A DNA stretch of 60,939 bases, counting the filler. It is 9 parts of 9 records of this genome, joined end to end, with 100 filler letters (N's around TTAATTAATTAA, not from the genome) between each part and the next. Parts side by side here need not be neighbours in the genome. Positions count along the whole stretch, not along the records: positions 55,030 to 60,939 come from SRR31156797_60966; 8 more parts are not named here. One strand, 5' to 3'. Below the pieces are notes generated by a model. The model saw nothing but the letters and a program-made list of their open reading frames with translations, had not been told where the DNA came from and ran no database searches. Positions 1 through 60,939 of this stretch are shown one piece after another. The number at the start of each line of letters is the position of its first letter. The stretch's first letter is position 1. Made by a program: the position numbers and the translations under genes.

Positions 1-15
1 GATGGAGAATCTCTG

Positions 16-453
16 ATGCCTGACGACCCGCTGGTCGAAATTACCGTGACCGCCAACATGGAAAACCTGGATCGGATAATCAAGGCTGTTACAGGTTTGG
101 CCGACAAGCTCGGCTATGACGACGGAATTGTCAGAAAAATAAAGCTGGCTGTTGATGAGGCTGTAGTTAACGTTATTAGCTATGCATATCCGGACGGCGC
201 CGGCCGCATGACCGTAAGAGCAGGCCTTTCGGAGGAAAACGGTTTTGTAGTTGAAATTCAGGATGAAGGACATCCATTTGACGTTTTGTCCTTGCCCGAA
301 CCGGATATAAAATGCGACGTGACCGAAAGAAAGATCGGCGGTCTGGGCGTACATTTTATTAAAAAAATGGCTGACGCCGTTAGATACAGACGCTCGAAAA
401 ATAAAAATATTCTGACCATTAAATTCAAAGACGCCAAGCCTGGCAGTCAATAA
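16..453 (+). CDS. Anti-sigma factor / RsbW-like Ser/Thr kinase (HATPase_c_2)
   Basis: LAVDEAVVNVISYAY N-box, IQDEGHPFD and GGLGVHFIKKMAD motifs; 145 aa; GGAG upstream. Confidence 0.9.
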   Translation: MPDDPLVEITVTANMENLDRIIKAVTGLADKLGYDDGIVRKIKLAVDEAVVNVISYAYPDGAGRMTVRAGLSEENGFVVEIQDEGHPFDVLSLPEPDIKCDVTERKIGGLGVHFIKKMADAVRYRRSKNKNILTIKFKDAKPGSQ

Positions 454-549
454 AATTTATAGCCAAATCAATATACTACCCTGCGGCGGAATCCGGGGAG
501 TTGTTCCCTTATTAAAACCCATTCATCTTTTTCGTCTGCTTGACAATAT

Positions 550-1638
550 CTAGTATTGTAATTTTTCCAGGGCTCCACGCGCTTCGGCCATAAGACGATC
601 AATGACTTCCTGAACAGTGCTTAGTTTATCACACCAGACAACTCCCTGACCCGCCCCTTCGCACATCAGCGGTTCTATTTCATATTCCATAATGGCTGTT
701 AATAATTCGCCCGTAAGTACTTGCTGATACGGCATTTTAAGAGGCTTGGGGGCGCCTTGGGCCTCCCATTCGTCGCTCCAGGCTGTTTTAAGCATTCTAG
801 CCGGTTTGCCGCTGTGGCAGCGGCTGATTATGGTGTCAGTGCTTCCCGCCTTGAATATTTTATTCAGTAAAATCTGGCTCAGACCATGTTCTTCAGTGGC
901 CAGCCAGACAGTCCCGAGCCAAACGCCCTGGGCGCCCATGGCCAGGGAAGCTGCTACCTGGCGGCCGTCCGCAATGCCCCCGGCCGCAAGCACCGGGGTG
1001 TCGCCCGCAGCATCCACTATCTGGGGAACAAGCGACATGGTGCCGATAGGCCCGGTATGACCGCCCGCATCGTAGCCCTGGGCTACAATCAGGTCCGCGC
1101 CCGCGGCTTTGGCGTGTTTTACGTGCCTCGGCGCTCCCACCAATGACAACGTTGTCATGCCTTTGTCTTTGGCCCGTTCAATAATGCTCGGCGACGTGCC
1201 AATGGCGCTGGCCAGAAGGTTTACATCCGATTGCAAAACTGCTTCCACCTGGGCTTCGAAAAATTCATTGGACCTGACCACGGAGGAAAAAAACGATTTG
1301 CCCTTGGGATCGGGAACATTATATTTTTCTTTTATATATTTAACAAAAGCCTTGTGCTCTTCAGGCAATTGCGCCTGGGCCGCCGCCCAGTCGTTCTTGT
1401 TGGTAAGCCCCAGGGGCAGTAAGAGGTCAACCCCAAAAGGCCGGTCGCCGACCATCGATCTTATTTTTCCCAAACGCTCAACTATGGCCTCGGGCATATC
1501 CCTTGTGGCCCCGTACACGCCAAAGCCTCCGGCATTGGTGATCGCCGCCGTAACCTCCATGCTGTGCGAAAAACCGAATATGGGGTTTCTTATTCCCAAG
1601 CGTTTGCAGAGTGGTGAATATAGCGGTCCGAGAGCCAT
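550..1638 (-). CDS. Nitronate monooxygenase / FabK-like FMN oxidoreductase
   Basis: VAQGYDAGGHTG and LAAGGIADGR motifs; start moved to MALGPLY (ATG at 1638) behind a GGAAGGAAAGGA RBS. Confidence 0.85.
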   Translation of the reverse strand: MALGPLYSPLCKRLGIRNPIFGFSHSMEVTAAITNAGGFGVYGATRDMPEAIVERLGKIRSMVGDRPFGVDLLLPLGLTNKNDWAAAQAQLPEEHKAFVKYIKEKYNVPDPKGKSFFSSVVRSNEFFEAQVEAVLQSDVNLLASAIGTSPSIIERAKDKGMTTLSLVGAPRHVKHAKAAGADLIVAQGYDAGGHTGPIGTMSLVPQIVDAAGDTPVLAAGGIADGRQVAASLAMGAQGVWLGTVWLATEEHGLSQILLNKIFKAGSTDTIISRCHSGKPARMLKTAWSDEWEAQGAPKPLKMPYQQVLTGELLTAIMEYEIEPLMCEGAGQGVVWCDKLSTVQEVIDRLMAEARGALEKLQY

Positions 1639-1700
1639 GTTGTTTTCCTTTCCTTCCATCATTTCCTCCTGGTTTCCGGCTGTTTTTTCCGGCTGCGACA

Positions 1701-2939
1701 TCAGGCCGTCCCTCCGGCGGACCCCGTTCTGGTGTCGGTCAAACGGGCTTTTTCCCTTTCCACCCCGAAATATCGGCAATACTCCAACACAATCGGATCA
1801 CCCCACACATCATCCGAATCATATCCGAATGAATCCAGTTTTTTGGGGGGCGCGGCTCTTTTGCCTTTCCTCTGCGCCTCCAAATAATCCAAGACCCTGT
1901 GTTCAACATCGTCCGGGACGGCCATATTACAGAACTCGTATATCGATCTTACCGTTTCAACCGCGTCGCCCATCAGTTCGCTATATCGAACATTCTTAAC
2001 TCTTGATTGTTCGTTTTTTGATATTTCAATGAGCGCCTTCAACGTCATCTTCTGTAAGTTGAAAGTATCTCTTCCTTGAGCGCCTTCATTTTGCATCGGA
2101 CCGGGCGCATCGCCGATGAACGGACTACATATTGCCTCGCCGGCCGTGCAGCTTGAGGTAAGGGCCCGGAATGGATCGCGGTGAATGATAATAAAACGCG
2201 CTTCCGGAAACACGTCTGCGAATGATTGGACATGTAACGTGGTCATGACGCATTTCAGCGCCAATCGTCCTCCTTCCGGAGGAGGGTTTTTCCATATTAG
2301 CACCTTGACGAGTTTTCTGAAATCTTCATAGGTCGGTTTGAGATCATTGTCAGTCAGCCATTGCGACCACGAGGACATGAGCGGTCTGACTCCGCAGCCT
2401 AGAAGGCCGGTGCAGTTTATAAAACCCCATGCGTTCTCCTCCGGTTCATCCGCATTAACCCAGTGCATCTGCTCCAAAAGAGAACCCCGAAGGGGCTCGA
2501 TTGAGGCTTGCAGTTTCTCTATACGTGGATCTGAATCATAGGTTTCCGCGCGGGGAGGCGGTAATGGCGCCATTAATTCCCAACGCAAGAGCGGACGGCA
2601 AAGCGGGTGAGTTGCAACCAAATGATGTAATAGAGTTGTGCCGGTTCGAGGGGATCCGGTAATAAAAACTATGGGCGGTATTTCAACGTCGAGTATTTCC
2701 GGATTATCCTTGATGAAGGCCAGCACTTTGAGCCTCCGTTCCAGGTCCTTTCTAGCGAGACGTTGTAGAAATTGTCGCCCGAAATCGATTATGTCCGGAT
2801 TATTAAGGTCTTTTACCCAGGCCGCCAGAGGTCCCTCGTAAGACGGCTCGCCGAAATCTGTAATACCCGTTTTCTCAATTGCGGCTTGCTTTAACGCCTC
2901 CATCTCTTCACGAATACCGCCGGGATCGGAATAATTCAT
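1701..2939 (-). CDS. Sulfotransferase (Sulfotransfer_3-like)
   Basis: PPIVFITGSPRTGTT PAPS-binding loop and IHRDP motif; start MNYSDP behind GGAGGGAGG. Confidence 0.85.
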   Translation of the reverse strand: MNYSDPGGIREEMEALKQAAIEKTGITDFGEPSYEGPLAAWVKDLNNPDIIDFGRQFLQRLARKDLERRLKVLAFIKDNPEILDVEIPPIVFITGSPRTGTTLLHHLVATHPLCRPLLRWELMAPLPPPRAETYDSDPRIEKLQASIEPLRGSLLEQMHWVNADEPEENAWGFINCTGLLGCGVRPLMSSWSQWLTDNDLKPTYEDFRKLVKVLIWKNPPPEGGRLALKCVMTTLHVQSFADVFPEARFIIIHRDPFRALTSSCTAGEAICSPFIGDAPGPMQNEGAQGRDTFNLQKMTLKALIEISKNEQSRVKNVRYSELMGDAVETVRSIYEFCNMAVPDDVEHRVLDYLEAQRKGKRAAPPKKLDSFGYDSDDVWGDPIVLEYCRYFGVEREKARLTDTRTGSAGGTA

Positions 2940-3032
2940 AAAGACCTCCCTCCATGTTGTTGTTCTGGACAGACGCTGTTTAGGGCTCTTTGACTGCAAG
3001 CAGGATTATAGTTCGCAATTATATAGTACCGA

Positions 3033-3803
3033 TCAATCCGCTGCCGGATTTAACCAGTCGTAAATGTATCCGGCTATTTCCTCCCACCCCGGTTCGGAAA
3101 GAACCCAGTGGGCATGATTGGAAAATTCCTTGTAAGTAGAAACGGATTCATATTTTTTTGCTACCTTACGGTTCACCGATGCCGGCGTGATATGGTCTTC
3201 CGAACCGGCCACAACCAAAACAGGACACGTAACCCTGGATGCATCCACCTTTGACGCCCCCCTGGAATCCAACAGCCAGAAGCCTATTTCAAAGGCAGCT
3301 CTCCCGGATTCATAAACAAATTTGTCATAAGCCGCTTTTTGTTCATCCGGCGGCAGCATGTTCAGCATTGAATAACAGGATTCCTCGAATTTTTGTCTCA
3401 TGGGTTTTTTCCAAAAATTCCACTTCGTCAGGATGCTCCAAAAACTCTTGATTACCGACGGAGTAAGAGCGGTGATACCGCTGGGCGAGGCAGGCGTCAG
3501 CAGAACAAGGCTTTGGGCCAGATCCCGGGCCCCCAAAATCTGGGCCAAAAGCCCGCCCATGGAATGACCCATCAGAATCGGTTTTTCATCAAGCGAGCGT
3601 ATTTCCTTTTCCAGATCTTCAGCATAGTCCAGCAGGCTGGCGGCGCCAAGTTCCGGCGGGGGCGAGTCCGCGGGATTCATGTCATGATGCCTTAAAGTCG
3701 GCCTCAGGCACTTGTACCCCTTTTCTTCAAAAAAATTCATGTAGTTTTCCCAATACCATCCGCCTCCCCACATACCGTGAATCATCATAATAACGCCCGA
3801 CAT
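3033..3803 (-). CDS. Alpha/beta hydrolase
   Basis: IHGMWGG oxyanion region, GHSMGG nucleophile elbow, GSEDH Asp and HAHW His. Confidence 0.9.
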   Translation of the reverse strand: MSGVIMMIHGMWGGGWYWENYMNFFEEKGYKCLRPTLRHHDMNPADSPPPELGAASLLDYAEDLEKEIRSLDEKPILMGHSMGGLLAQILGARDLAQSLVLLTPASPSGITALTPSVIKSFWSILTKWNFWKKPMRQKFEESCYSMLNMLPPDEQKAAYDKFVYESGRAAFEIGFWLLDSRGASKVDASRVTCPVLVVAGSEDHITPASVNRKVAKKYESVSTYKEFSNHAHWVLSEPGWEEIAGYIYDWLNPAAD

Positions 3804-3884
3804 TTATGACCCCCCTTTCGTCTTGAGGATTACCCAATACGTCCGGAAGCTTGCCAATATGCGAATTGAAGGCTTCCGAGACGA

Positions 3885-4778
3885 CTATGTTTGCTCCGCA
3901 TATTGATTTTTATCAGCATCCACGATATTTTTTGACACTCGAACGCCTATGTGAATCATCCAGAAAATTAAGCCGATATGTAGAACGTCATTGGCCGAAA
4001 ACCAAATGCCGCGCCTCCATAGGCTCTCCGTAAAACCGAATACCAGGTAAAGATAATACGTTCCGACCACCAGACCCAGATATATCCAGACCTTCATCAG
4101 CGACAAATCCAGCGCATGCCCGGATCTCCGATACCTGACAGCGTTATAAATAAACATGACAAGAAAACTTGGAATTACAAAAATAAGCATCAGTTCGAAA
4201 GAAATCATATACCGGTTTGGAATAAAGGCCCCGGTAAACACTATTATTGTGTACAAAAAACTATTTATCAGGGCGTAATACAAAAACGGTTTTCCGGTTT
4301 TTCCGCTTGTTCCATAGTGCGTTGTTGCTATAAACATGGCATTAATGCTTATTACTGAAAAAAACAGGTAAAAGATTTCCCACCAACTGGTCCAGGAACA
4401 GATTTCCCGCCCCGCGCATTTTATCTCATAACTGAAGGCCTGGTAGCTCGTTCCGGCCAACAGGGCGCCTACGCCCCAGAACAAAAGGCTTATCCCCCAC
4501 CATTTCAGGGCCTTGCCATTCATTTTTGTTCTTATAAATTTAATACCGATTCCAAGGCAAAGCAGGCCAAGAAAATACACAAAAAAGGTCGAACTCGGCG
4601 TCGACAGGGTAAAGTCAAGCGGCCCGAGTAGAATATTTACACAGGGGTGAACTGCACACCAGGTTTCGGGCGTCTGTTCGGGGCAGCAGTAAGGCAATGA
4701 TTGCACTCGGCTGCAGCCGGCAGTAGCAGTAAGAGTAGCAAGTGACGCAATAAACCGCTTCAAGATATCCCCACCCAA
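3885..4778 (-). CDS. Multi-pass membrane protein (DUF6962/CREST-like), possible lipoprotein signal
   Basis: About seven hydrophobic segments, C-terminal NDVLH motif, N-terminal KRFIASLATLTATAGC. Confidence 0.55.
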   Translation of the reverse strand: MGGDILKRFIASLATLTATAGCSRVQSLPYCCPEQTPETWCAVHPCVNILLGPLDFTLSTPSSTFFVYFLGLLCLGIGIKFIRTKMNGKALKWWGISLLFWGVGALLAGTSYQAFSYEIKCAGREICSWTSWWEIFYLFFSVISINAMFIATTHYGTSGKTGKPFLYYALINSFLYTIIVFTGAFIPNRYMISFELMLIFVIPSFLVMFIYNAVRYRRSGHALDLSLMKVWIYLGLVVGTYYLYLVFGFTESLWRRGIWFSANDVLHIGLIFWMIHIGVRVSKNIVDADKNQYAEQT

Positions 4779-4974
4779 TCAATTTGAAAAATCTGCATGT
4801 ATTTGAATTATAATAAAGAATTTGTCGCTGCTTTCTCGACGCCGAGACAATTTGTCATCCAAAGGATCGTTCAGTTTATTGCTCGGGCGACGCCTTTTGG
4901 AAACTGTTATTTTGTTATGCTTAAGGTTAATGAAATCGAATTCTTTCAAAAAGAGGAAATTAAGTCAATCCAAT

Positions 4975-5160
4975 TTATCTTTGATTAACATGCAACGGCA
5001 GGATTATGCATATCTTGAAGCCGTCATCAGAGTTTTCCGCCCGGATTCCGCCCCCGTGCATTTCAATAACTCTGGCGGTTATGGAAAGGCCAAGGCCCGT
5101 GCCGGATGTACCGGCTTTGTCAGCCCTGTGAAAAGGGTGAAAAATTCTGTTTAATTCTTC
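4975..5160 (-). CDS. Sensor histidine kinase, C-terminal fragment (5' truncated; absent from the ORF track)
   Basis: Manual minus-strand translation EELNRIFHPFHRADKAGTSGTGLGLSITARVIEMHGGGIRAENSDDGFKICIILPLHVNQR* shows HATPase F and G2 boxes. Confidence 0.85.
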   Translation of the reverse strand, partial: EELNRIFHPFHRADKAGTSGTGLGLSITARVIEMHGGGIRAENSDDGFKICIILPLHVNQR

Positions 5161-5260
5161 NNNNNNNNNNNNNNNNNNNNNNNNNNNNNNNNNNNNNNNN
5201 NNNNTTAATTAATTAANNNNNNNNNNNNNNNNNNNNNNNNNNNNNNNNNNNNNNNNNNNN
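5161..5260. other. Artificial contig spacer
   Basis: N44-TTAATTAATTAA-N44, stop codons in all six frames. Confidence 0.99.
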
Positions 5261-5315
5261 AAAAGTTTCTCTGGACTCTTCAAAAACTTTCATTAGGCTT
5301 CGCCGCTTCGCGAGT
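5261..5315. repeat. Probable fragment of an interspersed intergenic repeat at the contig start
   Basis: AAAAGTTTCTCTGGACTCTTCAAAAACTTT imperfect palindrome at a contig break; resembles Desulfovibrio intergenic repeats from memory, not searched. Confidence 0.45.
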
Positions 5316-5332
5316 TAAGACTTGCCTACAAT

Positions 5333-5365
5333 AACCCCCGCAATATCTTGGATATTGCGGGGGTT
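5333..5365 (-). terminator. Hairpin terminator after the EamA gene
   Basis: 15-bp perfect stem AACCCCCGCAATATC-ttg-GATATTGCGGGGGTT just past the stop codon. Confidence 0.75.
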
Positions 5366-5368
5366 TTC

Positions 5369-6292
5369 TTATCTCTTCTTCAAAACAATCACGCCGATAA
5401 TAATCAGGAAACATCCGCTCCATTGTTCCAGCGTCATATATTCGCCGAGCACCGGGATAGCGACTAACGCGGTCATCATGGGTTCTACGGTCAGCAGAAT
5501 GTTAACCACTGACGGCGAAAGATATTTCAGACTGGCAGTGATCAATGTCCAACCGGTCATGGACGGGCCGATAGCTAGGGTAAGAATGCAGGCCCACCCT
5601 TTCCAGTTCACTCCGGGCATGAAGATAGCCGCAGGATTCGGAGCAGTACCGGGAATCACCCCTTGTGCAAATACATTCAGGATCAGCATGTAAATGGCAG
5701 CAATCCCAAAAACATGCATCATAATGCTGAATGAACTAAGGCCCCGCTTTGTGCATTCACGCCCCAGCAACGCATAGGCGGAAAAGAAGACAGCAGAAAG
5801 CAATCCCAGAAGCATACCGATAGGAGTCAGCGAAAAATCAGATACACCCTGAATTCCGCAAACAAGTGCGCAACCTAACAAGCAAAACATAATTGAAGGC
5901 AGAATACGTAAATTCGGTTTTTCGCCTCCTAATGCCCACTGGGCCAGTACAGTAATCGGCACGGAAACATAGACAAGTACCGTGGAAACCCCGGCACCAT
6001 TAAAATAGACCGACCCGCCCCAGATTCCGTTCAGGCCGACCAGAACCAATCCATACATAGCCAGTAGCCCAATATTTTCCCGTTCAAACCTAAGCTTGTG
6101 CGGTTTAAATATGCGTAACCCGGCCATGAGAATGGTACTTACAAACAGGTTACGCCAGAAAGTGACCACAAAAATTGGCTGGGCGTAATCCACGACCATT
6201 ATCTTTATGAAAATACCCACAAGAGAAATGAGCGCCGCCCCTCCAAGGACCTGCGCTATTCCAAGACTTGTGGATGAATTGAGTTTAATCAT
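5369..6292 (-). CDS. DMT/EamA family transporter
   Basis: About 10 TM helices in two repeats; C-terminal LLTVEPMMTALVAIPVLGE pattern. Confidence 0.9.
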   Translation of the reverse strand: MIKLNSSTSLGIAQVLGGAALISLVGIFIKIMVVDYAQPIFVVTFWRNLFVSTILMAGLRIFKPHKLRFERENIGLLAMYGLVLVGLNGIWGGSVYFNGAGVSTVLVYVSVPITVLAQWALGGEKPNLRILPSIMFCLLGCALVCGIQGVSDFSLTPIGMLLGLLSAVFFSAYALLGRECTKRGLSSFSIMMHVFGIAAIYMLILNVFAQGVIPGTAPNPAAIFMPGVNWKGWACILTLAIGPSMTGWTLITASLKYLSPSVVNILLTVEPMMTALVAIPVLGEYMTLEQWSGCFLIIIGVIVLKKR

Positions 6293-6479
6293 TTTCTATC
6301 CTTCAATGTATACAATAACCACGAGGAACACGGTGGGGCACAATATTTCAGGAGTTTAAAATTTCAAAGCGAAATTTACAGAGTAAAAATTACCATGTTG
6401 TAATAAATTTGACCTGATTATGTAATGACGGATAGATGAAAGTAATAAAAAAAATACAAATACAGCGAGGATCAAATAT

Positions 6480-7607
6480 ATGCCCAAGGCCTTACCACGA
6501 CTCATTACCGCCCTGCTGCTCTTCCTGCTTGGCGGGTTCATCCTGTTCATGCTCAACCAGATTGCGGGGCTGGCCCAGCTCTGCGCAGTCTACTTTCCGG
6601 CATCGCATGATTACGTGCTTTTCGGCCTGAGCGGACTGTTCCTGATCATTTGCCTTAGCCCGCTGGTTATTCATTTCTTCCGGCCCGGACCGCTGGTTAT
6701 GCCCGACGATCCCACTCCGGCCGAGCAAAAGGAATTCATCCGTAAACTGCGCAAAAGATTAAAATCCAACAAGTATATCCGCGAAGCCGTATTGCCTCTG
6801 CACACAACCGAGGACCTCGACATTGCCCTCGAGCATTTGGACCGTATATCTACCCAGAAAATGAAAACCGTGGCCTCGCGTATTTTCCTGTCCACGGCCA
6901 TCTCCCAGAACGGACAACTCGATTCCTTCATCGTACTCGGCACCCTGACCAAGCTGGTCTGGGATGTATCCAAGATATATAACCAACGCCCCTCTATGCG
7001 GGATATGGTTGCGGTATACGCCAATGTTGCGGGCACAGCTTTTTTTGCCAGCGCAGTGGAAGAGCTTGATATTCAGGCCCAGATCGAAGCAATCATGTCT
7101 CCGGTACTGGCTGGGTCAGCACTGGGTATGATTCCCGGTGCCAGCGGTTTGACCTCAATCGTCACCGCATCCATTTTGGACGGCTCAACCAATGCCTTCC
7201 TTGCCCTGCGAGTAGGTATCATCACCCGTGGCCATTTCAATTTCCATGCGGAGAAAAATTCTCCGGGCTATCGTCGTGCCGTCCTGCGCGAGGCCGCAGG
7301 CATGCTCCTGTCCATCGCCATGGGTTCCACCAAGACAATCACCACCGCCTACCTGAAAACCATCACCGGAGCGGCCGGGGAAAAGGCGGCCAGTGCTGCA
7401 AAAAAAGTTGTCGATTCCACAGACAAAGCATTTCAAGCCACCAGCAAAGCAGCCAAATATTCCGCCACACAGGTAGGAAAAGTAGCCCGTTTTGCCACCT
7501 TCAGAAGTGACAAGCCGGAAGAACCGGAGCCTGAACCGGAAACGATGAAAGAGAAAGCTGGCAAGAAACTTGGACGGGTTAGAAATATGTTCAGGCGAAA
7601 AAAATAA
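6480..7607 (+). CDS. DUF697 (YcjF-like) membrane protein
   Basis: Two N-terminal TMs, TAISQNGQLD and DGSTNAFLALRVG motifs. Confidence 0.75.
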   Translation: MPKALPRLITALLLFLLGGFILFMLNQIAGLAQLCAVYFPASHDYVLFGLSGLFLIICLSPLVIHFFRPGPLVMPDDPTPAEQKEFIRKLRKRLKSNKYIREAVLPLHTTEDLDIALEHLDRISTQKMKTVASRIFLSTAISQNGQLDSFIVLGTLTKLVWDVSKIYNQRPSMRDMVAVYANVAGTAFFASAVEELDIQAQIEAIMSPVLAGSALGMIPGASGLTSIVTASILDGSTNAFLALRVGIITRGHFNFHAEKNSPGYRRAVLREAAGMLLSIAMGSTKTITTAYLKTITGAAGEKAASAAKKVVDSTDKAFQATSKAAKYSATQVGKVARFATFRSDKPEEPEPEPETMKEKAGKKLGRVRNMFRRKK

Positions 7608-7643
7608 AAAAAGGGTGGACCGTAAATTCGGTCCACCCTTTTT
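7607..7643. terminator. Bidirectional intrinsic terminator
   Basis: A-tract GGGTGGACCG-taaatt-CGGTCCACCC T-tract between convergent genes. Confidence 0.85.
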
Positions 7644-7663
7644 ATTTAGCTTCTATTAAATTA

Positions 7664-8092
7664 TTACACATTATCCGCCACTGGCATGGGAAAGACAATG
7701 TCATACACCCAGTTGTAGACAAAGGCATAAACCAGAAAGAAAAGTGCAAAACCGATATCTGCGATCAGGGCATGCCAGAGCGTCAGATCCAGCCACCATG
7801 CAACAAAAGGTACGGTGAGGGTCAAAAGCGAAAGCTCAAAAAGGATAGCATGCAATGCACGCATCCATGTAGGGCGTACATTGACCGGACGGTTCAGGGC
7901 CACCAGCACTTTGTCAAAAACCAGATTATATAGATAGTTGCAGACCATGGCGGTCATGGAAATAGCAATACTCATGATCCCGATACGGCTTAAATCCTTA
8001 TCAAGTATCCACGAAGCCAGCGGGGTACAGGTGCAAAGTCCGATAATTTCGAATAACAGGGTATGCCTGATTCTGTCAGCAGTTGTTCTCAT
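7664..8092 (-). CDS. PACE family efflux transporter (AceI-like)
   Basis: Duplicated RIRHTLLFE / RALHAILFE and YNYLYNLVFD / YAFVYNWVYD motifs; likely start MRTTADR. Confidence 0.9.
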   Translation of the reverse strand: MRTTADRIRHTLLFEIIGLCTCTPLASWILDKDLSRIGIMSIAISMTAMVCNYLYNLVFDKVLVALNRPVNVRPTWMRALHAILFELSLLTLTVPFVAWWLDLTLWHALIADIGFALFFLVYAFVYNWVYDIVFPMPVADNV

Positions 8093-8359
8093 GAAGGTGA
8101 GAGTACTGCTGACCCGCTGTTGATTCAAGATGATTCTCTAAAATTATTTCCATATATATCAGAATGATACCAAACTATAACAATAGTTACTCCGCTAAAA
8201 CTGGGTATAGGCTGCCCGATTCACACAGGCTCTTTTCCAGATATGTTCAAGCTTTGCATTGTTTTTGGCACCCAAATTGAATAAACTGTTCACAGGTGTC
8301 AGAAAACACACATTTTTTACTTTTGAACTAAAACCGACTCAAACGGACAGCGCAAAATC

Positions 8360-9535
8360 ATGCAACAAGACGAACTGCAAAAACTGCGGGAATTATCAGC
8401 ATCAGTCCCCAAACAAAAAAATCTGGCCCTATTTTTCGGGCGCGCAGGCGGATACTTCATTGATAACGTTAAATATTTCTTTATCCATTGCGTGCAACAC
8501 AGACCGGAACTGCAATGTTTTTTCCTGTCCTTTGACAAAAAAGAAGCGGACCTGTTGAAACGACAGGGACTGCCCGCACTATGGATTAATGATACTGAAA
8601 CCCTTGCGCTTATGACCAAGGCTTCGCTGGTAATCAGTGACGATTTCAGCTGGAAGACTCAGGAGCAACTCTGGGCCCTGCTCAGTGAAGCGACCTCCAT
8701 CCAGCTCTGGCACGGCATCCCGCTCAAGGCCATAGGCTTCCCGGAAATCAACTCATCAGTGAACATGAACCCGGAAAAAGCCGAGCACCTTTCCTTTGCC
8801 TATTCCGGCTACGATGCAGTGCTCTCCACTTCACCCTACTTCACCAAGACCGCTTTCGGGCGCGCTTTCAAGGCCGGGGATTTTCTGGAACTGGGCTACC
8901 CGCGCAACGACGTGCTTCTGCGCCGTCCCGGCAAATTTGATATGATCAATGCCGACCGTGAGCTTTATGCTGAGATGGTTAAATTTCGTAAACAAGGCGG
9001 CAAGGTGGTCTTTTTCATGCCCACCTTCCGCGATCTGGGCGGCGGACCGTTTGAGGACGGGGCCATCGACCTCGGCAAACTTTCGCAGTTCTGTCAGCAG
9101 AACAACATCCTTTTTGTCTGCAAATTTCATCCGTACCTGAGCATAGGACAGGTCCAGATGCCGCCGAACATAGTGCTCATGAATCCCAAGAGTGACGCTT
9201 ATCCGCTGCTGTCACTCTGTGATGCACTGCTGACCGACTACTCATCCATTTATTTCGACTTCCTGCTTCTGGACCGGCCCATGATCTTCTACCCTTACGA
9301 TTTTGAGGATTATGTGACTAAGAACCGGGAACTTCTTTATGACTATGACGAGATGACTCCGGGCAGAAAAGTCAAAAATAAAGATGATCTCTATACCGCT
9401 TTTGAAGAGATCGTGATAAATAATATAGACGACTTTACGAAAAACCGGAAAAAACTAAGAGAACTTTCCTTCACCCACTGCGATGGAAAGGCCGCGCAAA
9501 GGCTGGGTGAACACATCATCGCCAACTATCTATAA
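8360..9535 (+). CDS. CDP-glycerol glycerophosphotransferase (TagB/TagF-like)
   Basis: [25 protein letters not shown] and [11 protein letters not shown] motifs. Confidence 0.9.
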
Positions 9536-9554
9536 CCCGCAAAGGGGGCAGACC

Positions 9555-10241
9555 ATGAAAGCAATCATTCTTGCAGCAGGAATCGGAAGCAGGCTAAGCA
9601 GACCTTTCCCTAAATCACTTTCTGTGCTTCCTTACGGGGAGACAATCCTCGGCCGCCAGATCCGGCTCATGCGTGAACTGGGCGTCAAGGAAATCATCGT
9701 TGTTGTCGGATTCAAGATGACCCTGATCATGGAACAATTTCCGGAAGTATTTTACAAGTACAACCCTGACTACTACATCACCAACACTTCCAAGAGTCTG
9801 CTCAAGGCTGTGGAAGACTTTGATGATGATATCCTCTGGACCAACGGCGATGTCGTTTTCGACAAACCGGTTTTGAAAAAATTCCTCAATGAAGCAAAAG
9901 ACGAAAGCCGCATCGCAGTTGACCGCAAGTCCTGCGGCGAAGAAGAGATCAAGTACTTACTCAACGACAAGGGTTACATCACTGAAATCTCCAAGCAGGT
10001 GGTCAATGCCGAAGGCGAGGCTGTAGGCATCAACCTTGTAAAACAAAAGGATCTGGCAGCATACAAGGAAGCCCTGCGACGTTGCGAGGATCAGGATTAT
10101 TTTGAAAAAGGCCTCGAATTCATCATTGAGGAAGGAGCCAACCTCAAGCCCGTGGATGTGTCAGAACACGCATGCGTCGAAGTGGACTTTGAAGAGGACT
10201 GGCAGTTTGCGGAAAAAACCTTCCTGCGCGCCGACCAGTAA
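9555..10241 (+). CDS. Phosphocholine/sugar-phosphate cytidylyltransferase (LicC-like NTP transferase)
   Basis: MKAIILAAGIGSRL...PKSL, NGDVVFD and EVDFEED motifs. Confidence 0.85.
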   Translation: MKAIILAAGIGSRLSRPFPKSLSVLPYGETILGRQIRLMRELGVKEIIVVVGFKMTLIMEQFPEVFYKYNPDYYITNTSKSLLKAVEDFDDDILWTNGDVVFDKPVLKKFLNEAKDESRIAVDRKSCGEEEIKYLLNDKGYITEISKQVVNAEGEAVGINLVKQKDLAAYKEALRRCEDQDYFEKGLEFIIEEGANLKPVDVSEHACVEVDFEEDWQFAEKTFLRADQ

Positions 10242-10265
10242 CTTTAAGTACGGATTCAAACATCA

Positions 10266-10952
10266 ATGCAAATAGCAATTATCCCGGCCCGGGGCGGAAG
10301 CAAACGGATTCCTAAAAAATCAATCCGCCCTTTTCTGGGAAAACCACTTATAGCCTATACCATTGAAGCCGCCCGCAAGAGCGGCTTCTTTGATCATATA
10401 CTGGTCAGCACTGACAGCGAAGAATTTGCCGAAGTGGCCCGTGAATACGGGGCTGAAGTACCCTTTATGCGTCCGGCGGAACTGGCCGACGACTTCACCC
10501 CCACCCAGCCGGTCATTGATCATGCTGTGAACTGGGTAAGAAACAATTGGGGCGAACCGGAACGGTACTGCCAATTCTTCGCCAATCCATTTATCACTGT
10601 GGAAAACATTCACGGCGGATACAAAGTGCTACGCGAACACCAGGCCAATTGCGTGCTGGGAGTCGCGGAGTTTCCATATCCTATCCTGCGTTCTTTTAAA
10701 AAAAATGAGCAGGGCGGGGTGGAATACGCCTTCCCGGAATACGCGCCATGCCGATCGCAGGACCTGCCCGTCTTTTTCCATGACGCAGCCCAATTTTACT
10801 GGATTGAACTGACCGACCTACCGGAAGACCGCAAGGAAGGACTCAGCGTGCCCTACTTCCTGCCCCGCTACATGGTGGTCGATATCGACACCGAAGAAGA
10901 TTGGCACATTGCCGAACGACTCTACCAAGCCTTCATGTGTGATGAAAAATAG
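10266..10952 (+). CDS. pseF: Pseudaminic acid cytidylyltransferase (PseF/NeuA-like)
   Basis: IAIIPARGGSKRIPKK, RSQDL and DIDTEEDW motifs; adjacent to a pseG-like gene. Confidence 0.8.
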   Translation: MQIAIIPARGGSKRIPKKSIRPFLGKPLIAYTIEAARKSGFFDHILVSTDSEEFAEVAREYGAEVPFMRPAELADDFTPTQPVIDHAVNWVRNNWGEPERYCQFFANPFITVENIHGGYKVLREHQANCVLGVAEFPYPILRSFKKNEQGGVEYAFPEYAPCRSQDLPVFFHDAAQFYWIELTDLPEDRKEGLSVPYFLPRYMVVDIDTEEDWHIAERLYQAFMCDEK

Positions 10953-11943
10953 CGGTCCGATTCTTTTTCTCTGCGAGGCCGGACCGCAAACCGGATTCGG
11001 CCACGCGGGCCGCTGCATGGCAATTGCCACAGCCCTGCGTGATGGATTCGGGCGAAATTCTGTTTTCGGATTCCGGGGTGCTCCGGAGGCTGAAGACAGG
11101 ATCAATGCTGCCGGATTCAAAACTATTTCTGTTGACGATTTTAATCTCTGGGAATTCGGTAACGAAGCGGCAGCAGTCTTCGACCTACGCATTAACCTTG
11201 CACCTTCATTTTTCCAGCGAGCCAAAGCAGCAGGTAAACTGCTAATCAGCATCGATGACCCCACCCCCAACCGTTTGTACACCGATCTGGCCTTTTATCC
11301 GCCCGTACCCCAATTCCATGAGCTAGACTGGGATGGATTTAGCGGAACCATCCATTGCGGCTGGGAATTCATTCCCCTGCGCAAGGAGTTCAAGCTTTCT
11401 CAAAAGCCTCGGGCAATAAATTCTGCTCCCAAAATACTGATTACCATGGGCGGCAGCGATCCCCACAATATGACCCTGAAAATACTTCAGGCACTAAAAT
11501 CAGTAGCCGGAGAGTGGAGAGCCGAAGTTGTAATCGGTCCCATGTTCAATAATCTGGACAAAATCGTCCAGATAACGGTAGAGCACGGAAAGAGAGTGAA
11601 ATTGTTGCATGATATAAAGGACATGTCCCTGCCCATGCAGCTGGCTGATGCAGCAATCGCATCTTTCGGCATGACCGCCTATGAACTGGCGGCCTGCGGA
11701 GTCCCGCAAATGCTGCTTTGTTTAAGCGAAGATCACGCCCGCTCGGCATCGGCATTGCATGCCTCAGGAGCAGCAGTTTCACTGGGAAAATATAACCGCA
11801 TTTCAGACCGGAAACTAGCCGCTGAACTGCAGAAATTTATTTCCGATCAGGATTCGTTAAAGTCCATGGCAAAAAAAGCTGCCGGGCTTGGAATCGGGCA
11901 AGGGGCGTTGAATATAGCCTCACGAATCATAAAAATGATTTGA
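10942..11943 (+). CDS. pseG: PseG/SpsG-like UDP-sugar hydrolase (GT-B fold)
   Basis: GFGHAGRC and ITMGGSDP motifs; overlaps the end of pseF. Confidence 0.75.
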   Translation: MKNSGPILFLCEAGPQTGFGHAGRCMAIATALRDGFGRNSVFGFRGAPEAEDRINAAGFKTISVDDFNLWEFGNEAAAVFDLRINLAPSFFQRAKAAGKLLISIDDPTPNRLYTDLAFYPPVPQFHELDWDGFSGTIHCGWEFIPLRKEFKLSQKPRAINSAPKILITMGGSDPHNMTLKILQALKSVAGEWRAEVVIGPMFNNLDKIVQITVEHGKRVKLLHDIKDMSLPMQLADAAIASFGMTAYELAACGVPQMLLCLSEDHARSASALHASGAAVSLGKYNRISDRKLAAELQKFISDQDSLKSMAKKAAGLGIGQGALNIASRIIKMI

Positions 11944-11950
11944 ACTAGTA

Positions 11951-11992
11951 GGGATTCCAAAAGGGATTATCCCCTTTGGCCGCCGGAGGCGA
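11951..11992. repeat. Palindromic intergenic repeat fragment at the contig end
   Basis: GGGATTCCAAAAGGGATTATCCCCTTTGGCCGCCGGAGGC containing a CCAAAAGGGA/TCCCCTTTGG hairpin; contig ends here. Confidence 0.55.
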
Positions 11993-12092
11993 NNNNNNNN
12001 NNNNNNNNNNNNNNNNNNNNNNNNNNNNNNNNNNNNTTAATTAATTAANNNNNNNNNNNNNNNNNNNNNNNNNNNNNNNNNNNNNNNNNNNN
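11993..12092. other. Artificial contig spacer
   Basis: N44-TTAATTAATTAA-N44. Confidence 0.99.
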
Positions 12093-13013
12093 CAACGGTG
12101 TACAGGATTGACCTTCCAGATCATCTTCAATGTCTAACACATGGGAGCGAAATGATTCCAACTGGAACAAGTTGTTTAGAGCCGATGCACTATCAACAGC
12201 TTGCTGCCAAGATGAGACAATATCCCGAAAATGTTCAACCACTCCCCCATCCGCGCTGTTTGTTTGTAACCATTGTATTTTGGCTTGATACGCTCGAATA
12301 GCGCTTTGTTTCAACATACGATATAGCTCAAGTTGCTGCTCATCAGAGAGTGATTTTTCCAATAGCCAACCAAAGAAAAAGCGCGTTTCAAAACGCTCTG
12401 CCATATGGAAAATGGGATCAGAAATGCCATTACTATTCAACTCTGTTTTCGGCTCAAACGGATACATATAGCCAAAATCAAACAGCCATAGCTGCTGATT
12501 GTCATCCACCAGCAAATTGCCAGAACACAAGTCCCACTCCATCAAGCCATGCTCTTCACACGCCAGTAGCGTTTCAAATAACTGATCCACTAGCTCAGGA
12601 GTTAAACATTGAATGTGCGTTCCTTCAATCCAGGGAGACAGCATGATGCCCAACCGATAATTGGCGTATATCGTCGGCACGATATGAATAAAGCGCTGTT
12701 GTGTTTGGGGATGTTGTTTTAATGCCTGCAAATCGTGACGTCTTTGCACTTCATTGAGAAACGAAAACTGACCATCAAGATTATTGACTTTAGCTTGCGC
12801 GCGACGCTTCTTGAGATTGTAATCCTTACCGTTAATCCTCAAGTGAAATACTTCTGCCGTTAAGCCTGAACGAATCACCTTAACCACATAAGGTGAATCT
12901 TCAGTAATAGAGATCAATTCTTGAAGTGGAACCGGGCAATTCTCTTCTTTCCCAACAATAAGGTTCTCACCACTTGAATCGAACTGTTGTTGTGTTTGTT
13001 GTCTTGAGTTCAT
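12093..13013 (-). CDS. Protein-kinase-like phosphotransferase (3' truncated)
   Basis: RSGLTAEVF loop, LKK lysine, WDLCSGNLL catalytic loop and LFDFG motif. Confidence 0.75.
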
Positions 13014-13143
13014 AATGTTCTCTTTCTTTTTGTTTCACTCCCTCAATAAAACGCCGAATTGATGAAAAATACATCATACCTTCAGGCAATAATTGAGGAT
13101 GAGAAGCAAAGAGTAAATTGAACACAGCAGTATGAATGTACCG

Positions 13144-13911
13144 TTAGCACACCACACACATAGGCGTATTTGCGATAGGATCTGAATAAATTTCCGCTTC
13201 TAACTCAAAGACTTTAGCCAACAATTCAGAAGTAAGCACTTCGCTTGGAGTCCCTTCACTTACAACCTTCCCTGACTGCATAACAATCAAATGATCACAG
13301 TAACGACACGCCTGATTAATATCATGCAAAACCGTCACTATAGTTTTGCCTTGCTGATTAAGCTGACGCAACATTTTCATCAATTCTACCTGATGATTTA
13401 TATCCAAATACGTAGTCGGTTCATCAAGCAATATGTAGTCGGTATCTTGTGCCAGAGTCATTGCAAGCCACACCCTTTGCCTTTGTCCGCCTGACAGACT
13501 GGTTACTGGCTGATCGGAAAGTTCTTCAATACCTGTTGCCTGCATTGCCTGCTTCACAATTAACTTGTCTTGCGCAGACAACTGCCCCCAAAAACCCGTA
13601 TAGGGGCTGCGACCATAAGAAACCGCATCTATAACACTTACCCCTTCAGGTGGCTCTTGAGATTGAGGCAATAAAGCCAGTTGCTGGGCAAGATCTTTAG
13701 AACCCACACTTTCTATTGGCTTTTCATTCCACAGTACAGAGCCTTTTTCTGCTTTTAAGATCCGCGACAATGCTTTGAGCAACGTCGATTTTCCGCACCC
13801 ATTTGGCCCCAGCAGAGCGGTAATTTTTCCTTTCGGAATAACAATATCAACGCCCTTAACAATAGACGACTTTCCATACCCTACGAATAGATTGTCTGTA
13901 GCTAACTTCAT
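13144..13911 (-). CDS. fecE: Fe-siderophore/dicitrate ABC transporter ATPase
   Basis: GPNGCGKST, LSGGQRQR, LLDEPT motifs; operon context. Confidence 0.85.
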   Translation of the reverse strand: MKLATDNLFVGYGKSSIVKGVDIVIPKGKITALLGPNGCGKSTLLKALSRILKAEKGSVLWNEKPIESVGSKDLAQQLALLPQSQEPPEGVSVIDAVSYGRSPYTGFWGQLSAQDKLIVKQAMQATGIEELSDQPVTSLSGGQRQRVWLAMTLAQDTDYILLDEPTTYLDINHQVELMKMLRQLNQQGKTIVTVLHDINQACRYCDHLIVMQSGKVVSEGTPSEVLTSELLAKVFELEAEIYSDPIANTPMCVVC

Positions 13912-13914
13912 CTT

Positions 13915-14877
13915 TTATCTCATTTTAATTAATAGGTATAGGAAATACGGAGCACCGATAATCGCTGTCAGAATTCCAGCAGGAAGCTCTATAGGAGGGT
14001 CTATGGTTCGTGCAACTAGATCTGCGACCAATAGGAGTAGAGCTCCAATTAACATCGCTGTCGGCAATAAAATCTGGTGTTTTCCACCAACGAGCTGACG
14101 TGCTAAATGTGGCGCTACGAGGCCTAAAAAGCTGATAGGTCCACAAACAGCAACTGCTGCCGAAGTCCACACGACCGCAATGAATAATGCACTGACGCGA
14201 ACCCATGGCACAGATATTCCAAGATTCGTTGCTCGTTCATCACCCAGAGTTAACAGATTCAACGCATTGCTCAGCCATAAAACGACAGGTAACAGAATCC
14301 ACCACGGCCAAAGCATAGCTAACTGATCCCAGCTTCTGCCCCAAAGACTCCCAGTAAGCCAGAGCAAAGCATTATTTATTTCTAGAGGTTGAGTCAAAAT
14401 CAGAAAATCAATTGCGCTGCTATATAGCGCAGCTAAAGCCACTCCCGTAATAGCCATACGGACGGGTGCTGTGTTGACACCACAAACAAACGCCAAAACA
14501 AATGCTGATGCAATACCACCCGTTAAAGCAGCAGGAGGAAGCCAATACACAGAAACCGTTGGGAAAAGTGTCATTAGCACCACGGCAGCTAATCCCGCTC
14601 CGTGGCTCACTCCAAGAATATCTGGCGATGCCAGAGGGTTTCGAATTACACCTTGAATTAACACACCTGAACTTGCCAACATAGCCCCGACTAACAATGC
14701 AATAAGGATGCGGGGGAAACGGTATTCATGAACCGTAAAATAGTGTTCACCACCTTTGAAAAGCCCAGCCCAAACCTGATTCGGAGTGAGAACGACTGCG
14801 CCATAGTTTAGGTTGGCGACAATACTGATGAGCAGTAAGCCGATTAAAATATACTGAGTACGCATAAAATTCGTCAT
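13915..14877 (-). CDS. fecD: FecCD family permease
   Basis: RNPLASPDILGVS and LGDERATNLG motifs. Confidence 0.85.
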   Translation of the reverse strand: MTNFMRTQYILIGLLLISIVANLNYGAVVLTPNQVWAGLFKGGEHYFTVHEYRFPRILIALLVGAMLASSGVLIQGVIRNPLASPDILGVSHGAGLAAVVLMTLFPTVSVYWLPPAALTGGIASAFVLAFVCGVNTAPVRMAITGVALAALYSSAIDFLILTQPLEINNALLWLTGSLWGRSWDQLAMLWPWWILLPVVLWLSNALNLLTLGDERATNLGISVPWVRVSALFIAVVWTSAAVAVCGPISFLGLVAPHLARQLVGGKHQILLPTAMLIGALLLLVADLVARTIDPPIELPAGILTAIIGAPYFLYLLIKMR

Positions 14878-15872
14878 GATTTACGCCTCACTAAATAGAT
14901 AAAGCAAGGTGCCCCCAAAATTGCTAATACCGCACCTGCGGGAGTTTCGGTAGGAAAGACCACTGCCCGGCTAACAACATCTGCACTAATGGTTAAAATC
15001 GCTCCAATCAACATGCTGACAGGGATAAGAATCCGATGATCGTACCCAACGATTAACCGTCCAACATGAGGAACAATTAACCCAACAAATGCGATCGCAC
15101 CTACCGTACTCACACTAATACCAACCAAGACCAATACCGCCAAACCAATGAGGATACGTAAAGTGGTTAAGTTCACACCTAAACTTTTAACCCGCTCATC
15201 ACCCATAGTTAGCACATTAATTTTGGGTGCTAATAACAAACTCAATATCAACGCAGAAACTAACCCGGGCCAGCTCCAGTGCCAGGTTTCCCATCGAACA
15301 TTGGCAAACGACCCAGCCAGCCATGCCATAACACTTGCAGCTTGATCCTCAACCAGAATGACACTGGCTTTCGTCAAAGCTCCGCACAACGCAGAAATTG
15401 CAATTCCGGCTAAAACGAGCTGGCCTCTTTCTGAACCCATTCTCCACGCTCCCCCCAGAATCATGACCAATCCCCAGGCAATCAGACCACCAATACAGGC
15501 AGCAATTGGTATGGATAATGTCGATGAAGACGCAAACACGGTAGTCACCAATGCCATCCCCAAAGCCGCCCCTGCATTCACGCCGAATAAACTTGGTGAA
15601 GCCAAAGGGTTTCGGGTCAGCCCCTGCATCAAAGTACCCGCAGAGGCCAAGCTAGATCCCACCAATGCCGCTTCTAACACTCGAGGTAAACGAATATCCT
15701 GAACGATAATGTGCGCAATGTTGTCGGATTCCGGTGACCACAATCCGGTGAAAGCATCCATAGCAGAAACAGGTACTGCCGAGTATGAAAACAACCCCAA
15801 CCAACCTGTAAGCACTAAGATCACAAAGAGCGTGCATAGCACGCCCAGTGTTTTAAAACTCGTAAATGGCAT
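14874..15872 (-). CDS. fecC: FecCD family permease
   Basis: RLPR, TRNPLASPSLFGVNAGA motifs; ATGA overlap with the next gene. Confidence 0.85.
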   Translation of the reverse strand: MPFTSFKTLGVLCTLFVILVLTGWLGLFSYSAVPVSAMDAFTGLWSPESDNIAHIIVQDIRLPRVLEAALVGSSLASAGTLMQGLTRNPLASPSLFGVNAGAALGMALVTTVFASSSTLSIPIAACIGGLIAWGLVMILGGAWRMGSERGQLVLAGIAISALCGALTKASVILVEDQAASVMAWLAGSFANVRWETWHWSWPGLVSALILSLLLAPKINVLTMGDERVKSLGVNLTTLRILIGLAVLVLVGISVSTVGAIAFVGLIVPHVGRLIVGYDHRILIPVSMLIGAILTISADVVSRAVVFPTETPAGAVLAILGAPCFIYLVRRKS

Positions 15873-16771
15873 CAGGATTTGGCCAGTTTGATGAGGTCTT
15901 CAGCCATGTATTCTGCAGCAAGTATACCGCGACACCTTGCCCACATGTTTCCGTCCACATGATAGACCTGCTGTTGCTGTACCGACTTCAATACATTCCA
16001 TAACGGTTGCTTTTGCCACTGCTGTACGATGGTGTTTTTGGTGTAATCCCCAACAACCAAGTAGTTTGGATTTAAAGCCAGTAATTGTTCAAGACTGATT
16101 TGGCGCGATGCGTTTTCGTTTTCCAATCCAGCGGGAGAACTCAAACCTAAAGAGTGAATAACTCCACCAGCATAAGAATCGGACGAGTGAGCATAGAATC
16201 CATTTTCACGGGCAACACCAAACTGAACGGTTTGGCCACTCAGACTTTTCAACTTATTCGCATATTGCTGCATAAGTTTGTGATGCTTTTCCAGTCTTTG
16301 TTGCATCTGCACATCTTTGCCAATCACCTTGCCAATAATCGCCGCTGATTTCAGGTTGTCCTGATAAGTTTCACGGCGAGATGGCAATAGAAGTGTCGGA
16401 GCGATCTTCGATAAGTCGTTATAAACCGCAGAATGGCGATCCACATCGGCAATAATCAGGTCAGGCTTCAAAGATGCGATAACCTCTAAGCTCGGCTGAG
16501 AGCGTGTACCTACTGATTTCCAATCACCCAGCTTTTTGCTTACTGCTGGTAACAATCGGCTTGGGTCGTTATCGTCCGCAATTCCTACAGGGCTAACATC
16601 CACAGCAGCCAAAGCATCAACAAAAGAGAACTCCAGTGCCACAATGCGTTTTGGTTCAGTGTTTAGGGTAAATTCACCACGGCTATCGGTAACTGTGACC
16701 GCTGATGAAAACGCACTAAAGAAACAGCTAATGACTACTAAGCTGCGTAAAAGCCAAGAAAATTTACTCAT
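15872..16771 (-). CDS. fecB: Periplasmic Fe-siderophore/dicitrate-binding protein
   Basis: Signal peptide, PKRIVALEFSF, VGTRSQPSLE motifs. Confidence 0.85.
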   Translation of the reverse strand: MSKFSWLLRSLVVISCFFSAFSSAVTVTDSRGEFTLNTEPKRIVALEFSFVDALAAVDVSPVGIADDNDPSRLLPAVSKKLGDWKSVGTRSQPSLEVIASLKPDLIIADVDRHSAVYNDLSKIAPTLLLPSRRETYQDNLKSAAIIGKVIGKDVQMQQRLEKHHKLMQQYANKLKSLSGQTVQFGVARENGFYAHSSDSYAGGVIHSLGLSSPAGLENENASRQISLEQLLALNPNYLVVGDYTKNTIVQQWQKQPLWNVLKSVQQQQVYHVDGNMWARCRGILAAEYMAEDLIKLAKS

Positions 16772-16815
16772 GATTATTTCCTATTTCATCTTTTGATGAT
16801 TAAAAAGCTCAAAAA

Positions 16816-18912
16816 CTAAAATTCGTAATTTGCAGTCAGATAAATACGACGCTGCTCACCTGGGAAATGACCCGTGCGATTGATAAAGCCGCTAACGGCA
16901 TACTCTTTATCAAACAGGTTCTTCACATTTAACTGGAACAGCCACTGCTGCCAATGTGTCTGCCACGACGCATCAAACACGGTGTAAGCCTTGACGATTT
17001 GTCCCCCCTGATTGAACTGCTCACTTACATGGTCTGCACCAAAACCCACTGAAGAATTAAGGGCTGAAATATCGTAGCGAGTCCATAGACCTAGTTGATG
17101 ATGAGGAGCGTTCGCGAAACGCGTACCGACACTGCTGCTGATACCGTCATAAGCTTGTTTAACTCGGGTGTCGTTATAGGCGTAGCTTAGGTTTGCCGTC
17201 CAGTTTTCGGTTAAGTCAGCCAACATATCCACTTCAATACCCTGACTACGAACTTTCCCGAATGAGACGGAGCGGTCACTGTCATCTGGATCTTGTTGAA
17301 GTATGTTTTTCTTGATTGTGTGGTACAGAGCCAAGTTAACGTTCAATGCATTATCAAACCAATAGGTACGAACACCCGCTTCGTACATCAGGCTTTCTTC
17401 TGGCTCAAACGGGCCACCATTTGAAGTTGCTTGATCTTCCGCGTCCTGAGGAACAAAGCCCGTTGCGACAACAGCGTAAGGATGAAGATTAGCGTTGATT
17501 TCATAAGTAGAACCAACACGATATGACATACCAGTTCCCTGATATTCACTGACTTCAGAGCCGACGAGATCATTTACTTCATCTTTGTAACCATCAAGAC
17601 GAACACCAGTTAATAGGTTCCAACGTTGAGTAATGTCCCATTGGTCCTGAACATAGGCTCCGTAGCGATCGGAGGTCGTTTCAGTTTGTTTCGCTAACGA
17701 AAGCGTGTAGCCAGAGGAATCACTACCGTACTCAGGATCTGTTAGGCTGATATTACTCGCAGTCGCTTTGTAATAAACATAATCAGAATCGAGATGGTAA
17801 TAATCACCACCGAACAATAACGTATGGTCTCCCAACTCAGCGACTAAGTTAGTGGCTAACGTACCCGCTTTGTTATTCCTAACCTGATCGCGGAATTGAC
17901 GTTTGCTGGTGTCATATACACCATCTCCGTCAGTATCCAGTAAGCCGCTCGGTTCATGGTATTTTTGTGCTTCCGTATTCTCATAATAACGTACGGTGAA
18001 GTCACCACTTAGCCAGGCATTAAAGCCATGTTCTGCTTTGATTTGATAAACTTGCGCTTCCAAATCCTGATAATCTGACGCTTCATTAGCATTCCAGTTA
18101 ATGTCAGCGAGAAAGTTGCCGTCATCATCAGCAGGAATGCCACGTAATCGTGCACCACCATAGTGTTGAATAATATCAGTAAACTGTGTGGTTACTGTGG
18201 TCGCATCACCGATATCCCAGGCGTAGCCAAGATCAACGATGCGATTTCTTACGTCTGTGTTATTACGGGACGGGTTTTCATGATCCTGATATACCGCAAC
18301 ACGATAACGTTGGGTTTCATCTTCATTAGCAGGACTTGAAAGCTCGATTCCACCGCTGACAAAATCTTGGTTGCCCGCCGTTACCGAAATACGACGGTGT
18401 GACTCATAAGTTGGCTTTTTCGTTACATAGTTAATCACGCCCCCCGGCTCTCCGCTTCCCATAACCGCCGAAGACGGCCCTTTTAAAACTTCAACCTGTT
18501 CGATATTGAAAAGTTGTGGAATTGCGAAGCCATTAAACGGGTCACCTCGCACACCGTCATACAATATTTCATCCTGACGGAAACCACGGAATGTCACTCC
18601 AGAATATGAATATTGACTAACGCCGCTAATTGAACGGTATAAATCCGTGACTTGACGTGCGCCCTGATCTTCAATCAGTTGTTGAGGTAAAACCTGAATC
18701 GACTGAGGGGTGTCGTCAATTGCAGTTGGTGTTTTGGTAGCTAAGCTCGTTTCCTGAGCACGATACAAAGAAAGCGCACGCCCATAGATTGTTACGGTTT
18801 CTTCTTCTGAAGTGGTTGGTATTTGAGGTACATCATCCGCAGAATAGGCAGGGGGACTTAAGCCCGCTAAAACGGCTAAGAATAGGCGTGAATGTTGAAT
18901 TTGCATCTTCAT
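16816..18912 (-). CDS. TonB-dependent siderophore receptor
   Basis: Signal peptide, ETVTIYG TonB-box-like segment, VEVLKGP plug motif, NVKNLFDKEY and terminal YEF. Confidence 0.92.
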   Translation of the reverse strand: MKMQIQHSRLFLAVLAGLSPPAYSADDVPQIPTTSEEETVTIYGRALSLYRAQETSLATKTPTAIDDTPQSIQVLPQQLIEDQGARQVTDLYRSISGVSQYSYSGVTFRGFRQDEILYDGVRGDPFNGFAIPQLFNIEQVEVLKGPSSAVMGSGEPGGVINYVTKKPTYESHRRISVTAGNQDFVSGGIELSSPANEDETQRYRVAVYQDHENPSRNNTDVRNRIVDLGYAWDIGDATTVTTQFTDIIQHYGGARLRGIPADDDGNFLADINWNANEASDYQDLEAQVYQIKAEHGFNAWLSGDFTVRYYENTEAQKYHEPSGLLDTDGDGVYDTSKRQFRDQVRNNKAGTLATNLVAELGDHTLLFGGDYYHLDSDYVYYKATASNISLTDPEYGSDSSGYTLSLAKQTETTSDRYGAYVQDQWDITQRWNLLTGVRLDGYKDEVNDLVGSEVSEYQGTGMSYRVGSTYEINANLHPYAVVATGFVPQDAEDQATSNGGPFEPEESLMYEAGVRTYWFDNALNVNLALYHTIKKNILQQDPDDSDRSVSFGKVRSQGIEVDMLADLTENWTANLSYAYNDTRVKQAYDGISSSVGTRFANAPHHQLGLWTRYDISALNSSVGFGADHVSEQFNQGGQIVKAYTVFDASWQTHWQQWLFQLNVKNLFDKEYAVSGFINRTGHFPGEQRRIYLTANYEF

Positions 18913-18962
18913 GAAGACTACTTTTTACTTATGATTTGTGATGAAGGTCATAGAATCTAACT

Positions 18963-18981
18963 GAGTTTGATTCTCATTACA
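18963..18981 (-). promoter_or_regulatory. Putative Fur box
   Basis: TGTAATGAGAATCAAACTC, 13/19 match to GATAATGATAATCATTATC, about 50 nt upstream of the receptor start. Confidence 0.6.
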
Positions 18982-19119
18982 AATACAAGCCGCTGGATAA
19001 ATAGTTATTAGTTATACTTTTATCGCCTAATGACCAAGATTTATCTTCCTTCTTGAATACTCTTCCCATTTTATGAAAAGCGTGATTAGATCAAGGCTGG
19101 TCTACAACGAGAAAACTTC

Positions 19120-19731
19120 ATGAAAATCATTATTCTTCATGGGCTATACATGCATGGAATCGCGATGTTGCCCCTAAGTCAGCGGATGGAGAAAATGGGC
19201 TACCAAACTGAAGTCATCAGTTACAACACAGTCTCGATAGATGAACACAAAGTCTTTCCTGCCATCGATAAAGCACTCGATCCCAATCAGATCAATGTGT
19301 TGGTTGGACATAGCTTAGGTGGGGTTGTCATCAAACGCTATCTTGCCTCGAGAAAACCCGATTCGACGATGATTTCGCATGTCGTTGCAATAGGCTCTCC
19401 CATAAATGGCGCTTCTATCGTCGGTAAAATCCAGCAAATGGGCTTGGGGGTTATCTTAGGTAACTCTGCCGAGTTTGGGCTGAATAAACATAATGACACC
19501 TGGGCTTTTCCGCAAAAATTGGGCAGTTTAGCTGGAACGATTCCTGTTGGGGTTCGCTCAATATTGATGGGGAGAGGAACGCACTCAGACGGTACCGTGA
19601 CCGTTGATGAGACAAAAATTTCAGGCATGACCGATCACCAAAAGGTGAGAAATACGCATACGAGTATGATCTACAGCTCGAGCGTTGCTGAGCAAATCGA
19701 CCACTTTATTCGTTTCGATCGGTTTTCATAA
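19120..19731 (+). CDS. Small alpha/beta hydrolase (esterase/lipase-like)
   Basis: LHGLYM, GHSLGG, SDGTV and HTSM motifs. Confidence 0.85.
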   Translation: MKIIILHGLYMHGIAMLPLSQRMEKMGYQTEVISYNTVSIDEHKVFPAIDKALDPNQINVLVGHSLGGVVIKRYLASRKPDSTMISHVVAIGSPINGASIVGKIQQMGLGVILGNSAEFGLNKHNDTWAFPQKLGSLAGTIPVGVRSILMGRGTHSDGTVTVDETKISGMTDHQKVRNTHTSMIYSSSVAEQIDHFIRFDRFS

Positions 19732-19732
19732 T

Positions 19733-19761
19733 TAGGGTCTGTTGACCTTTTGAGGTTAAAT
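19733..19761. mobile_element. Possible terminus of an IS/MITE-like repeat at the contig end
   Basis: TAGGGTCTGTTGACCTTT directly after a stop codon and at a contig break; resembles IS5-type termini from memory. Confidence 0.4.
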
Positions 19762-19861
19762 NNNNNNNNNNNNNNNNNNNNNNNNNNNNNNNNNNNNNNN
19801 NNNNNTTAATTAATTAANNNNNNNNNNNNNNNNNNNNNNNNNNNNNNNNNNNNNNNNNNNN
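19762..19861. other. Artificial contig spacer
   Basis: N44-TTAATTAATTAA-N44. Confidence 0.99.
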
Positions 19862-20362
19862 CTGAGCGTGGAGCCCGAGCTGATCGTCTGCGACGAGGCG
19901 GTCTCCGCCCTGGACGTGTCCATACAGGCCCAGGTGCTGAAGCTGCTGCAGAAGCTGAAGGACGAGAGGAAGCTGACCTATATCTTCATCACCCATGACC
20001 TGAGCGTGGTGGAGTACATCAGCGACCGGATCGCGGTGATGTATCTGGGAAGGATCGTGGAGCTGGCCCGTTCCGAGGAGCTCTACTCCCACACCCTCCA
20101 TCCCTATACGAAGGCCCTGCTTTCGGCCATCCCCGTGGCGGACCTGGACCGGAAGAAGGACAGGATCGTGCTGGAGGGGGACGTGCCCAGTCCGGTGAAT
20201 CCCCCCTCGGGCTGTCCCTTCCACCCCCGCTGTCCCCAGTGTCAGGACATCTGCAGGAAGGAGGTTCCCGTTCTGAAAAAGTACAGGGTCAACGGCAGGG
20301 ATCACTTCGCCTCCTGCCACTTCGTGGACGCTCCCCAGGCCGAAGAGCCTTCGGCTGAGTAA
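19862..20362 (+). CDS. Oligopeptide/dipeptide ABC ATPase, C-terminal part (5' truncated)
   Basis: [38 protein letters not shown] motifs. Confidence 0.92.
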
Positions 20363-20376
20363 AAGAACTCCTTTGT

Positions 20377-20437
20377 GTTCCTCCTCCCGGGTGCTGCATC
20401 CCATTTCCCTGCAGCGGACCGGAGGAGGGACTTTTTT
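20377..20437 (+). terminator. Intrinsic terminator
   Basis: GTTCCTCCTCC...GGAGGAGGGAC stem followed by T6. Confidence 0.65.
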
Positions 20438-20471
20438 ATAAATCAGAAAGGTATGTAATAAGGTTATTTCA

Positions 20472-21170
20472 ATGGACAGTGATGCTTTTGATCTGAAACG
20501 GTCACTCTTCTCATTCGCCGGGGGGACGGTCGATAAGATCGGCGTGGCTACGGTTTCTTCCTTCGACGGATGTCCCGCGGGAATGCATCCCCGGGACCTG
20601 CTTCCCTCCTGTCGTTCGGTGATCAGCTTCTGCGTCAAACATCTGGATATCTTCGCCGCCAGCCGGAACAAGGACTGTCAGGCCTATTCCCAGGATCTGA
20701 GCAAGCACATGATGATGCACGCCGCCTATGGGCTCAGCCGCTTTATGGAGAGGGAAGGGTACAGGGCCTTCCCGGTAACCGGCTCCTACCGTCTCTATCC
20801 CGGAAAAGGGGATCATGAAGGGAGAATCTCCCTGCGCCATGCGGCGCAGCAGGCTGGGCTGGGACATATCTCAAGGATCGGAATCCTGCTCACCTCGGAA
20901 TACGGACCCAGGATTCAGCTGGGAGCGATCCTGACGGACGCGGCCCTTCCTCCCTGCAGCCCCTTGAAGGAAGACCCCTGCATAGGCTGCGATCTGTGCA
21001 TCAGGAAGTGTCCCTCCGGTGCTATCAGGATTCCCGACGAGGGGCGATGTTATGAGCCGGTGGATTCCGGGCTCTGCCTGGGATACAGAAGGGTACAGGG
21101 AGGATCTTCCCCTCTGGGTTACAGGGACCAATGCGGTCTGTGTCGGGCCGTCTGTCCGGTGGGACGATAG
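20472..21170 (+). CDS. QueG-like (epoxyqueuosine reductase / reductive dehalogenase superfamily) Fe-S protein
   Basis: SLRHAAQQAGLG, YGPRIQLGAILTD, CIGCDLCIRKCP and CGLCRAVCP motifs. Confidence 0.8.
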   Translation: MDSDAFDLKRSLFSFAGGTVDKIGVATVSSFDGCPAGMHPRDLLPSCRSVISFCVKHLDIFAASRNKDCQAYSQDLSKHMMMHAAYGLSRFMEREGYRAFPVTGSYRLYPGKGDHEGRISLRHAAQQAGLGHISRIGILLTSEYGPRIQLGAILTDAALPPCSPLKEDPCIGCDLCIRKCPSGAIRIPDEGRCYEPVDSGLCLGYRRVQGGSSPLGYRDQCGLCRAVCPVGR

Positions 21171-21245
21171 ATTCAAGTAGGAGGACGGTATTAGTTTGTC
21201 CTTGGGCTCGGTCTTATCGGATGTGCCCAAGGACAAGCTGCTGGC

Positions 21246-22346
21246 CTAACTGCGGATCAGTTCCACCATCCGGCGATAATCGGCCAGGCTCATGTCGGGG
21301 GGGATGGAGTGATCCGTATGGCAGATCCATCCTCCGTCGGTGAACATCTCCTTTCTGGTCTTAAGGGCCTCCTCCAGGGGAGCCCAGTCCTTACCCAGAA
21401 GATGGGCGTCGATGTTTCCGTAGAAGGCCAGTCGTCCCCTGTAGCGTTCGGCCATCTCCCTTATATCCAGCCCGGCCGTCACCTGGAGGGGATTCATGAC
21501 CCTGATACCGCAGTCTATCAGGTCTTCATAAAGAAGTTCGGCGTTGCCGCAGCTGTGCATCCAGAAATCGATGCCTTCTGCTTCCAGGAAGTTGCCCAGC
21601 ATCCTGACGGGCGGTCCCATCACCTCCCGCCACATGTCCGGCGATATGAGGGGGCCCGTGCCGCCTCCCAGATCGTCCACCATAAGATAGCCGTCCGGCT
21701 TCATTCCCAGTTCCAGGGAGTGCTCCAGGATGCGGAGGCTCAGCTTCGTCTGGGTCCAAGCCATATCGGCCACCCAGTCGGGATCCAGGGCTATGTCCAT
21801 AAGGAGTCTTGTAAAATCCCTGTGCCGCCAGCTCGCTTCCCAGGGGCCGTAGTTCTTGAATAGAATGTATTTTTCCAGCTCGCGATACTTTTCGAACAGT
21901 CCTTTGCACTCTTCCCAGGTGGGGTAGGGAGCGAAGTGTTCGAAGTAGTTTGAGTCGTCGATACGGGAGGATTCGTCGGGATCGAAGCGGAAGCGCGGTT
22001 TCACCTCCCTCTCCCATCTGTCCCTGTCTTCCGTTACCGTCGAGAGATAGTGAATGGAGCCGGACTTCATCCAGGGCTTCTCCGCCGTATAACCGAAGCG
22101 GTCTTCGTAGATGTAATTCTCACCTTTGCGTTCCAGGATCTTCTGTTCATATCGGGGAGAGGAGTCCAGGTACATAACGGCGATATCGAAGTCGAAGTAC
22201 TCGCCGATATTCCTTTCGTCTGTTTCGGCGGGGAGTCCCTGGTCCTTCCAAGTGCTAATGGTATCGGTCCAGAAATCTTCATGTACGGGGATGCGGTCGG
22301 GGGGAAGCCAATTAAGGGCGGCTTTGACCCTTTCTTTCGAATTCAT
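21246..22346 (-). CDS. Uroporphyrinogen decarboxylase-family / MtaA-like TIM barrel protein
   Basis: MNSKERV...PDRIP N-terminus, DDLG, MHSCGN, FYGNID, DHSIP motifs. Confidence 0.85.
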   Translation of the reverse strand: MNSKERVKAALNWLPPDRIPVHEDFWTDTISTWKDQGLPAETDERNIGEYFDFDIAVMYLDSSPRYEQKILERKGENYIYEDRFGYTAEKPWMKSGSIHYLSTVTEDRDRWEREVKPRFRFDPDESSRIDDSNYFEHFAPYPTWEECKGLFEKYRELEKYILFKNYGPWEASWRHRDFTRLLMDIALDPDWVADMAWTQTKLSLRILEHSLELGMKPDGYLMVDDLGGGTGPLISPDMWREVMGPPVRMLGNFLEAEGIDFWMHSCGNAELLYEDLIDCGIRVMNPLQVTAGLDIREMAERYRGRLAFYGNIDAHLLGKDWAPLEEALKTRKEMFTDGGWICHTDHSIPPDMSLADYRRMVELIRS

Positions 22347-22433
22347 TTCAGGAAATCTCCTTTATCCGGCCGGTGTTTAATCCCTGTTCTTTGAGGGGAA
22401 TCGTAACCGGCATAGTATAAGGAGATTCTATTT

Positions 22434-22445
22434 CATGTATACAAG
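22434..22445. promoter_or_regulatory. Putative GntR operator, copy 1
   Basis: CATGTATACAAG upstream of the UroD-like gene; near-identical to 23606-23617. Confidence 0.65.
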
Positions 22446-22493
22446 ATTTGTAAATAATCTCAGCAAGCTTTTTAGGTCTTTTTGTCGATTGTC

Positions 22494-23108
22494 TTATTCA
22501 TTCCGAATGCGATCGATCTTCCCCTGAAGATGGCTTTCCATATAGGAGCCGCCCTCGGTATTCCTGGCCATAAGAAGCTCTACGATCCTGCTGTGTTCCT
22601 TCTGTGTTCTCTGTCCCGACTCATGGTCCATCATCTGATAGAACATATGGCTTGAACGGAGATTAAGACGCTCGAAAAAGGTCCTGAGCGTCTCGTTTCC
22701 CGAGATCACAATCAGATGATGGTGAAAATCGTAGTGGAGCTGGGCGAAGCGCATCATATCGATGGGTTCCTTCTCCACAAGCTTGTCCATTTCCCTGTTC
22801 AGGGTTTCCAGCCTGCGGACCTCCCTGTCGCCGGCGTTCCGGCAGGCCAGATTGAACGCCAGCCTTTCCAGGGATGCTCTGACCTGAGTCGTCTCTATGA
22901 GGTCTTTGCTCGTTTCGGTCTTAACATAGGTTCCCGACTTGGGTTTGATCACCACCAGGCCGTCCAGCTCCAAACGCTTGAGAACATCTCTGATCGGGGT
23001 ACGGGAGCAGTTGAACTCTTCTGCCAGTTTGATTTCTGATATTTTCTGCCCCTGAGAGAGGGTCTCGTTCAATATTCTGGTTCTCAGAATCTGATAGATA
23101 TCGGACAT
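22494..23108 (-). CDS. GntR family (FadR/FCD) regulator
   Basis: LAEEFNCSRTPIRDVL winged HTH; FHHHL...SGN FCD motif. Confidence 0.92.
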   Translation of the reverse strand: MSDIYQILRTRILNETLSQGQKISEIKLAEEFNCSRTPIRDVLKRLELDGLVVIKPKSGTYVKTETSKDLIETTQVRASLERLAFNLACRNAGDREVRRLETLNREMDKLVEKEPIDMMRFAQLHYDFHHHLIVISGNETLRTFFERLNLRSSHMFYQMMDHESGQRTQKEHSRIVELLMARNTEGGSYMESHLQGKIDRIRNE

Positions 23109-23120
23109 GCTGATCTTCCT

Positions 23121-23588
23121 TTAGCTTAATGAATCCATTCTGACCTTAATCACAATCTTGTCAACCTTTTCCGATCCTACGGTACGGAGCTTGGGAGCGT
23201 GAAGTTCTCCGGGAAGAAAGAGAGCGAATACACCCGGTTCGAGAAGGATATCGCATCCCGGATTCAGTGCGTAGAGCCGGCAGTCCCCTGCTTTGTCATA
23301 AGGGCCCATGGCTTCCGGATACCCGTAGGGCAAAGCCCGGATAAACTCCCGTCCTTTCCGTAGGATCTGTATATCAGCATAATTCCTGTGCGTTTCGTAG
23401 CAGCCCTCTTCCTCTGCTATGGTCTGATAGCTGAAGTTCATTATAAACAGATCGTCGCCGTCGATCTCGTTTCTTCCCGCTCTCAAATCCATGGTTTCCA
23501 GATCGGCCGCCAATGCCAGGGCCTTGTTCAACAGGGGATGATTCCCCCTGTACTGTTCTGTATTCTCAATCCTGTCGCAGATCATCAT
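23121..23588 (-). CDS. YhcH/YjgK/YiaL family protein
   Basis: ETHRNYADIQ, FLPGELHAP and KIVIKV motifs. Confidence 0.9.
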   Translation of the reverse strand: MMICDRIENTEQYRGNHPLLNKALALAADLETMDLRAGRNEIDGDDLFIMNFSYQTIAEEEGCYETHRNYADIQILRKGREFIRALPYGYPEAMGPYDKAGDCRLYALNPGCDILLEPGVFALFLPGELHAPKLRTVGSEKVDKIVIKVRMDSLS

Positions 23589-23605
23589 CCCTCTCCGTTT
23601 TCTTA

Positions 23606-23617
23606 CATGTATACATG
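23606..23617. promoter_or_regulatory. Putative GntR operator, copy 2
   Basis: Perfect palindrome CATGTATACATG just upstream of yhcH-gntR. Confidence 0.7.
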
Positions 23618-23696
23618 ATTTTATTTTCTATCCTCTTCTTTGTCGAGGTTTAAGTCTGAAGAAAATGGGATTTGAAGACTGAGGGATATGATATTC

Positions 23697-24371
23697 TTAA
23701 TGTTTAAAGATCATCAGGCCGCCGGCGGCGCACATCAGCGAGCCCGAGCCCCGGTTCAACAGCCGGAGCCCCCGGGGGCTCCGGGCCATCCTTCCAGCGC
23801 GGACGGCCAGGGCCGCATAGCCCGCCAGAACAAGGCCGAGGACGGCGCAGACGATCAGGGCCGCCTGGAGGATCCCCGCCGGGGTCAGGCTTCTCAGATC
23901 CATAAAGGCCGGAAGGAAGCTGCAGTAGAAGAGGATGACTTTGGGATTGGACAGGGTGATGACCAGCCCTTCCAAATAGCAGGCCGCAGCGGATCTTTTC
24001 TCCCCATCCTGGCAGACGGCGGGCCTGCGGGAGTCCCCCGCTTCCCTTTTCCTCTCCCCCGTACCACCGTCCCCATCCTCCCTTGCGGGAGCGCTGAGAA
24101 AGGCTCTGACGCCCAGGAAGATAAGATAGAGCCCTCCCGCAATGCGGAGGACCGTAAAAAGGCCGTTCACATTCCGGGCCAGCCAGGTCAGGCCGTTCAG
24201 GGCGAAGCCCAGGTAGATAAGATCGCCCGTGACGATGCCGGCGATCAGGACAAGGGCCTTTCGGAAGCCCGAGTTCAGAGAGCGACCCAGGACGGCGAAC
24301 ACCCCCGGTCCCGGCGTGACCGCCAGCAGGATCATGGCTCCGGCAAAACTCAGCATGGACAGCATGGTCAT
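23697..24371 (-). CDS. LysE/RhtB family exporter
   Basis: TPGPG, GGLYLIFLG and TLSNPKVILFY motifs. Confidence 0.9.
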   Translation of the reverse strand: MTMLSMLSFAGAMILLAVTPGPGVFAVLGRSLNSGFRKALVLIAGIVTGDLIYLGFALNGLTWLARNVNGLFTVLRIAGGLYLIFLGVRAFLSAPAREDGDGGTGERKREAGDSRRPAVCQDGEKRSAAACYLEGLVITLSNPKVILFYCSFLPAFMDLRSLTPAGILQAALIVCAVLGLVLAGYAALAVRAGRMARSPRGLRLLNRGSGSLMCAAGGLMIFKH

Positions 24372-24446
24372 GGATGAACTCCTTTTCCCGATGCTATCAC
24401 GATATTTGCCAGCCTGTTAATCTCCCCTCATCTCCGTATCCTGCTA

Positions 24447-24500
24447 TTGACCACATCGGTCATTCTCTATATTTTGATGAGGAAATGACCAATGTGGTCA
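24447..24500 (+). promoter_or_regulatory. Twin TetR-type operators overlapping a sigma70-like promoter
   Basis: TGACCACATCGGTCA (24448-24462) and TGACCAATGTGGTCA (24486-24500); TTGACC-N17-TATTTT. Confidence 0.75.
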
Positions 24501-24534
24501 TATCTTAGAGATAGCTAAGAAGCGAGGGACAGTC

Positions 24535-25140
24535 TTGAACGATCAGTTTACAGGTCTCCCCCCGGAAAAACGGGAGCGAATCATCAACGCCGCCCTGAAG
24601 GAGTTCGCTTCGGGAGGATACGATAAAGCCTCTACCAACGTCATCTGCCGGAACGCTGAGATATCCAAGGGATCGCTTTTTCTGTATTTCGGCAATAAGA
24701 AGAATCTGTTTCTGCAGCTCTTCGAATACTGCGAGGCCCAGATCGCCCGGGAGGCGGACAGGGGCGTCGATCCGGCCTGCAGGGATCTTCTGGAGCGCTA
24801 CCGGCAGATGCATCTTTCCTTTGCGGGGCTGCTGAAGCGCTTTCCCATACTGATCGATTTCGTGATGGCCGCCAAGCGGGATGAGAGCTCCGAGATAGCG
24901 GAAGAGATAGCAAAGATAAAACAGGCCGGAACGGAGGCGCTGGGTATCGTCCTTATGAAGGACGCCGACATGACTCTGTTACGGGAAGACCTGGACAGGG
25001 GTACGGCGGTCTTTGTGATCAACTCGGCCCTCCATATGAAGCTGAGCGCCTACATCCACGGGGAAATGACGGATGAAGAGCTCCTTTCCGAGAGCGTTGG
25101 GCTTCTGGATTTCTTCAGGATCGCATTCTATCGCTCCTGA
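24535..25140 (+). CDS. TetR/AcrR family regulator
   Basis: IINAALKEFASGGYDKASTNVICRNAEISKGSLFLYFGNK HTH. Confidence 0.92.
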   Translation: MNDQFTGLPPEKRERIINAALKEFASGGYDKASTNVICRNAEISKGSLFLYFGNKKNLFLQLFEYCEAQIAREADRGVDPACRDLLERYRQMHLSFAGLLKRFPILIDFVMAAKRDESSEIAEEIAKIKQAGTEALGIVLMKDADMTLLREDLDRGTAVFVINSALHMKLSAYIHGEMTDEELLSESVGLLDFFRIAFYRS

Positions 25141-25175
25141 CCCCCTGTTGTTGAAGAAGGGATAACGATTACAAT

Positions 25176-26237
25176 ATGAGTGACATGATGAAAGAAAGAA
25201 CAGAAGGGATAAAGGAAACCCTTCCCGACGGGATTTCGCTGGAGATCCGGAAAGATGGGGAGCTGGTATTCCATAGCCGCGGGAAGTGGCTCTATCCCCT
25301 CTTCGAAGTGGAGGAGTTTCTGGACCGGAGCGGCTTGAAGGCCGGAGAGTTGAAACTGCACGACCGGATCGCCGGCCGGGCCGCGGCCTCTCTGATCTGC
25401 CGGATGGGATTCGGTCGCTGCCGGATCGATACCATAAGCGAGCACGCCCTCGCGGTCTTCGAGGGGGAAGGCGTTCTCTGCGCCTATGACACCCTGGTTG
25501 AGAAGATCCTCTGCAAGACGGAGGATATCATCAGTTCCGACATGGATCTGGATGAGGTCTACGCCCTGCTGAAGAGACGGGCCGGTCTCATACAAGGCGT
25601 GGATCTGGATATAAAGAATCTGAAGGCGGGCTACGAGGGGAAAACGGTTCTGAACGGACTGGATCTGAATATGAAGGCCGGTGAGCTTCTGGTCGTCACC
25701 GGGGACAACGGCGCCGGGAAGTCCACCCTGATGAAAAGCATCGTGGGGATCCTTCCCGTTCAGTCGGGAGAGATCCGTCTGGGCGAGGCCGGCAGGAACG
25801 GGAACGGAGGCTCCTCTGGCATCGCCTATGTGAATCAGGCTCCCCGGGACAGCGGATTCCCCGTCAGCGCCCGGGAGATCGTGGAGATCGGCTGCGTGGG
25901 CCGCAAGCTCGGCTCTGCCGTACGGAAGCATGAGGTGGAGATCGCCATGAGGCGGACGGGCTGCTTCGCCCTGCGGGACAGGAACTTCCATACCCTTTCG
26001 GGAGGAGAAAAGCAGAGGGTCTCCCTGGCGCGCTGCCTCTGTCAGAAAGCGGGGCTGATCCTGCTGGATGAGCCGACCTCCTTTCTGGACGCCGATTCGA
26101 AGGAAGAGTTTCTGGATCTGCTGGATATGATCGCGAAAAACCATCTTCCCACCATGATTCTGGTCTCCCATGACCATGAATGGATCTCCCGCCTCGGCTG
26201 GCCCGTCAGAGAGCTGAGGGAGGGGAGGCTATGCTAG
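25176..26237 (+). CDS. DUF1893 (TM1506-like) domain fused to a metal-type ABC ATPase
   Basis: N-terminal ~135 aa with LHDRIAGRAAA...ISEHAL...YDTLVEKILCKTE; then GDNGAGKST, LSGGEKQR, LLDEPT, VSHD. Confidence 0.75.
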   Translation: MSDMMKERTEGIKETLPDGISLEIRKDGELVFHSRGKWLYPLFEVEEFLDRSGLKAGELKLHDRIAGRAAASLICRMGFGRCRIDTISEHALAVFEGEGVLCAYDTLVEKILCKTEDIISSDMDLDEVYALLKRRAGLIQGVDLDIKNLKAGYEGKTVLNGLDLNMKAGELLVVTGDNGAGKSTLMKSIVGILPVQSGEIRLGEAGRNGNGGSSGIAYVNQAPRDSGFPVSAREIVEIGCVGRKLGSAVRKHEVEIAMRRTGCFALRDRNFHTLSGGEKQRVSLARCLCQKAGLILLDEPTSFLDADSKEEFLDLLDMIAKNHLPTMILVSHDHEWISRLGWPVRELREGRLC

Positions 26238-27037
26238 AGCTGCTCTCCTACCCCCCCATACTGCGCGGGCTGGTGCTGATCCTTATCTCAGGATTCACAC
26301 TCCCTTTGAGCGGGGTGTTCATCCTGAGGATGAACCTTCTGCCCATACGCTATCTATTGATGCACGGCGTTCTTCTGGGAGGGGCGCTCGCCCTGGCCTT
26401 CGGCTGGGATCCCTCTCTTCTCTCCCTGGGGGTGAACCTTCTGATCGTCCTGGTGCTGAACCGGACGAGCCGATCTTTGGGCGCCGACTACGGGCAGATG
26501 ACCATGTTCTTTATGGTGGCCGTGGTGGCCGCCGCTTCGGTGATCATGACGATCTTCAGGGTTCCCGCAAAGGACACTCTGACCCTGCTCTGGGGAAGCC
26601 TCTACACCGGTACGGTCCGCTCCATACTGGCCGCGTCGGCTCTGGGCATCGGGCTGATCCTTTTTTCCGCGATCAACTTCCGCCGCCTGACCGCCGTCTT
26701 CCACGACAGGGAGATCGCCCGGTCCGTGGGCATCCGTCCGGACAGGCTTGAGTTCGTCATCATCCTGATCATCGCCCTGGCGGTGGCCATGGCCATGCGG
26801 CTGATGGGCGCCCTGCTGCTGGACGCCCTGATCCTGCTGCCCGCCATTATCGCCGGGTTCCTCTCCACGGGACTGAGACGGACCATGATCCTCTCCTGTC
26901 TTCTGGGGGGTGTCTTTTCCCTGACCGGATTCGGAGCCTCCCTTGTTCTGGATATCCCCGTAAGCGCCGGTGTGGCTCTGCCCGCCGTTATAGCATTTCT
27001 AATTATCATTCTAATTCGCAGGAGCATTAAACAGTGA
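26231..27037 (+). CDS. ABC-3 (ZnuB-like) metal permease
   Basis: Hydrophobic; MHGVLLG and MGALLLDALILLPA motifs; start MLELLS behind GGAGG. Confidence 0.8.
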   Translation: MLELLSYPPILRGLVLILISGFTLPLSGVFILRMNLLPIRYLLMHGVLLGGALALAFGWDPSLLSLGVNLLIVLVLNRTSRSLGADYGQMTMFFMVAVVAAASVIMTIFRVPAKDTLTLLWGSLYTGTVRSILAASALGIGLILFSAINFRRLTAVFHDREIARSVGIRPDRLEFVIILIIALAVAMAMRLMGALLLDALILLPAIIAGFLSTGLRRTMILSCLLGGVFSLTGFGASLVLDIPVSAGVALPAVIAFLIIILIRRSIKQ

Positions 27038-27783
27038 AAAAGTTGTCGATTGGGTTTCTTATCCTTCTTGCCGCGTCCCCCCTGTGGGCGCAGAGCGTCC
27101 TGGCCACCAACGCCTGGACCGCCGCCTTTGCCAGCGCCGCCGGCGCCGGGAGCGTCTCCCAGCTGGCCCCTTCCGAGATGAGCCATCCCCCCGAGTACGA
27201 GCTCCGTCCCTCGGACGTAAGGAAGGTCCGGGATGCGGATGTCCTCGTCTTCGCCGGCTATGAGGTCCTTATGAAGACCGTTATGAGCGAGCTCGGAGCG
27301 GCTGAGGAGAAGATGGTGAAGATCATGACCAGCTATCATCCGGCAGCCATGGAGAGGTCATTGAACGCCATCGCCGCAAAGGCGGGAGATCCCGCTGCGG
27401 CAGCCGCCTATATGACGGATTACAGGGCGGCTCTGGAGTCTATTCGGGACAGACTGAAATCCGAGGGCCTTTTCGGAGCTGAGATCCTGGTCCACTTTCA
27501 CCAGAAACCCCTTGCCGAGGCCCTGGGATTCAATATCCTCGGCGTCTTCGGACCCGCTCCCCTGAAGGCCTCTGATCTTGGGAAGTTCGGCGGAATGGCG
27601 CCGAAGCTTATCCTGGATAACTGCCACAATCCCCTGGCCGCTCCCCTGGCAGAGCTGAGCGGAGCCCCCGTGGTGGAGCTCGCCAACTTTCCCGGCGGCA
27701 CCGATGGAGACGGGAAGCGTATCCCCTCGGATCTGAAGGGCGTCGCCCTGTATAACGGGGAGCGGATCCTGGATCTGAAATAG
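27034..27783 (+). CDS. Divergent ZnuA/TroA-like substrate-binding protein
   Basis: Signal peptide ending LWA; HPPEYELRPSDV...ADVLVFAG resembles the cluster A-I N-terminal motif. Confidence 0.65.
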   Translation: MKKLSIGFLILLAASPLWAQSVLATNAWTAAFASAAGAGSVSQLAPSEMSHPPEYELRPSDVRKVRDADVLVFAGYEVLMKTVMSELGAAEEKMVKIMTSYHPAAMERSLNAIAAKAGDPAAAAAYMTDYRAALESIRDRLKSEGLFGAEILVHFHQKPLAEALGFNILGVFGPAPLKASDLGKFGGMAPKLILDNCHNPLAAPLAELSGAPVVELANFPGGTDGDGKRIPSDLKGVALYNGERILDLK

Positions 27784-27827
27784 GCCTCGCCTCCCGTCTT
27801 TCACCACTAAGGGAGAGTCGTCCCTGA

Positions 27828-27856
27828 ACCCCGTCCGACAGGACGGGGTGTTTTTT
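27828..27856 (+). terminator. Intrinsic terminator
   Basis: ACCCCGTCC-gaca-GGACGGGGT followed by a T-tract. Confidence 0.8.
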
Positions 27857-27972
27857 ACCCCGAATGTTTCTATAAATAGAATTTCTCAAGAAAAAGCTTG
27901 ATTCTATATGTAGAAACGGTTACAATCAGTCTCATTAACTCTAAACATCCAGAAGAAGGACGGATAAAACGT

Positions 27973-29181
27973 ATGGGATACTTTAAAGCCAACCCTGATG
28001 CCAAAGGTAATTTCGGAGAGTACGGCGGATCATTCATTCCCCCCAATCTGCAGGAGGAGATGGACAAGATCACGGACGCCTATTTCTCTATCAGCAAGTC
28101 ACATGACTTTATCACGGAGCTGCGTTCCATCAGGAAGCACTTCCAGGGACGTCCCACCCCTGTCTACTATGCCAAGACCCTGAGCGAAAAGTACGGGGGA
28201 CGGATCTACCTGAAACGGGAGGACCTGAACCATACGGGCGCCCATAAGCTCAACCATTGTATGGGAGAGGCCCTGCTGGCCAAGTATCTGGGCAAGAAGA
28301 AACTGATCGCCGAGACCGGCGCGGGACAGCACGGCGTGGCTTTGGCCACCGCTGCCGCCTACTTCGGACTGGAGTGCGAGATCCATATGGGCGAGGTGGA
28401 CATCGCCAAGGAGCATCCCAATGTGGTGCGGATGAAGATCCTGGGAGCCGATGTGGTTCCCGTTACCCACGGTCTGAAGACACTGAAGGAAGCGGTGGAC
28501 TCGGCATTCGAAGCCTACCTCGGCGATCCTGTGAACAGCATCTACTGCATCGGCTCTGTGGTGGGGCCCCATCCCTTTCCCATGATGGTAAGAGACTTCC
28601 AGAGGGTCGTGGGCATCGAGGCCAAGGAACAGTACTTCGATATGACCGGCGAGCAGCCGGACAACGTGGTCGCCTGCGTGGGCGGCGGTTCCAACGCCAT
28701 GGGCATCTTCTCCGCCTTCATCGAGGACGAGGAGTGTGATATTTACGGCGTAGAGCCCTCGGGAAAATCCCTGAATCTGGGCGAGCACGCGGCTACCATG
28801 ACCAAGGGCGTTCCCGGCATGATCCATGGGTTCAAATGCTACAACCTGCAGGATGAGAAGGGCGAGCCCGCTCCCGTCTATTCCATCGCCAGTGGCCTGG
28901 ACTATCCCGGCGTCGGTCCCGAGCATTCCATGCTCAAGGATCTGGGACGGGTCAACTACGTGACCGCCGGCGATAAGGACTGTCTGGACTCCTTCTTCGA
29001 GCTGAGCAAGCTGGAGGGAATCATCCCCGCCCTGGAGAGCGCCCATGCGGTGGCCTACGCCTGCAAGCTGGCCCAGGAGAAGCCCCGCCAGTCCATCCTG
29101 GTCAATCTCAGCGGAAGAGGCGACAAGGACATCGACTTCGTCGTGGACAACTACGGCAAGGACTACGGTGTGGAAGTCTGA
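27973..29181 (+). CDS. trpB: Tryptophan synthase beta subunit
   Basis: [47 protein letters not shown]; start MGYFK. Confidence 0.95.
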
Positions 29182-29560
29182 TCGCAGGCAATACTTGAAC
29201 TCTCTCTGGGATGATGAGCCCGTAACAGGGTTCGTTTCCCAGCCATGTAACAGGGGGTAAATGATATGTCGAAATTATCCTATCTGATCGAAGGAGAACA
29301 GAAGGACGAATTATAACCTAAAATCCCAGAGCCCATCCGAGCCGGGGATTCTCTGTTCTGTCATTTTCTCAAATTATTGTTGTGGATTTTTACCGCTTCA
29401 TTTTGGAAATCGGGCTGATATAGCCCGATTTTCATACATCTTTAATCCGGCAAAATCTGCGATCGTAATTTGGGAAGGGACATGTATGTGAGGCAAATCA
29501 CTCTTATCCAATCGTTTCAAATGCTCCCCAAAGGGCAGGTTCTTGCCGCTGTCGTAGCGG

Positions 29561-29660
29561 NNNNNNNNNNNNNNNNNNNNNNNNNNNNNNNNNNNNNNNN
29601 NNNNTTAATTAATTAANNNNNNNNNNNNNNNNNNNNNNNNNNNNNNNNNNNNNNNNNNNN
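29561..29660. other. Artificial contig spacer
   Basis: N44-TTAATTAATTAA-N44. Confidence 0.99.
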
Positions 29661-30249
29661 AGGTGGTCACCATGGTCCGGGGCCGCTCGACGTCGCCGAG
29701 CCAGAGCATCGCGCGCAGGATCGGGGCCAGTCCCTTGGCGGTGGCGATCAGCAGGTCGCGCACCAGCCGTTTGCGCGCCGCGGCCGCGAGGTAGCCCTGC
29801 CGCATCCGGATCAAGGTCGCCTTCAATTCGCGTTCGCATTGCAGGCGCACGTCGGCCTTGCCGAACTTCAGCGACTCGAACGGGTCGTTGCCCAGCACGG
29901 TCTGGTGCGTCAGTTGAAAGTCGAGAAACTCGACCCCGAAGACATCGGCCGACCGTTTGATATAGAACGTCGTCATCAGCAGCGGGGGCGACAGGTGCTG
30001 CTTGCGCATCGACTTGGCCAGTGCGGCTAGCGCGTTCAGCGCCGCGGTGTCGACCTGTTTCAGAACGAGGACCGTGTTAATGTCACTGACGCCGGGCCGG
30101 TAATCGGCCGTCAGGGCGCTGCCGACGACCGTGATGCTGCTGCGATTGTCTGCCAACCCGGTCCGGAGGTGATATTCCAACGACCGGATGGGTTCCTGAA
30201 TGGCCTGCGGCAGTGCGTTCAGTATCAGATCGCTCCGCGTTTCTGTCAT
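29661..30249 (-). CDS. Nucleotidyltransferase-fold protein (3' truncated)
   Basis: VVGSA...SDINTVLV and SADVFGVEFLD...LRLQCERE-type motifs. Confidence 0.7.
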
Positions 30250-30330
30250 GGCCTGTCTTCCTTATCGAGAGCCTTCTCATTAACCGGCCCCAGTGTACCG
30301 GATTGTGGCCTGGCTCACAACCGGCCGTAT

Positions 30331-30358
30331 GCAAGGGCGAATCATGATTCGCCCCTAC
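30331..30358 (-). repeat. GTAG-type REP-like palindrome
   Basis: Perfect 20-bp palindrome GGGCGAATCATGATTCGCCC (30335-30354); minus strand begins GTAG. Confidence 0.65.
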
Positions 30359-30464
30359 GGACACAGACGCGTAAGGTGCCAATTTGACAGCAGCCAATCT
30401 GCAGAATTGTCGCTTCAGTGTGATTGGCGTATCGCTATGGCCTGTTTTATGGGCACTTCGGTTC

Positions 30465-30480
30465 TGGCACGCGGTTTGCA
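30465..30480 (+). promoter_or_regulatory. sigma54 -24/-12 promoter of hsp20
   Basis: TGGCACGCGGTTTGCA matches TGGCACG-N4-TTGCW, about 90 nt upstream of the ATG. Confidence 0.85.
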
Positions 30481-30568
30481 TATTCATCGGGTGGAAACGC
30501 GCAAACGGTGGCGTCAGCTTCCGGGGATAATGTGGTGAAGAAAAAAGGTCTAAAAAGGAGGTAGAATT

Positions 30569-31012
30569 ATGGCACTGGTACAGTTTGGTAGAAGAAATGC
30601 GAATCCGTTGTCAAGACTCCACAACGAGGTGGACGATCTGTTCGATGGCTTCTTCCGGGGTCTCGACAAACCGTTGGCGGGCTACAAGGCCTGGCCGACG
30701 ATCGACGTGGCCGAGCAGGACGACGCGATCATCGTGCGGGCGGAAGTGGCCGGCTGCAAGCCCGAAGAGATCGACATCTCTGTATACGGCAACACGCTGA
30801 CCATCAGCGGCGAGAAGCAGCAGAAAAAGGAAGAGAAGGACAAGGGCTACTATCACATGGAGAGCACGTACGGGAGTTTTCGGCGGGAGATTACCCTGCC
30901 CACCGACGTGGACAACTCCAAGGTCCAGGCCACCTGTACCGACGGTGTGCTCTCGATCACGCTGCCCAAAGCCGAGGTGAGCAAGGCCGTGAAGGTCCAA
31001 GTCAAGAACTAA
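30569..31012 (+). CDS. Hsp20 / alpha-crystallin small heat-shock protein
   Basis: WPTIDVAE, LTISGEK, YGSFRREITLP, DGVLSITLPK; AGGAGG RBS. Confidence 0.95.
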   Translation: MALVQFGRRNANPLSRLHNEVDDLFDGFFRGLDKPLAGYKAWPTIDVAEQDDAIIVRAEVAGCKPEEIDISVYGNTLTISGEKQQKKEEKDKGYYHMESTYGSFRREITLPTDVDNSKVQATCTDGVLSITLPKAEVSKAVKVQVKN

Positions 31013-31039
31013 CACGGCTGCGACAACCTGGAAGCAACA

Positions 31040-31079
31040 AGGCCGCCTGTGCGACAGTGCAGGTGGCCTGTTCTCTTTT
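31040..31079 (+). terminator. Intrinsic terminator after hsp20
   Basis: AGGCCGCCTGTGC-gaca-GTGCAGGTGGCCT stem (with G-U pairs) then a pyrimidine tract. Confidence 0.65.
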
Positions 31080-31258
31080 CCGATTTCACAGAGCAGGGCC
31101 AACCGAGCACGACCACGGCGGGCACCCGGCGCAGAGCGAACGGAACACAGACGTACTAAGATAGCGGTCGCCTCGGTCGGGCAGGATCACGGCTTCACCA
31201 TCCGCCCGGCGTTGCCCCAGGGCGCTCGCGCCGACCGGTGCGGTTCACAGAGGATTGA

Positions 31259-33049
31259 CTACACCAACTCCGGGTCAGTCGTCACCTCGACCAGGCAGGG
31301 GCCCTCGTGCGCGAACGCCTGCTCCAGGGTCTGGTCCAGATCGCCCGGCTGCTTGACATGCAGACCCAGGGCGCCGCAGTTCTCGGCGTATCTGGCGAAA
31401 TCCGGGTTGTGCAGGGACGTTTCCCACACGGGCAGTTGGCTGGTGCGTTGTTCCGTGGAGATCTTGCCCAGTTCGCGATTGTTCAGCAGGATGTGGGTGA
31501 TGTTCATCTGGTACTTGACGGCGGTGCACAACTCGCCCATGTACTGGCCGAACCCGCCATCCCCCGTCACCGCCACGATCGGTCGGTCCGGAGCCGCGGC
31601 CCAGGCCCCCATGGCAGCGGGGTAGCCGAAGCCGATCGATCCGAGATAGCCCGACATGAGGATCGATTGCTGTTGGCATTCGAAGTAGCGACCGAACGAA
31701 TAGGTGTTGTTCCCCACGTCCACCGCGACGACCGCGTCCGCGGGCACGTGACGGCCGAGCGCCGCAAACAGAGCAGCGGAACTGAGCCCTTTGCCCTGAT
31801 CGACCGCGGCCCGGTTTTGTTTTTCCGTCCGCCACGTCTGCCACTTCTCGGCAATCTCCGCCCGGCGGTTCTGCCAGGGTCCCGCGTGGCCCCGCAGCGC
31901 GTCCAGGAACAGATGCGCCGTGGTGCCGATCTCGCCGTACACCGGGACGGTGACGGCGTGGAACTTGCCCAGAATCATGGGATCGTAGTCGACCTGAATG
32001 GTGGGGCGGTCGGGGGTGATACCGGTATGTTGAGAGAACGAGGCGCCGAAGACGAGCAAGAGATCGGAGGCGTTCATAAAGTGACTGGCGATCAGCGTTC
32101 CGCTGCGGCCGAGGACACCGCACGCCAGCGGATGGTCGTCACGGATCAGCCCTTTGCCCTTGAACGTGGTGATCACGGGGCAGCTCAGCGTCTCGGCGAG
32201 TGCGATAATCGCCTCCATCTGGAACCGCGCGCCATGTCCGACGATGATCACCGGCTGCTGGGCCGAGCGCAACAGTGCCACCGCCCGGTCCACCGACTCT
32301 CGCGGCGGCGCAATCTCCAGCGCCGTGCAGCGCCCTTCCGGGCCGGAGGCAGCCGCATCGTCCGGCGCAGGCAGCGTCTGCACCTCGTTCGGGAAGACCA
32401 GATGGGCGACGTCCCGTTTCAGGATCGCGTGCTTCAGCGCCAGCGTCATCAGCTCGGCATGGCGACTCGTGTTCAGGACCGTTTGACTCCAGGCCGCCAC
32501 CGAACGGAACGCCGCGGCCAGATCGACCTCCTGGAACGCGCCCGGACCGAGGACTTGCGTGTCCACTTGGCCGGTCAAGGCCAGGATGGGAACGCGGTCC
32601 ATGCGGGCATCCCACAAACCCGTCAGAAGGTTGGTCGCGCCGGGCCCGGCGATACTCAGGCAGGCTGCCGGTCGGCCCGTGAGTTTGGCGTACGCCGAAG
32701 CGGCAAACGCGGCCGCACCTTCGTGCCGTACACCGATGAAGGCCAGGTCGCCCTGTTTCTGCCGTCGCCGAATCGCTTCGGCCAGTCCGAGATTCGAATG
32801 CCCGACCATGCCAAACACGTGCGTCACACCCCAGTTGATCATGGTTTCGACCATGACGTCGGAGACCGTCCGCACCCGGGGCGATTCTCCCTCGACGGCG
32901 GGCTGGGCCGGTTTCGGCTGGGTCGACTCAACCGGCTCGAACTCGGAGGCCGGTGCCCCACACAGGGGGCACGCCTCCGGCGGTTCCGATCCTTGATGGA
33001 TATAGCCGCACACACTGCAACGCCATTGTTTGCCGGCCGTCTCAGACAT
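31259..33049 (-). CDS. ThDP-dependent pyruvate oxidase-like enzyme with an N-terminal rubredoxin-like domain
   Basis: WRCSVCGY...CPLCG; VRHEGAAAF, GPGATN and GDGG...NN ThDP motifs. Confidence 0.88.
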   Translation of the reverse strand: MSETAGKQWRCSVCGYIHQGSEPPEACPLCGAPASEFEPVESTQPKPAQPAVEGESPRVRTVSDVMVETMINWGVTHVFGMVGHSNLGLAEAIRRRQKQGDLAFIGVRHEGAAAFAASAYAKLTGRPAACLSIAGPGATNLLTGLWDARMDRVPILALTGQVDTQVLGPGAFQEVDLAAAFRSVAAWSQTVLNTSRHAELMTLALKHAILKRDVAHLVFPNEVQTLPAPDDAAASGPEGRCTALEIAPPRESVDRAVALLRSAQQPVIIVGHGARFQMEAIIALAETLSCPVITTFKGKGLIRDDHPLACGVLGRSGTLIASHFMNASDLLLVFGASFSQHTGITPDRPTIQVDYDPMILGKFHAVTVPVYGEIGTTAHLFLDALRGHAGPWQNRRAEIAEKWQTWRTEKQNRAAVDQGKGLSSAALFAALGRHVPADAVVAVDVGNNTYSFGRYFECQQQSILMSGYLGSIGFGYPAAMGAWAAAPDRPIVAVTGDGGFGQYMGELCTAVKYQMNITHILLNNRELGKISTEQRTSQLPVWETSLHNPDFARYAENCGALGLHVKQPGDLDQTLEQAFAHEGPCLVEVTTDPELV

Positions 33050-33084
33050 AACCTATCCCCTCGTCTTCTTCACCTGCACTCGAC

Positions 33085-33585
33085 CTACTTGACCTCGAAG
33101 AAGCGATCCTTCGGCACGTTGCAGACCGGGCAGTTATCCGGCGCCTCTCCGATGACGGTGTTGCCACAAACCGGACAGACGTAAATCTTGGCCGCCGGCA
33201 GGTCCGACCCCGCCTTGACGGCGTTCAGGGCTTCGCTGTACAGGTTGTGATGGATCTCTTCGACGGCCAGTGCGTTCTTGAACGAGAACATGGCGGGCTT
33301 GTTGTCTTCCTTTTCCGCCTCGGCCAGGAAATCCGGATACATCGTCTTGAACTCGTAGCCTTCGCCGTCGACGGCCGTCTGGAGATTCTCGGCCGTACTC
33401 TTGATGCCGCCCAGGACACGCAGGTGCGCGTGGGCATGGATCGTCTCGGCGTCGGCGGCCGCCCGAAACAGCTTGGCCACCTGGGTCAGCCCGTCGTCTT
33501 CCGCCTTCTTGGCAAACGCCAGATAGGTGCGGTTGGCCTGGCTCTCTCCTGCGAAGGCCGCCTGTAGATTGTCGCTTGTTGCCAT
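33085..33585 (-). CDS. rbr: Rubrerythrin
   Basis: AFAGESQAN, AETIHA, GEGYE...MYP, VEEIH; C-terminal CPVCG...CPVC. Confidence 0.93.
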   Translation of the reverse strand: MATSDNLQAAFAGESQANRTYLAFAKKAEDDGLTQVAKLFRAAADAETIHAHAHLRVLGGIKSTAENLQTAVDGEGYEFKTMYPDFLAEAEKEDNKPAMFSFKNALAVEEIHHNLYSEALNAVKAGSDLPAAKIYVCPVCGNTVIGEAPDNCPVCNVPKDRFFEVK

Positions 33586-33612
33586 GGTAACATTCTCCTT
33601 TCTGTGGTTGAA

Positions 33613-35028
33613 TCAAACGTGATCGATCGGTGTGTATTCCGATATTTCTGAATTCGCTGTGCAAAGGTCCTCCGGCGACAGCCCGTGCACGCTGTCCTTA
33701 CCGGTCAGCCGGGCGAAATCCTTGAGCTCTTCCGTGCAGACCTTGAGGTAGTTCTCCAGCCGCTTCGCCGACAGATCCACGTCCAGCCGGGACCGCAGCT
33801 CCGGGTCCTGCGTCGTGATCCCCACGGGGCAGTTGCCCGTGTCGCAGATACGGTACTGTTGGCAGCCGATGGCCATCAGAGCCGCTGTCGCCAGCGCGAT
33901 TGCGTCGGCGCCCAGGGCCAGGGCCTTGGCGAAGTCGGCCGAGACGCGCAGCCCTCCGGTGATGATCAGCGACACGCTGCTCGCCTCTTGCTCATCCAGG
34001 AACCGCCGGGCTCGACACAGGGCGAAGATGGTGGGCACGGAGGTGGCTGCCTTGACGAACTTCAGGGCCGCGCCGGTGGCCCCGGCGCGCCCGTCGATGG
34101 TGACAAAATCCGGCCCGGCCGACAGCGCCACCTTCATGTCGGCTTCGATGTGGCCGGCCGCCAGTTTGATGCCGATCGGTTTGCCGCCGGTCTTCTCGCG
34201 CAGCTCGTCGACGGTGCGCTTGAGGTCCTCGGCCGAACGGATGTCGGTGAAGCGTGACGGGCTGATGATAGCCTGGCCTTCCGCCCGGCCCCGAATCTCA
34301 GCGACCTCGCGGGTGACTTTCTTGCCCGGCAGATGCCCCCCCATGCCCGGCTTGGCCGACTGGCCGATTTTGATTTCGACGGCGTCGACCGCGCGCAGGT
34401 GTTCTTCGGTGACGCTGTACCTGTTCGGCACATACTCGAAGATGTACTTGTGCGACGCTTTCAACGCCTCCGGCAGAATGCCGCCTTCGCCGGAGCCCAT
34501 CGCCGTTTGCGCTGCGGCGCTGCCCCTGGCCAGGGCCAACTGCGCTTCGCGCGACAAGGCTCCGAACGACATGTGCGAGACAAACAGCGGCGTCTCGATC
34601 ACCAGCGGATGGTCGGCCTTCGGCCCGATGACCGTCTGTGCATTGACGGGCTCATCCTCGTTCAGCGGCACCGTGGCCAACTGGGCCCCCTTGATGAGTA
34701 TCTCGTCCCAGGAGACGGTCTGGATCTGCGTTCGCATCGGCTCGACGATCGAAGCACCGCTCTCGGCCATCCGGTGGATCGCGTTCATGTATCCCTCCAC
34801 CGCGTCGGTCGGCCGGTTCCACCGCTTCAGGTACGCGTCCTGATCGATCCCCACCGACTCGAGTGTCGCAGCCGCGGGTTCCGCTTCCGCATCCGCCACC
34901 AGAAAGAACTCGGACTTGGGCGACCCGCACACCGGACACGTCCAGTCGTCGGGCAGCTCGTCCCACGGGGTCCCTTCCTTCTCCTCGTCGTAGAGGTACG
35001 AACAGAGCCCACACTGGTACACTGCCAT
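33613..35028 (-). CDS. Rubredoxin-fused glutamate-synthase-like FMN protein
   Basis: [11 protein letters not shown]...[49 protein letters not shown]; start MAVYQ behind AAGGA. Confidence 0.88.
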
Positions 35029-35220
35029 AGCACTTGTCCTTTCTTTCGTTGCCCGGTCTCGTTCACAGCGGCGGTCACTACGTCTTGTCCTTTGCCCCGC
35101 GCGACTGACCGCCTCGGCATTTGTCACACAGCCCCTCCACCGTCACCCGTACGCCCGTCACCTCGCAACGGCGTCGAATCTCCTCCGGAACCCGCAGCGC
35201 ATCGTACTGCGGATCGGTGA

Positions 35221-35320
35221 NNNNNNNNNNNNNNNNNNNNNNNNNNNNNNNNNNNNNNNNNNNNTTAATTAATTAANNNNNNNNNNNNNNNNNNNNNNNN
35301 NNNNNNNNNNNNNNNNNNNN
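35221..35320. other. Artificial contig spacer
   Basis: N44-TTAATTAATTAA-N44. Confidence 0.99.
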
Positions 35321-36328
35321 CATTTTGCCCGACTGGATGGCCCGGGCTATATTCGCAAACGGCGAGAGCGTATCCCCGCCGGCGATATCGCTGCCGAGCC
35401 CGACGGTAATGCCCTCGTCGAGATATTTCCGCGTGTGCATCACGCCGCTGTATAGATTGAGGTTTGACGCGGGGCAGTGCGCGGCGAGAATCCCCCGTTC
35501 GCGCATGAGCCGGCGCTCCTTTTCCGTCGTATGAATGCAGTGGGCCATCATCGTCTTGTGTGTCCCGAACAGGCCGAATTTGTCGTAAACGCTGCCGAAA
35601 TCCTCCTCATCGGGATAAAGCTCCTTACAAAACGCCACTTCCGTCCGGTTTTCCGACAGATGGGCCTGCACGGGCAGGTCATACCGATCAGCCAGCCGGC
35701 CAATGGCCTTCATGAGCCTGGCCGAGCAGATAATATTGATCGTCGGCGTTAATATCGGCTTGACGAGCTCGCTGAGGCCAATCGTTTTCTCCAGCCACAG
35801 CTCCGTCTCCCGGATGGACGTGTCGGTGTCCTCCATAAAATGCGGCTGGCCGCAGTTGCAATCCTGATTGACCTTGCCGACGTACGCGCCGAGCCCGGCC
35901 TTGATATACAGCTCCATTAAAAGGACGGTGGCGTCCTTATGCGTCGTTGCCATGGCGATGGAGCGCGTCACGCCGTGATTCCACAGCTCCTGTATATACC
36001 AGCCGTACACGCGCCGGGCGTAGTCCAGATCGGAAAAACGCTGCTCCTGCTTATAGGTATACGTATCCAGCCACGGCAGAAGCTCCATGTCGTAGCCGAG
36101 CCCGATATTGGGCAGCTGACAGGGATGTACATGCGCGTCCACAAAGCCCGGCACGATAAGGTTATTGCCGAAATCGACGACTTCGGCGTCCTGATACGCC
36201 GCCGGCAGCGCCGGCGTGGCCGCCACGACGGCTGCCCCGTCCACAACGATATAACCATTTTCTATAAACTCAAAGCTGTCCGCTGATTTCGTGTAGGCTA
36301 TTTGTCCTTTATAAGCTTTTATCGCCAT
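35321..36328 (-). CDS. guaD: Guanine deaminase-like amidohydrolase (3' truncated)
   Basis: PGFVDAHVHPCQ, LLPWLDTYTY, HLSEN, HCPASNLNL, GSDIAGG. Confidence 0.75.
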
Positions 36329-36344
36329 CGGCTATTCCCCTTTC

Positions 36345-38903
36345 TTACTTCTTACGGCTGTACGGCGTGTCTTTAAGCGGCAGGGCCGTACGGAATTTTC
36401 CGTCGTAATTGTAATAGGCAAGCTGGACGGCGGGTGCTGTCGGGATGGAGCTGATCTCGCCGATGCCCTTGGCCCCGAACGCCAGTTCCGAATCGTTTTT
36501 CTCAATCAAAACGATATCAATATCCGGCACCTGGGTGGATTTAAACAGGCCCAGCGTACCGTATTTGGCCTTCGGCTTGCCGTGATCCAGCGGGAAATCC
36601 TCCGTCAGCGCGTAACCGAGGCTCATCGTAACGCCGCCCTCAATCTGGCCCTCCAGGTTTTTGGGGTTAATTGCACGCCCTGAATCATGCACGGCGACGG
36701 CCCTTTTGACATAACCGGCTTCGTCCAGCTCAACCAGCTGTGTCGCGTAGCTGTAGACGATATGGCTGACGGGGTTCGGCACATCGGCGCCCATCTTGTC
36801 GGTCACACCGAGATATTCGCCGTAAAACTCGCGGCCATTCAACTCGTCAAGTGTTGAGCCGGCCAGCGCCTCCTTCAGCTCCAAGGCCGCGACCCGGGAC
36901 GCTTCGCCTGTAAAAACGGTCTGACGCGATGCTGTGGTATTGCCCGAGTCAGGCGCGATGGCCGTGTCCGGCGCGTCGTATACGATATCGTCCAGGTCAA
37001 GGCCCGAGGCGGTACACACCATCTGCGTTAAAATCGTCCCAAGGCCCTGGCCGATGCAGGCCGCGCTCGAGCGAATGTGCACCTTGCCGTCCATGACGAC
37101 GAGGCGGCACCGGCCAACATCCGGGATACCGACGCCGAGCCCGGCGTTTTTCATGGCGCAGGCGATACCCATCTTTGGATTTTGCTCATAAATGTCCCGT
37201 ACGGCCTCAAGGGTCTCGGCCATCGCCGTCGAGTCGTCGGCGATCTGCCCGTTGGGCAGCACCTGCCCGGGCCGGATGGCGTTTCTGTAGCGGATCTCCC
37301 AGGGCGAAATGCCCACAAGCTCCGCCAGCTGATTAAGATTGCTTTCCGCACCGAAGCAGCTTTGCGTCACGCCGAAGCCCCGGTATGCGCCACCCGGCGG
37401 ATTATTCGTATAAACGGCTGTGCCGGTAATCTCCATGTTCTGATAATTATACGGGCCGGCCGCGTGAGTGCACGCGCGCTGAATAACCGGTATCCCCAGC
37501 GACGCATATGCGCCCGTATCGGATGTCAGCACCGCTTTCATAGCCGTCAGGTAGCCGTTTTCATCGCAGGCGGTGGTGATGTCCATCTCGAATGCGTGGC
37601 GTTTGGGGTGCACCTGCAGGCTTTCCACGCGCGTCAGCGATACCTTGACGGGCTTTTTAAGATGATAGGCCAAAAGCGCCGCGTGATGCTGTACGCTCAT
37701 ATCCTCCTTGCCGCCGAAGCCTCCGCCGACCATTTTAGCGATAACACGGACCTTGTCCTCCGGCAGGCCGAGCATCAGCGCGCACTCTTCCCGTGTTTGA
37801 TAAATGCCCTGACAGCTGCTGTAGACGATAACCGTGCCGTCGTCTTCCGTCATGGCAACAGACGATTCCGGCTCTAAAAACGCGTGGTCTGTAAACGGCG
37901 TGGAATAATGGTTCGTCACAACGTATTTGGAATTTTTAATCAGGCCGTCCGGGTCACCGCGCAGCACGTGCTGCACCGACAGGACGTTGCCGCCCTCGTG
38001 GATCAGCGGCGCACCGTCTGCCAGCGACTCTTCCGGGGAAAAGCTGCCGGTCAGCTCCTCGTATTCAACCTCGACAAGCGCCTTGGCTTCCTCCAGAATT
38101 TCTTTTGTCTCGGCCGCCACAAGGGCTATGGCATCGCCCAGATACCGTGTGATCCCGCCGACGGAAATCATGACGTCCCAATCGTGCAGGAGATGGCCGA
38201 TTTTCTTGCTGCCGGGCACATCGTCGGATGTTAATACGGCCAAAACGCCCGGAAGCGCCTTTGCCTTGTCGGTATTAATGCGCAGCACCCGGGCGCGCGG
38301 ATATTTCGACCGGACAGCCGAGCCGAAGACGAGGCCTTCCGGCCGCATATCGTCCACATACTCGGCGCTGCCCTTCACTTTGGCCGCGCCGTCAATACGG
38401 TCAAAGCGCTCGCCGACGCTACCCGCGGCATGCTCACTGGGGACAGCCTGCCCGGTTTTGAAAAACTCGGCGGCCATCAGTATGGCTTCTTCTATCTTTT
38501 TATAGCCGGTACAGCGGCATATATTATTGCGGATGGCGTGCTTAACGTCCTTACGTTCTGGCGACGGGTTTTGATCCAGCAGCCCCTTGGCGCTGATGAC
38601 CATGCCGGGCGTGCAAAAGCCGCACTGGACGGCCCCTGCTTTTGAAAAACAGTAGGCGTAAACCTCCTGCTCACGTTCGGTGAGGCCCTCGACGGTGACG
38701 ATGCTCTTCCCTTCCAGCTTGTCCGTGCGCAAAACGCAGGCCTTCGTCGCCACGCCGTCGGCCAGTACCATGCAGGTGCCGCACGCGCCCTCGCTGCAGC
38801 CGTTTTTGACGGACGTCAGCTGCAGCGTGTCGCGCAGATAATCCAAAAGCTTTTCATTTTTACCCGTTGTTACGGTTTTCCCGTTTACTGTAAAGGTTGA
38901 CAT
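36345..38903 (-). CDS. xdh: Xanthine dehydrogenase of the selenium-dependent clostridial type (2Fe-2S plus Mo domains)
   Basis: GCSEGACGTC, QCGFCTPG, CRCTGY, GGGFGGKED, YRGFG, TTASRQT, GAKGIGE; no FAD domain; ssnA context. Confidence 0.88.
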   Translation of the reverse strand: MSTFTVNGKTVTTGKNEKLLDYLRDTLQLTSVKNGCSEGACGTCMVLADGVATKACVLRTDKLEGKSIVTVEGLTEREQEVYAYCFSKAGAVQCGFCTPGMVISAKGLLDQNPSPERKDVKHAIRNNICRCTGYKKIEEAILMAAEFFKTGQAVPSEHAAGSVGERFDRIDGAAKVKGSAEYVDDMRPEGLVFGSAVRSKYPRARVLRINTDKAKALPGVLAVLTSDDVPGSKKIGHLLHDWDVMISVGGITRYLGDAIALVAAETKEILEEAKALVEVEYEELTGSFSPEESLADGAPLIHEGGNVLSVQHVLRGDPDGLIKNSKYVVTNHYSTPFTDHAFLEPESSVAMTEDDGTVIVYSSCQGIYQTREECALMLGLPEDKVRVIAKMVGGGFGGKEDMSVQHHAALLAYHLKKPVKVSLTRVESLQVHPKRHAFEMDITTACDENGYLTAMKAVLTSDTGAYASLGIPVIQRACTHAAGPYNYQNMEITGTAVYTNNPPGGAYRGFGVTQSCFGAESNLNQLAELVGISPWEIRYRNAIRPGQVLPNGQIADDSTAMAETLEAVRDIYEQNPKMGIACAMKNAGLGVGIPDVGRCRLVVMDGKVHIRSSAACIGQGLGTILTQMVCTASGLDLDDIVYDAPDTAIAPDSGNTTASRQTVFTGEASRVAALELKEALAGSTLDELNGREFYGEYLGVTDKMGADVPNPVSHIVYSYATQLVELDEAGYVKRAVAVHDSGRAINPKNLEGQIEGGVTMSLGYALTEDFPLDHGKPKAKYGTLGLFKSTQVPDIDIVLIEKNDSELAFGAKGIGEISSIPTAPAVQLAYYNYDGKFRTALPLKDTPYSRKK

Positions 38904-38919
38904 ATGGTTTCTCCTCTTA

Positions 38920-40314
38920 CTATTTTACGGCTTTATGCCGGTAAAAATCACAGTGTGTCCGCGCGACGAAGCGGCCGCCGTCCGCCTTTATTAACCGACC
39001 GTTTTCAACAACGGGACTGCCGCGCAGCAGCACATGCTCCGCCCGTCCTTTAATCTCAAGCCCTTCAAAGGGTGAATAATCGGTGCGGTGCGCCAGTCTG
39101 TCGGCGCTGATCGCGTCTGAAAATTCGGGATTCCAGATGACAATATCCGCGTCGCCGCCGGGCTGTATAGCGCCCTTTTTCGGATACATCCCGAAAAGCC
39201 TGGCGGTATTTTCGGATAAAAGCGCCGCCATCGCCTCCAAAGACAGCTTGCCGGCACATACGCCGTAGGTGTACAAGAGCGACGGACGGTTCTGTACGCC
39301 GGGCAGGCCGTTGGGAATGGATGCAAAATCGCCGGCGTTGGGCGCTTTCTCCTCGGCGTAGCGAAAGCTGCAGTGATCCGTCCCGATGGTGTCGATCTGT
39401 CCGTCGGCAATCCCGTCCCAAAGCGCTTTTTGATCTTTAAGGCTTCGGATCGGTGGCGAGCAGACGTATTTAGAAGCCTCCGCTCCCGGCTTTTCGTAAA
39501 CAGATTCATCCAGCAAGAGATACTGCGGACAGGTTTCGGCGTAAACCGCCCGTCCCTTCTCACGGGCGGCGCGGACAATCGCCAGCCCCTCCTGTGTACT
39601 GATATGTACGATATTAACCGGTACGTCCGCCAGCTCCGCAATAGTAATAAGCCTGTTAATCGCCTCGGCCTCAACGGCGTTGGGCCGCGAGAGCGGATGA
39701 TATTTGGCTGAAAAGCCGCCCTGTGCCTTTTGCTCCGCGATACCGACCGTGACGAGATCGCCGTTTTCGCAGTGGACGCCGACGATGCCGCCGATTTCTC
39801 CCACTGCCTTAAGCACTTCATAAATCGCCGCGTCCGTAAGCCGCAGCGCGTCGTAAGCCATATACACCTTAAAGGATGTTACGCCTTGATCCCGCATGAC
39901 CGGAATTTCCGCCGCAACGCTTTCATTCCAGTCCGTAATGGCCATATGAAAGCCGTAATCGCACGCGCTTTTCCCGGCCGCTTTACCTGTCCACGTCTCA
40001 AGCGCGTCCGAAAGCGTACCGCCTTTATCCTGTGTGGCAAAGTCCAGAACCGTCGTCGTTCCGCCGAGGACGGCGGCCGCCGTCCCGCTTTCAAAGTCGT
40101 CGGCGGTGTGAAACGCTCCGGCGTCCATATCAAAATGCGTGTGGCTGTCAATGAACCCGGGGAACAAGAGCATCCCCGAAGCGTCGATCACCTTCTCGCC
40201 TGACGGGTCTATGATGGGTGAAACAGCTTCGATCAAGCCGTTTTTAATCCGTACGTCGGCCGGCGTACAGCCGCCCGGTGAAACAACAACGCCGTTTTTA
40301 ATGAGAATATCCAA
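38920..40314 (-). CDS. hydA: Dihydropyrimidinase / hydantoinase
   Basis: PGFIDSHTH, SFKVYMAY, HCENG, ETCPQYL, TDHC. Confidence 0.9.
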   Translation of the reverse strand: MDILIKNGVVVSPGGCTPADVRIKNGLIEAVSPIIDPSGEKVIDASGMLLFPGFIDSHTHFDMDAGAFHTADDFESGTAAAVLGGTTTVLDFATQDKGGTLSDALETWTGKAAGKSACDYGFHMAITDWNESVAAEIPVMRDQGVTSFKVYMAYDALRLTDAAIYEVLKAVGEIGGIVGVHCENGDLVTVGIAEQKAQGGFSAKYHPLSRPNAVEAEAINRLITIAELADVPVNIVHISTQEGLAIVRAAREKGRAVYAETCPQYLLLDESVYEKPGAEASKYVCSPPIRSLKDQKALWDGIADGQIDTIGTDHCSFRYAEEKAPNAGDFASIPNGLPGVQNRPSLLYTYGVCAGKLSLEAMAALLSENTARLFGMYPKKGAIQPGGDADIVIWNPEFSDAISADRLAHRTDYSPFEGLEIKGRAEHVLLRGSPVVENGRLIKADGGRFVARTHCDFYRHKAVK

Positions 40315-40331
40315 CTAGCACCCTCCGTTTG

Positions 40332-41663
40332 TCAGGAATTAATCCGTTTCCACAGGTCCGCCGCCTGCTCGCGGCTTTTGGCGCGTATTTCCGCCTCATC
40401 AATCCCCACAAGGACTCTGTCCCGCATAAGCACCCGGCCGTTTGCGATGGTCGTTTTGACGTTCGCGCCCGTGAGGCCGAACAGGATATGGCCGTCACTG
40501 TTGTCCGCCGTCATGGGCGTCGGCGGGTCATAATCCAATATAATGATATCAGCGGCGTACCCGGCCTTTAAAACGCCGGTCTTAACGCCGAAAATACGCT
40601 CGGTGATCACGGCATTGTTACCAAACAGCATCGACGTAAGCTCGCCCATTGCCGCGTTCGTATCCTGCAGGCGGTGCTTATGGATGAGGCATCCCGCTTT
40701 TAACGATTCCAGCATATCCTTCGTATAGCCGTCCGTCCCCAAACCGATCAGCACACCAGCTTTATACATCTCAACGGCCGGCCCGCAGCCGACGGCGTTG
40801 GACATATTGGATTCCGGATTATGCACGACCATCGTGCCGCTGTCACGCAGGAGCGCCAGCTCCTCTTCGTCGATGTGGACGCAGTGGGCGGCGATCGTCT
40901 TCGGCCCTAATATACCGCGCTCATACAGCCGGGCAACCACGCGCTTTCCATGCTTTTTCACTGTGTCCTCCACGTCGGAGACCGCTTCAGCCGCGTGGAT
41001 ATGACAGGAGACCTCTCCCGGCATATTTTCAAGGCAGAAATCCAGCGTTTCGTCCGACAGTGTAAACGCGGCGTGAAGGCCCATCATGCCGGCTTGCATG
41101 CCGTCTTTTTCACCCGCGGCCTTTTTCATAAACGCCACGTTTTCATAAACGGCGCGCCGCATCAGCTCGTTGCCCTCACGGTCGGACACCTCATAGCACA
41201 GACAGGCGCGAAGGCCGAGCCGCCTGGCGGTATCCGATAAAACATCAAGGCTTCCATCCACCGCGCCGTAGCTGGCATGGTGGTCAAACATGGTCGTCAC
41301 GCCGTTTTTTATAGCGTCGATAAACGCGATGGACGCGCTGGACGCCGTATCGTTAAGGCTCATGGTGTGATCCAGCTTCCACCACAGTCCTTCCAGTATG
41401 TCAGTAAAGCTCTTTGGGTGATAGCCGGTGATGGCCATGCCGCGCGCCAGCGCGCTGTACGCATGGTCGTGCGCGTCAATGAGGCCCGGCATGATGAGGC
41501 CGTTTCCGGCGTCCTCAAAGGGCACGCTTTGATAGTGCGCCCGGAGCGCCGCCGTATTGCCGACAGCCACAATCGCGCCGCCGTCCATCAACACAGCGCC
41601 GTTATCAAGGTATGGATTTTCCGGGTCGCGGGTAACGAGCCGCCCATTTCCGACCAGAAGCAT
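40332..41663 (-). CDS. ssnA: SsnA-like amidohydrolase
   Basis: HDHAYSALARG, LWWKLD, DHHAS, GLHAAFT, HNPESNM. Confidence 0.88.
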   Translation of the reverse strand: MLLVGNGRLVTRDPENPYLDNGAVLMDGGAIVAVGNTAALRAHYQSVPFEDAGNGLIMPGLIDAHDHAYSALARGMAITGYHPKSFTDILEGLWWKLDHTMSLNDTASSASIAFIDAIKNGVTTMFDHHASYGAVDGSLDVLSDTARRLGLRACLCYEVSDREGNELMRRAVYENVAFMKKAAGEKDGMQAGMMGLHAAFTLSDETLDFCLENMPGEVSCHIHAAEAVSDVEDTVKKHGKRVVARLYERGILGPKTIAAHCVHIDEEELALLRDSGTMVVHNPESNMSNAVGCGPAVEMYKAGVLIGLGTDGYTKDMLESLKAGCLIHKHRLQDTNAAMGELTSMLFGNNAVITERIFGVKTGVLKAGYAADIIILDYDPPTPMTADNSDGHILFGLTGANVKTTIANGRVLMRDRVLVGIDEAEIRAKSREQAADLWKRINS

Positions 41664-41697
41664 AACATCACCACTTCAGTTTTATTTTCTTATATAG

Positions 41698-41730
41698 AAA
41701 AAGGGCATCCCGGCAGGGACACCCTTCTTT
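41698..41730 (-). terminator. Terminator-like hairpin just upstream of ssnA
   Basis: Minus strand AAGGGTGTCCC-tgcc-GGGATGCCCTT followed by Ts. Confidence 0.6.
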
Positions 41731-41776
41731 GGGCATTTGTATGGGAACAGGTTTAAACCGGACGTATCCTGCTTTA

Positions 41777-41876
41777 NNNNNNNNNNNNNNNNNNNNNNNN
41801 NNNNNNNNNNNNNNNNNNNNTTAATTAATTAANNNNNNNNNNNNNNNNNNNNNNNNNNNNNNNNNNNNNNNNNNNN
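41777..41876. other. Artificial contig spacer
   Basis: N44-TTAATTAATTAA-N44. Confidence 0.99.
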
Positions 41877-41878
41877 CC

Positions 41879-43753
41879 AAAGGCATCGATCTGGTCAACT
41901 ACGGTGTGGTCGGTCTGCCGAACAACGAAGAGGAATGCCGCAAGGTGTTCAACTTCGCCCGTGACATGGGGATCGAGACGATCGTCTCGGAGCCCCCGGA
42001 AGAGGCGTTCGATCTGATCGACCGGCTCTGCCAGGAGTACAAGATTGGCGTCGCGCTGCACAACCACCCCAAGCCTTCGCACTACTGGGATTATAAGACC
42101 GTGTTGCGCCTCTGCGAAGGCCGCAGCCAATGGATCGGCGCCTGTGCCGATACGGGACACTGGACCCGCTCGGGCATCGATCCGGTCGAGGCCGTTCGCG
42201 CGCTGGCTTCGGTCGGCAGGATTCGGAGTCTGCACTTCAAGGATCTCAATGAGTTTGGCGTTCGCAACGCGCACGACGTCCCCTGGGGCACGGGCGTCAG
42301 CAAGGCCCGCGAGGTCCTGCAAATGCTGGCCAGCAAAGGCTTTGAGGGCAGCTTCTCGATCGAGTACGAGCACAACTGGCTCAACTCCATGCCTGAGATC
42401 GCCCTGTGCGTGGACTACTTCCAGCGGACGGCTTCGGAGTTGGGTGTCAGCGATTGGCAGTGGATCTTCAACGGCAAGGACCTCACCGGCTGGGATGGCG
42501 ATCCGCGGCTCTGGACCGTCCAGGATGGCGTTATCCGTGGCCAGACCACGCCCGAGAAGCCGACCAAGGGCAACACGTTCTGCGTCTGGCGGGGCGGAGC
42601 GCGCCTCAAGGACTTCGAGCTGAAGCTGAAGTTTCGCATCGAGAACGGCAACTCCGGCGTCCAGTACCGCAGCAAAGAGTTTGACAAGTGGCGGATTACC
42701 GGCTACCAGGCGGAAGTGGAAAACGCTCAGGGCAAGGTCGGCTTCCTCTATCATGAAGGCGGCCGCGCCTGGCTCGTCAATGTCGGTGACTTCATGCACA
42801 TCACCGACAAGGGCGAGAAGAAGGTCATCAGCAATGTCAACGACCAGAAGGGCCTGATCGAGGCCGGCTACTACACCGAGAAGGGCTGGAACGAGTACAC
42901 CATCATCTGCCAGGGCAATCACGTCAGCCACTATCTCAACGGCTACCAGACCATGGAGCTGATTGACGACGACCGCGTGACGAATCCGGACGATCCCAAG
43001 GATCGCAACGGCTCGATCCGCGAAGGTGTCTTGGCATTGCAGATCCACGCCGGCCCGCCGATGTTGGTCGAGTTCAAGGACATTCGCATCAAGACCCTCT
43101 GCGACAAGAAGTACGGCGACGCGGCATTGGCCTTCAATGGCGAGAACCTCGACGAATGGACCACCAAGGCCGACTCGGGCAAGGCCAACAAGTGGACAGT
43201 GGGCAAGGCGAAGGTCTCCTCGAGCGATCCCAAGATGCTGACGGTCGAAGAAGGCAAGGGCGAACTGATCAACGCGACGCCCAAGCACGGCGACAGCCAG
43301 GACATTTACTCGAAGGCCAAGTTCGGTGACTGTCGGATCGAAGTGGAAATGATGGTGCCCAAGGGCTCCAATTCCGGCGTCTACGTCATGGGCGAATACG
43401 AAGTCCAGGTGCTGGACAGCTACGGCAAGATGAAGATGGGCAACGGCGATGTGGGGGCCATCTACGGCGGTTTCGCACCGCCCGTCAATGCGTCGAAGGC
43501 CCCGGGTCAGTGGCAGCAATACGTCATCGAGTGGCGCGCCCCTCGGTTCGATGCCGACGGCAAGAAGGTCCGCAACGCCGAGTTCATCAAGGTCGAACTC
43601 AACGGCATCGTGCTCCACGAGAACCTGGTTATGACCGGTCCGACGCCCGGTGGTGTGACCGGCAAGGAGGCCGCTCTGGGCCCGCTGATGTTCCAGGGCA
43701 ACCATGGCCCCGTAGCCTATCGCAATATCGTGGTAACACCTTTGCTGAATTAA
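41879..43753 (+). CDS. Xylose-isomerase-like TIM barrel fused to two DUF1080 domains (5' truncated)
   Basis: ALHNH, DTGH, HFKD, IEYE; then FNGKDLTGW...NSGVQYRS...ALQIH...FKDI and FNGENLDEW...NSGVY...FQGNHG...YRNI. Confidence 0.85.
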   Translation, partial: KGIDLVNYGVVGLPNNEEECRKVFNFARDMGIETIVSEPPEEAFDLIDRLCQEYKIGVALHNHPKPSHYWDYKTVLRLCEGRSQWIGACADTGHWTRSGIDPVEAVRALASVGRIRSLHFKDLNEFGVRNAHDVPWGTGVSKAREVLQMLASKGFEGSFSIEYEHNWLNSMPEIALCVDYFQRTASELGVSDWQWIFNGKDLTGWDGDPRLWTVQDGVIRGQTTPEKPTKGNTFCVWRGGARLKDFELKLKFRIENGNSGVQYRSKEFDKWRITGYQAEVENAQGKVGFLYHEGGRAWLVNVGDFMHITDKGEKKVISNVNDQKGLIEAGYYTEKGWNEYTIICQGNHVSHYLNGYQTMELIDDDRVTNPDDPKDRNGSIREGVLALQIHAGPPMLVEFKDIRIKTLCDKKYGDAALAFNGENLDEWTTKADSGKANKWTVGKAKVSSSDPKMLTVEEGKGELINATPKHGDSQDIYSKAKFGDCRIEVEMMVPKGSNSGVYVMGEYEVQVLDSYGKMKMGNGDVGAIYGGFAPPVNASKAPGQWQQYVIEWRAPRFDADGKKVRNAEFIKVELNGIVLHENLVMTGPTPGGVTGKEAALGPLMFQGNHGPVAYRNIVVTPLLN

Positions 43754-43828
43754 CATTAGATGGTGTTGGAGGGCACCGGCCCCGGACGGCCTTCGGTTAG
43801 GGAACGAGCCAAAAAACGGCGAGTTTCC

Positions 43829-43857
43829 TTGACAGTCGAGGGGGCTGGTGCCATAAT
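43829..43857 (+). promoter_or_regulatory. sigma70-type promoter of the Gfo/Idh/MocA gene
   Basis: TTGACA-N17-CATAAT with an extended -10 TG. Confidence 0.75.
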
Positions 43858-43926
43858 AACCGGCTAACATTTTGCCGGTTCAGCGCTAATCGAGAACGTT
43901 ATGTTTTTGGAGATAACAGGCTTACA

Positions 43927-45279
43927 ATGAGCGATCAAAAGACAAAAGTAGGTATGGATCGACGTAGCTTCCTGCAATCCACCGCGGCACTTGGCGCCGG
44001 ACTGGCCGTGGTACCGAACGTCCTGACGCGGGCCGCCAGTGGCGGTGGCGACGATATCAACATCGCCCTGTTGGGGGCCGGCGCCCAGGGCCAGGTCCTG
44101 ATGAACGCGATTCTGAAGATTCCGAATGTGCGTTTCAAGGCGGTCTGTGACATCTGGGAAAGCTACAATCAGAGACGCGTTTCTCGACTCCTGAAGCGCT
44201 ACGGCCACGAGAACAATACCTACGTGGACTACAAGGAGATGCTGGACAAGGAGAAGGGCAACATCGACGCCGTCGTGATTGCCACTCCCGACTTCTGGCA
44301 TGCCGAGCATGCGATTGCTTGTATGGAAGCCGGCCTGGACGTCTACTGCGAAAAGGAAATGTCGAACGATCTGGCCAAGGCCAAGCAGATGGTCGAGACG
44401 CAGAAGAAGACCGGCAAGCTCCTCCAGATCGGCCACCAGCGTCGCAGTAATCCGCGTTACATCCACTGCTACGACAAACTGATCACGCAGGCCGACATGC
44501 TCGGACGCATCACGACCGTCAACGGCCAGTGGAACCGCGGTGCCCGCGAGCCCCTGGGCTTCCCGACGAAGGCCGCCATCCCGGCCGACACCCTCGGCAA
44601 GTACGGCTTCGAGTCGATGGAGCAGTTCCGCAACTGGCGCTGGTACAAGAAACTCGGCGGCGGCCCCATCGTCGACCTGGGTTCACACCAGATCGATATC
44701 TACAGCTGGTATCTCGGCGCGACACCGCGTTCGGTCATCGCCAGCGGTGGAACCGACTACTACGACAGCAATACGCACGAGTGGTATGACACCGTCATGG
44801 CCATTTACGAGTTCGAGACCAAGCAGGGCGTCGTGCGGGCGTTTTACCAGGTCCTGACAACCAACAGCAGCCAGGGCTACTACGAGACCTTTATGGGCGA
44901 CCAGGGCACGCTGCAGATTTCCGAATCGGCCGCCCGCGGCTCGGTCTACCGCGAGCAGGGCGCGCCCGAATGGGACAAGTGGGTCAAGCTCGGCTTCGTC
45001 AACGAGCCGGCGAAGGTAGAGGAAAAGGCCGAGGCCGGCGCCGTCCTGGACGTCCGCGAAACCCTGGCCCCGCCGGCGTACGAGATTCCGATCGGCATGG
45101 ACGGCATGCCGTACCATCAGCCGCATCTGGCCAACTTCTTTGATTCCGTCCGGGGCAAGGCGAAGCTCAACTGCCCGGCCGAGATCGGCTATGAGACCGC
45201 GGTCATGGTCCTGAAGGTCAACGAGGCCGTCGAGGCCCAGCGCCGACTCGAATTCGCCGACGGCGAGTTCCACGTATAG
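43927..45279 (+). CDS. Tat-exported Gfo/Idh/MocA oxidoreductase
   Basis: DRRSFLQ twin-arginine signal; GAGAQG, ATPDFWH, YCEKEM, DLGSHQID. Confidence 0.9.
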   Translation: MSDQKTKVGMDRRSFLQSTAALGAGLAVVPNVLTRAASGGGDDINIALLGAGAQGQVLMNAILKIPNVRFKAVCDIWESYNQRRVSRLLKRYGHENNTYVDYKEMLDKEKGNIDAVVIATPDFWHAEHAIACMEAGLDVYCEKEMSNDLAKAKQMVETQKKTGKLLQIGHQRRSNPRYIHCYDKLITQADMLGRITTVNGQWNRGAREPLGFPTKAAIPADTLGKYGFESMEQFRNWRWYKKLGGGPIVDLGSHQIDIYSWYLGATPRSVIASGGTDYYDSNTHEWYDTVMAIYEFETKQGVVRAFYQVLTTNSSQGYYETFMGDQGTLQISESAARGSVYREQGAPEWDKWVKLGFVNEPAKVEEKAEAGAVLDVRETLAPPAYEIPIGMDGMPYHQPHLANFFDSVRGKAKLNCPAEIGYETAVMVLKVNEAVEAQRRLEFADGEFHV

Positions 45280-45357
45280 ACAGATCGAATTTTTTGGGCG
45301 ACGATCGGGCCGGCGTGAAAGGCCCGATTGTCTCTCAAGAAAGGAATTGAGATAGCC

Positions 45358-47162
45358 TTGAGAAGAGAACTGATCTTAGCGCTTGTGTTGTTGCCGGCCT
45401 TGTCCCTGACGATGGTGTTGGCGCAAGAAACGGAGGAGGCCCCGGCGGGCAAACTCGGTGACAAGAGTGACGGCAGCCGCGCCCACCCCATCCACCGCAT
45501 TCCCCTGATTGCCGAGAATGAAGATGGGGAAAAGGGCGAACAGGTGGCCCTGGATGACGATCCGCTCCTGCCGTTCTCCACGAAACACACCTGCGGCGAG
45601 TGCCACAGCTATGACATCATCAAGCACGGCTGGCACTTCAACGCGGCTGATGTCAACGCCCCGACCGGTCGGCCCGGTGAGCCCTGGGTCTATTTCGGTC
45701 AGCGGCTCGGCATTCAGATTCCCCTGTCCTATCGGGATTGGCCCGGGACCTGGCGGCCGGCGGACATCGGCATGTCGGACTTTCGGTTCACCCAGATCTT
45801 CGGCCGGCATATGCCCGGTGGCGGTCCCGGCGAAACCAAGGCCACGGATATCGACGACATTGGCCGGCAGTACGTTTCCGGGACCCTGGAAATCAACTGC
45901 CTGGCGTGCCACAACGGCCATTCCGGGCAGGACATGGGAGGCGTGAACGGCTACGCGGTGCAGGTCTCCAAGCAGAACTTCCGCTGGGCCGCGGCCGCCT
46001 CCAGTGAACTTGCGGCGGTCAAGGGCTCGGCCACGGCGATGACCGAGGCCTTCGATCCCTTCATGCCCGAGGGCGATGACAAAGAACCGCACGTCATCTA
46101 TCCGGAAAACATCTTCGACGAAGACGGCCAGGTCCTGTTCGACATTGTTCGCGAAGTCCCCAACGAACGCTGCTACTACTGTCACTCGGACGTTTACTTC
46201 ACGGACGAAGAGGGCCACAACGAGAAGTGGACCTGTGACGAAGACATTCACGTCAAGGCCGGCCTGACCTGTGTCGATTGCCATCGCAACGGCATCGAAC
46301 ATCAGATCGTCCGGGGCTATCCCGATGAGGTGGCCGACTCGAACAATCCGCTGGTGGCTACCACGACCTGCGAAGGTTGTCATGTGCCTGAAGGCTCGGA
46401 CATTCCGGACGCGGGGCGGTTGGGCGCTCCGGTGCCTGCCCATGTGGGCTTGCCGCCGGTGCACTTCGAGCGGCTCAGTTGCACCGCGTGTCACTCGGGA
46501 CCGTGGGCCCAGGAGCAGACGGTCTGGACCAAGACGTCTCGAGCCCATCGCCTGGGCACGCCCAGCGTGAACAAGGCCGCCGAGACGCTGCCGCACATCG
46601 CCGCCCCGGTCTTTGCTGAAAAGGACGGCAAGATCCTGCCGCATAAGATGATCTGGCCGGCCTATTGGGCCACGCTCGTCGAGGGCGAGGTTCGCCCGGT
46701 CGCGATCGATGTTGCTGAGAAGGCGGTCGAGGATGTCTTCGCCGATCTTGAGCTTCCGGAGAACGGGGACTGGCCCGGGATGTCGCCCGAGCTGGTGACC
46801 CAGGCCCTGAATGCGTTGAACGAGGTCGTCGATGGCAATGCGGTCTACGTGGCCGGCGGTTCACTCTATCGTCTGGCGGAAGACGCCAACAGCGTCGTCG
46901 CCGAGGCGGACCATCCGGCCGGTGAGCCCTACATGTGGCCCATCGCCCATACCGTCCGGCCGGCAGCCCAGTCGCTGGGCATTCGCTATTGCACCGATTG
47001 TCATGCGACCAATGCGCCGATGTTCTTCGGCTCGGTGGTGGTGGACAGCCCGGTGGCGTCGGAAACGCCGGTCGTCAAAGAAATGGTCCAGTTCCAGGAC
47101 ATCCGCCCGTTTTACGCCTGGGCGTTTTCCAAGTCGTTCGTGTTCCGCCCGTTCTTCAAGAT
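45358..47162 (+). CDS. Secreted multiheme c-type cytochrome (at least 7 hemes; 3' truncated)
   Basis: Signal peptide; CGECH, CLACH, CYYCH, CVDCH, CEGCH, CTACH, CTDCH; start codon uncertain (TTG at 45358 or 45328). Confidence 0.85.
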
Positions 47163-47262
47163 NNNNNNNNNNNNNNNNNNNNNNNNNNNNNNNNNNNNNN
47201 NNNNNNTTAATTAATTAANNNNNNNNNNNNNNNNNNNNNNNNNNNNNNNNNNNNNNNNNNNN
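47163..47262. other. Artificial contig spacer
   Basis: N44-TTAATTAATTAA-N44. Confidence 0.99.
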
Positions 47263-47470
47263 CATGTGGTTACTTTCTCATATTTAGCAAGTTACTTGTT
47301 GTGTGGCAGGTTGTTGAAACTGCCTGATAACATCGATCTAAAATAGCTATATTCGGTCTTCTGAATGGCTGTAAAATGTTGTAATTCTTAACAAGAAACT
47401 GTTTATTACTTTCGTTTATTATATGTGACTGTAATTATTTTCGAATTACTTTAGAGGTAATACATGTATT

Positions 47471-48193
47471 ATGGAGAAAAATAAAGCAATACAACTGATT
47501 AACGCCGACATCTATCAAGGAGAGAACCTGATTCTAACTGATGTGAATGTTGAAATTGAAAAAGGTGAGTTTGTATATGTTATTGGAAAAGTTGGAACCG
47601 GAAAAACAAGTCTGATAAAAACTTTACATGCAGAATTGCCCTTAATTAATGGAGTAGGAGAAGTCCTTGATTATGAGCTTCAAGGTATTAAAGATCGGGA
47701 TATAGCATTGTTAAGAAGAAGAATCGGGGTTGTTTTTCAGGACTTTCGCTTATTAACCGATCGAAGTGTTTTCGATAATCTGGCTTTTGTATTGCAAGCT
47801 ACCGGATGGCAGCAAAAAAAAGTAATAAAAGACCGGGTTTACGAGGTATTAGAAATTGTTGGCATGGTAGAACTGAAAGAAAAGATGCCACATTTATTAA
47901 GTGGTGGAGAACAACAAAGAGTAGTCATTGCCAGGGCCATATTAAACGATGCAGAAATTATTTTGGCTGATGAACCCACCGGGAATCTTGATCCGGAAAC
48001 ATCTGAGGAAATCATGGATTTGTTTATTCGTTTAAATAATGAAGGAAAAACCTTAATAATGGCAACACACGACTATGCCACGATTGCCAAAAAACCAGCC
48101 CGTACCCTGATCTGCTCAAATGGGATAATTACTGACTCTGCCCAAAACAAAGATGATATAGAGTTTGAGAATTTGTTGGAATCGAATTTCTAG
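47471..48193 (+). CDS. ftsE: FtsE-like ABC ATPase
   Basis: GKVGTGKTS, RRRIGVVFQDFRLL, LSGGEQQRV, ADEPTGNLDP. Confidence 0.75.
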   Translation: MEKNKAIQLINADIYQGENLILTDVNVEIEKGEFVYVIGKVGTGKTSLIKTLHAELPLINGVGEVLDYELQGIKDRDIALLRRRIGVVFQDFRLLTDRSVFDNLAFVLQATGWQQKKVIKDRVYEVLEIVGMVELKEKMPHLLSGGEQQRVVIARAILNDAEIILADEPTGNLDPETSEEIMDLFIRLNNEGKTLIMATHDYATIAKKPARTLICSNGIITDSAQNKDDIEFENLLESNF

Positions 48194-48204
48194 TTGGAAT
48201 GATA

Positions 48205-49302
48205 TTATAACCTGGAAAATATTGCGTTTAAAACCTTTTCTTCATTTTCCCAGGTTAAACTTTGTGCTGCTATGGCCAGGTTCTTTTTCCAGCTCATTCT
48301 TTTTTTTTGATTCTGCAAAGCGTCATTGATTGAAGATGCCAGTGCTTCCGGAACATGAGAAGTAGAAACAGCTCCAATATCAAACTTTTCAACAATGGCT
48401 TTCATTTCTGGCAAATCACTAATTAAAACAGGTATTTCTGCCTGAATATAATCGAATAGTTTGTTCGGTAAAGCGAATCTATAGTTCAGCCCCAAGTCTT
48501 CTTCGATTGATAGCCCCAGATCGGCTTTAGGAGTTACAACCGTAAGTTCAGCAATTGAAAGTCGTCCCGTAAATTCAACTTTTTCTGTCAGCTTCTCGTT
48601 CGAAACAAGCAATTCCAGGTGCGATTTAATATCTCCATCTCCTGCAATTACCAGTTTAGCATTTTCGATAAAATGCATTGCTCTTATTGCCTGTTCCAGT
48701 CCTCGGCCAATATTTATAGCTCCCTGGTATAAAATAATTTTAGGATTGTTGTTAAGGTCAGGTTTTTCATAGTTACGCTTAACTGGTATATTTCGGATTA
48801 CTTTAAAATCCACGCCATACTTTTCCTTATAAATCTGTGCAATTGAGTTACAAACAGTATAAGCGTGTTTGATTTTTGGAGTCATCTTTCTCTCCAGCCA
48901 TTCCCAAACTTGTTTTACCTTTGGACGGTTTATTAATTCAGGTACTTCTGTAAAATATTCGTGACTGTCGTACACCAATTTGCATCTTTTTATTTTTGAT
49001 ACCAGAAAATTTGCCGTTAAAGTATCCAGGTCGTTGGCCAGCAATATATCCGATCGTTTAAAAAGAAGAACAAGAAACAAGCGGATATTGTATTCAGCAT
49101 AAAAGCAGGCTCCGTTTTTAAAAAACAGTTTCATTCGTTTGGTTTCGTAACTTCGGTTTAGCTCTTTGCTGTTGCGCAAGAGCCTTCCAATTAAAAACAC
49201 CGAAAATCCCATGTTAACAAGTGAAGTACAAACCTTATGTACCCGATTATCAGAAACGAGGTCATTGGTTACCGAAACTATTATATGCTTTTTATTATTC
49301 AA
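48205..49302 (-). CDS. GT4-like glycosyltransferase
   Basis: DNRVHK, ANDLDTL, YDSHEYF, LPNKLFDY motifs. Confidence 0.88.
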   Translation of the reverse strand: MNNKKHIIVSVTNDLVSDNRVHKVCTSLVNMGFSVFLIGRLLRNSKELNRSYETKRMKLFFKNGACFYAEYNIRLFLVLLFKRSDILLANDLDTLTANFLVSKIKRCKLVYDSHEYFTEVPELINRPKVKQVWEWLERKMTPKIKHAYTVCNSIAQIYKEKYGVDFKVIRNIPVKRNYEKPDLNNNPKIILYQGAINIGRGLEQAIRAMHFIENAKLVIAGDGDIKSHLELLVSNEKLTEKVEFTGRLSIAELTVVTPKADLGLSIEEDLGLNYRFALPNKLFDYIQAEIPVLISDLPEMKAIVEKFDIGAVSTSHVPEALASSINDALQNQKKRMSWKKNLAIAAQSLTWENEEKVLNAIFSRL

Positions 49303-49404
49303 AATGTTTGATTAATTTGGTTGTAAATATAAACTATTGATCCCGGTATTTATTTCATGGATTAATATTTATCCTTATTCCTTTATGATTATAAATTCCC
49401 CTTA

Positions 49405-49412
49405 TATCTTTG
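49405..49412 (+). promoter_or_regulatory. Bacteroidota -7 promoter element for murB
   Basis: TATCTTTG matches TAnnTTTG, 15 nt upstream of the ATG. Confidence 0.7.
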
Positions 49413-49427
49413 CGCAAAATTTAGAAT

Positions 49428-50444
49428 ATGATCCGCTTCTACGAAGATTACTCATTAAAAGCACATAACACCTTTGGAATTGATGCCAAAGCCAAATATT
49501 ATTTTGAATTTACCGAACTGGAAGATCTTGATGTTTTTTTGAATTCAAACAATAGCTGGAAAGAAGAAAAATTAATTGTGATAGGCGAAGGAAGCAATAT
49601 TCTTTTTCTTGACGATTTTGAAGGTTTGGTTATTCATCCCAATGTCCCCGGGATGAATTCGGTGTGGGAAGACAAACAATACGAATGGATTGAAGTTGGG
49701 GCCGGAGAAGTGTGGGATGATTTTGTGCAATTTGCGGTTGATCATGGTTTGGGAGGTGCAGAAAATTTATCACTTATACCGGGGAAAGTTGGTGCGGCAC
49801 CGGTTCAAAACATTGGGGCATATGGAAAAGAGGTGTGTAGTCTGGTACAAAAAGTAAAAGGTTACGATCTGGAACGCGAAAAGCCCGCCGAATATTCGAC
49901 CGAAGAATGCCGGTTTGCCTATCGAAATAGTATTTTTAAACAATCTCTTAAAAACAGGTTTATTATTACTTCGGTGATTTTTAAACTTGAGAAATTTCCT
50001 GAATTTAGTTTAAGCTATGGCCATTTAGAGGAAAAAGTGAAGGAAACTGGTGAACCAAGCTTACGAACCGTAAGAAATGCTGTGGTTGAAATCCGCGAAT
50101 CGAAGTTACCCGATGTGAAGGATTTGGGTAACGCGGGCAGCTTTTTCAAAAATCCTATAGTTGATAAAGAACTGGCAACTAATCTTAAAGCGAAAAATGC
50201 GACCATGCCTGTTTATCCTGCCGATAATGGTAAAATAAAAATAGCAGCAGGTTGGCTTATCGAACAGGCTGGCTGGAAAGGCAAACGAATAGGCGATGCC
50301 GGTGTTCACAAGCAACAGGCCCTGGTATTGGTAAACTATGGAAATGCCTCAGGGAAAGAAATATTTGATCTTTCGGAACAAATAAAACAAGCGGTGAATC
50401 AAAAGTTTGGCGTGGAGTTAGAACGCGAAGTGAATGTAGTTTAG
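49428..50444 (+). CDS. murB: UDP-N-acetylenolpyruvoylglucosamine reductase
   Basis: HNTFG, GEGSNILF, GAAPVQNIGAYG, GNAGSFFKNP, LEREV. Confidence 0.96.
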   Translation: MIRFYEDYSLKAHNTFGIDAKAKYYFEFTELEDLDVFLNSNNSWKEEKLIVIGEGSNILFLDDFEGLVIHPNVPGMNSVWEDKQYEWIEVGAGEVWDDFVQFAVDHGLGGAENLSLIPGKVGAAPVQNIGAYGKEVCSLVQKVKGYDLEREKPAEYSTEECRFAYRNSIFKQSLKNRFIITSVIFKLEKFPEFSLSYGHLEEKVKETGEPSLRTVRNAVVEIRESKLPDVKDLGNAGSFFKNPIVDKELATNLKAKNATMPVYPADNGKIKIAAGWLIEQAGWKGKRIGDAGVHKQQALVLVNYGNASGKEIFDLSEQIKQAVNQKFGVELEREVNVV

Positions 50445-50551
50445 CTTGTTAAATTATAAGCCAGCAAATATATTCTGTATTCATAGCACAAAAGGGCTTT
50501 TGCTCATTCGGGTTGGTCTTCATTTTATTAAAATCATTCAAATCATACCAT

Positions 50552-50584
50552 AAAAAAATCCCGGCGTCCACTCCGGGATTTTAA
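50552..50584 (-). terminator. Intrinsic terminator (possibly bidirectional)
   Basis: A7-TCCCGG-cgtccact-CCGGGA-T5. Confidence 0.7.
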
Positions 50585-50831
50585 TTCATTTTGTTGATGT
50601 TGTGGTTCTCACACTTAATCTGGGTTTGTGGTGTTAAATATACACAATGATTTTAAAGCGCCTAAAAAAAGACGAATTAAATTTTCAAAAATCAAAAGTC
50701 TTTCAGGCAGCAATTGGTAATTCATATAAAACTAAAATCAGAATTTATTGTTCTGTTCAAATAACGAGAACGCAAATCTGGATACACGCTCTACCTGTTC
50801 TTTTTGCGTGTAAGGGCAAAACACGGAAATT

Positions 50832-52850
50832 ATGAATGATACCAACACATTAAAAAATTCTACCTCACCCTATTTGTTACAACATGCCAACAATCCGGTT
50901 AACTGGCAGGAGTGGAGTGAAGAGCTGCTTGCTGAGGCAAAAAAGGAGGATAAGCTTATTTTGGTAAGTATTGGATATGCCGCATGCCATTGGTGTCATG
51001 TAATGGAACATGAAAGCTTTGAAGAAAGTGCTGTTGCCCGGGAGATGAACAAGCACTTTGTATGCATTAAAGTTGACAGGGAAGAGCGGCCTGATGTGGA
51101 TCATTATTACATGAGTGCTGTACAGTTGATGGGGCAGCAGGGGGGCTGGCCTTTAAATGTAATTGCCTTACCCGATGGACGCCCCATTTGGGGAGGTACG
51201 TATTTCCCCAAAGAGAACTGGGTGAAAAACTTAAATGCAGTGGCCGCATTTTATAAAGATAAGCGACAAAAAGCCGAAGAATATGCTGATCAGTTGCAAC
51301 AAGGCATAAAACAGGTTTCGCTAATGCCCCGGCTTGAAGAAGTAATTCCGACAAATAAAAAACTATTAGAACGTGGGATTGAAAGCTGGAAGCGCCATTT
51401 TGATGCGCAGGAAGGTGGAAGAAATGGAGCACCGAAATTTCCAATGCCCGTAAACCTCAATTTTCTGCTTTATTACGGTTATATAAGCAGCGATCAAACG
51501 GTTTTGGATTTTGTGGAAACCAGTCTGCTGAAAATGGCACGTGGTGGAATTTATGATCAGCTGGGAGGTGGTTTTGCACGCTATTCGGTGGATGATAAGT
51601 GGAAAGTACCTCATTTTGAAAAAATGCTTTACGATAATGGGCAGCTGCTGAGCATTTATGCCAAAGCTTACCAACATTTTAAGCACGAAGAATTTAAAAC
51701 GGTGGTATATGAAACGGTGACTTTTCTGGAGCGTGAATTGATGGACGACAGTGGTGCTTTTTATTCATCGCTTGATGCCGACAGCGAAGGCGAAGAAGGA
51801 AAGTACTATGTATGGAAAAAGACGGAGCTTCATGTTATTTTAGGTGAGGAATATGCGCTGTTTGAAGAATATTACCATGTAAACGGTAAAGGTTTTTGGG
51901 AGCAGGGCAACAATATTCTTTTACGCGAAGGAAGCAACGAGGCTTTTGCTGCTAAACACAGTTTAACACTAAACCAGCTTTCAGTAATACTGGGCAAATG
52001 GAAATATGCTTTATTGAAAGAACGCAATTTAAGGGTGAGACCCGGGCTCGATAACAAAACACTTTGCTCGTGGAATGCACTTGCCATAACCGGTCTGGTA
52101 GATGCGTGGAAGGCTTTCAAAGAGATGGACTTTTTAAGATTGGCTAAACGAAATGCCACATTTCTTGAGCAAAACTTAATGGATACAAATAACAATTTAT
52201 ACCACAGTTGGAAAGCTGGAGAAAGCAAGATTGAAGCTTTTTTAGAAGATTATGTCTTGCTTACACAGGCCTTTCTTGATTTATTTGAGCATAGCGGAGA
52301 GGATAAGTGGTTCAAATTATCGGAAAAGTTATTAGAGATATCCTTCAAAAAGTTTTTTGATGAACAAACGGGTTTATTTCTTTTTTCATCAAAAGAAAGC
52401 CATTCATCAATCAGTAATTATTTTCAAAAGGAAGACAATGTAATTCCGGCAGCCAATTCGGTAATGGCAAATAATTTACACCGTTTTTATCTTTTGCAAG
52501 GACAACCCGAATACCAGAATGTTGCTAAAAAGATGCTTCAGTACATTACGCCCAATTTCGCGCAATATCCCATGGCCTATGCCAATTGGGGGACGTTAAT
52601 GTTAAAGCTGACTCACAATTTTTACGAAGTGGCTGTTTGTGGTTTAAATGCCAAACTGCTGTTAAGCGATATGCAAAAAGGATTTACCCCAAATGTTTTA
52701 TGGGCTTTTTCCGAAGAAGCAAGTGATCTTCCGTTTTTGAAAGATCGTACGGTTAGTAATAAAGATCTTGTTTATGTGTGTAGCGGAGGCCAGTGTAAAA
52801 TGCCGGTTGAGACTGCAAATGAAGCACTAAGCATAATAAGTCAGAAATGA
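50832..52850 (+). CDS. Thioredoxin-domain / six-hairpin YyaL (SPATA20-like) protein
   Basis: [45 protein letters not shown]. Confidence 0.93.
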
Positions 52851-53631
52851 AACTAATAGAAGTACTTATTGTTGGGCAAGGATTAGCCGGAAAACTGTTG
52901 GTCTTTGAGTTATTGGACGTGGGAATTGATTTTGTATTGTAAGTTCGCCACAAAAAAGCAAAGCTTCGTTGGTTGCCGCTGGAGTGGTAAATCCCCTGGT
53001 GTTTAAACGAATGACAAAACGTTGGATGGTAGTTGATTTGTTTCCTTTTATGAAGCATAAATACCAGGAGTTGGAAGAGCTGTTTTCTGAAAAACAATTG
53101 GAAAAGAACAATTTCTGTTTAAACAAGCATGTATTTAATAGGATTGTCTGCTGCTAGGGATTTCATCTTTTTAAGAATTCGCTTTTCAATTTTGTAAAAA
53201 TGAATCCCGCAAAAGGGCAGGTATAATTGTTGCGCATTCCCCAATTATCTGAAAACTATATTTACAACAAGCGAGTGTTTTTATTGCCAGTGGGTAAGCA
53301 ACTGTTTAAAGTAGGTTCTACTTATGAATGGGACGATTTGACTGAAAGCATTAGCGATAAAGGCAAACATTCGATATTAGAAAGGATTGATAAGTTAATT
53401 ACTTGCAAATATGATTTAGAGGCACAGTGGTCTGGTGTGCGCCCTACCATAAAAGATCGCAGACCAGTTTTAGGAGAGCACCCGCAGTTTTCTCATTTAT
53501 ATGCATTTAACGGCTTGGGTACAAAAGGAGTAATGCTGGCGCCTTGGTTTGCCTGGCAAATGCGTTATCTGCTTGAAGACAGTAAGTATTGGTTGCAAGC
53601 AGAAGTTAACATCAATAGATTTTGGGGCTAA
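52847..53631 (+). pseudogene. Decayed DAO-family FAD-dependent oxidoreductase
   Basis: [15 protein letters not shown] start, frameshift near 52940, in-frame stops at 53155 and 53224, intact tail GVRPT...NGLGTKGVMLAP. Confidence 0.85.
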
Positions 53632-53688
53632 AAGACTCAGCTCCGAAAGAAAAACTCCCGGAGCTGATATATAAAAACGAGTTAGGAT

Positions 53689-54929
53689 TTAATCCATCAG
53701 TTTCATTTGTAAATATACAAATTCGAGTGCGGCTACTTTTGCGTGCTGATCGTTGGTTGAAGCACCAGCGTGGCCGCCTTCGGTGTTTTCAAAGTAATAA
53801 ACTTTGTACCCCATATCGCTCATTTTTGCAACCATTTTACGTGCATGCCCCGGGTGTACACGGTCGTCTCTGGTTGAAGTAGTAAAAAATACTTCGGGGT
53901 ATTTCATTCCTTCTTTAACATTTTGGTAAGGTGAGTATTTTTTTATGTATTCCCATTCTTCCGGAATATCCGGATTTCCATATTCTGCCATCCAACTGGC
54001 ACCTGCCAATAATTTGTTATAGCGTTTCATATCCAGAAGCGGTACAGCACAAACTACGGCATTATACAGGTCGGGACGCTGAGTAAAGCCAACTCCTACC
54101 AATAAGCCTCCGTTACTTCCTCCAATTATTCCCAAACGGCGTGGTTTGGTTATTTTTCGGGCCATTAAATCCTCCGCAACGGAAAAATAGTCATCGTAAA
54201 TGCGCTGACGATTTTCCTTTAAACCAGCCTGGTGCCATTTGGGCCCAAATTCACCACCTCCACGGATATTTGCCAGAACATAAACACCTCCTTTTTCCAA
54301 CCAGGCTGTTCCGGTAACAGCGCTGTAACGTGGCAAACGCGGAACCTCAAAGCCTCCGTATGCGCCAATAAGTGTTGGATTATCGCCATTGTGTTTCATG
54401 TCTTTCCGTCTTACCACAAAATATGGTATCATTGTGCCATCGGTTGAAGCTACTTCAAATTGCTCCACCATATAATTTTCTGTAGGGAAAAAGGATTTCA
54501 GCGATTTTACTTTTTCAAATTTCTCACTTTGTGCATTGGCACTGTATAGTGTTGATGGTTCAAGGAAATTTTGGAAATAGAAAAAGAACAGATCGCTTTC
54601 ATCATCTGCCGATCCAAGTGAAATATTACCATATTGCGGGGCCTCTATTTTCTTTTTTATCCATTTACCATCAAAAGAATATTTATATAATTCACTTTTT
54701 ACATTGGTGAGCATATTTACCAATAAAGCATTTTTTGTAGCATTTGTTCCCGAAATGCTCGAGCGCTCATCCGGTGAAACAATAAGTTGATAGTTGGTTC
54801 CTCCTTTTAACAATTCATCGTATGCGATACTTACCATATCGCCTTGCTTAAATGAAGAATTTCCAATGGCCCAGTCGGATTTTAGGTTGAAAATAACCTG
54901 TTTCTTAAAAATATTACCTAACTCAATAT
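53689..54929 (-). CDS. Prolyl oligopeptidase (S9A), 5' truncated
   Basis: YGGF, NIRGGGEFG, GGSNGGLL, DDRVHP, GGHAG. Confidence 0.93.
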
Positions 54930-55029
54930 NNNNNNNNNNNNNNNNNNNNNNNNNNNNNNNNNNNNNNNNNNNNTTAATTAATTAANNNNNNNNNNNNNNN
55001 NNNNNNNNNNNNNNNNNNNNNNNNNNNNN
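54930..55029. other. Artificial contig spacer
   Basis: N44-TTAATTAATTAA-N44. Confidence 0.99.
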
Positions 55030-55392
55030 CGGACCTCACCCCTTTGAGATAGTTCATGCTGAACTGGCCATGGCCCAGCAGCATGTCTGCGGTCTGGATG
55101 AGGTATTCCGCTGGTGGCTATCAAGATAGACTTTAAATTCTATGTTTATACAGGGGCAGAGTGAACTGATCCTTTCTCAATATCGGCAAGGTCGTTGCGG
55201 GATAATCGGCCTGATGCTATAGTCAATGTCGTTTTTAGGCACAAGATTATTTTAAAATCCCCCAGCACACCATCCCTTAAATTGAAAATTTTTTGGGCAC
55301 GCTTGGGAATCTGCCTTTTTCATTGTATGGTTCAGTTTAGATCCTGTGCCTAGGTCAGATTGTATAATAATTCATAGTACGGGCGGATTAAA

Positions 55393-56544
55393 TTGATTAA
55401 ATTGAGAAAATTTGTATCTCCGGAATTCATTTTTGGACCAGGGTCCCTGGAGACTGTAGGACAATATTCAAAGAATTTTGGTGCCAGGAAAGCCTTGGTT
55501 GTCAGTGATCCCGGGGTGGTGGCGTCGGGGTGGGCTGGACGGGTCTGTCAAATTTTGGATGGAGTTAAGGTGGCGTATGAATTGTTTTCCGAGGTTAGCC
55601 CCAACCCCAGGGTAGATGAGGTCATGTCCGGTGTTGACATGTATAAAACCAATGGATGTGATGTGATTGTTTCTATTGGTGGCGGAAGTCCGATTGATTG
55701 TGCCAAAGGCATTGGCATTGCCAGTTCAAATAATAAAAGCGTTCTTGATTTTGAAGGGGTTGATAATGTTGAAATTCCAGGGCCGCCTTTAATTTGTATT
55801 CCAACAACGGCTGGCGCTTCCGCAGATGTTTCTCAATTCGCAATTATTAATAATGTCGTCCAAAAGGTTAAAATCGCCATTATCAGTAAAAAGGTTGTCC
55901 CTGATGTCGCATTGATTGATCCTTCTACCACCACAACAATGGATCCATATTTGACAGCCTGCACAGGCATGGATGCACTATCTCATGCCATTGAGGCCTT
56001 TGCGTCGTCAGCCCATTCTCCGATTTTTGACTTACACGCCCTTGAGGCGATTCGTTTAATCAGATCGAGTCTAATTGGGGCAATCAATTCTCCCGATAAT
56101 ATTCAACTCCGAAATAAAATGATGCTGGGAAGCCTTGAGGCGGGTTTGGCTTTTTCCAATGCAAGTCTTGGTGCCGTCCATGCCATGGCCCATAGTTTGG
56201 GCGGTTTTTTGGATCTCCCCCATGGCGAATGCAATAGTATGTTGCTCGAGCATGTCATTTCCTTTAATTATGATGAGATCCCTGAACGATATGAGAAAAT
56301 AGGTCAGGCACTGGGTCTTTCCATGAAGAAAATGATCCCAAAGGATAGGAAGAAGATAATTCTGGATAGGATCAGAGAATTTAAAAATGCAACGGGAATT
56401 ACCAACACGTTAGGCGCTCGGGGGCTTCAAAAAAGTGATATCCCTGAACTTTCAAAAAAAGCAATGAATGATCCCTGCATGATAACAAATCCCCGGCGCC
56501 CGACCCTGAAAGATATTGAGGCCATTTATGAAAAAGCCCTCTGA
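55393..56544 (+). CDS. ercA: Iron-containing alcohol dehydrogenase-like regulatory protein (ErcA type)
   Basis: LRKFVSPEFIFG N-terminus, GGGS, PTTAG, DALSH, HAMAH, PHG; overlaps a downstream signalling gene. Confidence 0.8.
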   Translation: MIKLRKFVSPEFIFGPGSLETVGQYSKNFGARKALVVSDPGVVASGWAGRVCQILDGVKVAYELFSEVSPNPRVDEVMSGVDMYKTNGCDVIVSIGGGSPIDCAKGIGIASSNNKSVLDFEGVDNVEIPGPPLICIPTTAGASADVSQFAIINNVVQKVKIAIISKKVVPDVALIDPSTTTTMDPYLTACTGMDALSHAIEAFASSAHSPIFDLHALEAIRLIRSSLIGAINSPDNIQLRNKMMLGSLEAGLAFSNASLGAVHAMAHSLGGFLDLPHGECNSMLLEHVISFNYDEIPERYEKIGQALGLSMKKMIPKDRKKIILDRIREFKNATGITNTLGARGLQKSDIPELSKKAMNDPCMITNPRRPTLKDIEAIYEKAL

Positions 56545-58060
56545 TGACGAATTCAATCTGCAGTTTAATAAAATCATAGGGCTTGGAGAGACATCCACCA
56601 GAAAAAGTTACTACCCTGAATTACAGCAAAGAATATCAGAACTGGACCTGAAGAATTCAGAGTTACTAAAAGAAATTGAGACAAGAAAACAGGCCCAAAA
56701 AGAGTTGTCTAAAAGTGAAGCATTATACCGGACGCTCGCTGAAAATATCACTGAAGGCGTACTTATAAGCGCTTCAGGAAAACTTGTCTATGTCAATCAG
56801 GCGCTTGAATCCATATTGAGACGAAGAAAAAAAGAACTTATTGGCATGGAACTTTTTGAAATTTTACATAGGGATCACCATGACAATTTATACGATCTAA
56901 TTGAGAACCATCGAAATACCCGGTCCCCTGAAAAGTTCAGATCACTTTGTATCCGGGGAGATGATAAAAGAATTTGGCTGCGGGGAACCTATCAAATCAT
57001 TCAATGGCAGGGTGAAAAGGCTGGTTTGATTACGGCAAGGGATGTTACAGAACAGGTGGAAAAAGAGAAACTTGCCAATGAAATTCAGCAGGAAAATTTA
57101 TTGTTAAAATCTAAGAATTTACACCGGTATGGATTGGGACCCCTTGTGGGAACCAGTGAAAAAATGCAGGGTGTATATGAAAAAATTATTAAAGCCGCGG
57201 CCATAGAAGCCAATGTGGTTGTATATGGTGAATCCGGTACCGGCAAGGAGTTGGTGTCAAGGTCCATCCATGATTTGAGCAATAGAAATGAAAATCCGTA
57301 TATTGCTGTCAATTGCGGCGCTATACCGGAAAATCTTTTTGAAAGTGAGTTTTTCGGTCATAAAAAAGGGGCTTTTTCCGGTGCAAACATAGACAAAATA
57401 GGGTTCTTTGAAAGCGCAGCCCAAGGGACCCTGTTTATGGATGAAGTCGGAGAAATACCCCAAAGCCTTCAGGTTAAACTGCTCAGGGCCATTGATGGTG
57501 GTGGATACACCCCGGTTGGAAGCACCCAGACAAAAAAATCGGATGTGCGGATCATTGCTGCAACAAATCAGGATTTACAATCAATGACCGAAAAGGGGAT
57601 CATACGGGAGGACTTTTTCTTCAGAATTCATATTGTACCTATTCATCTGCCACCCTTAAAAGAGCGCAAAGAAGATATTCCCCTTTTAATTTATCACTTC
57701 GTTAAAAAAATGGGGGGGACAGAAAAGAATGTTTCCATTCCAGATGCCATTGTAAAAAAATTTCAAGAACATGACTGGCCCGGTAACGTTCGTGAACTGC
57801 AAAATGCTGTATCCCGATATCTTGCATTCAATACAATTGAGTTTTCAAAAGAAGAGGGTGATAGGATAGAAGGCCAAACAAGTTTTGGGGACCCCTCTTT
57901 AAAAAGAGCCTGTCTTAATGATCTTGTCAATGGCTATGAACGGCGGATTATCCAAAACGCATTATTTGAAACAAAGGGTAATATTTCAAAAGCCGCAGAC
58001 TTCCTGAAGATTGGGAGACGGTCTCTCCAAAGAAAAATTACACGGCTTGAAATTTATTAG
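56528..58060 (+). CDS. PAS-containing sigma54-dependent activator (AAA+ plus Fis HTH)
   Basis: GESGTGKE, GAFSGA, FMDEVGE, WPGNVREL, GNISKAADFLKI; PAS-like segment; no receiver domain. Confidence 0.92.
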   Translation: MKKPSDDEFNLQFNKIIGLGETSTRKSYYPELQQRISELDLKNSELLKEIETRKQAQKELSKSEALYRTLAENITEGVLISASGKLVYVNQALESILRRRKKELIGMELFEILHRDHHDNLYDLIENHRNTRSPEKFRSLCIRGDDKRIWLRGTYQIIQWQGEKAGLITARDVTEQVEKEKLANEIQQENLLLKSKNLHRYGLGPLVGTSEKMQGVYEKIIKAAAIEANVVVYGESGTGKELVSRSIHDLSNRNENPYIAVNCGAIPENLFESEFFGHKKGAFSGANIDKIGFFESAAQGTLFMDEVGEIPQSLQVKLLRAIDGGGYTPVGSTQTKKSDVRIIAATNQDLQSMTEKGIIREDFFFRIHIVPIHLPPLKERKEDIPLLIYHFVKKMGGTEKNVSIPDAIVKKFQEHDWPGNVRELQNAVSRYLAFNTIEFSKEEGDRIEGQTSFGDPSLKRACLNDLVNGYERRIIQNALFETKGNISKAADFLKIGRRSLQRKITRLEIY

Positions 58061-58061
58061 C

Positions 58062-58171
58062 TGGGACAATTTGGCGCACTCCTGCGACAAATTGTCCCAA
58101 TTCCCTTCCAGGCTTGATTCTTCATCCCAGGTTTATTCATATTTCCGTTCAGGGTGCGACAAGTTGACGCG
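58062..58171. promoter_or_regulatory. Three 17-bp enhancer (UAS) boxes
   Basis: TGGGACAATTTGGCGCA (58062), TGCGACAAATTGTCCCA (58083), TGCGACAAGTTGACGCG (58155); consensus TGCGACAA-N-TTGTCGCA. Confidence 0.75.
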
Positions 58172-58221
58172 CCTATGATAAAGAATTTTATCTTCGATAA
58201 AAATAAAACAATATTCTTTAG

Positions 58222-58234
58222 TATCAATGGTTTA
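58222..58234 (+). promoter_or_regulatory. IHF binding site
   Basis: TATCAATGGTTTA matches WATCAANNNNTTR, with an A-tract upstream, between the UAS and the promoter. Confidence 0.7.
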
Positions 58235-58262
58235 TTTATACTTCTGTTCAAACTATTTAGCT

Positions 58263-58278
58263 TGGCACCGAAGTTGCT
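58263..58278 (+). promoter_or_regulatory. sigma54 -24/-12 promoter
   Basis: TGGCACCGAAGTTGCT. Confidence 0.88.
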
Positions 58279-58334
58279 TTTGTAGGGTCTCGTAAAAGTT
58301 AAATTCCCATTAAAAAAATAGGATATAAGGGCAG

Positions 58335-58688
58335 GTGAAAATTTTATTAGTCAATCTGGATGATAAGAATTCAGATGAATTGGGCCGTATTCTATCGGGA
58401 TGGGGAATGATCGTAACCCGTGCGGCTTCGGCTCAGCAGGCGGTTGAGTTGGTAAAGAAACAATTGTTTAAATTTGTCCTGATAGAATTATCTCTTCAGG
58501 ATTCCTGCTGGTTTGACGCCATCCCTAAATTGAAACTGTTTAATCCAGGCATCCGCATTCTGGTCATGACCGGGAACAGCACACCGGAATTGGAAAAAAA
58601 AGCCAGGGAATGCGGGATAGTTTTCTATGCGGGAAAACCCGTCCCCCTGGATCAATTAAAATTAATTATCAGCCAGTTAAGTGAATAA
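58335..58688 (+). CDS. Single-domain atypical response-regulator receiver
   Basis: KILLV, ILVMTG and KP receiver-fold motifs; phospho-acceptor position reads VLIELSLQD (Glu). Confidence 0.75.
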   Translation: MKILLVNLDDKNSDELGRILSGWGMIVTRAASAQQAVELVKKQLFKFVLIELSLQDSCWFDAIPKLKLFNPGIRILVMTGNSTPELEKKARECGIVFYAGKPVPLDQLKLIISQLSE

Positions 58689-58710
58689 ATATAAATTTGG
58701 AGGTTAAAAA

Positions 58711-60915
58711 ATGTTAAAAAAACTCAAATTCAACCAGCAGCTTTTGGTCATTGGGATTTCAGTAACCCTGATCCCCCTGATCATTGCTTTTGCCTTTGTA
58801 TTTAACCAGAATAAACATAAAACCCAACTGGCAAAGCAGGAAAGCATCAAAATGGCTGATGCAGACCTTCAGCACATTGTTGAAAGTATTTATACCCTTG
58901 CTAAAACCCAGCAGGAGGTGATCGAGAAAAATCTTGAAAATTCATTGAATGTTGCCGAAGATCTGCTGCTAAAAGCAGGGGGGATTCAATTTAGCCCTGA
59001 AGACCAGACATGGGATGCCGTCAATCAATATTCAAAAGCAATTGCTTCTGTGACACTTCCCAAAATGCTCATGGGAGAAACCTGGCTGGGCAAAATCAGC
59101 AATAAGAATCAGCCGGCCCCCCTGGTGGACGAGGTGATGAAATTAGTCGGAACAACCTGTACGGTGTTTCAATTGATGAATCCTGGCGGCGATATGCTGC
59201 GGGTTGCCACCAATGTAATTAAGAAAAACGGTCAGCGGGCCATTGGCAGCTATATCCCAAGTACCAATCCAGATGGTTCTGCCAATCCGGTTATTTCAAG
59301 TGTTAAACAGGGGCAAACCTATGTGGGAAGGGCCTATGTCGTAAACGGATGGTATATCACCGCCTATAAACCCCTTTATGATCAAAACAGGCAGCTTGTG
59401 GGCATGCTCTATGTCGGAATTCCCCAGGAAAGCACCACCACCCTTCGCAAGGTGGTTATGGATATGGTTATCGGTAAAACCGGATATGTTTATGTTCTGG
59501 ATAAAACCGGCAGTTACGTCATTTCCGAAAACGGCGAACAGGATGGGAAGAACATAATAGACAGCAGGGATGAGACCGGGCAGTACTTCATCAAAGCCTT
59601 AATTGGAAAGGCCCTAAGGCTGAAAGGCGGTATGACCGCAGACCATACCTATCAGTGGAAGGACACCAAAGATAATAGTGTTAAAACCAAAAAAGTTAAA
59701 ATGGCCTATTTTAAAAAATGGGACTGGATTATCAGCGCCGGCAGTTTTGAGGAAGAATTTATTGAATCCGCCCTCCTGATTGAGGAAAGTGCACGGAAAG
59801 GAAATATTGCCCTCGTGATCCTTATCGGCATCTCTGTCCTTGCCGCCATTTTTGTCTGGATTCTGGTGGCGCGACGTGTCATGAAACAACTTGGAGACGA
59901 TCCGTCTGAAATCGCCAGGATTGCGGACAGCATAGCCCGGGGAGATCTTACCGTTGAGTTCACCAGTGATAAAGAAATTACGGGTGTCTATGGCAATATG
60001 AAAGAAATGAGAGACAATTTGACCCGTATGTTCACTGATATCTCAGGAGGGGTCCAGACGCTTACATCCTCCTCCACTGAACTTTCAGCCGTTTCCCAGC
60101 AGATGGCGGCAGGGTCTGAGCAATCGTCCGAAAAAGCGAATAATGTGGCTTCAGCTGCCGAAGAGATGTCCACCAGTATGAACAGTGTGGCCGCGGCCAC
60201 CGAACAGACCACTGCCAACCTTCAGATGATTGTTGCTGCAGCAGAAGAGATGTCTGTGACGATTAATGAGATTGCTGAAAATACAGCCACGGGAAGTCAG
60301 ACCACGACTGACGCAGTTGAAAAAGCAGAACATATTTCCAGGAGAGTAAATGACTTGGGCAGGGCGGCTTTGGAAATTTCCAAGGTTACGGAGACCATTT
60401 CAGATATTTCAGCCCAGACAAATCTGCTGGCTCTTAATGCGACCATTGAAGCGGCAAGAGCAGGTGAGGCAGGTAAGGGGTTTGCCGTTGTTGCCGGGGA
60501 GATTAAGGCCCTTGCTCAGCAGACGGCCCAAGCGACCGGTGAAATTGGTTCAAAGATCGATGACGTTCAGTCCAGCACACAGGAGTCTGTCGCAGCCATT
60601 GGATCCATTGTGGAAATCATTAATGAAATAGATATCATTGTGACCTCTGTGGCAACCGCCATAGAGGAGCAATCGGCCACCACCCAGGAAATTTCCAGTA
60701 ACGTCAGCCAGGCTGCTGCAGGTGTTCAGGAAGTAAATGAAAATGTCAATCAGACATCTGTAGTGGCAGGAGAGGTTACAGAGGATGTTCACAACGTCAG
60801 TCAGGCTGCCGATGAAATAAATACAGGCAGTCTTCAGGTGAACTCAAGTGCCCTGGAATTGTCAACCCTGGCTGAAAATCTTAATGAAATGGTCAGTAGA
60901 TTTAAACTGAATTAA
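58711..60915 (+). CDS. Methyl-accepting chemotaxis protein with Cache sensor domains
   Basis: Two TMs, MLRVATNV...[19 protein letters not shown] Cache motifs, [27 protein letters not shown] signalling hairpin. Confidence 0.95.
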
Positions 60916-60939
60916 GGGTTCCTCGAATAATCACATGAA

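Follow-up and report, generated by a model that had tools for sequence, protein, structure and literature searches.

The minus strand of a 5,560-bp contig (positions 29661-35220) carries what is very probably a peroxide-defence operon with the gene order perR (a fragment)–Rd-GltB2–rbr–Rd-POX, in which a rubrerythrin (Rbr) is encoded between two enzymes with fused rubredoxins. The chances are about even that both enzymes are NAD-independent, substrate-driven rubredoxin donors to Rbr, with substrates that we infer. The contig is part of the window, the whole stretch of 60,939 nucleotides that was analysed; N spacers flank it, and the rest of the window is therefore not genomic context for the operon.

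The three complete minus-strand ORFs lie at 35028-33613 (471 aa), 33585-33085 (166 aa) and 33049-31259 (596 aa), and each ATG is preceded by a purine-rich, RBS-like stretch. These coordinates confirm that the genes are co-oriented and lie 27 and 35 nt apart, as stated in a preliminary description of the locus. Its assignment of a rubredoxin-type domain to each of the three enzymes also holds, since all three proteins have Pfam domains above cut-off and two CxxC motifs apiece. The operon is one gene longer than was first noted. The rubredoxin domains are of two kinds, a classical form (21-residue spacer) on GltB2 and a rubrerythrin-type form (short spacer) on POX and Rbr. A hairpin of 13 bp (31040-31069), with a T-rich tail on each strand, lies between the convergent ends of hsp20 and pox and is likely the terminator that closes the operon; it comes from a consensus scan, which found 10 sites where 4.3 were expected by shuffle. 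No sigma-70-like promoter was found in a scan upstream of the operon, where the sequence stops at the contig end and the promoter lies outside it. Two Logan contigs (from run X1, which may be the source data) cover the stretch with zero differences at depths of 32 and 29.8; they join at a 31-base node within rbr, and no one record carries all of the genes. On the plus strand, a long ORF (31307-33184) and others like it were taken to be shadows of the genuine genes.

The additional gene, 49 nt upstream of Rd-GltB2, is a 3′ fragment of a Fur/PerR-family regulator (35078-35218, minus strand; 46 codons and a stop), truncated by the contig end. An HMM built from related loci scored the fragment at E = 5.4e-6, against 0.36 for the next best of all six-frame segments of the window, and the fragment is 38% identical to the regulator at locus L092 (pairwise E = 1e-8). 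By itself the fragment matched no Pfam or NCBIfam model. For full-length regulators neighbouring related loci, a PerR model is the best NCBIfam match in 3 of 4 cases, with every score under the cut-off. Judged by its sequence, the fragment is probably perR, with a subtype that lies beyond the reach of 46 residues. The rubrerythrin (33085-33585, minus strand) is a short, 166-aa form with Pfam domains Rubrerythrin (residues 5-119) and, at the C-terminus, rubredoxin-like RUBY_RBDX (135-162). It has two ExxH motifs together with E14, Y21, E75, E78 and Y83, which we take to fill the diiron ligand roles, and it scores 103.6 against an unreached NCBIfam equivalog cut-off of 200.

Rd-GltB2 (33613-35028, minus strand; 471 aa) consists of a rubredoxin, a flexible linker and a glutamate-synthase-type FMN barrel with a [3Fe-4S] motif. 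Pfam places Rubredoxin at residues 4-41 and Glu_synthase at 122-443, the AlphaFold model (pLDDT 88) has a disordered linker at residues 48-63, and glutamate synthases rank best in the fold search. The classical rubredoxin domain (34906-35019, minus strand; C6, C9, C31 and C34; PF00301, E = 2.5e-10) has rubredoxins as its top PDB matches. The cysteines of the CX5CX4C [3Fe-4S] ligand motif (C389, C395 and C400; 33829-33864, minus strand) are invariant in 61/61 Rd-clade rows, and the motif lies 82 residues from the C-terminus, as it does in 98 of 101 Rd-clade loci. The same distance is 84-92 among the Rieske/CDGSH counts listed and 88-90 in Fer4 forms, and a mixed ‘other’ bin contains 17 more rows with 82.

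Seven residues of GltB2 (E181, K220, Q223, K226, R246, K288 and T318), which we assume to be the FMN/2-oxoglutarate-site residues of glutamate synthase, are invariant in all 102 family rows; their equivalents in A. brasilense are E886, K931, Q934, K937, R957, K999 and T1030 (numbering counted from the alignment). The HDIYSIED loop, presumably the ammonia-tunnel loop of glutamate synthase, is invariant in 14/14 Fer4/GATase-type GltB2 rows. In contrast, this loop is degenerate and variable in the 61 Rd and 41 Rieske/CDGSH rows. Pfam detects neither an amidotransferase nor an NAD-binding domain in Rd-GltB2, GATase or GXGXG neighbours occur at 0/100 Rd-clade loci, and the NCBIfam glutamate synthase large-subunit model scores 159.8 bits against a cut-off of 1047. 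GATase-linked GltB2 bears 4Fe-4S dicluster motifs, and the family of Rd-GltB2 bears rubredoxin, Rieske or CDGSH carriers. The absent GATase neighbours and the degenerate loop uphold the earlier suspicion that the FMN protein is something other than a glutamate synthase. E198 and R314 are invariant within the family and differ from glutamate synthases, a difference that could reflect a substrate other than glutamate; glutamate itself we rate at a little under even. Some databases use the name MgsC/GlxD-like (methylamine-glutamate methyltransferase C). We also considered this identity for GltB2 and set it aside: the loci that we take to be MgsC/GlxD-like (L174, L175 and L271) have GATase and GXGXG neighbours and no carrier, and they branch apart.

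The link between GltB2, rubrerythrin and peroxide is already published. In C. difficile, CD0828 (CD630_08280, ‘GltD’) belongs to an operon rbr-perR-sor(rbo)-CD0828, according to the accessible parts of two reports (PMC11980386; bioRxiv 10.1101/2024.09.17.613384). CD0828 is induced by H2O2 or air, its knockout is 3-5 log more H2O2-sensitive, and the CD0828 rubredoxin holds iron (spectrum 386/495 nm) in a preparation under-loaded at 1.2 Fe per monomer (PMC11980386). Rd-GltB2 matches the CD0828 type by architecture rather than by sequence comparison: both have a C(xx)C(x)21C(xx)C rubredoxin, a CX5CX4C motif at a distance of 82 residues from the C-terminus (residue 398 of 480 in CD0828), and rbr and perR in a co-transcribed layout. 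A Lachnospiraceae-named GltB2 falls in the same clade as Rd-GltB2. The two operons differ in gene order, in the fourth member, which here is Rd-POX instead of superoxide reductase, and in the short form of Rbr found here.

Rbr lies beside 36/80 metagenome Rd-GltB2 loci and 9/13 GTDB-sampled ones; across the Rd clade it is nearby in 51 of 100 loci, about half being without it. Fur/PerR adjoins 15/80 Rd-GltB2 loci, and single loci carry desulfoferrodoxin (L199), KatG (L091), and cytochrome c peroxidase with AhpC (L122). The preliminary description had proposed a self-contained O2/H2O2 defence chain, with rubrerythrin fed by the two flavoenzymes. Its peroxide context is supported by the perR fragment, these neighbours, the sensitivity of the CD0828 knockouts and the iron in the CD0828 rubredoxin. 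The trio as a unit conserved across anaerobes is not: POX is beside 4/80 Rd-GltB2 loci and no GltB2 lies within 3.5 kb in 43/80 POX loci, counts in which many contigs are short, and the full trio is rare (3/80 Rd-GltB2 loci; 9 other loci in all). At four Rd-POX loci (L009, L049, L060 and L069) neither GltB2 nor Rbr is nearby. Across genomes, GltB2 is present in 17/22 POX genomes, against a baseline of 47/740, and is adjacent in 9 of the 17. An unrelated Rd-POX family (32-38% identity) also adjoins GltB2 in L131. A complex prediction with the POX and GltB2 cores scored 0.00, which weighs neither for nor against pairing.

These results bear on an alternative that we consider unlikely, though well short of negligible: GltB2-Rbr-PerR would be the known CD0828-type module, with GltB2 working as a weak NADH:rubredoxin reductase or protecting independently of Rbr (e.g. 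by making 2-oxoglutarate), and POX would be an O2-tolerant bypass for pyruvate, under shared regulation, that sends its electrons to some other acceptor. POX is, after all, missing beside 76/80 Rd-GltB2 loci. In the accessible text, CD0828 is fully but slowly reduced by NADH, Rbr reduction with NADH and FMN takes ~200 s, and the authors doubt that this partnership is physiological and allow an Rbr-independent role (PMC11980386). Rbr and GltD together consumed 8.7 µM NADH vs. 4.7 µM for the sum, a synergy (bioRxiv 2024.09.17.613384); efficient electron transfer from GltB2 to Rbr is disputed. As far as the available parts of the reports go, CD0828 was assayed with NAD(P)H only (PMC11980386; bioRxiv 2024.09.17.613384). 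Against an NADH reductase stand the lack of an NAD-binding domain in Pfam and the invariant substrate-site residues. Moreover, the Rd-GltB2s linked to POX are not monophyletic (AU p = 3e-62), so the link to POX was regained or retained repeatedly, and in L264 a carrier-less POX sits directly behind rbr.

Rd-POX (31259-33049, minus strand; 596 aa) joins a rubrerythrin-type rubredoxin and a linker to a PoxB-like ThDP/FAD enzyme (Pfam RUBY_RBDX 9-38 and TPP_enzyme_N/M/C; AlphaFold pLDDT 92, with residues 45-53 a disordered linker). Its rubredoxin domain (32936-33025, minus strand; C11, C14, C27 and C30; PF21349, E = 1.8e-15) is, among non-POX domains, closest to Rbr C-terminal domains. E. coli PoxB is the best PDB match in both sequence and fold, with an alignment that stops at PoxB residue 528/572. 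A C-terminal tail of 7 residues in 103/103 matches implies that the membrane anchor is absent. The ThDP/FAD, catalytic Glu and GDG...N motifs are kept (E110 81/82, D497 81/82, G271/G273/G335/D354 82/82). The position of Phe465 in PoxB (Phe479 in Lactobacillus POX) is Lys in 81/82 rows and Arg in 1/82. H84, N140 and K529, the last at this position, differ from both PoxB and Lactobacillus POX, so pyruvate is not a secure substrate; we hold it to be roughly as probable as all others combined, and 2-oxoglutarate and some further compound each about half as probable as pyruvate. Every NCBIfam model scores below its cut-off, the best being ‘pyruvate oxidase’ (TIGR02720, 316 bits vs. 638), and a search of the ESM Atlas and plasmids (8 records) gave no clue to function.

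That best model, the missing anchor and the retained equivalents of R264 and E483 (R315 77/82, E533 82/82) would suit an O2-scavenging oxidase of the Lactobacillus type (pyruvate + Pi + O2 -> acetyl phosphate + CO2 + H2O2), with GltB2-fed Rbr removing the H2O2. We regard this as improbable, because the H89 and F479 positions are N and K, the C-terminal extension of ~60 residues is absent, and an oxidase has no need of the fused one-electron carrier, whose motif is nevertheless present in 112/116 close POX homologues. These homologues include Rd+Rieske hybrids, the nearest relative among them, which together favour a redox role over a Zn role.

Linked POX-GltB2 pairs have the same carrier type (rubredoxin, Rieske or CDGSH) in 40/40 readable loci. 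We had entertained many independent, concerted carrier swaps, an idea since cut back, as the GltB2 tree has two clades, Rd and Rieske/CDGSH; on the trees, the concordance amounts to two or three deep events, not forty. Rd-bearing POX from the loci forms one clade in a thinned tree (51/82 rows, support 99.8), and with Rd+Rieske hybrids added the Rd forms are scattered over several branches. This matching of carriers, the conservation of the POX-GltB2 pair across phyla and the Rieske loci without Rbr would also fit a scheme in which the rubredoxins carry POX electrons to GltB2 for the reductive amination of 2-oxoglutarate with free ammonia, Rbr being a bystander. Such a scheme is very improbable, given the PerR/Rbr context and given that GltB2 occurs without POX in 30/47 genomes. 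Rubredoxin potentials lie near 0 mV. This is too high for glutamate synthase chemistry, which uses low-potential clusters in the accessible part of one account (PMC8097209). Weakest of all is the idea that the ThDP enzyme has no redox function and works as a carboligase or decarboxylase (acetolactate-synthase-like), with structural Zn sites as its CxxC domains. It draws on N140, which agrees with the AHAS-type motif, on the close ranking of AHAS structures in the fold search and on several acetolactate synthase-like database names, but fails to explain why PoxB is best in sequence and fold, why the domain can be exchanged for Rieske and CDGSH ones, and why the CD0828 rubredoxin binds iron (PMC11980386, in part).

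In the substrate-driven donor reading that we prefer, H2O2 would lift PerR repression of the operon. Rd-GltB2 would run the glutamate synthase FMN site in reverse, converting L-glutamate, or an amino acid akin to it, into the 2-oxo acid and ammonia, and electrons would pass from FMN through [3Fe-4S] to the tethered rubredoxin. Rd-POX would oxidatively decarboxylate a 2-oxo acid (pyruvate, or 2-oxoglutarate made by GltB2), passing electrons from ThDP to FAD to its own tethered rubredoxin, which would take the place of the PoxB anchor and quinone. Both rubredoxins would reduce rubrerythrin, which would turn H2O2 into water, with GltB2 as the core and POX as an optional second donor, and metabolite rather than NAD(P)H electrons as the source. 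Such metabolite donors are suggested by a substrate site that never varies, by the loss of the ammonia loop and by a PoxB-like partner that turns up repeatedly. A more speculative, and doubtful, extension is a two-step NAD-free pathway, glutamate to 2-oxoglutarate to succinate and CO2, that would yield four electrons to swappable carriers and sinks: rubredoxin and rubrerythrin in anaerobes, and Rieske with an MsrQ-like haem membrane protein, or cytochrome c with cytochrome c peroxidase, elsewhere. If true, it would reveal where C. difficile CD0828 obtains its electrons and would assign the widespread Rieske-wired clusters a part in defence against oxidative stress. Should amino acids or 2-oxo acids prove to be the donors, Rd-POX would found a new ThDP/FAD subfamily, 2-oxoacid:rubredoxin oxidoreductase, and two very large uncharacterised families would gain a first functional anchor (about 8,000 candidates or more at E<=1e-50 per query; the POX count may include other ThDP enzymes). 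The PoxB-like rubredoxin-fused enzyme and its GltB2 link appear undescribed: the literature searched, largely without full text and with subscription papers mostly outside it, held no rubredoxin- or Rieske-fused pyruvate-oxidase-like enzyme and no such link.

Among known systems, Rd-POX shares with E. coli PoxB (3EY9/3EYA) and Lactobacillus POX (1POW, 1Y9D) the three-domain ThDP/FAD fold (TM 0.80, 28% identity), the catalytic Glu, the FQ loop and the GDG...N motif. Unlike them, it has Lys at F465/F479, His at D27/G35 and an N-terminal carrier, and neither anchor nor extension. Similarly, Rd-GltB2 shares the FMN barrel, [3Fe-4S] motif and FMN/2-oxoglutarate-site residues with the glutamate synthase alpha-subunit FMN domain, split GltB1/B2/B3 and MgsC/GlxD-like proteins, but differs from glutamate synthase and split GltB1/B2/B3 in its absent glutaminase or GXGXG partner, its degenerate ammonia loop, its separate clade and its Rd/Rieske/CDGSH carrier instead of 4Fe-4S or GltD. 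The closest clusters combine Rieske-fused POX and GltB2, often adjacent (with or without a Rieske/ferric-reductase membrane protein; POX core 58-73% and GltB2 core 45-52% identical). Rbr adjoins many rubredoxin loci, whereas these clusters use Rieske or CDGSH carriers, with Rbr or Fur in the neighbourhood of 0/36 and an MsrQ-like haem membrane protein beside 9/36. Finally, BOOR of Fusobacterium nucleatum is, in the accessible part of its description, an Rd-fused dehydrogenase that feeds a diiron reductase without NAD(P)H (PMC12288474). BOOR pairs Bcd/EtfA with a flavodiiron protein that reduces O2, and the operon pairs ThDP/FAD and FMN/[3Fe-4S] enzymes with a rubrerythrin that reduces H2O2; the catalytic parts are not homologous, and the Bcd-EtfA-Rd fusion and flavodiiron protein are absent here. 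The analogy is one of design, in that a flavoenzyme which oxidises a substrate bears a fused rubredoxin and has its gene next to that of a diiron reductase, and with amino acid or 2-oxo acid donors it would extend the BOOR principle of metabolite-driven, NAD-independent detoxification to peroxide.

On the minus strand of a 5,560-bp contig (29661-35220, GC 0.63), three genes lie as the preliminary description had them. They encode Rd-GltB2 (33613-35028, 471 aa), which joins a rubredoxin (Rd) to a glutamate-synthase-type FMN barrel with a [3Fe-4S] motif, rubrerythrin (Rbr, 33085-33585), and POX (31259-33049), an Rd-fused PoxB-like ThDP/FAD enzyme. The intergenic gaps are 27 and 35 nt and the domains exceed Pfam cut-offs, while none of the three proteins reaches an NCBIfam equivalog cut-off. 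The final 141 bases of the contig, 49 nt upstream of GltB2, encode the C-terminal part of a protein of the Fur/PerR family; this fragment alone has no match in the Pfam and NCBIfam profile libraries, and for full-length regulator neighbours in related loci PerR is the best-scoring model in 3 of 4. Because the fragment precedes GltB2 and a hairpin (31040-31069) lies on the pox side, between pox and a convergent hsp20 (30569-31012, plus strand, assigned by Pfam), the operon order is probably perR-gltB2-rbr-pox. The same sequence is contained, as two overlapping pieces of similar depth whose junction falls inside rbr, in Logan contigs from a run that may be the source; these are not independent support. 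A REP-like palindrome (30331-30358) recurs at least five more times on the Logan contig carrying the gltB2 end, which suggests that both Logan contigs come from one genome. We consider the operon real.

The nine joined contigs of the window span GC 0.38-0.63 and probably derive from more than one organism; ORFs across the N spacers are artefacts. Near the operon, a truncated ORF of ~196 aa (29661-30249, minus strand) has no Pfam or NCBIfam match and looks nucleotidyltransferase-like by eye. A separate contig carries a purine/pyrimidine catabolic cluster (35321-41663, minus strand) of an amidohydrolase, a molybdopterin xanthine-dehydrogenase-like protein and two further amidohydrolases. Elsewhere, an ABC ATPase fused to a DUF1893 (TM1506) domain (25176-26237, plus strand) is followed by a metal-type ABC permease and a binding protein.

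The AlphaFold model of GltB2 is confident; a disordered linker joins the rubredoxin to the rest of the protein, and the closest folds are glutamate synthases. A FastTree built from 126 de-duplicated rows puts the window protein in a rubredoxin clade of 61 rows, sister to a clade with Rieske or CDGSH domains (41 rows); 4Fe-4S forms branch apart from both, mostly beside glutaminase and GXGXG genes. Equivalents of the A. brasilense FMN/2-oxoglutarate-site residues E886, K931, Q934, K937, R957, K999 and T1030 (numbers counted from the sequence alignment) are invariant in 102/102 rows, as are the three cluster cysteines. E198 and R314 (the latter in 101/102) are family-specific. A loop that is constant in 14/14 glutaminase-type rows is degenerate in the Rd and Rieske/CDGSH rows, and a glutaminase or GXGXG neighbour occurs at 0/100 Rd-clade loci. 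Judged by the conserved site, the degenerate loop and these neighbourhoods, GltB2 is not a glutamate synthase, and it probably keeps its flavin together with the glutamate/2-oxoglutarate site (for the GltS mechanism, see PMC8097209). Among relatives, two loci (L083:1203-2813, L084:2383-3846) encode another, distant member of the Glu_synthase family close to Rd-GltB2, a separate Rd-GltB2 lineage (L262:3987-7115 and L263) sits between two cytochrome c proteins, one DUF6529-like, and a 733-aa GltB2 (P0014) has five rubredoxin matches.

Searches by sequence and by fold both rank E. coli PoxB first for POX, above all its truncated 3EYA form; the catalytic Glu and the ThDP/FAD motifs are retained, and the AlphaFold model places the rubredoxin on a disordered linker. 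The chain stops seven residues past the last strand in 103/103 matches, so POX has no membrane anchor. H84, H341, Y450, Y468 and K529 set its active site apart, K529 occupying the position of F465 in PoxB. Rd, Rieske or both are present on 112/116 parsed close homologues, the nearest relative (83% core identity) carries Rd plus Rieske, and POX of two gammaproteobacterial loci carries CDGSH domains. Another Rd-POX family (1,006 matches, 32-38% identity, many archaeal names) is unrelated to this one and has one member, L131, that adjoins GltB2. This family (L131:1270-3045; P0254-P0373) has its own invariant active-site residues and includes Asgard, Bathyarchaeota and Methanosarcinales names. An 889-aa POX (P0130) combines two Rd domains with an SdhB-like 2Fe-2S/4Fe-4S module, and a carrier-less POX (L264:5433-7586) lies directly downstream of rubrerythrin in a genome where the window GltB2 query found no GltB2.

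GltB2 as query retrieved 143 metagenome loci; in the 80 best of them, Rbr lies within 3.5 kb of GltB2 in 36, Fur/PerR in 15, POX in 4 and Rbr with POX in 3, about 15 of the 80 being one redundant lineage without Rbr; among the 37 of these with at least 1.5 kb on each side, the counts are 17, 11, 2 and 2. GltB2 lies within 3.5 kb of POX in 37 of the best 80 of 247 GTDB loci retrieved with POX as query. We also surveyed 740 genomes (phylum samples of Desulfobacterota, Planctomycetota, Verrucomicrobiota and Acidobacteriota, four centre genomes excluded), counting GltB2 at E<=1e-95, a threshold chosen to exclude 4Fe-4S and Mgs-like forms. GltB2 occurs in 17/22 POX genomes vs. 47/740 overall (Fisher p 4e-18, inflated by kinship), the association being absent in the Desulfobacterota sample; the two genes are adjacent in 9 of the 17, only one of these nine being rubredoxin-type.

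The trio recurs in nine other loci, none with the window gene order. Seven are Pontiella-type, pox-gltB2-perR-rbr (L042, L052, L055, L064, L065, L139, L257), of which L042, L055 and L065 belong to Pontiellaceae isolates, and one is pox-rbr-gltB2 (L109). The ninth (L122:1262-9495) encodes rbr, an Rd-membrane-dihaem cytochrome c fusion, Rieske-POX, GltB2, cytochrome c peroxidase and an AhpC-kinase fusion, its GltB2 having a hydrophobic N-terminus where the carrier would sit. The eight GltB2 rows of the Rd clade that are linked to POX are not monophyletic (AU p 3e-62), so the link has been repeatedly gained or lost. Carriers are readable on both partners in 40/47 linked loci and match in all 40 (29 Rieske, 9 Rd, 2 CDGSH), an agreement that represents only two or three phylogenetic events; the other seven are truncated or lack a readable carrier, the discordant L122 among them. 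Rbr neighbours 51/100 Rd-clade loci vs. 0/36 Rieske/CDGSH loci, and a Rieske-fused ferric-reductase-like membrane protein lies beside 9/36 Rieske/CDGSH loci vs. 0/100 Rd-clade loci; the electron sinks are mutually exclusive between the groups. In 24 of the best 80 POX loci (e.g. L026:7633-8499), Rieske-type POX/GltB2 has a conserved companion protein of ~290 aa with no Pfam match at a threshold of 1e-4.

The most economical reading, in which we infer all of the chemistry, would make GltB2 and POX two parallel electron donors. GltB2 would oxidise glutamate, passing electrons from FMN through [3Fe-4S] to Rd, and POX would oxidatively decarboxylate a 2-oxo acid, passing them from ThDP through FAD to Rd; Rbr would then receive them and reduce H2O2 to water. 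The potentials of the carriers are high, favouring oxidation over synthesis. Ferredoxin oxidoreductases are oxygen-labile, and both routes would bypass them as well as NAD(P)H, which would fit a PerR regulon. That POX usually occurs with GltB2, and not the reverse, and that its Lys/His residues are invariant would fit a speculative reading in which POX consumes the 2-oxoglutarate made by GltB2.

The GltB2-Rbr-PerR core is already published. According to the sections of PMC11980386 available to us, C. difficile CD0828 is a 480-aa Rd-GltB2 encoded in an rbr-perR-sor operon, its Rd contains iron, and its knockout is sensitive to H2O2. By its published description, it matches the window protein in Rd spacing and in the 82-residue distance from cluster motif to C-terminus, and the distance recurs in 98/101 Rd-clade loci. 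Reduction by NADH is slow and CD0828 takes ~200 s to reduce Rbr, so that the authors, in the same sections, doubt a donor role and call the Rbr partners unidentified. A preprint (10.1101/2024.09.17.613384), as far as its main text goes, describes synergy with Rbr and proposes glutamate oxidation via NAD, with assays using NADH; a word search of the main texts of both papers found no glutamate assay. The two-donor reading faces real counter-evidence in the slow transfer from CD0828 to Rbr and in how often POX or Rbr is missing. In butyryl-CoA:oxygen oxidoreductase (BOOR), as outlined in parts of PMC12288474, a metabolite drives a diiron reductase directly through an Rd-fused dehydrogenase. A carrier fusion of POX was not found in the literature searched, relative to which the PoxB-like partner, with its fused Rd and missing anchor, is new, as is the bridge to Rieske-wired clusters. 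The operon makes the question of the electron donor to CD0828 and Rbr directly testable.

Follow-up and report, generated by a model that had tools for sequence, protein, structure and literature searches.

A conserved N-terminal peptide as a probable ErcA-coupled input module of diverse signalling proteins in bacteria and archaea

The window analysed here (a stretch of 60,939 nucleotides made up of nine joined parts, filler included) encodes a sigma-54-dependent activator whose residues 1–65 probably act as a portable input module through which it is coupled to ErcA, an Fe-ADH-like regulatory protein encoded directly upstream; we assign this reading a probability of roughly 0.7. In bacterial as well as archaeal proteins, the motif IIGLGExSxRKSYYPELQ and the helix behind it constitute a module that is found only at N-termini. 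Many different signalling outputs are fused to it, and the start codon of the gene lies nearly always in the last codons of ercA. Because motif genes nearly always overlap ercA, the peptide most likely serves to plug signalling proteins into the ErcA sensor. From the gene linkage and published work on Pseudomonas putida, we infer that it docks on ErcA. The features concerned are as follows.

55393..56544, + strand, ercA, Fe-ADH-like regulatory protein of 383 aa with a TTG start (NCBIfam NF041833 and Pfam)
56518..56544, + strand, coupling junction within the 3' end of ercA (GAGG, activator ATG, and ercA stop)
56528..58060, + strand, sigma-54-dependent activator of 510 aa (peptide, helix, PAS, AAA+ with a GAFSGA loop, and HTH_8)
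56570..56626, + strand, core motif, residues 15–33, KIIGLGETSTRKSYYPELQ (family consensus IIGLGExSxRKSYYPELQ)
56615..56722, + strand, long helix, residues 30–65, linking the motif to the PAS domain (AlphaFold2; weak leucine-zipper matches in PDB)
56723..57052, + strand, PAS domain, residues 66–175 (PF00989, 5e-12; PF13426, 9e-12)
57143..57646, + strand, sigma-54 interaction AAA+ domain, residues 206–373 (PF00158, 213.9 bits)
57938..58045, + strand, Fis-type HTH_8 DNA-binding domain, residues 471–506 (PF02954, 1.7e-10)
58263..58278, + strand, sigma-54 (-24/-12) promoter-like site, TGGCACCGAAGTTGCT (the sole match with 0 mismatches in the window)
58335..58688, + strand, CheY-like single-domain response regulator (PF00072), the first gene behind the sigma-54 site
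58711..60915, + strand, Cache_3-Cache_2 methyl-accepting chemotaxis protein of 734 aa (PF17201, 303.6 bits; PF00015)

The ercA product belongs to the ErcA family, scoring 627.7 bits against NF041833 over residues 3–383 (cutoff, 550). It has the Pfam domains Fe-ADH and ADH_Fe_C, the GGGS NAD motif, and the metal ligands D194, H198, H263, and H277, and these four residues and G96–S99 are invariant across 22 ErcA sequences. The N-terminus, MIKLRKFVSPEFIFG, is of the ErcA type. All 22 ErcAs compared (22 of 22) contain the segment (L)RKFVxPEF without variation, and it is missing from two Fe-ADHs without a downstream sensor gene. In the closest solved structure, 3OWO, the alignment begins at residue 14. 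The signalling gene lies directly downstream in the same direction with an overlap of 17 nt, i.e. the window has the ErcA–ErcS-type gene arrangement. GAGG occupies 56518–56521 (positions -10 to -7), the activator ATG lies at 56528, and the ercA stop codon TGA is located at 56542–56544, such that the overlap is dual-coded as YEKAL-stop and MKKPSD. The ATG at 56528 opens a 510-aa ORF with the first residues MKKPSDDEFNLQFNKIIGLGETSTRKSYYPELQQRISELDLKN; it was preferred to an earlier alternative in the ORF listing (TTG at 56516) because 80 of 81 aligned junctions have an ATG at exactly the corresponding position. Across these junctions, the ercA stop falls at +15 to +17 in 79 of 81, and G, A, G, and G are found at positions -10 to -7 in 95, 95, 78, and 60%, respectively. 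The dual coding of the first 17 nt holds across the family (YE[E/K]AL-stop versus MKKPS[D/E]), and these nucleotides are nearly invariant as DNA. As they share nucleotides with the ercA stop region, residues 1–6 (MKKPSD) are under a dual-coding constraint, at least in part.

With a Sigma54_activat AAA+ domain, a GAFTGA-type loop (GAFSGA), and a C-terminal Fis-type HTH, the activator is a sigma-54 enhancer-binding protein (EBP) of the NtrC/NifA class, and it scores under the cutoff of every named NCBIfam equivalog (best, PrdR; 311 versus 795). The earlier note, made from the sequence alone, had described an N-terminal peptide followed by a coiled coil, lying outside the PAS and AAA+ domains and carrying no name. 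The sequence agrees with this description: the N-terminus, MKKPSDDEFNLQFNKIIGLGETSTRKSYYPELQQRISEL, precedes the PAS domain, and a whole-protein Pfam scan assigned no domain to residues 1–65. When searched alone against Pfam and NCBIfam, residues 1–65 matched no family above noise and gave only bZIP-type coiled-coil matches (E ~0.01). The motif therefore has no name in either collection. A literature text search for the string KSYYPEL returned no match, and an ESM Atlas search with residues 1–45 of motif protein P0202 led to unnamed clusters (best score, 0.85). The AlphaFold2 model, built with a 22-sequence alignment, contains a confident helix at residues 30–64 (block pLDDT, 88–96) preceded by residues 1–29 at low confidence (56–60, and <50 for residues 22–26); the most conserved stretch, modelled alone, is thus a low-confidence loop in front of the confident helix. 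A PDB profile search with the peptide profile returned coiled-coil chains only, over positions 28–64, with leucine zippers matching weakly (E 0.004). The predicted helix at residues 30–65 is probably a coiled coil, and the reading of the earlier note is reasonable on this point.

The functional core of the peptide is the stretch of residues 15–33. Invariant positions in the 22 sequences are I16, I17, G18, L19, G20, E21, S23, K26, S27, Y28, Y29, P30, E31, L32, and Q33. The core is conserved at the protein level, as its amino-acid identity is 0.92 compared with a third-codon-position identity of 0.42, and all synonymous codons are used. These values bear directly on a different explanation, in which the conservation resides in the nucleotides (the ercA overlap or an RNA element for translational coupling) and not in a functional peptide. 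Such an explanation fits the nearly invariant, dual-coded first 17 nt and the GAGG at -10 to -7, but the overlap stops at codon 6, whereas the core motif consists of codons 15–33, in which every synonymous codon family is used. It is contradicted for the core motif, is valid for residues 1–6 only, and as an account of the peptide has a negligible probability. The codons of the core also show that S27 is encoded by AGY only and S23 nearly always by TCN; therefore, both serines have been conserved across the whole family. Together with the hydroxyl-rich character of the invariant residues, this could suggest that the peptide is a substrate or pseudo-substrate of ErcA, with S23, S27, Y28, or Y29 entering the alcohol site and free alcohols or NAD(H) competing for or altering the occupancy, the change being the signal. 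The retained catalytic site of ErcA and a weak match (52 bits) of ErcA to the daptide dehydrogenase model NF041822, a peptide-acting Fe-ADH relative, point in the same direction. However, the idea is a speculation from composition, and the model described in PMC12551699 locates the contact at the N-terminal 14 residues of ErcA rather than at the active site; we consider it very improbable.

The peptide motif occurs far beyond chance. A 44-position profile searched against 1.84 billion proteins (counted as cluster representatives) found 1258 representatives at E<=1e-3 and 628 at E<=1e-10, and a search of a 5.8-billion-protein set gave 351 proteins at E<=1e-3 among 505 candidates (best, 3e-20). 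In 145 of the 150 best matches, the profile match begins within residues 1–4; in the other five, it begins at residues 6–27. The loci come from Desulfobulbales and relatives, Methanoregula, Methanospirillum, Methanobacterium, Treponema, Pectinatus, Thermoguttaceae, Bacteroidales, Geobacteraceae, and Thermoflexales. In Acetoanaerobium, an ErcA-like gene (538 bits) overlaps the gene for an HD-GYP-type protein, and the N-terminus of this protein matches the profile with 55.9 bits; in a tblastn search of a plasmid collection with the peptide, Acetoanaerobium and one chance match were the only results. The Desulfovibrio vulgaris genes DVU2394–2396 are a possible further example. In the literature on this organism, DVU2396 is termed 'Adh2', and DVU2394 an adh regulator. 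No pseudomonad ErcA was found by tblastn in the plasmid collection, no pseudomonad names were present among the matches listed for a search that used P0202, a motif protein with a PAS domain, as its seed, and no pseudomonad was present among the 14 matches of a search for longer proteins. Pseudomonas ErcS was likewise absent from the matches listed for the 5.8-billion-protein set and from the 80 genomic loci described below. Plasmid-borne pairs of Fe-ADH and kinase genes in Tsukamurella and Mycolicibacterium were examined as candidates and rejected: the Fe-ADHs score 462–463 bits, under the ErcA cutoff, and the kinase N-termini, which resemble the motif by eye (..LTGLRSGKSSYYPQ..), reach no more than 5.5 and 0.4 bits with profile A2.

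The linkage to ercA was assessed by a scan of genome contigs, in which 505 stretches matched, 495 were confirmed, and the best 80 of the 495 were examined. As all 80 loci were found through the exact octapeptide KSYYPELQ, divergent and unlinked forms of the motif are under-sampled in this set. Among these best 80 of 495 loci, from bacteria and archaea, ercA is located directly upstream of and overlaps the motif gene in 78: it is whole in 68, cut by a contig end in 6, and interrupted in 4 (three with frame breaks and one split by an IS605 OrfB-type insertion). The 68 full-length genes comprise 63 ORFs of at least 370 aa and five open frames that align over residues 1–383 without an ATG, GTG, or TTG near the 5' end. 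The two exceptions contain ercA remnants, namely L075, with only ~10 last ercA codons upstream and no ErcA within 5 kb, and L053, a decayed remnant of both ercA and the motif gene. Across loci, the ercA frame ends 17 nt into the motif gene, and all 21 upstream proteins tested passed the NF041833 cutoff of 550 (578.6–639.3). An Fe-ADH gene immediately upstream, which the earlier note had expected, is thus the rule in this sample.

The outputs behind the peptide were surveyed in 375 motif-bearing proteins with lengths of 250 aa or more, pooled as a redundant and non-random set. This set contains 166 histidine kinases with REC, 150 histidine kinases, 21 SpoIIE, 7 sigma-54 AAA+, 6 RsbW-like, 4 GGDEF+HD-GYP, 3 HD-GYP, and 2 GGDEF+EAL proteins, one DUF835 protein, one PAS-only protein, and 14 unassigned proteins. 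The profile recovers a large family in which no fewer than nine types of output follow the N-terminal peptide as fusions, in line with the proposal that the outputs are interchangeable; that the motif couples them to ErcA is supported by the outputs and the adjacency, with direct binding as the putative basis. In an ErcA tree (58 rows), the window pairs with the other sigma-54 locus, L002 (97*), and this pair joins the hybrid kinase locus L013 (96*), indicating a change of output with ErcA and the peptide retained. Of 56 motif-bearing kinases, none reached E<=1e-95 against NF041832, the model for the C-terminal region of NahK/ErcS (best seen, P0025, with 188.8 bits against a cutoff of 400), and the window activator, having no kinase domains, lies outside the NahK/ErcS hybrid kinases (NF041832/NF041831). 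No Fe-ADH Pfam domain was listed for the 14 long matches, which is weak evidence against fused ErcA-sensor proteins.

Many family members carry PAS, GAF, or PocR domains, and ErcA retains its GGGS motif and four metal ligands. ErcA might accordingly act only as an enzyme, with PAS or GAF domains sensing a small molecule (an aldehyde or NADH) that it produces or consumes and the peptide being a conserved cap or dimerisation element that makes no contact with ErcA. In P. putida, YiaY-H281A is inactive (PMC12551699), and this need for a catalytic residue is also compatible with a diffusible product sensed by PAS. We regard this explanation as unlikely. The shortest motif kinases (280–295 aa) consist of the peptide, the helix, and the kinase core alone, with no ligand-binding or other sensor domain, and the peptide is essentially confined to ercA neighbours (78 of the best 80 of 495 loci), whatever the remaining protein. 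Furthermore, a diffusible product would not require the conserved 17-nt overlap, nor the cis arrangement and the N-terminal 14 residues of YiaY that are needed in P. putida. According to PMC12551699, the overlapping genes yiaY (ercA) and yiaZ (ercS) are functional only in cis, their products co-sediment and form a complex, the first 14 residues of YiaY contact the YiaZ N terminus in an AlphaFold3 model, and signalling is abolished when YiaY is without these residues. The YiaZ PAS domain spans residues 40–164 (PMC12551699), and in many motif proteins the PAS domain starts at the same place. Through ErcA family membership, gene overlap, and this domain spacing, the motif would by analogy be linked to the studied Pseudomonas pair.

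In the window, the likely target of the activator, as predicted from sequence, is the sigma-54 site at 58263. A scan allowing up to two mismatches found 13 sites versus 17 expected, i.e. no overall enrichment, so that the weight of this evidence comes only from the single perfect site and its conservation: a perfect site is present at the equivalent place in the syntenic locus L002, which also has a 734-aa counterpart of the chemotaxis protein, the second gene behind the site. In the coupled-module reading, ErcA and the motif protein would be produced in a fixed proportion through translational coupling, which is suggested by the fact that the ercA coding sequence contains the Shine–Dalgarno-like GAGG together with the ATG and the initial five codons. 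The peptide would then bind ErcA, with the conserved N-terminal LRKFVxPEF segment as the contact according to the published modelling; our own complex prediction of ErcA with residues 1–65, run without prepared alignments, gave a score of 0.13 against a mark of 0.34, which bears on binding in neither direction. ErcA, having retained its NAD and metal sites, may sense an alcohol or aldehyde and/or NAD(H), and its state would be transmitted along the helix to the output. For the PAS-AAA+-HTH output of the window, the signal would turn on sigma-54-dependent transcription from 58263, driving the CheY-like regulator and the Cache-type chemoreceptor.

A broader reading, to which we give an even chance, is that the peptide is a universal adaptor by which one enzyme-derived cytoplasmic receptor, ErcA, drives almost any prokaryotic output in Bacteria and Archaea. 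The outputs would include several histidine kinase classes, sigma-54 activators, c-di-GMP enzymes, PP2C phosphatases, and RsbW-like kinases; the pair would be assembled in a fixed stoichiometry via the conserved 17-nt gene overlap; and, in the boldest form, the ErcA active site would be filled by one of the conserved Ser or Tyr residues, acting as a pseudo-substrate. If the adaptor reading is true, ErcA and the peptide represent a widespread, transplantable two-gene cassette for alcohol or redox sensing and not a Pseudomonas peculiarity. In Pseudomonas, ErcA/ErcS (YiaY/YiaZ) is used as a biosensor for alcohols and as a means of engineering the metabolism of methanol and alcohols; PMC12551699 and PMC12997753 state that its mechanism is unresolved and describe its distribution as restricted. 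The system is widespread in anaerobic bacteria and methanogenic archaea, and a discrete, nearly invariant receiver motif of ~35 residues provides a defined target for mutagenesis and structural work. Since this receiver has already been transplanted by nature onto many outputs, the module may be reusable in sensor building. The peptide is also a candidate for a new Pfam/NCBIfam domain entry, which would improve the annotation of hundreds of 'PAS domain S-box' and 'hybrid sensor kinase' genes.

Among known systems, ErcA–ErcS (YiaY–YiaZ; PA1991–PA1992/PP_2682–PP_2683) shares with the window an Fe-ADH-like gene located directly upstream of, and overlapping, a gene for a cytoplasmic signalling protein, and the upstream protein of the window passes the ErcA equivalog cutoff. 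The partner is a hybrid kinase in Pseudomonas and a sigma-54 activator in the window, the outputs are the ped/exa genes and a putative chemotaxis operon, respectively, and the host of the window resembles an anaerobic Desulfobacterales-type organism (nearest relatives, L002 and L013) rather than a pseudomonad. The YiaY/YiaZ pair is described in PMC12551699 as pseudomonad-restricted, with close homologues in only 20 pseudomonad genomes, whereas the peptide module identified here extends across many phyla and archaea. An analogy to NosP–NahK was drawn for YiaY/PP_2683 in a review (PMC12997753). In NosP–NahK and H-NOX–kinase pairs, a separately encoded cytoplasmic sensor likewise regulates a neighbouring hybrid kinase by interacting with it directly; the NosP sensor is a haem protein in place of the Fe-ADH fold of ErcA, and the motif kinases found here do not reach the NahK/ErcS model. 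To our knowledge, these pairs have no shared N-terminal peptide. In NifL–NifA and PspA–PspF, an AAA+ enhancer-binding protein is set by a co-encoded protein and not by phosphorylation. The window activator is similarly an EBP with a co-encoded partner, but NifL and PspA act on GAF or AAA+ domains, whereas the candidate contact in the window is an N-terminal peptide of ~35 residues that is also found on non-EBP outputs. In TorT–TorS and LuxP–LuxQ, the signalling protein receives its input from a docked ligand-binding protein whose fold is of metabolic or transport origin. These systems are periplasmic and dock on folded sensor domains, whereas both partners of the ErcA system are cytoplasmic and the putative receiver is a short linear motif followed by a helix.

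The sigma-54 activator gene of the window encodes, from an ATG at 56528, a 510-aa protein whose N-terminus is MKKPSDDEFNLQFNKIIGLGETSTRKSYYPELQQRISELDLKN. The features of this region are as follows:

55393-56544: ercA, TTG start, NCBIfam equivalog "alcohol dehydrogenase-like regulatory protein ErcA" (627.7 bits; cutoff 550)
56528-58060: sigma-54 activator gene; Pfam domains PAS (residues 66-175), sigma-54 AAA+ (206-373), AAA lid (378-435) and HTH_8 (471-506)
58263-58278: perfect sigma-54 -24/-12 site TGGCACCGAAGTTGCT, 57 nt before the CheY-like gene
58335-58688: CheY-like gene
58711-60915: Cache_3-Cache_2 chemoreceptor gene (734 aa)

Residues 1-65 contain no Pfam domain in the scan of the whole protein, and, when scanned alone against Pfam and NCBIfam, gave coiled-coil noise and matched no further model. 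The position of the ercA stop codon shows that ercA enters the activator gene for 17 nt. The earlier note's description of this N-terminus, as a peptide outside PAS and AAA+, was correct in all details. The window also contains 16 runs of exactly 44 N, forming eight pairs with 12 bases between the members of each pair (5161-5260, 11993-12092, 19762-19861, 29561-29660, 35221-35320, 41777-41876, 47163-47262 and 54930-55029); the last pair, ~360 nt upstream of ercA, may conceal the ercA promoter region.

A word-seeded search with activator residues 1-60 yielded 505 candidates (280-893 aa), 351 of which matched at E<=1e-3, and the peptide was located at the very start of the protein in 120 of 120 among the matches listed. 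A 44-position profile (A2), built from the window and 17 loci, matched 1258 of 1.84 billion cluster representatives at E<=1e-3 and 628 at E<=1e-10. Among the best 150 of these 1258, the match starts within the first four residues in 145 and at residues 6-27 in the remaining five, apparently start-codon miscalls. The consensus is M-K-K-P-S-[DE], 8-11 variable residues and IIGLGExSxRKSYYPELQQR[IL]xELE, with I16, I17, G18, L19, G20, E21, S23, K26, S27, Y28, Y29, P30, E31, L32 and Q33 invariant in 22 diverse sequences. Downstream, the motif continues into one of two elements: a long helix, which is the form present in the window, or a PAS N-cap (ELERFRALLDQ...), with PAS starting at approximately residue 40.

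Linkage to ercA was analysed by scanning one genome per species (185,579 species) for KSYYPELQ; 505 stretches matched, 495 were confirmed, and the best 80 of the 495, ranked by similarity and all carrying the exact octapeptide, were used. Their titles name Desulfobulbales and relatives, Methanoregula, Methanospirillum, Methanobacterium, Treponema, Pectinatus, Thermoguttaceae, Bacteroidales, Geobacteraceae and Thermoflexales. An ercA frame lies immediately upstream of the motif gene in all 80 loci. It is a full-length reading frame in 68 (63 ORFs of at least 370 aa and five open frames), cut by a contig end in six (L025, L029, L055, L059, L032 and L054), broken in three (L047, L057 and L069, the last across a 10-N gap) and split by an IS605 OrfB-type insertion in one (L071). 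Both genes are a decayed remnant in L053, and in L075 ercA is reduced to approximately its last 10 codons, with no ErcA within 5 kb; leaving out these two, ercA is directly upstream in 78 of 80. All 21 upstream proteins tested exceeded the ErcA cutoff (578.6-639.3 bits). An independent case was found in a 2.6-Mb Acetoanaerobium record from a plasmid collection, where an ErcA-like gene (538 bits) overlaps the gene for a 490-aa HD-GYP-type protein whose N-terminus scores 55.9 bits on A2. Two Fe-ADHs from Cupriavidus and Thioclava, best matched in NCBIfam by L-threonine dehydrogenase rather than ErcA, have neither an ErcA-type N-terminus nor a sensor gene downstream.

Some loci have individual peculiarities. 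In Pectinatus brassicae (L071, 2037-5017), the ~2-kb insertion carries an IS605 OrfB/TnpB-type gene (3567-4676), and the final 61 codons of ErcA retain their overlap with a PAS-GGDEF-EAL gene that bears the motif and is intact. The five open ercA frames (L006 3211, L020 3866, L023 660, L058 629 and L073 505) can be aligned throughout residues 1-383, yet ATG, GTG and TTG are all absent close to their 5' ends, and the alignment opens at ATT, GTC or TTA; TTG is the start codon in the window (55393) and GTG in others, and weak or unusual start codons may be frequent in ercA genes. Two actinobacterial plasmid loci from Tsukamurella and Mycolicibacterium (L082, 2962-5468; L083, 2908-5549) encode an ErcA-like Fe-ADH below the cutoff (462-463 bits) and then a histidine kinase whose N-terminus has a visual resemblance to the motif (..GKSSYYPQ..) that the scores do not bear out statistically (5.5 and 0.4 bits). 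One of these two loci adjoins NDMA-dependent methanol dehydrogenase and mycofactocin genes.

The gene junction is itself conserved. Of 81 junctions, 80 have the start ATG at one fixed position and 79 have the ercA stop at +15..+17 (TGA 71, TAA 4 and TAG 4), and G-A-G-G occupies -10..-7 in 95, 95, 78 and 60% of junctions, respectively. The same nucleotides thus serve the ErcA C-terminus (..IYE[E/K]AL*), a Shine-Dalgarno-like site, the start codon and MKKPS[D/E]. This packing argues for translational coupling, by which ErcA and the motif protein would be produced at a fixed stoichiometry. Because the overlap is dual coding, the first six peptide residues are at least partly its by-product. The core motif (codons 15-33) lies outside the overlap; there, amino-acid identity is 0.92 versus 0.42 at third positions, with every synonymous codon used, indicating selection as protein, although the scan pattern fixed the last eight core residues in this 80-locus sample. 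In profile-based sets these eight residues seldom vary; a loose regular expression failed to match 12 of 345 proteins. Ser27 (56606-56608 in the window) is encoded by AGY codons only (80/80 loci) and Ser23 (56594-56596) by TCN in 79/80, a lack of crossing between codon families that fits long uninterrupted selection on both.

The outputs behind the peptide are diverse.

Output types of pooled motif-bearing proteins of at least 250 aa (n=375; redundant, non-random; local seeds and Pfam checks)
HK+REC: 166
HK (HisKA, HisKA_2, HisKA_3 and HWE types): 150
SpoIIE/PP2C: 21
sigma-54 AAA+: 7
RsbW-like HATPase_c_2: 6
GGDEF+HD-GYP: 4
HD-GYP: 3
GGDEF+EAL: 2
DUF835: 1
PAS-only: 1
not assigned: 14

The sigma-54 architecture of the window is therefore a minority variant. 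In a 58-row ErcA tree, the window and L002, the locus of its nearest relative, form a pair (97*), which joins L013 (96*), where ErcA is partnered by a PAS hybrid kinase; thus, at least one output swap occurred while ErcA and the peptide were kept. Otherwise, tree and output type agree, with three changes under coarse output labels. Two loci titled Desulfopila aestuarii (L045 and L062) fall in separate, well-supported ErcA clades and have partner kinases of 573 and 451 aa, suggesting that one organism may hold several ErcA-peptide pairs, which raises the issue of how cross-talk between them would be prevented. L002 repeats the gene order of the window, i.e. ercA, motif-bearing sigma-54 activator, perfect sigma-54 site, small ORF and 734-aa Cache MCP, the part from the site onwards lying at 6764-9405. 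The ErcA signal in the window probably feeds chemotaxis, not alcohol catabolism.

AlphaFold2 modelling of residues 1-65 with a 22-sequence alignment gave a confident helix at 30-64 and low confidence for residues 1-29 (block pLDDT 56-60), the invariant GLGExSxRK forming a loop with pLDDT <50 at residues 22-26. A conserved loop of low confidence would be expected of a segment folding on a partner, but is not proof. A profile search of the PDB found the motif in no solved structure. The closest solved relative of ErcA, Zymomonas ADH2 (3OWO), aligns from residue 14; the first 13 ErcA residues, with the conserved segment (L)RKFVxPEF (invariant R5, K6, F7, V8, P10 and E11), are specific to the ErcA type.

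The earlier note had proposed that the peptide is a portable module coupling ErcA to interchangeable outputs; the finding is real, and the predicted coupling is well supported by comparative genomics (78/80 linkage and many outputs). Literature searches for ErcA returned Pseudomonas-centred or unrelated work and none on the motif, of which no description was found, and a text search for KSYYPEL had no match. What appears to be new is the receiver as a discrete N-terminal module that is unnamed and nearly invariant, the fixed 17-nt overlap of its gene with ercA, and its spread over bacterial phyla and methanogenic archaea with many output types, including the sigma-54 activator of the window.

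In Pseudomonas putida, according to Menasalvas et al. 2025 (PMC12551699) and a 2026 review (PMC12997753), yiaY (= ercA) overlaps yiaZ (= ercS, PP_2683), complementation works in cis only and requires balanced levels, and YiaY and YiaZ co-sediment. An AlphaFold3 prediction in these sources has the first 14 residues of YiaY contacting the N terminus of YiaZ, whose residues 40-164 are a PAS domain, and signalling is abolished by loss of these 14 residues or by H281 mutation. Close homologues are reported in PMC12551699 from 20 pseudomonad genomes only and from no other genera. Of 56 motif kinases, none falls in the NCBIfam NahK/ErcS C-terminal family, so pseudomonad ErcS may be linked to the canonical motif family only via ErcA and a divergent receiver. 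Pseudomonas ErcA/ErcS is the same kind of system, in which an Fe-ADH-like accessory sensor is paired with a signalling protein.
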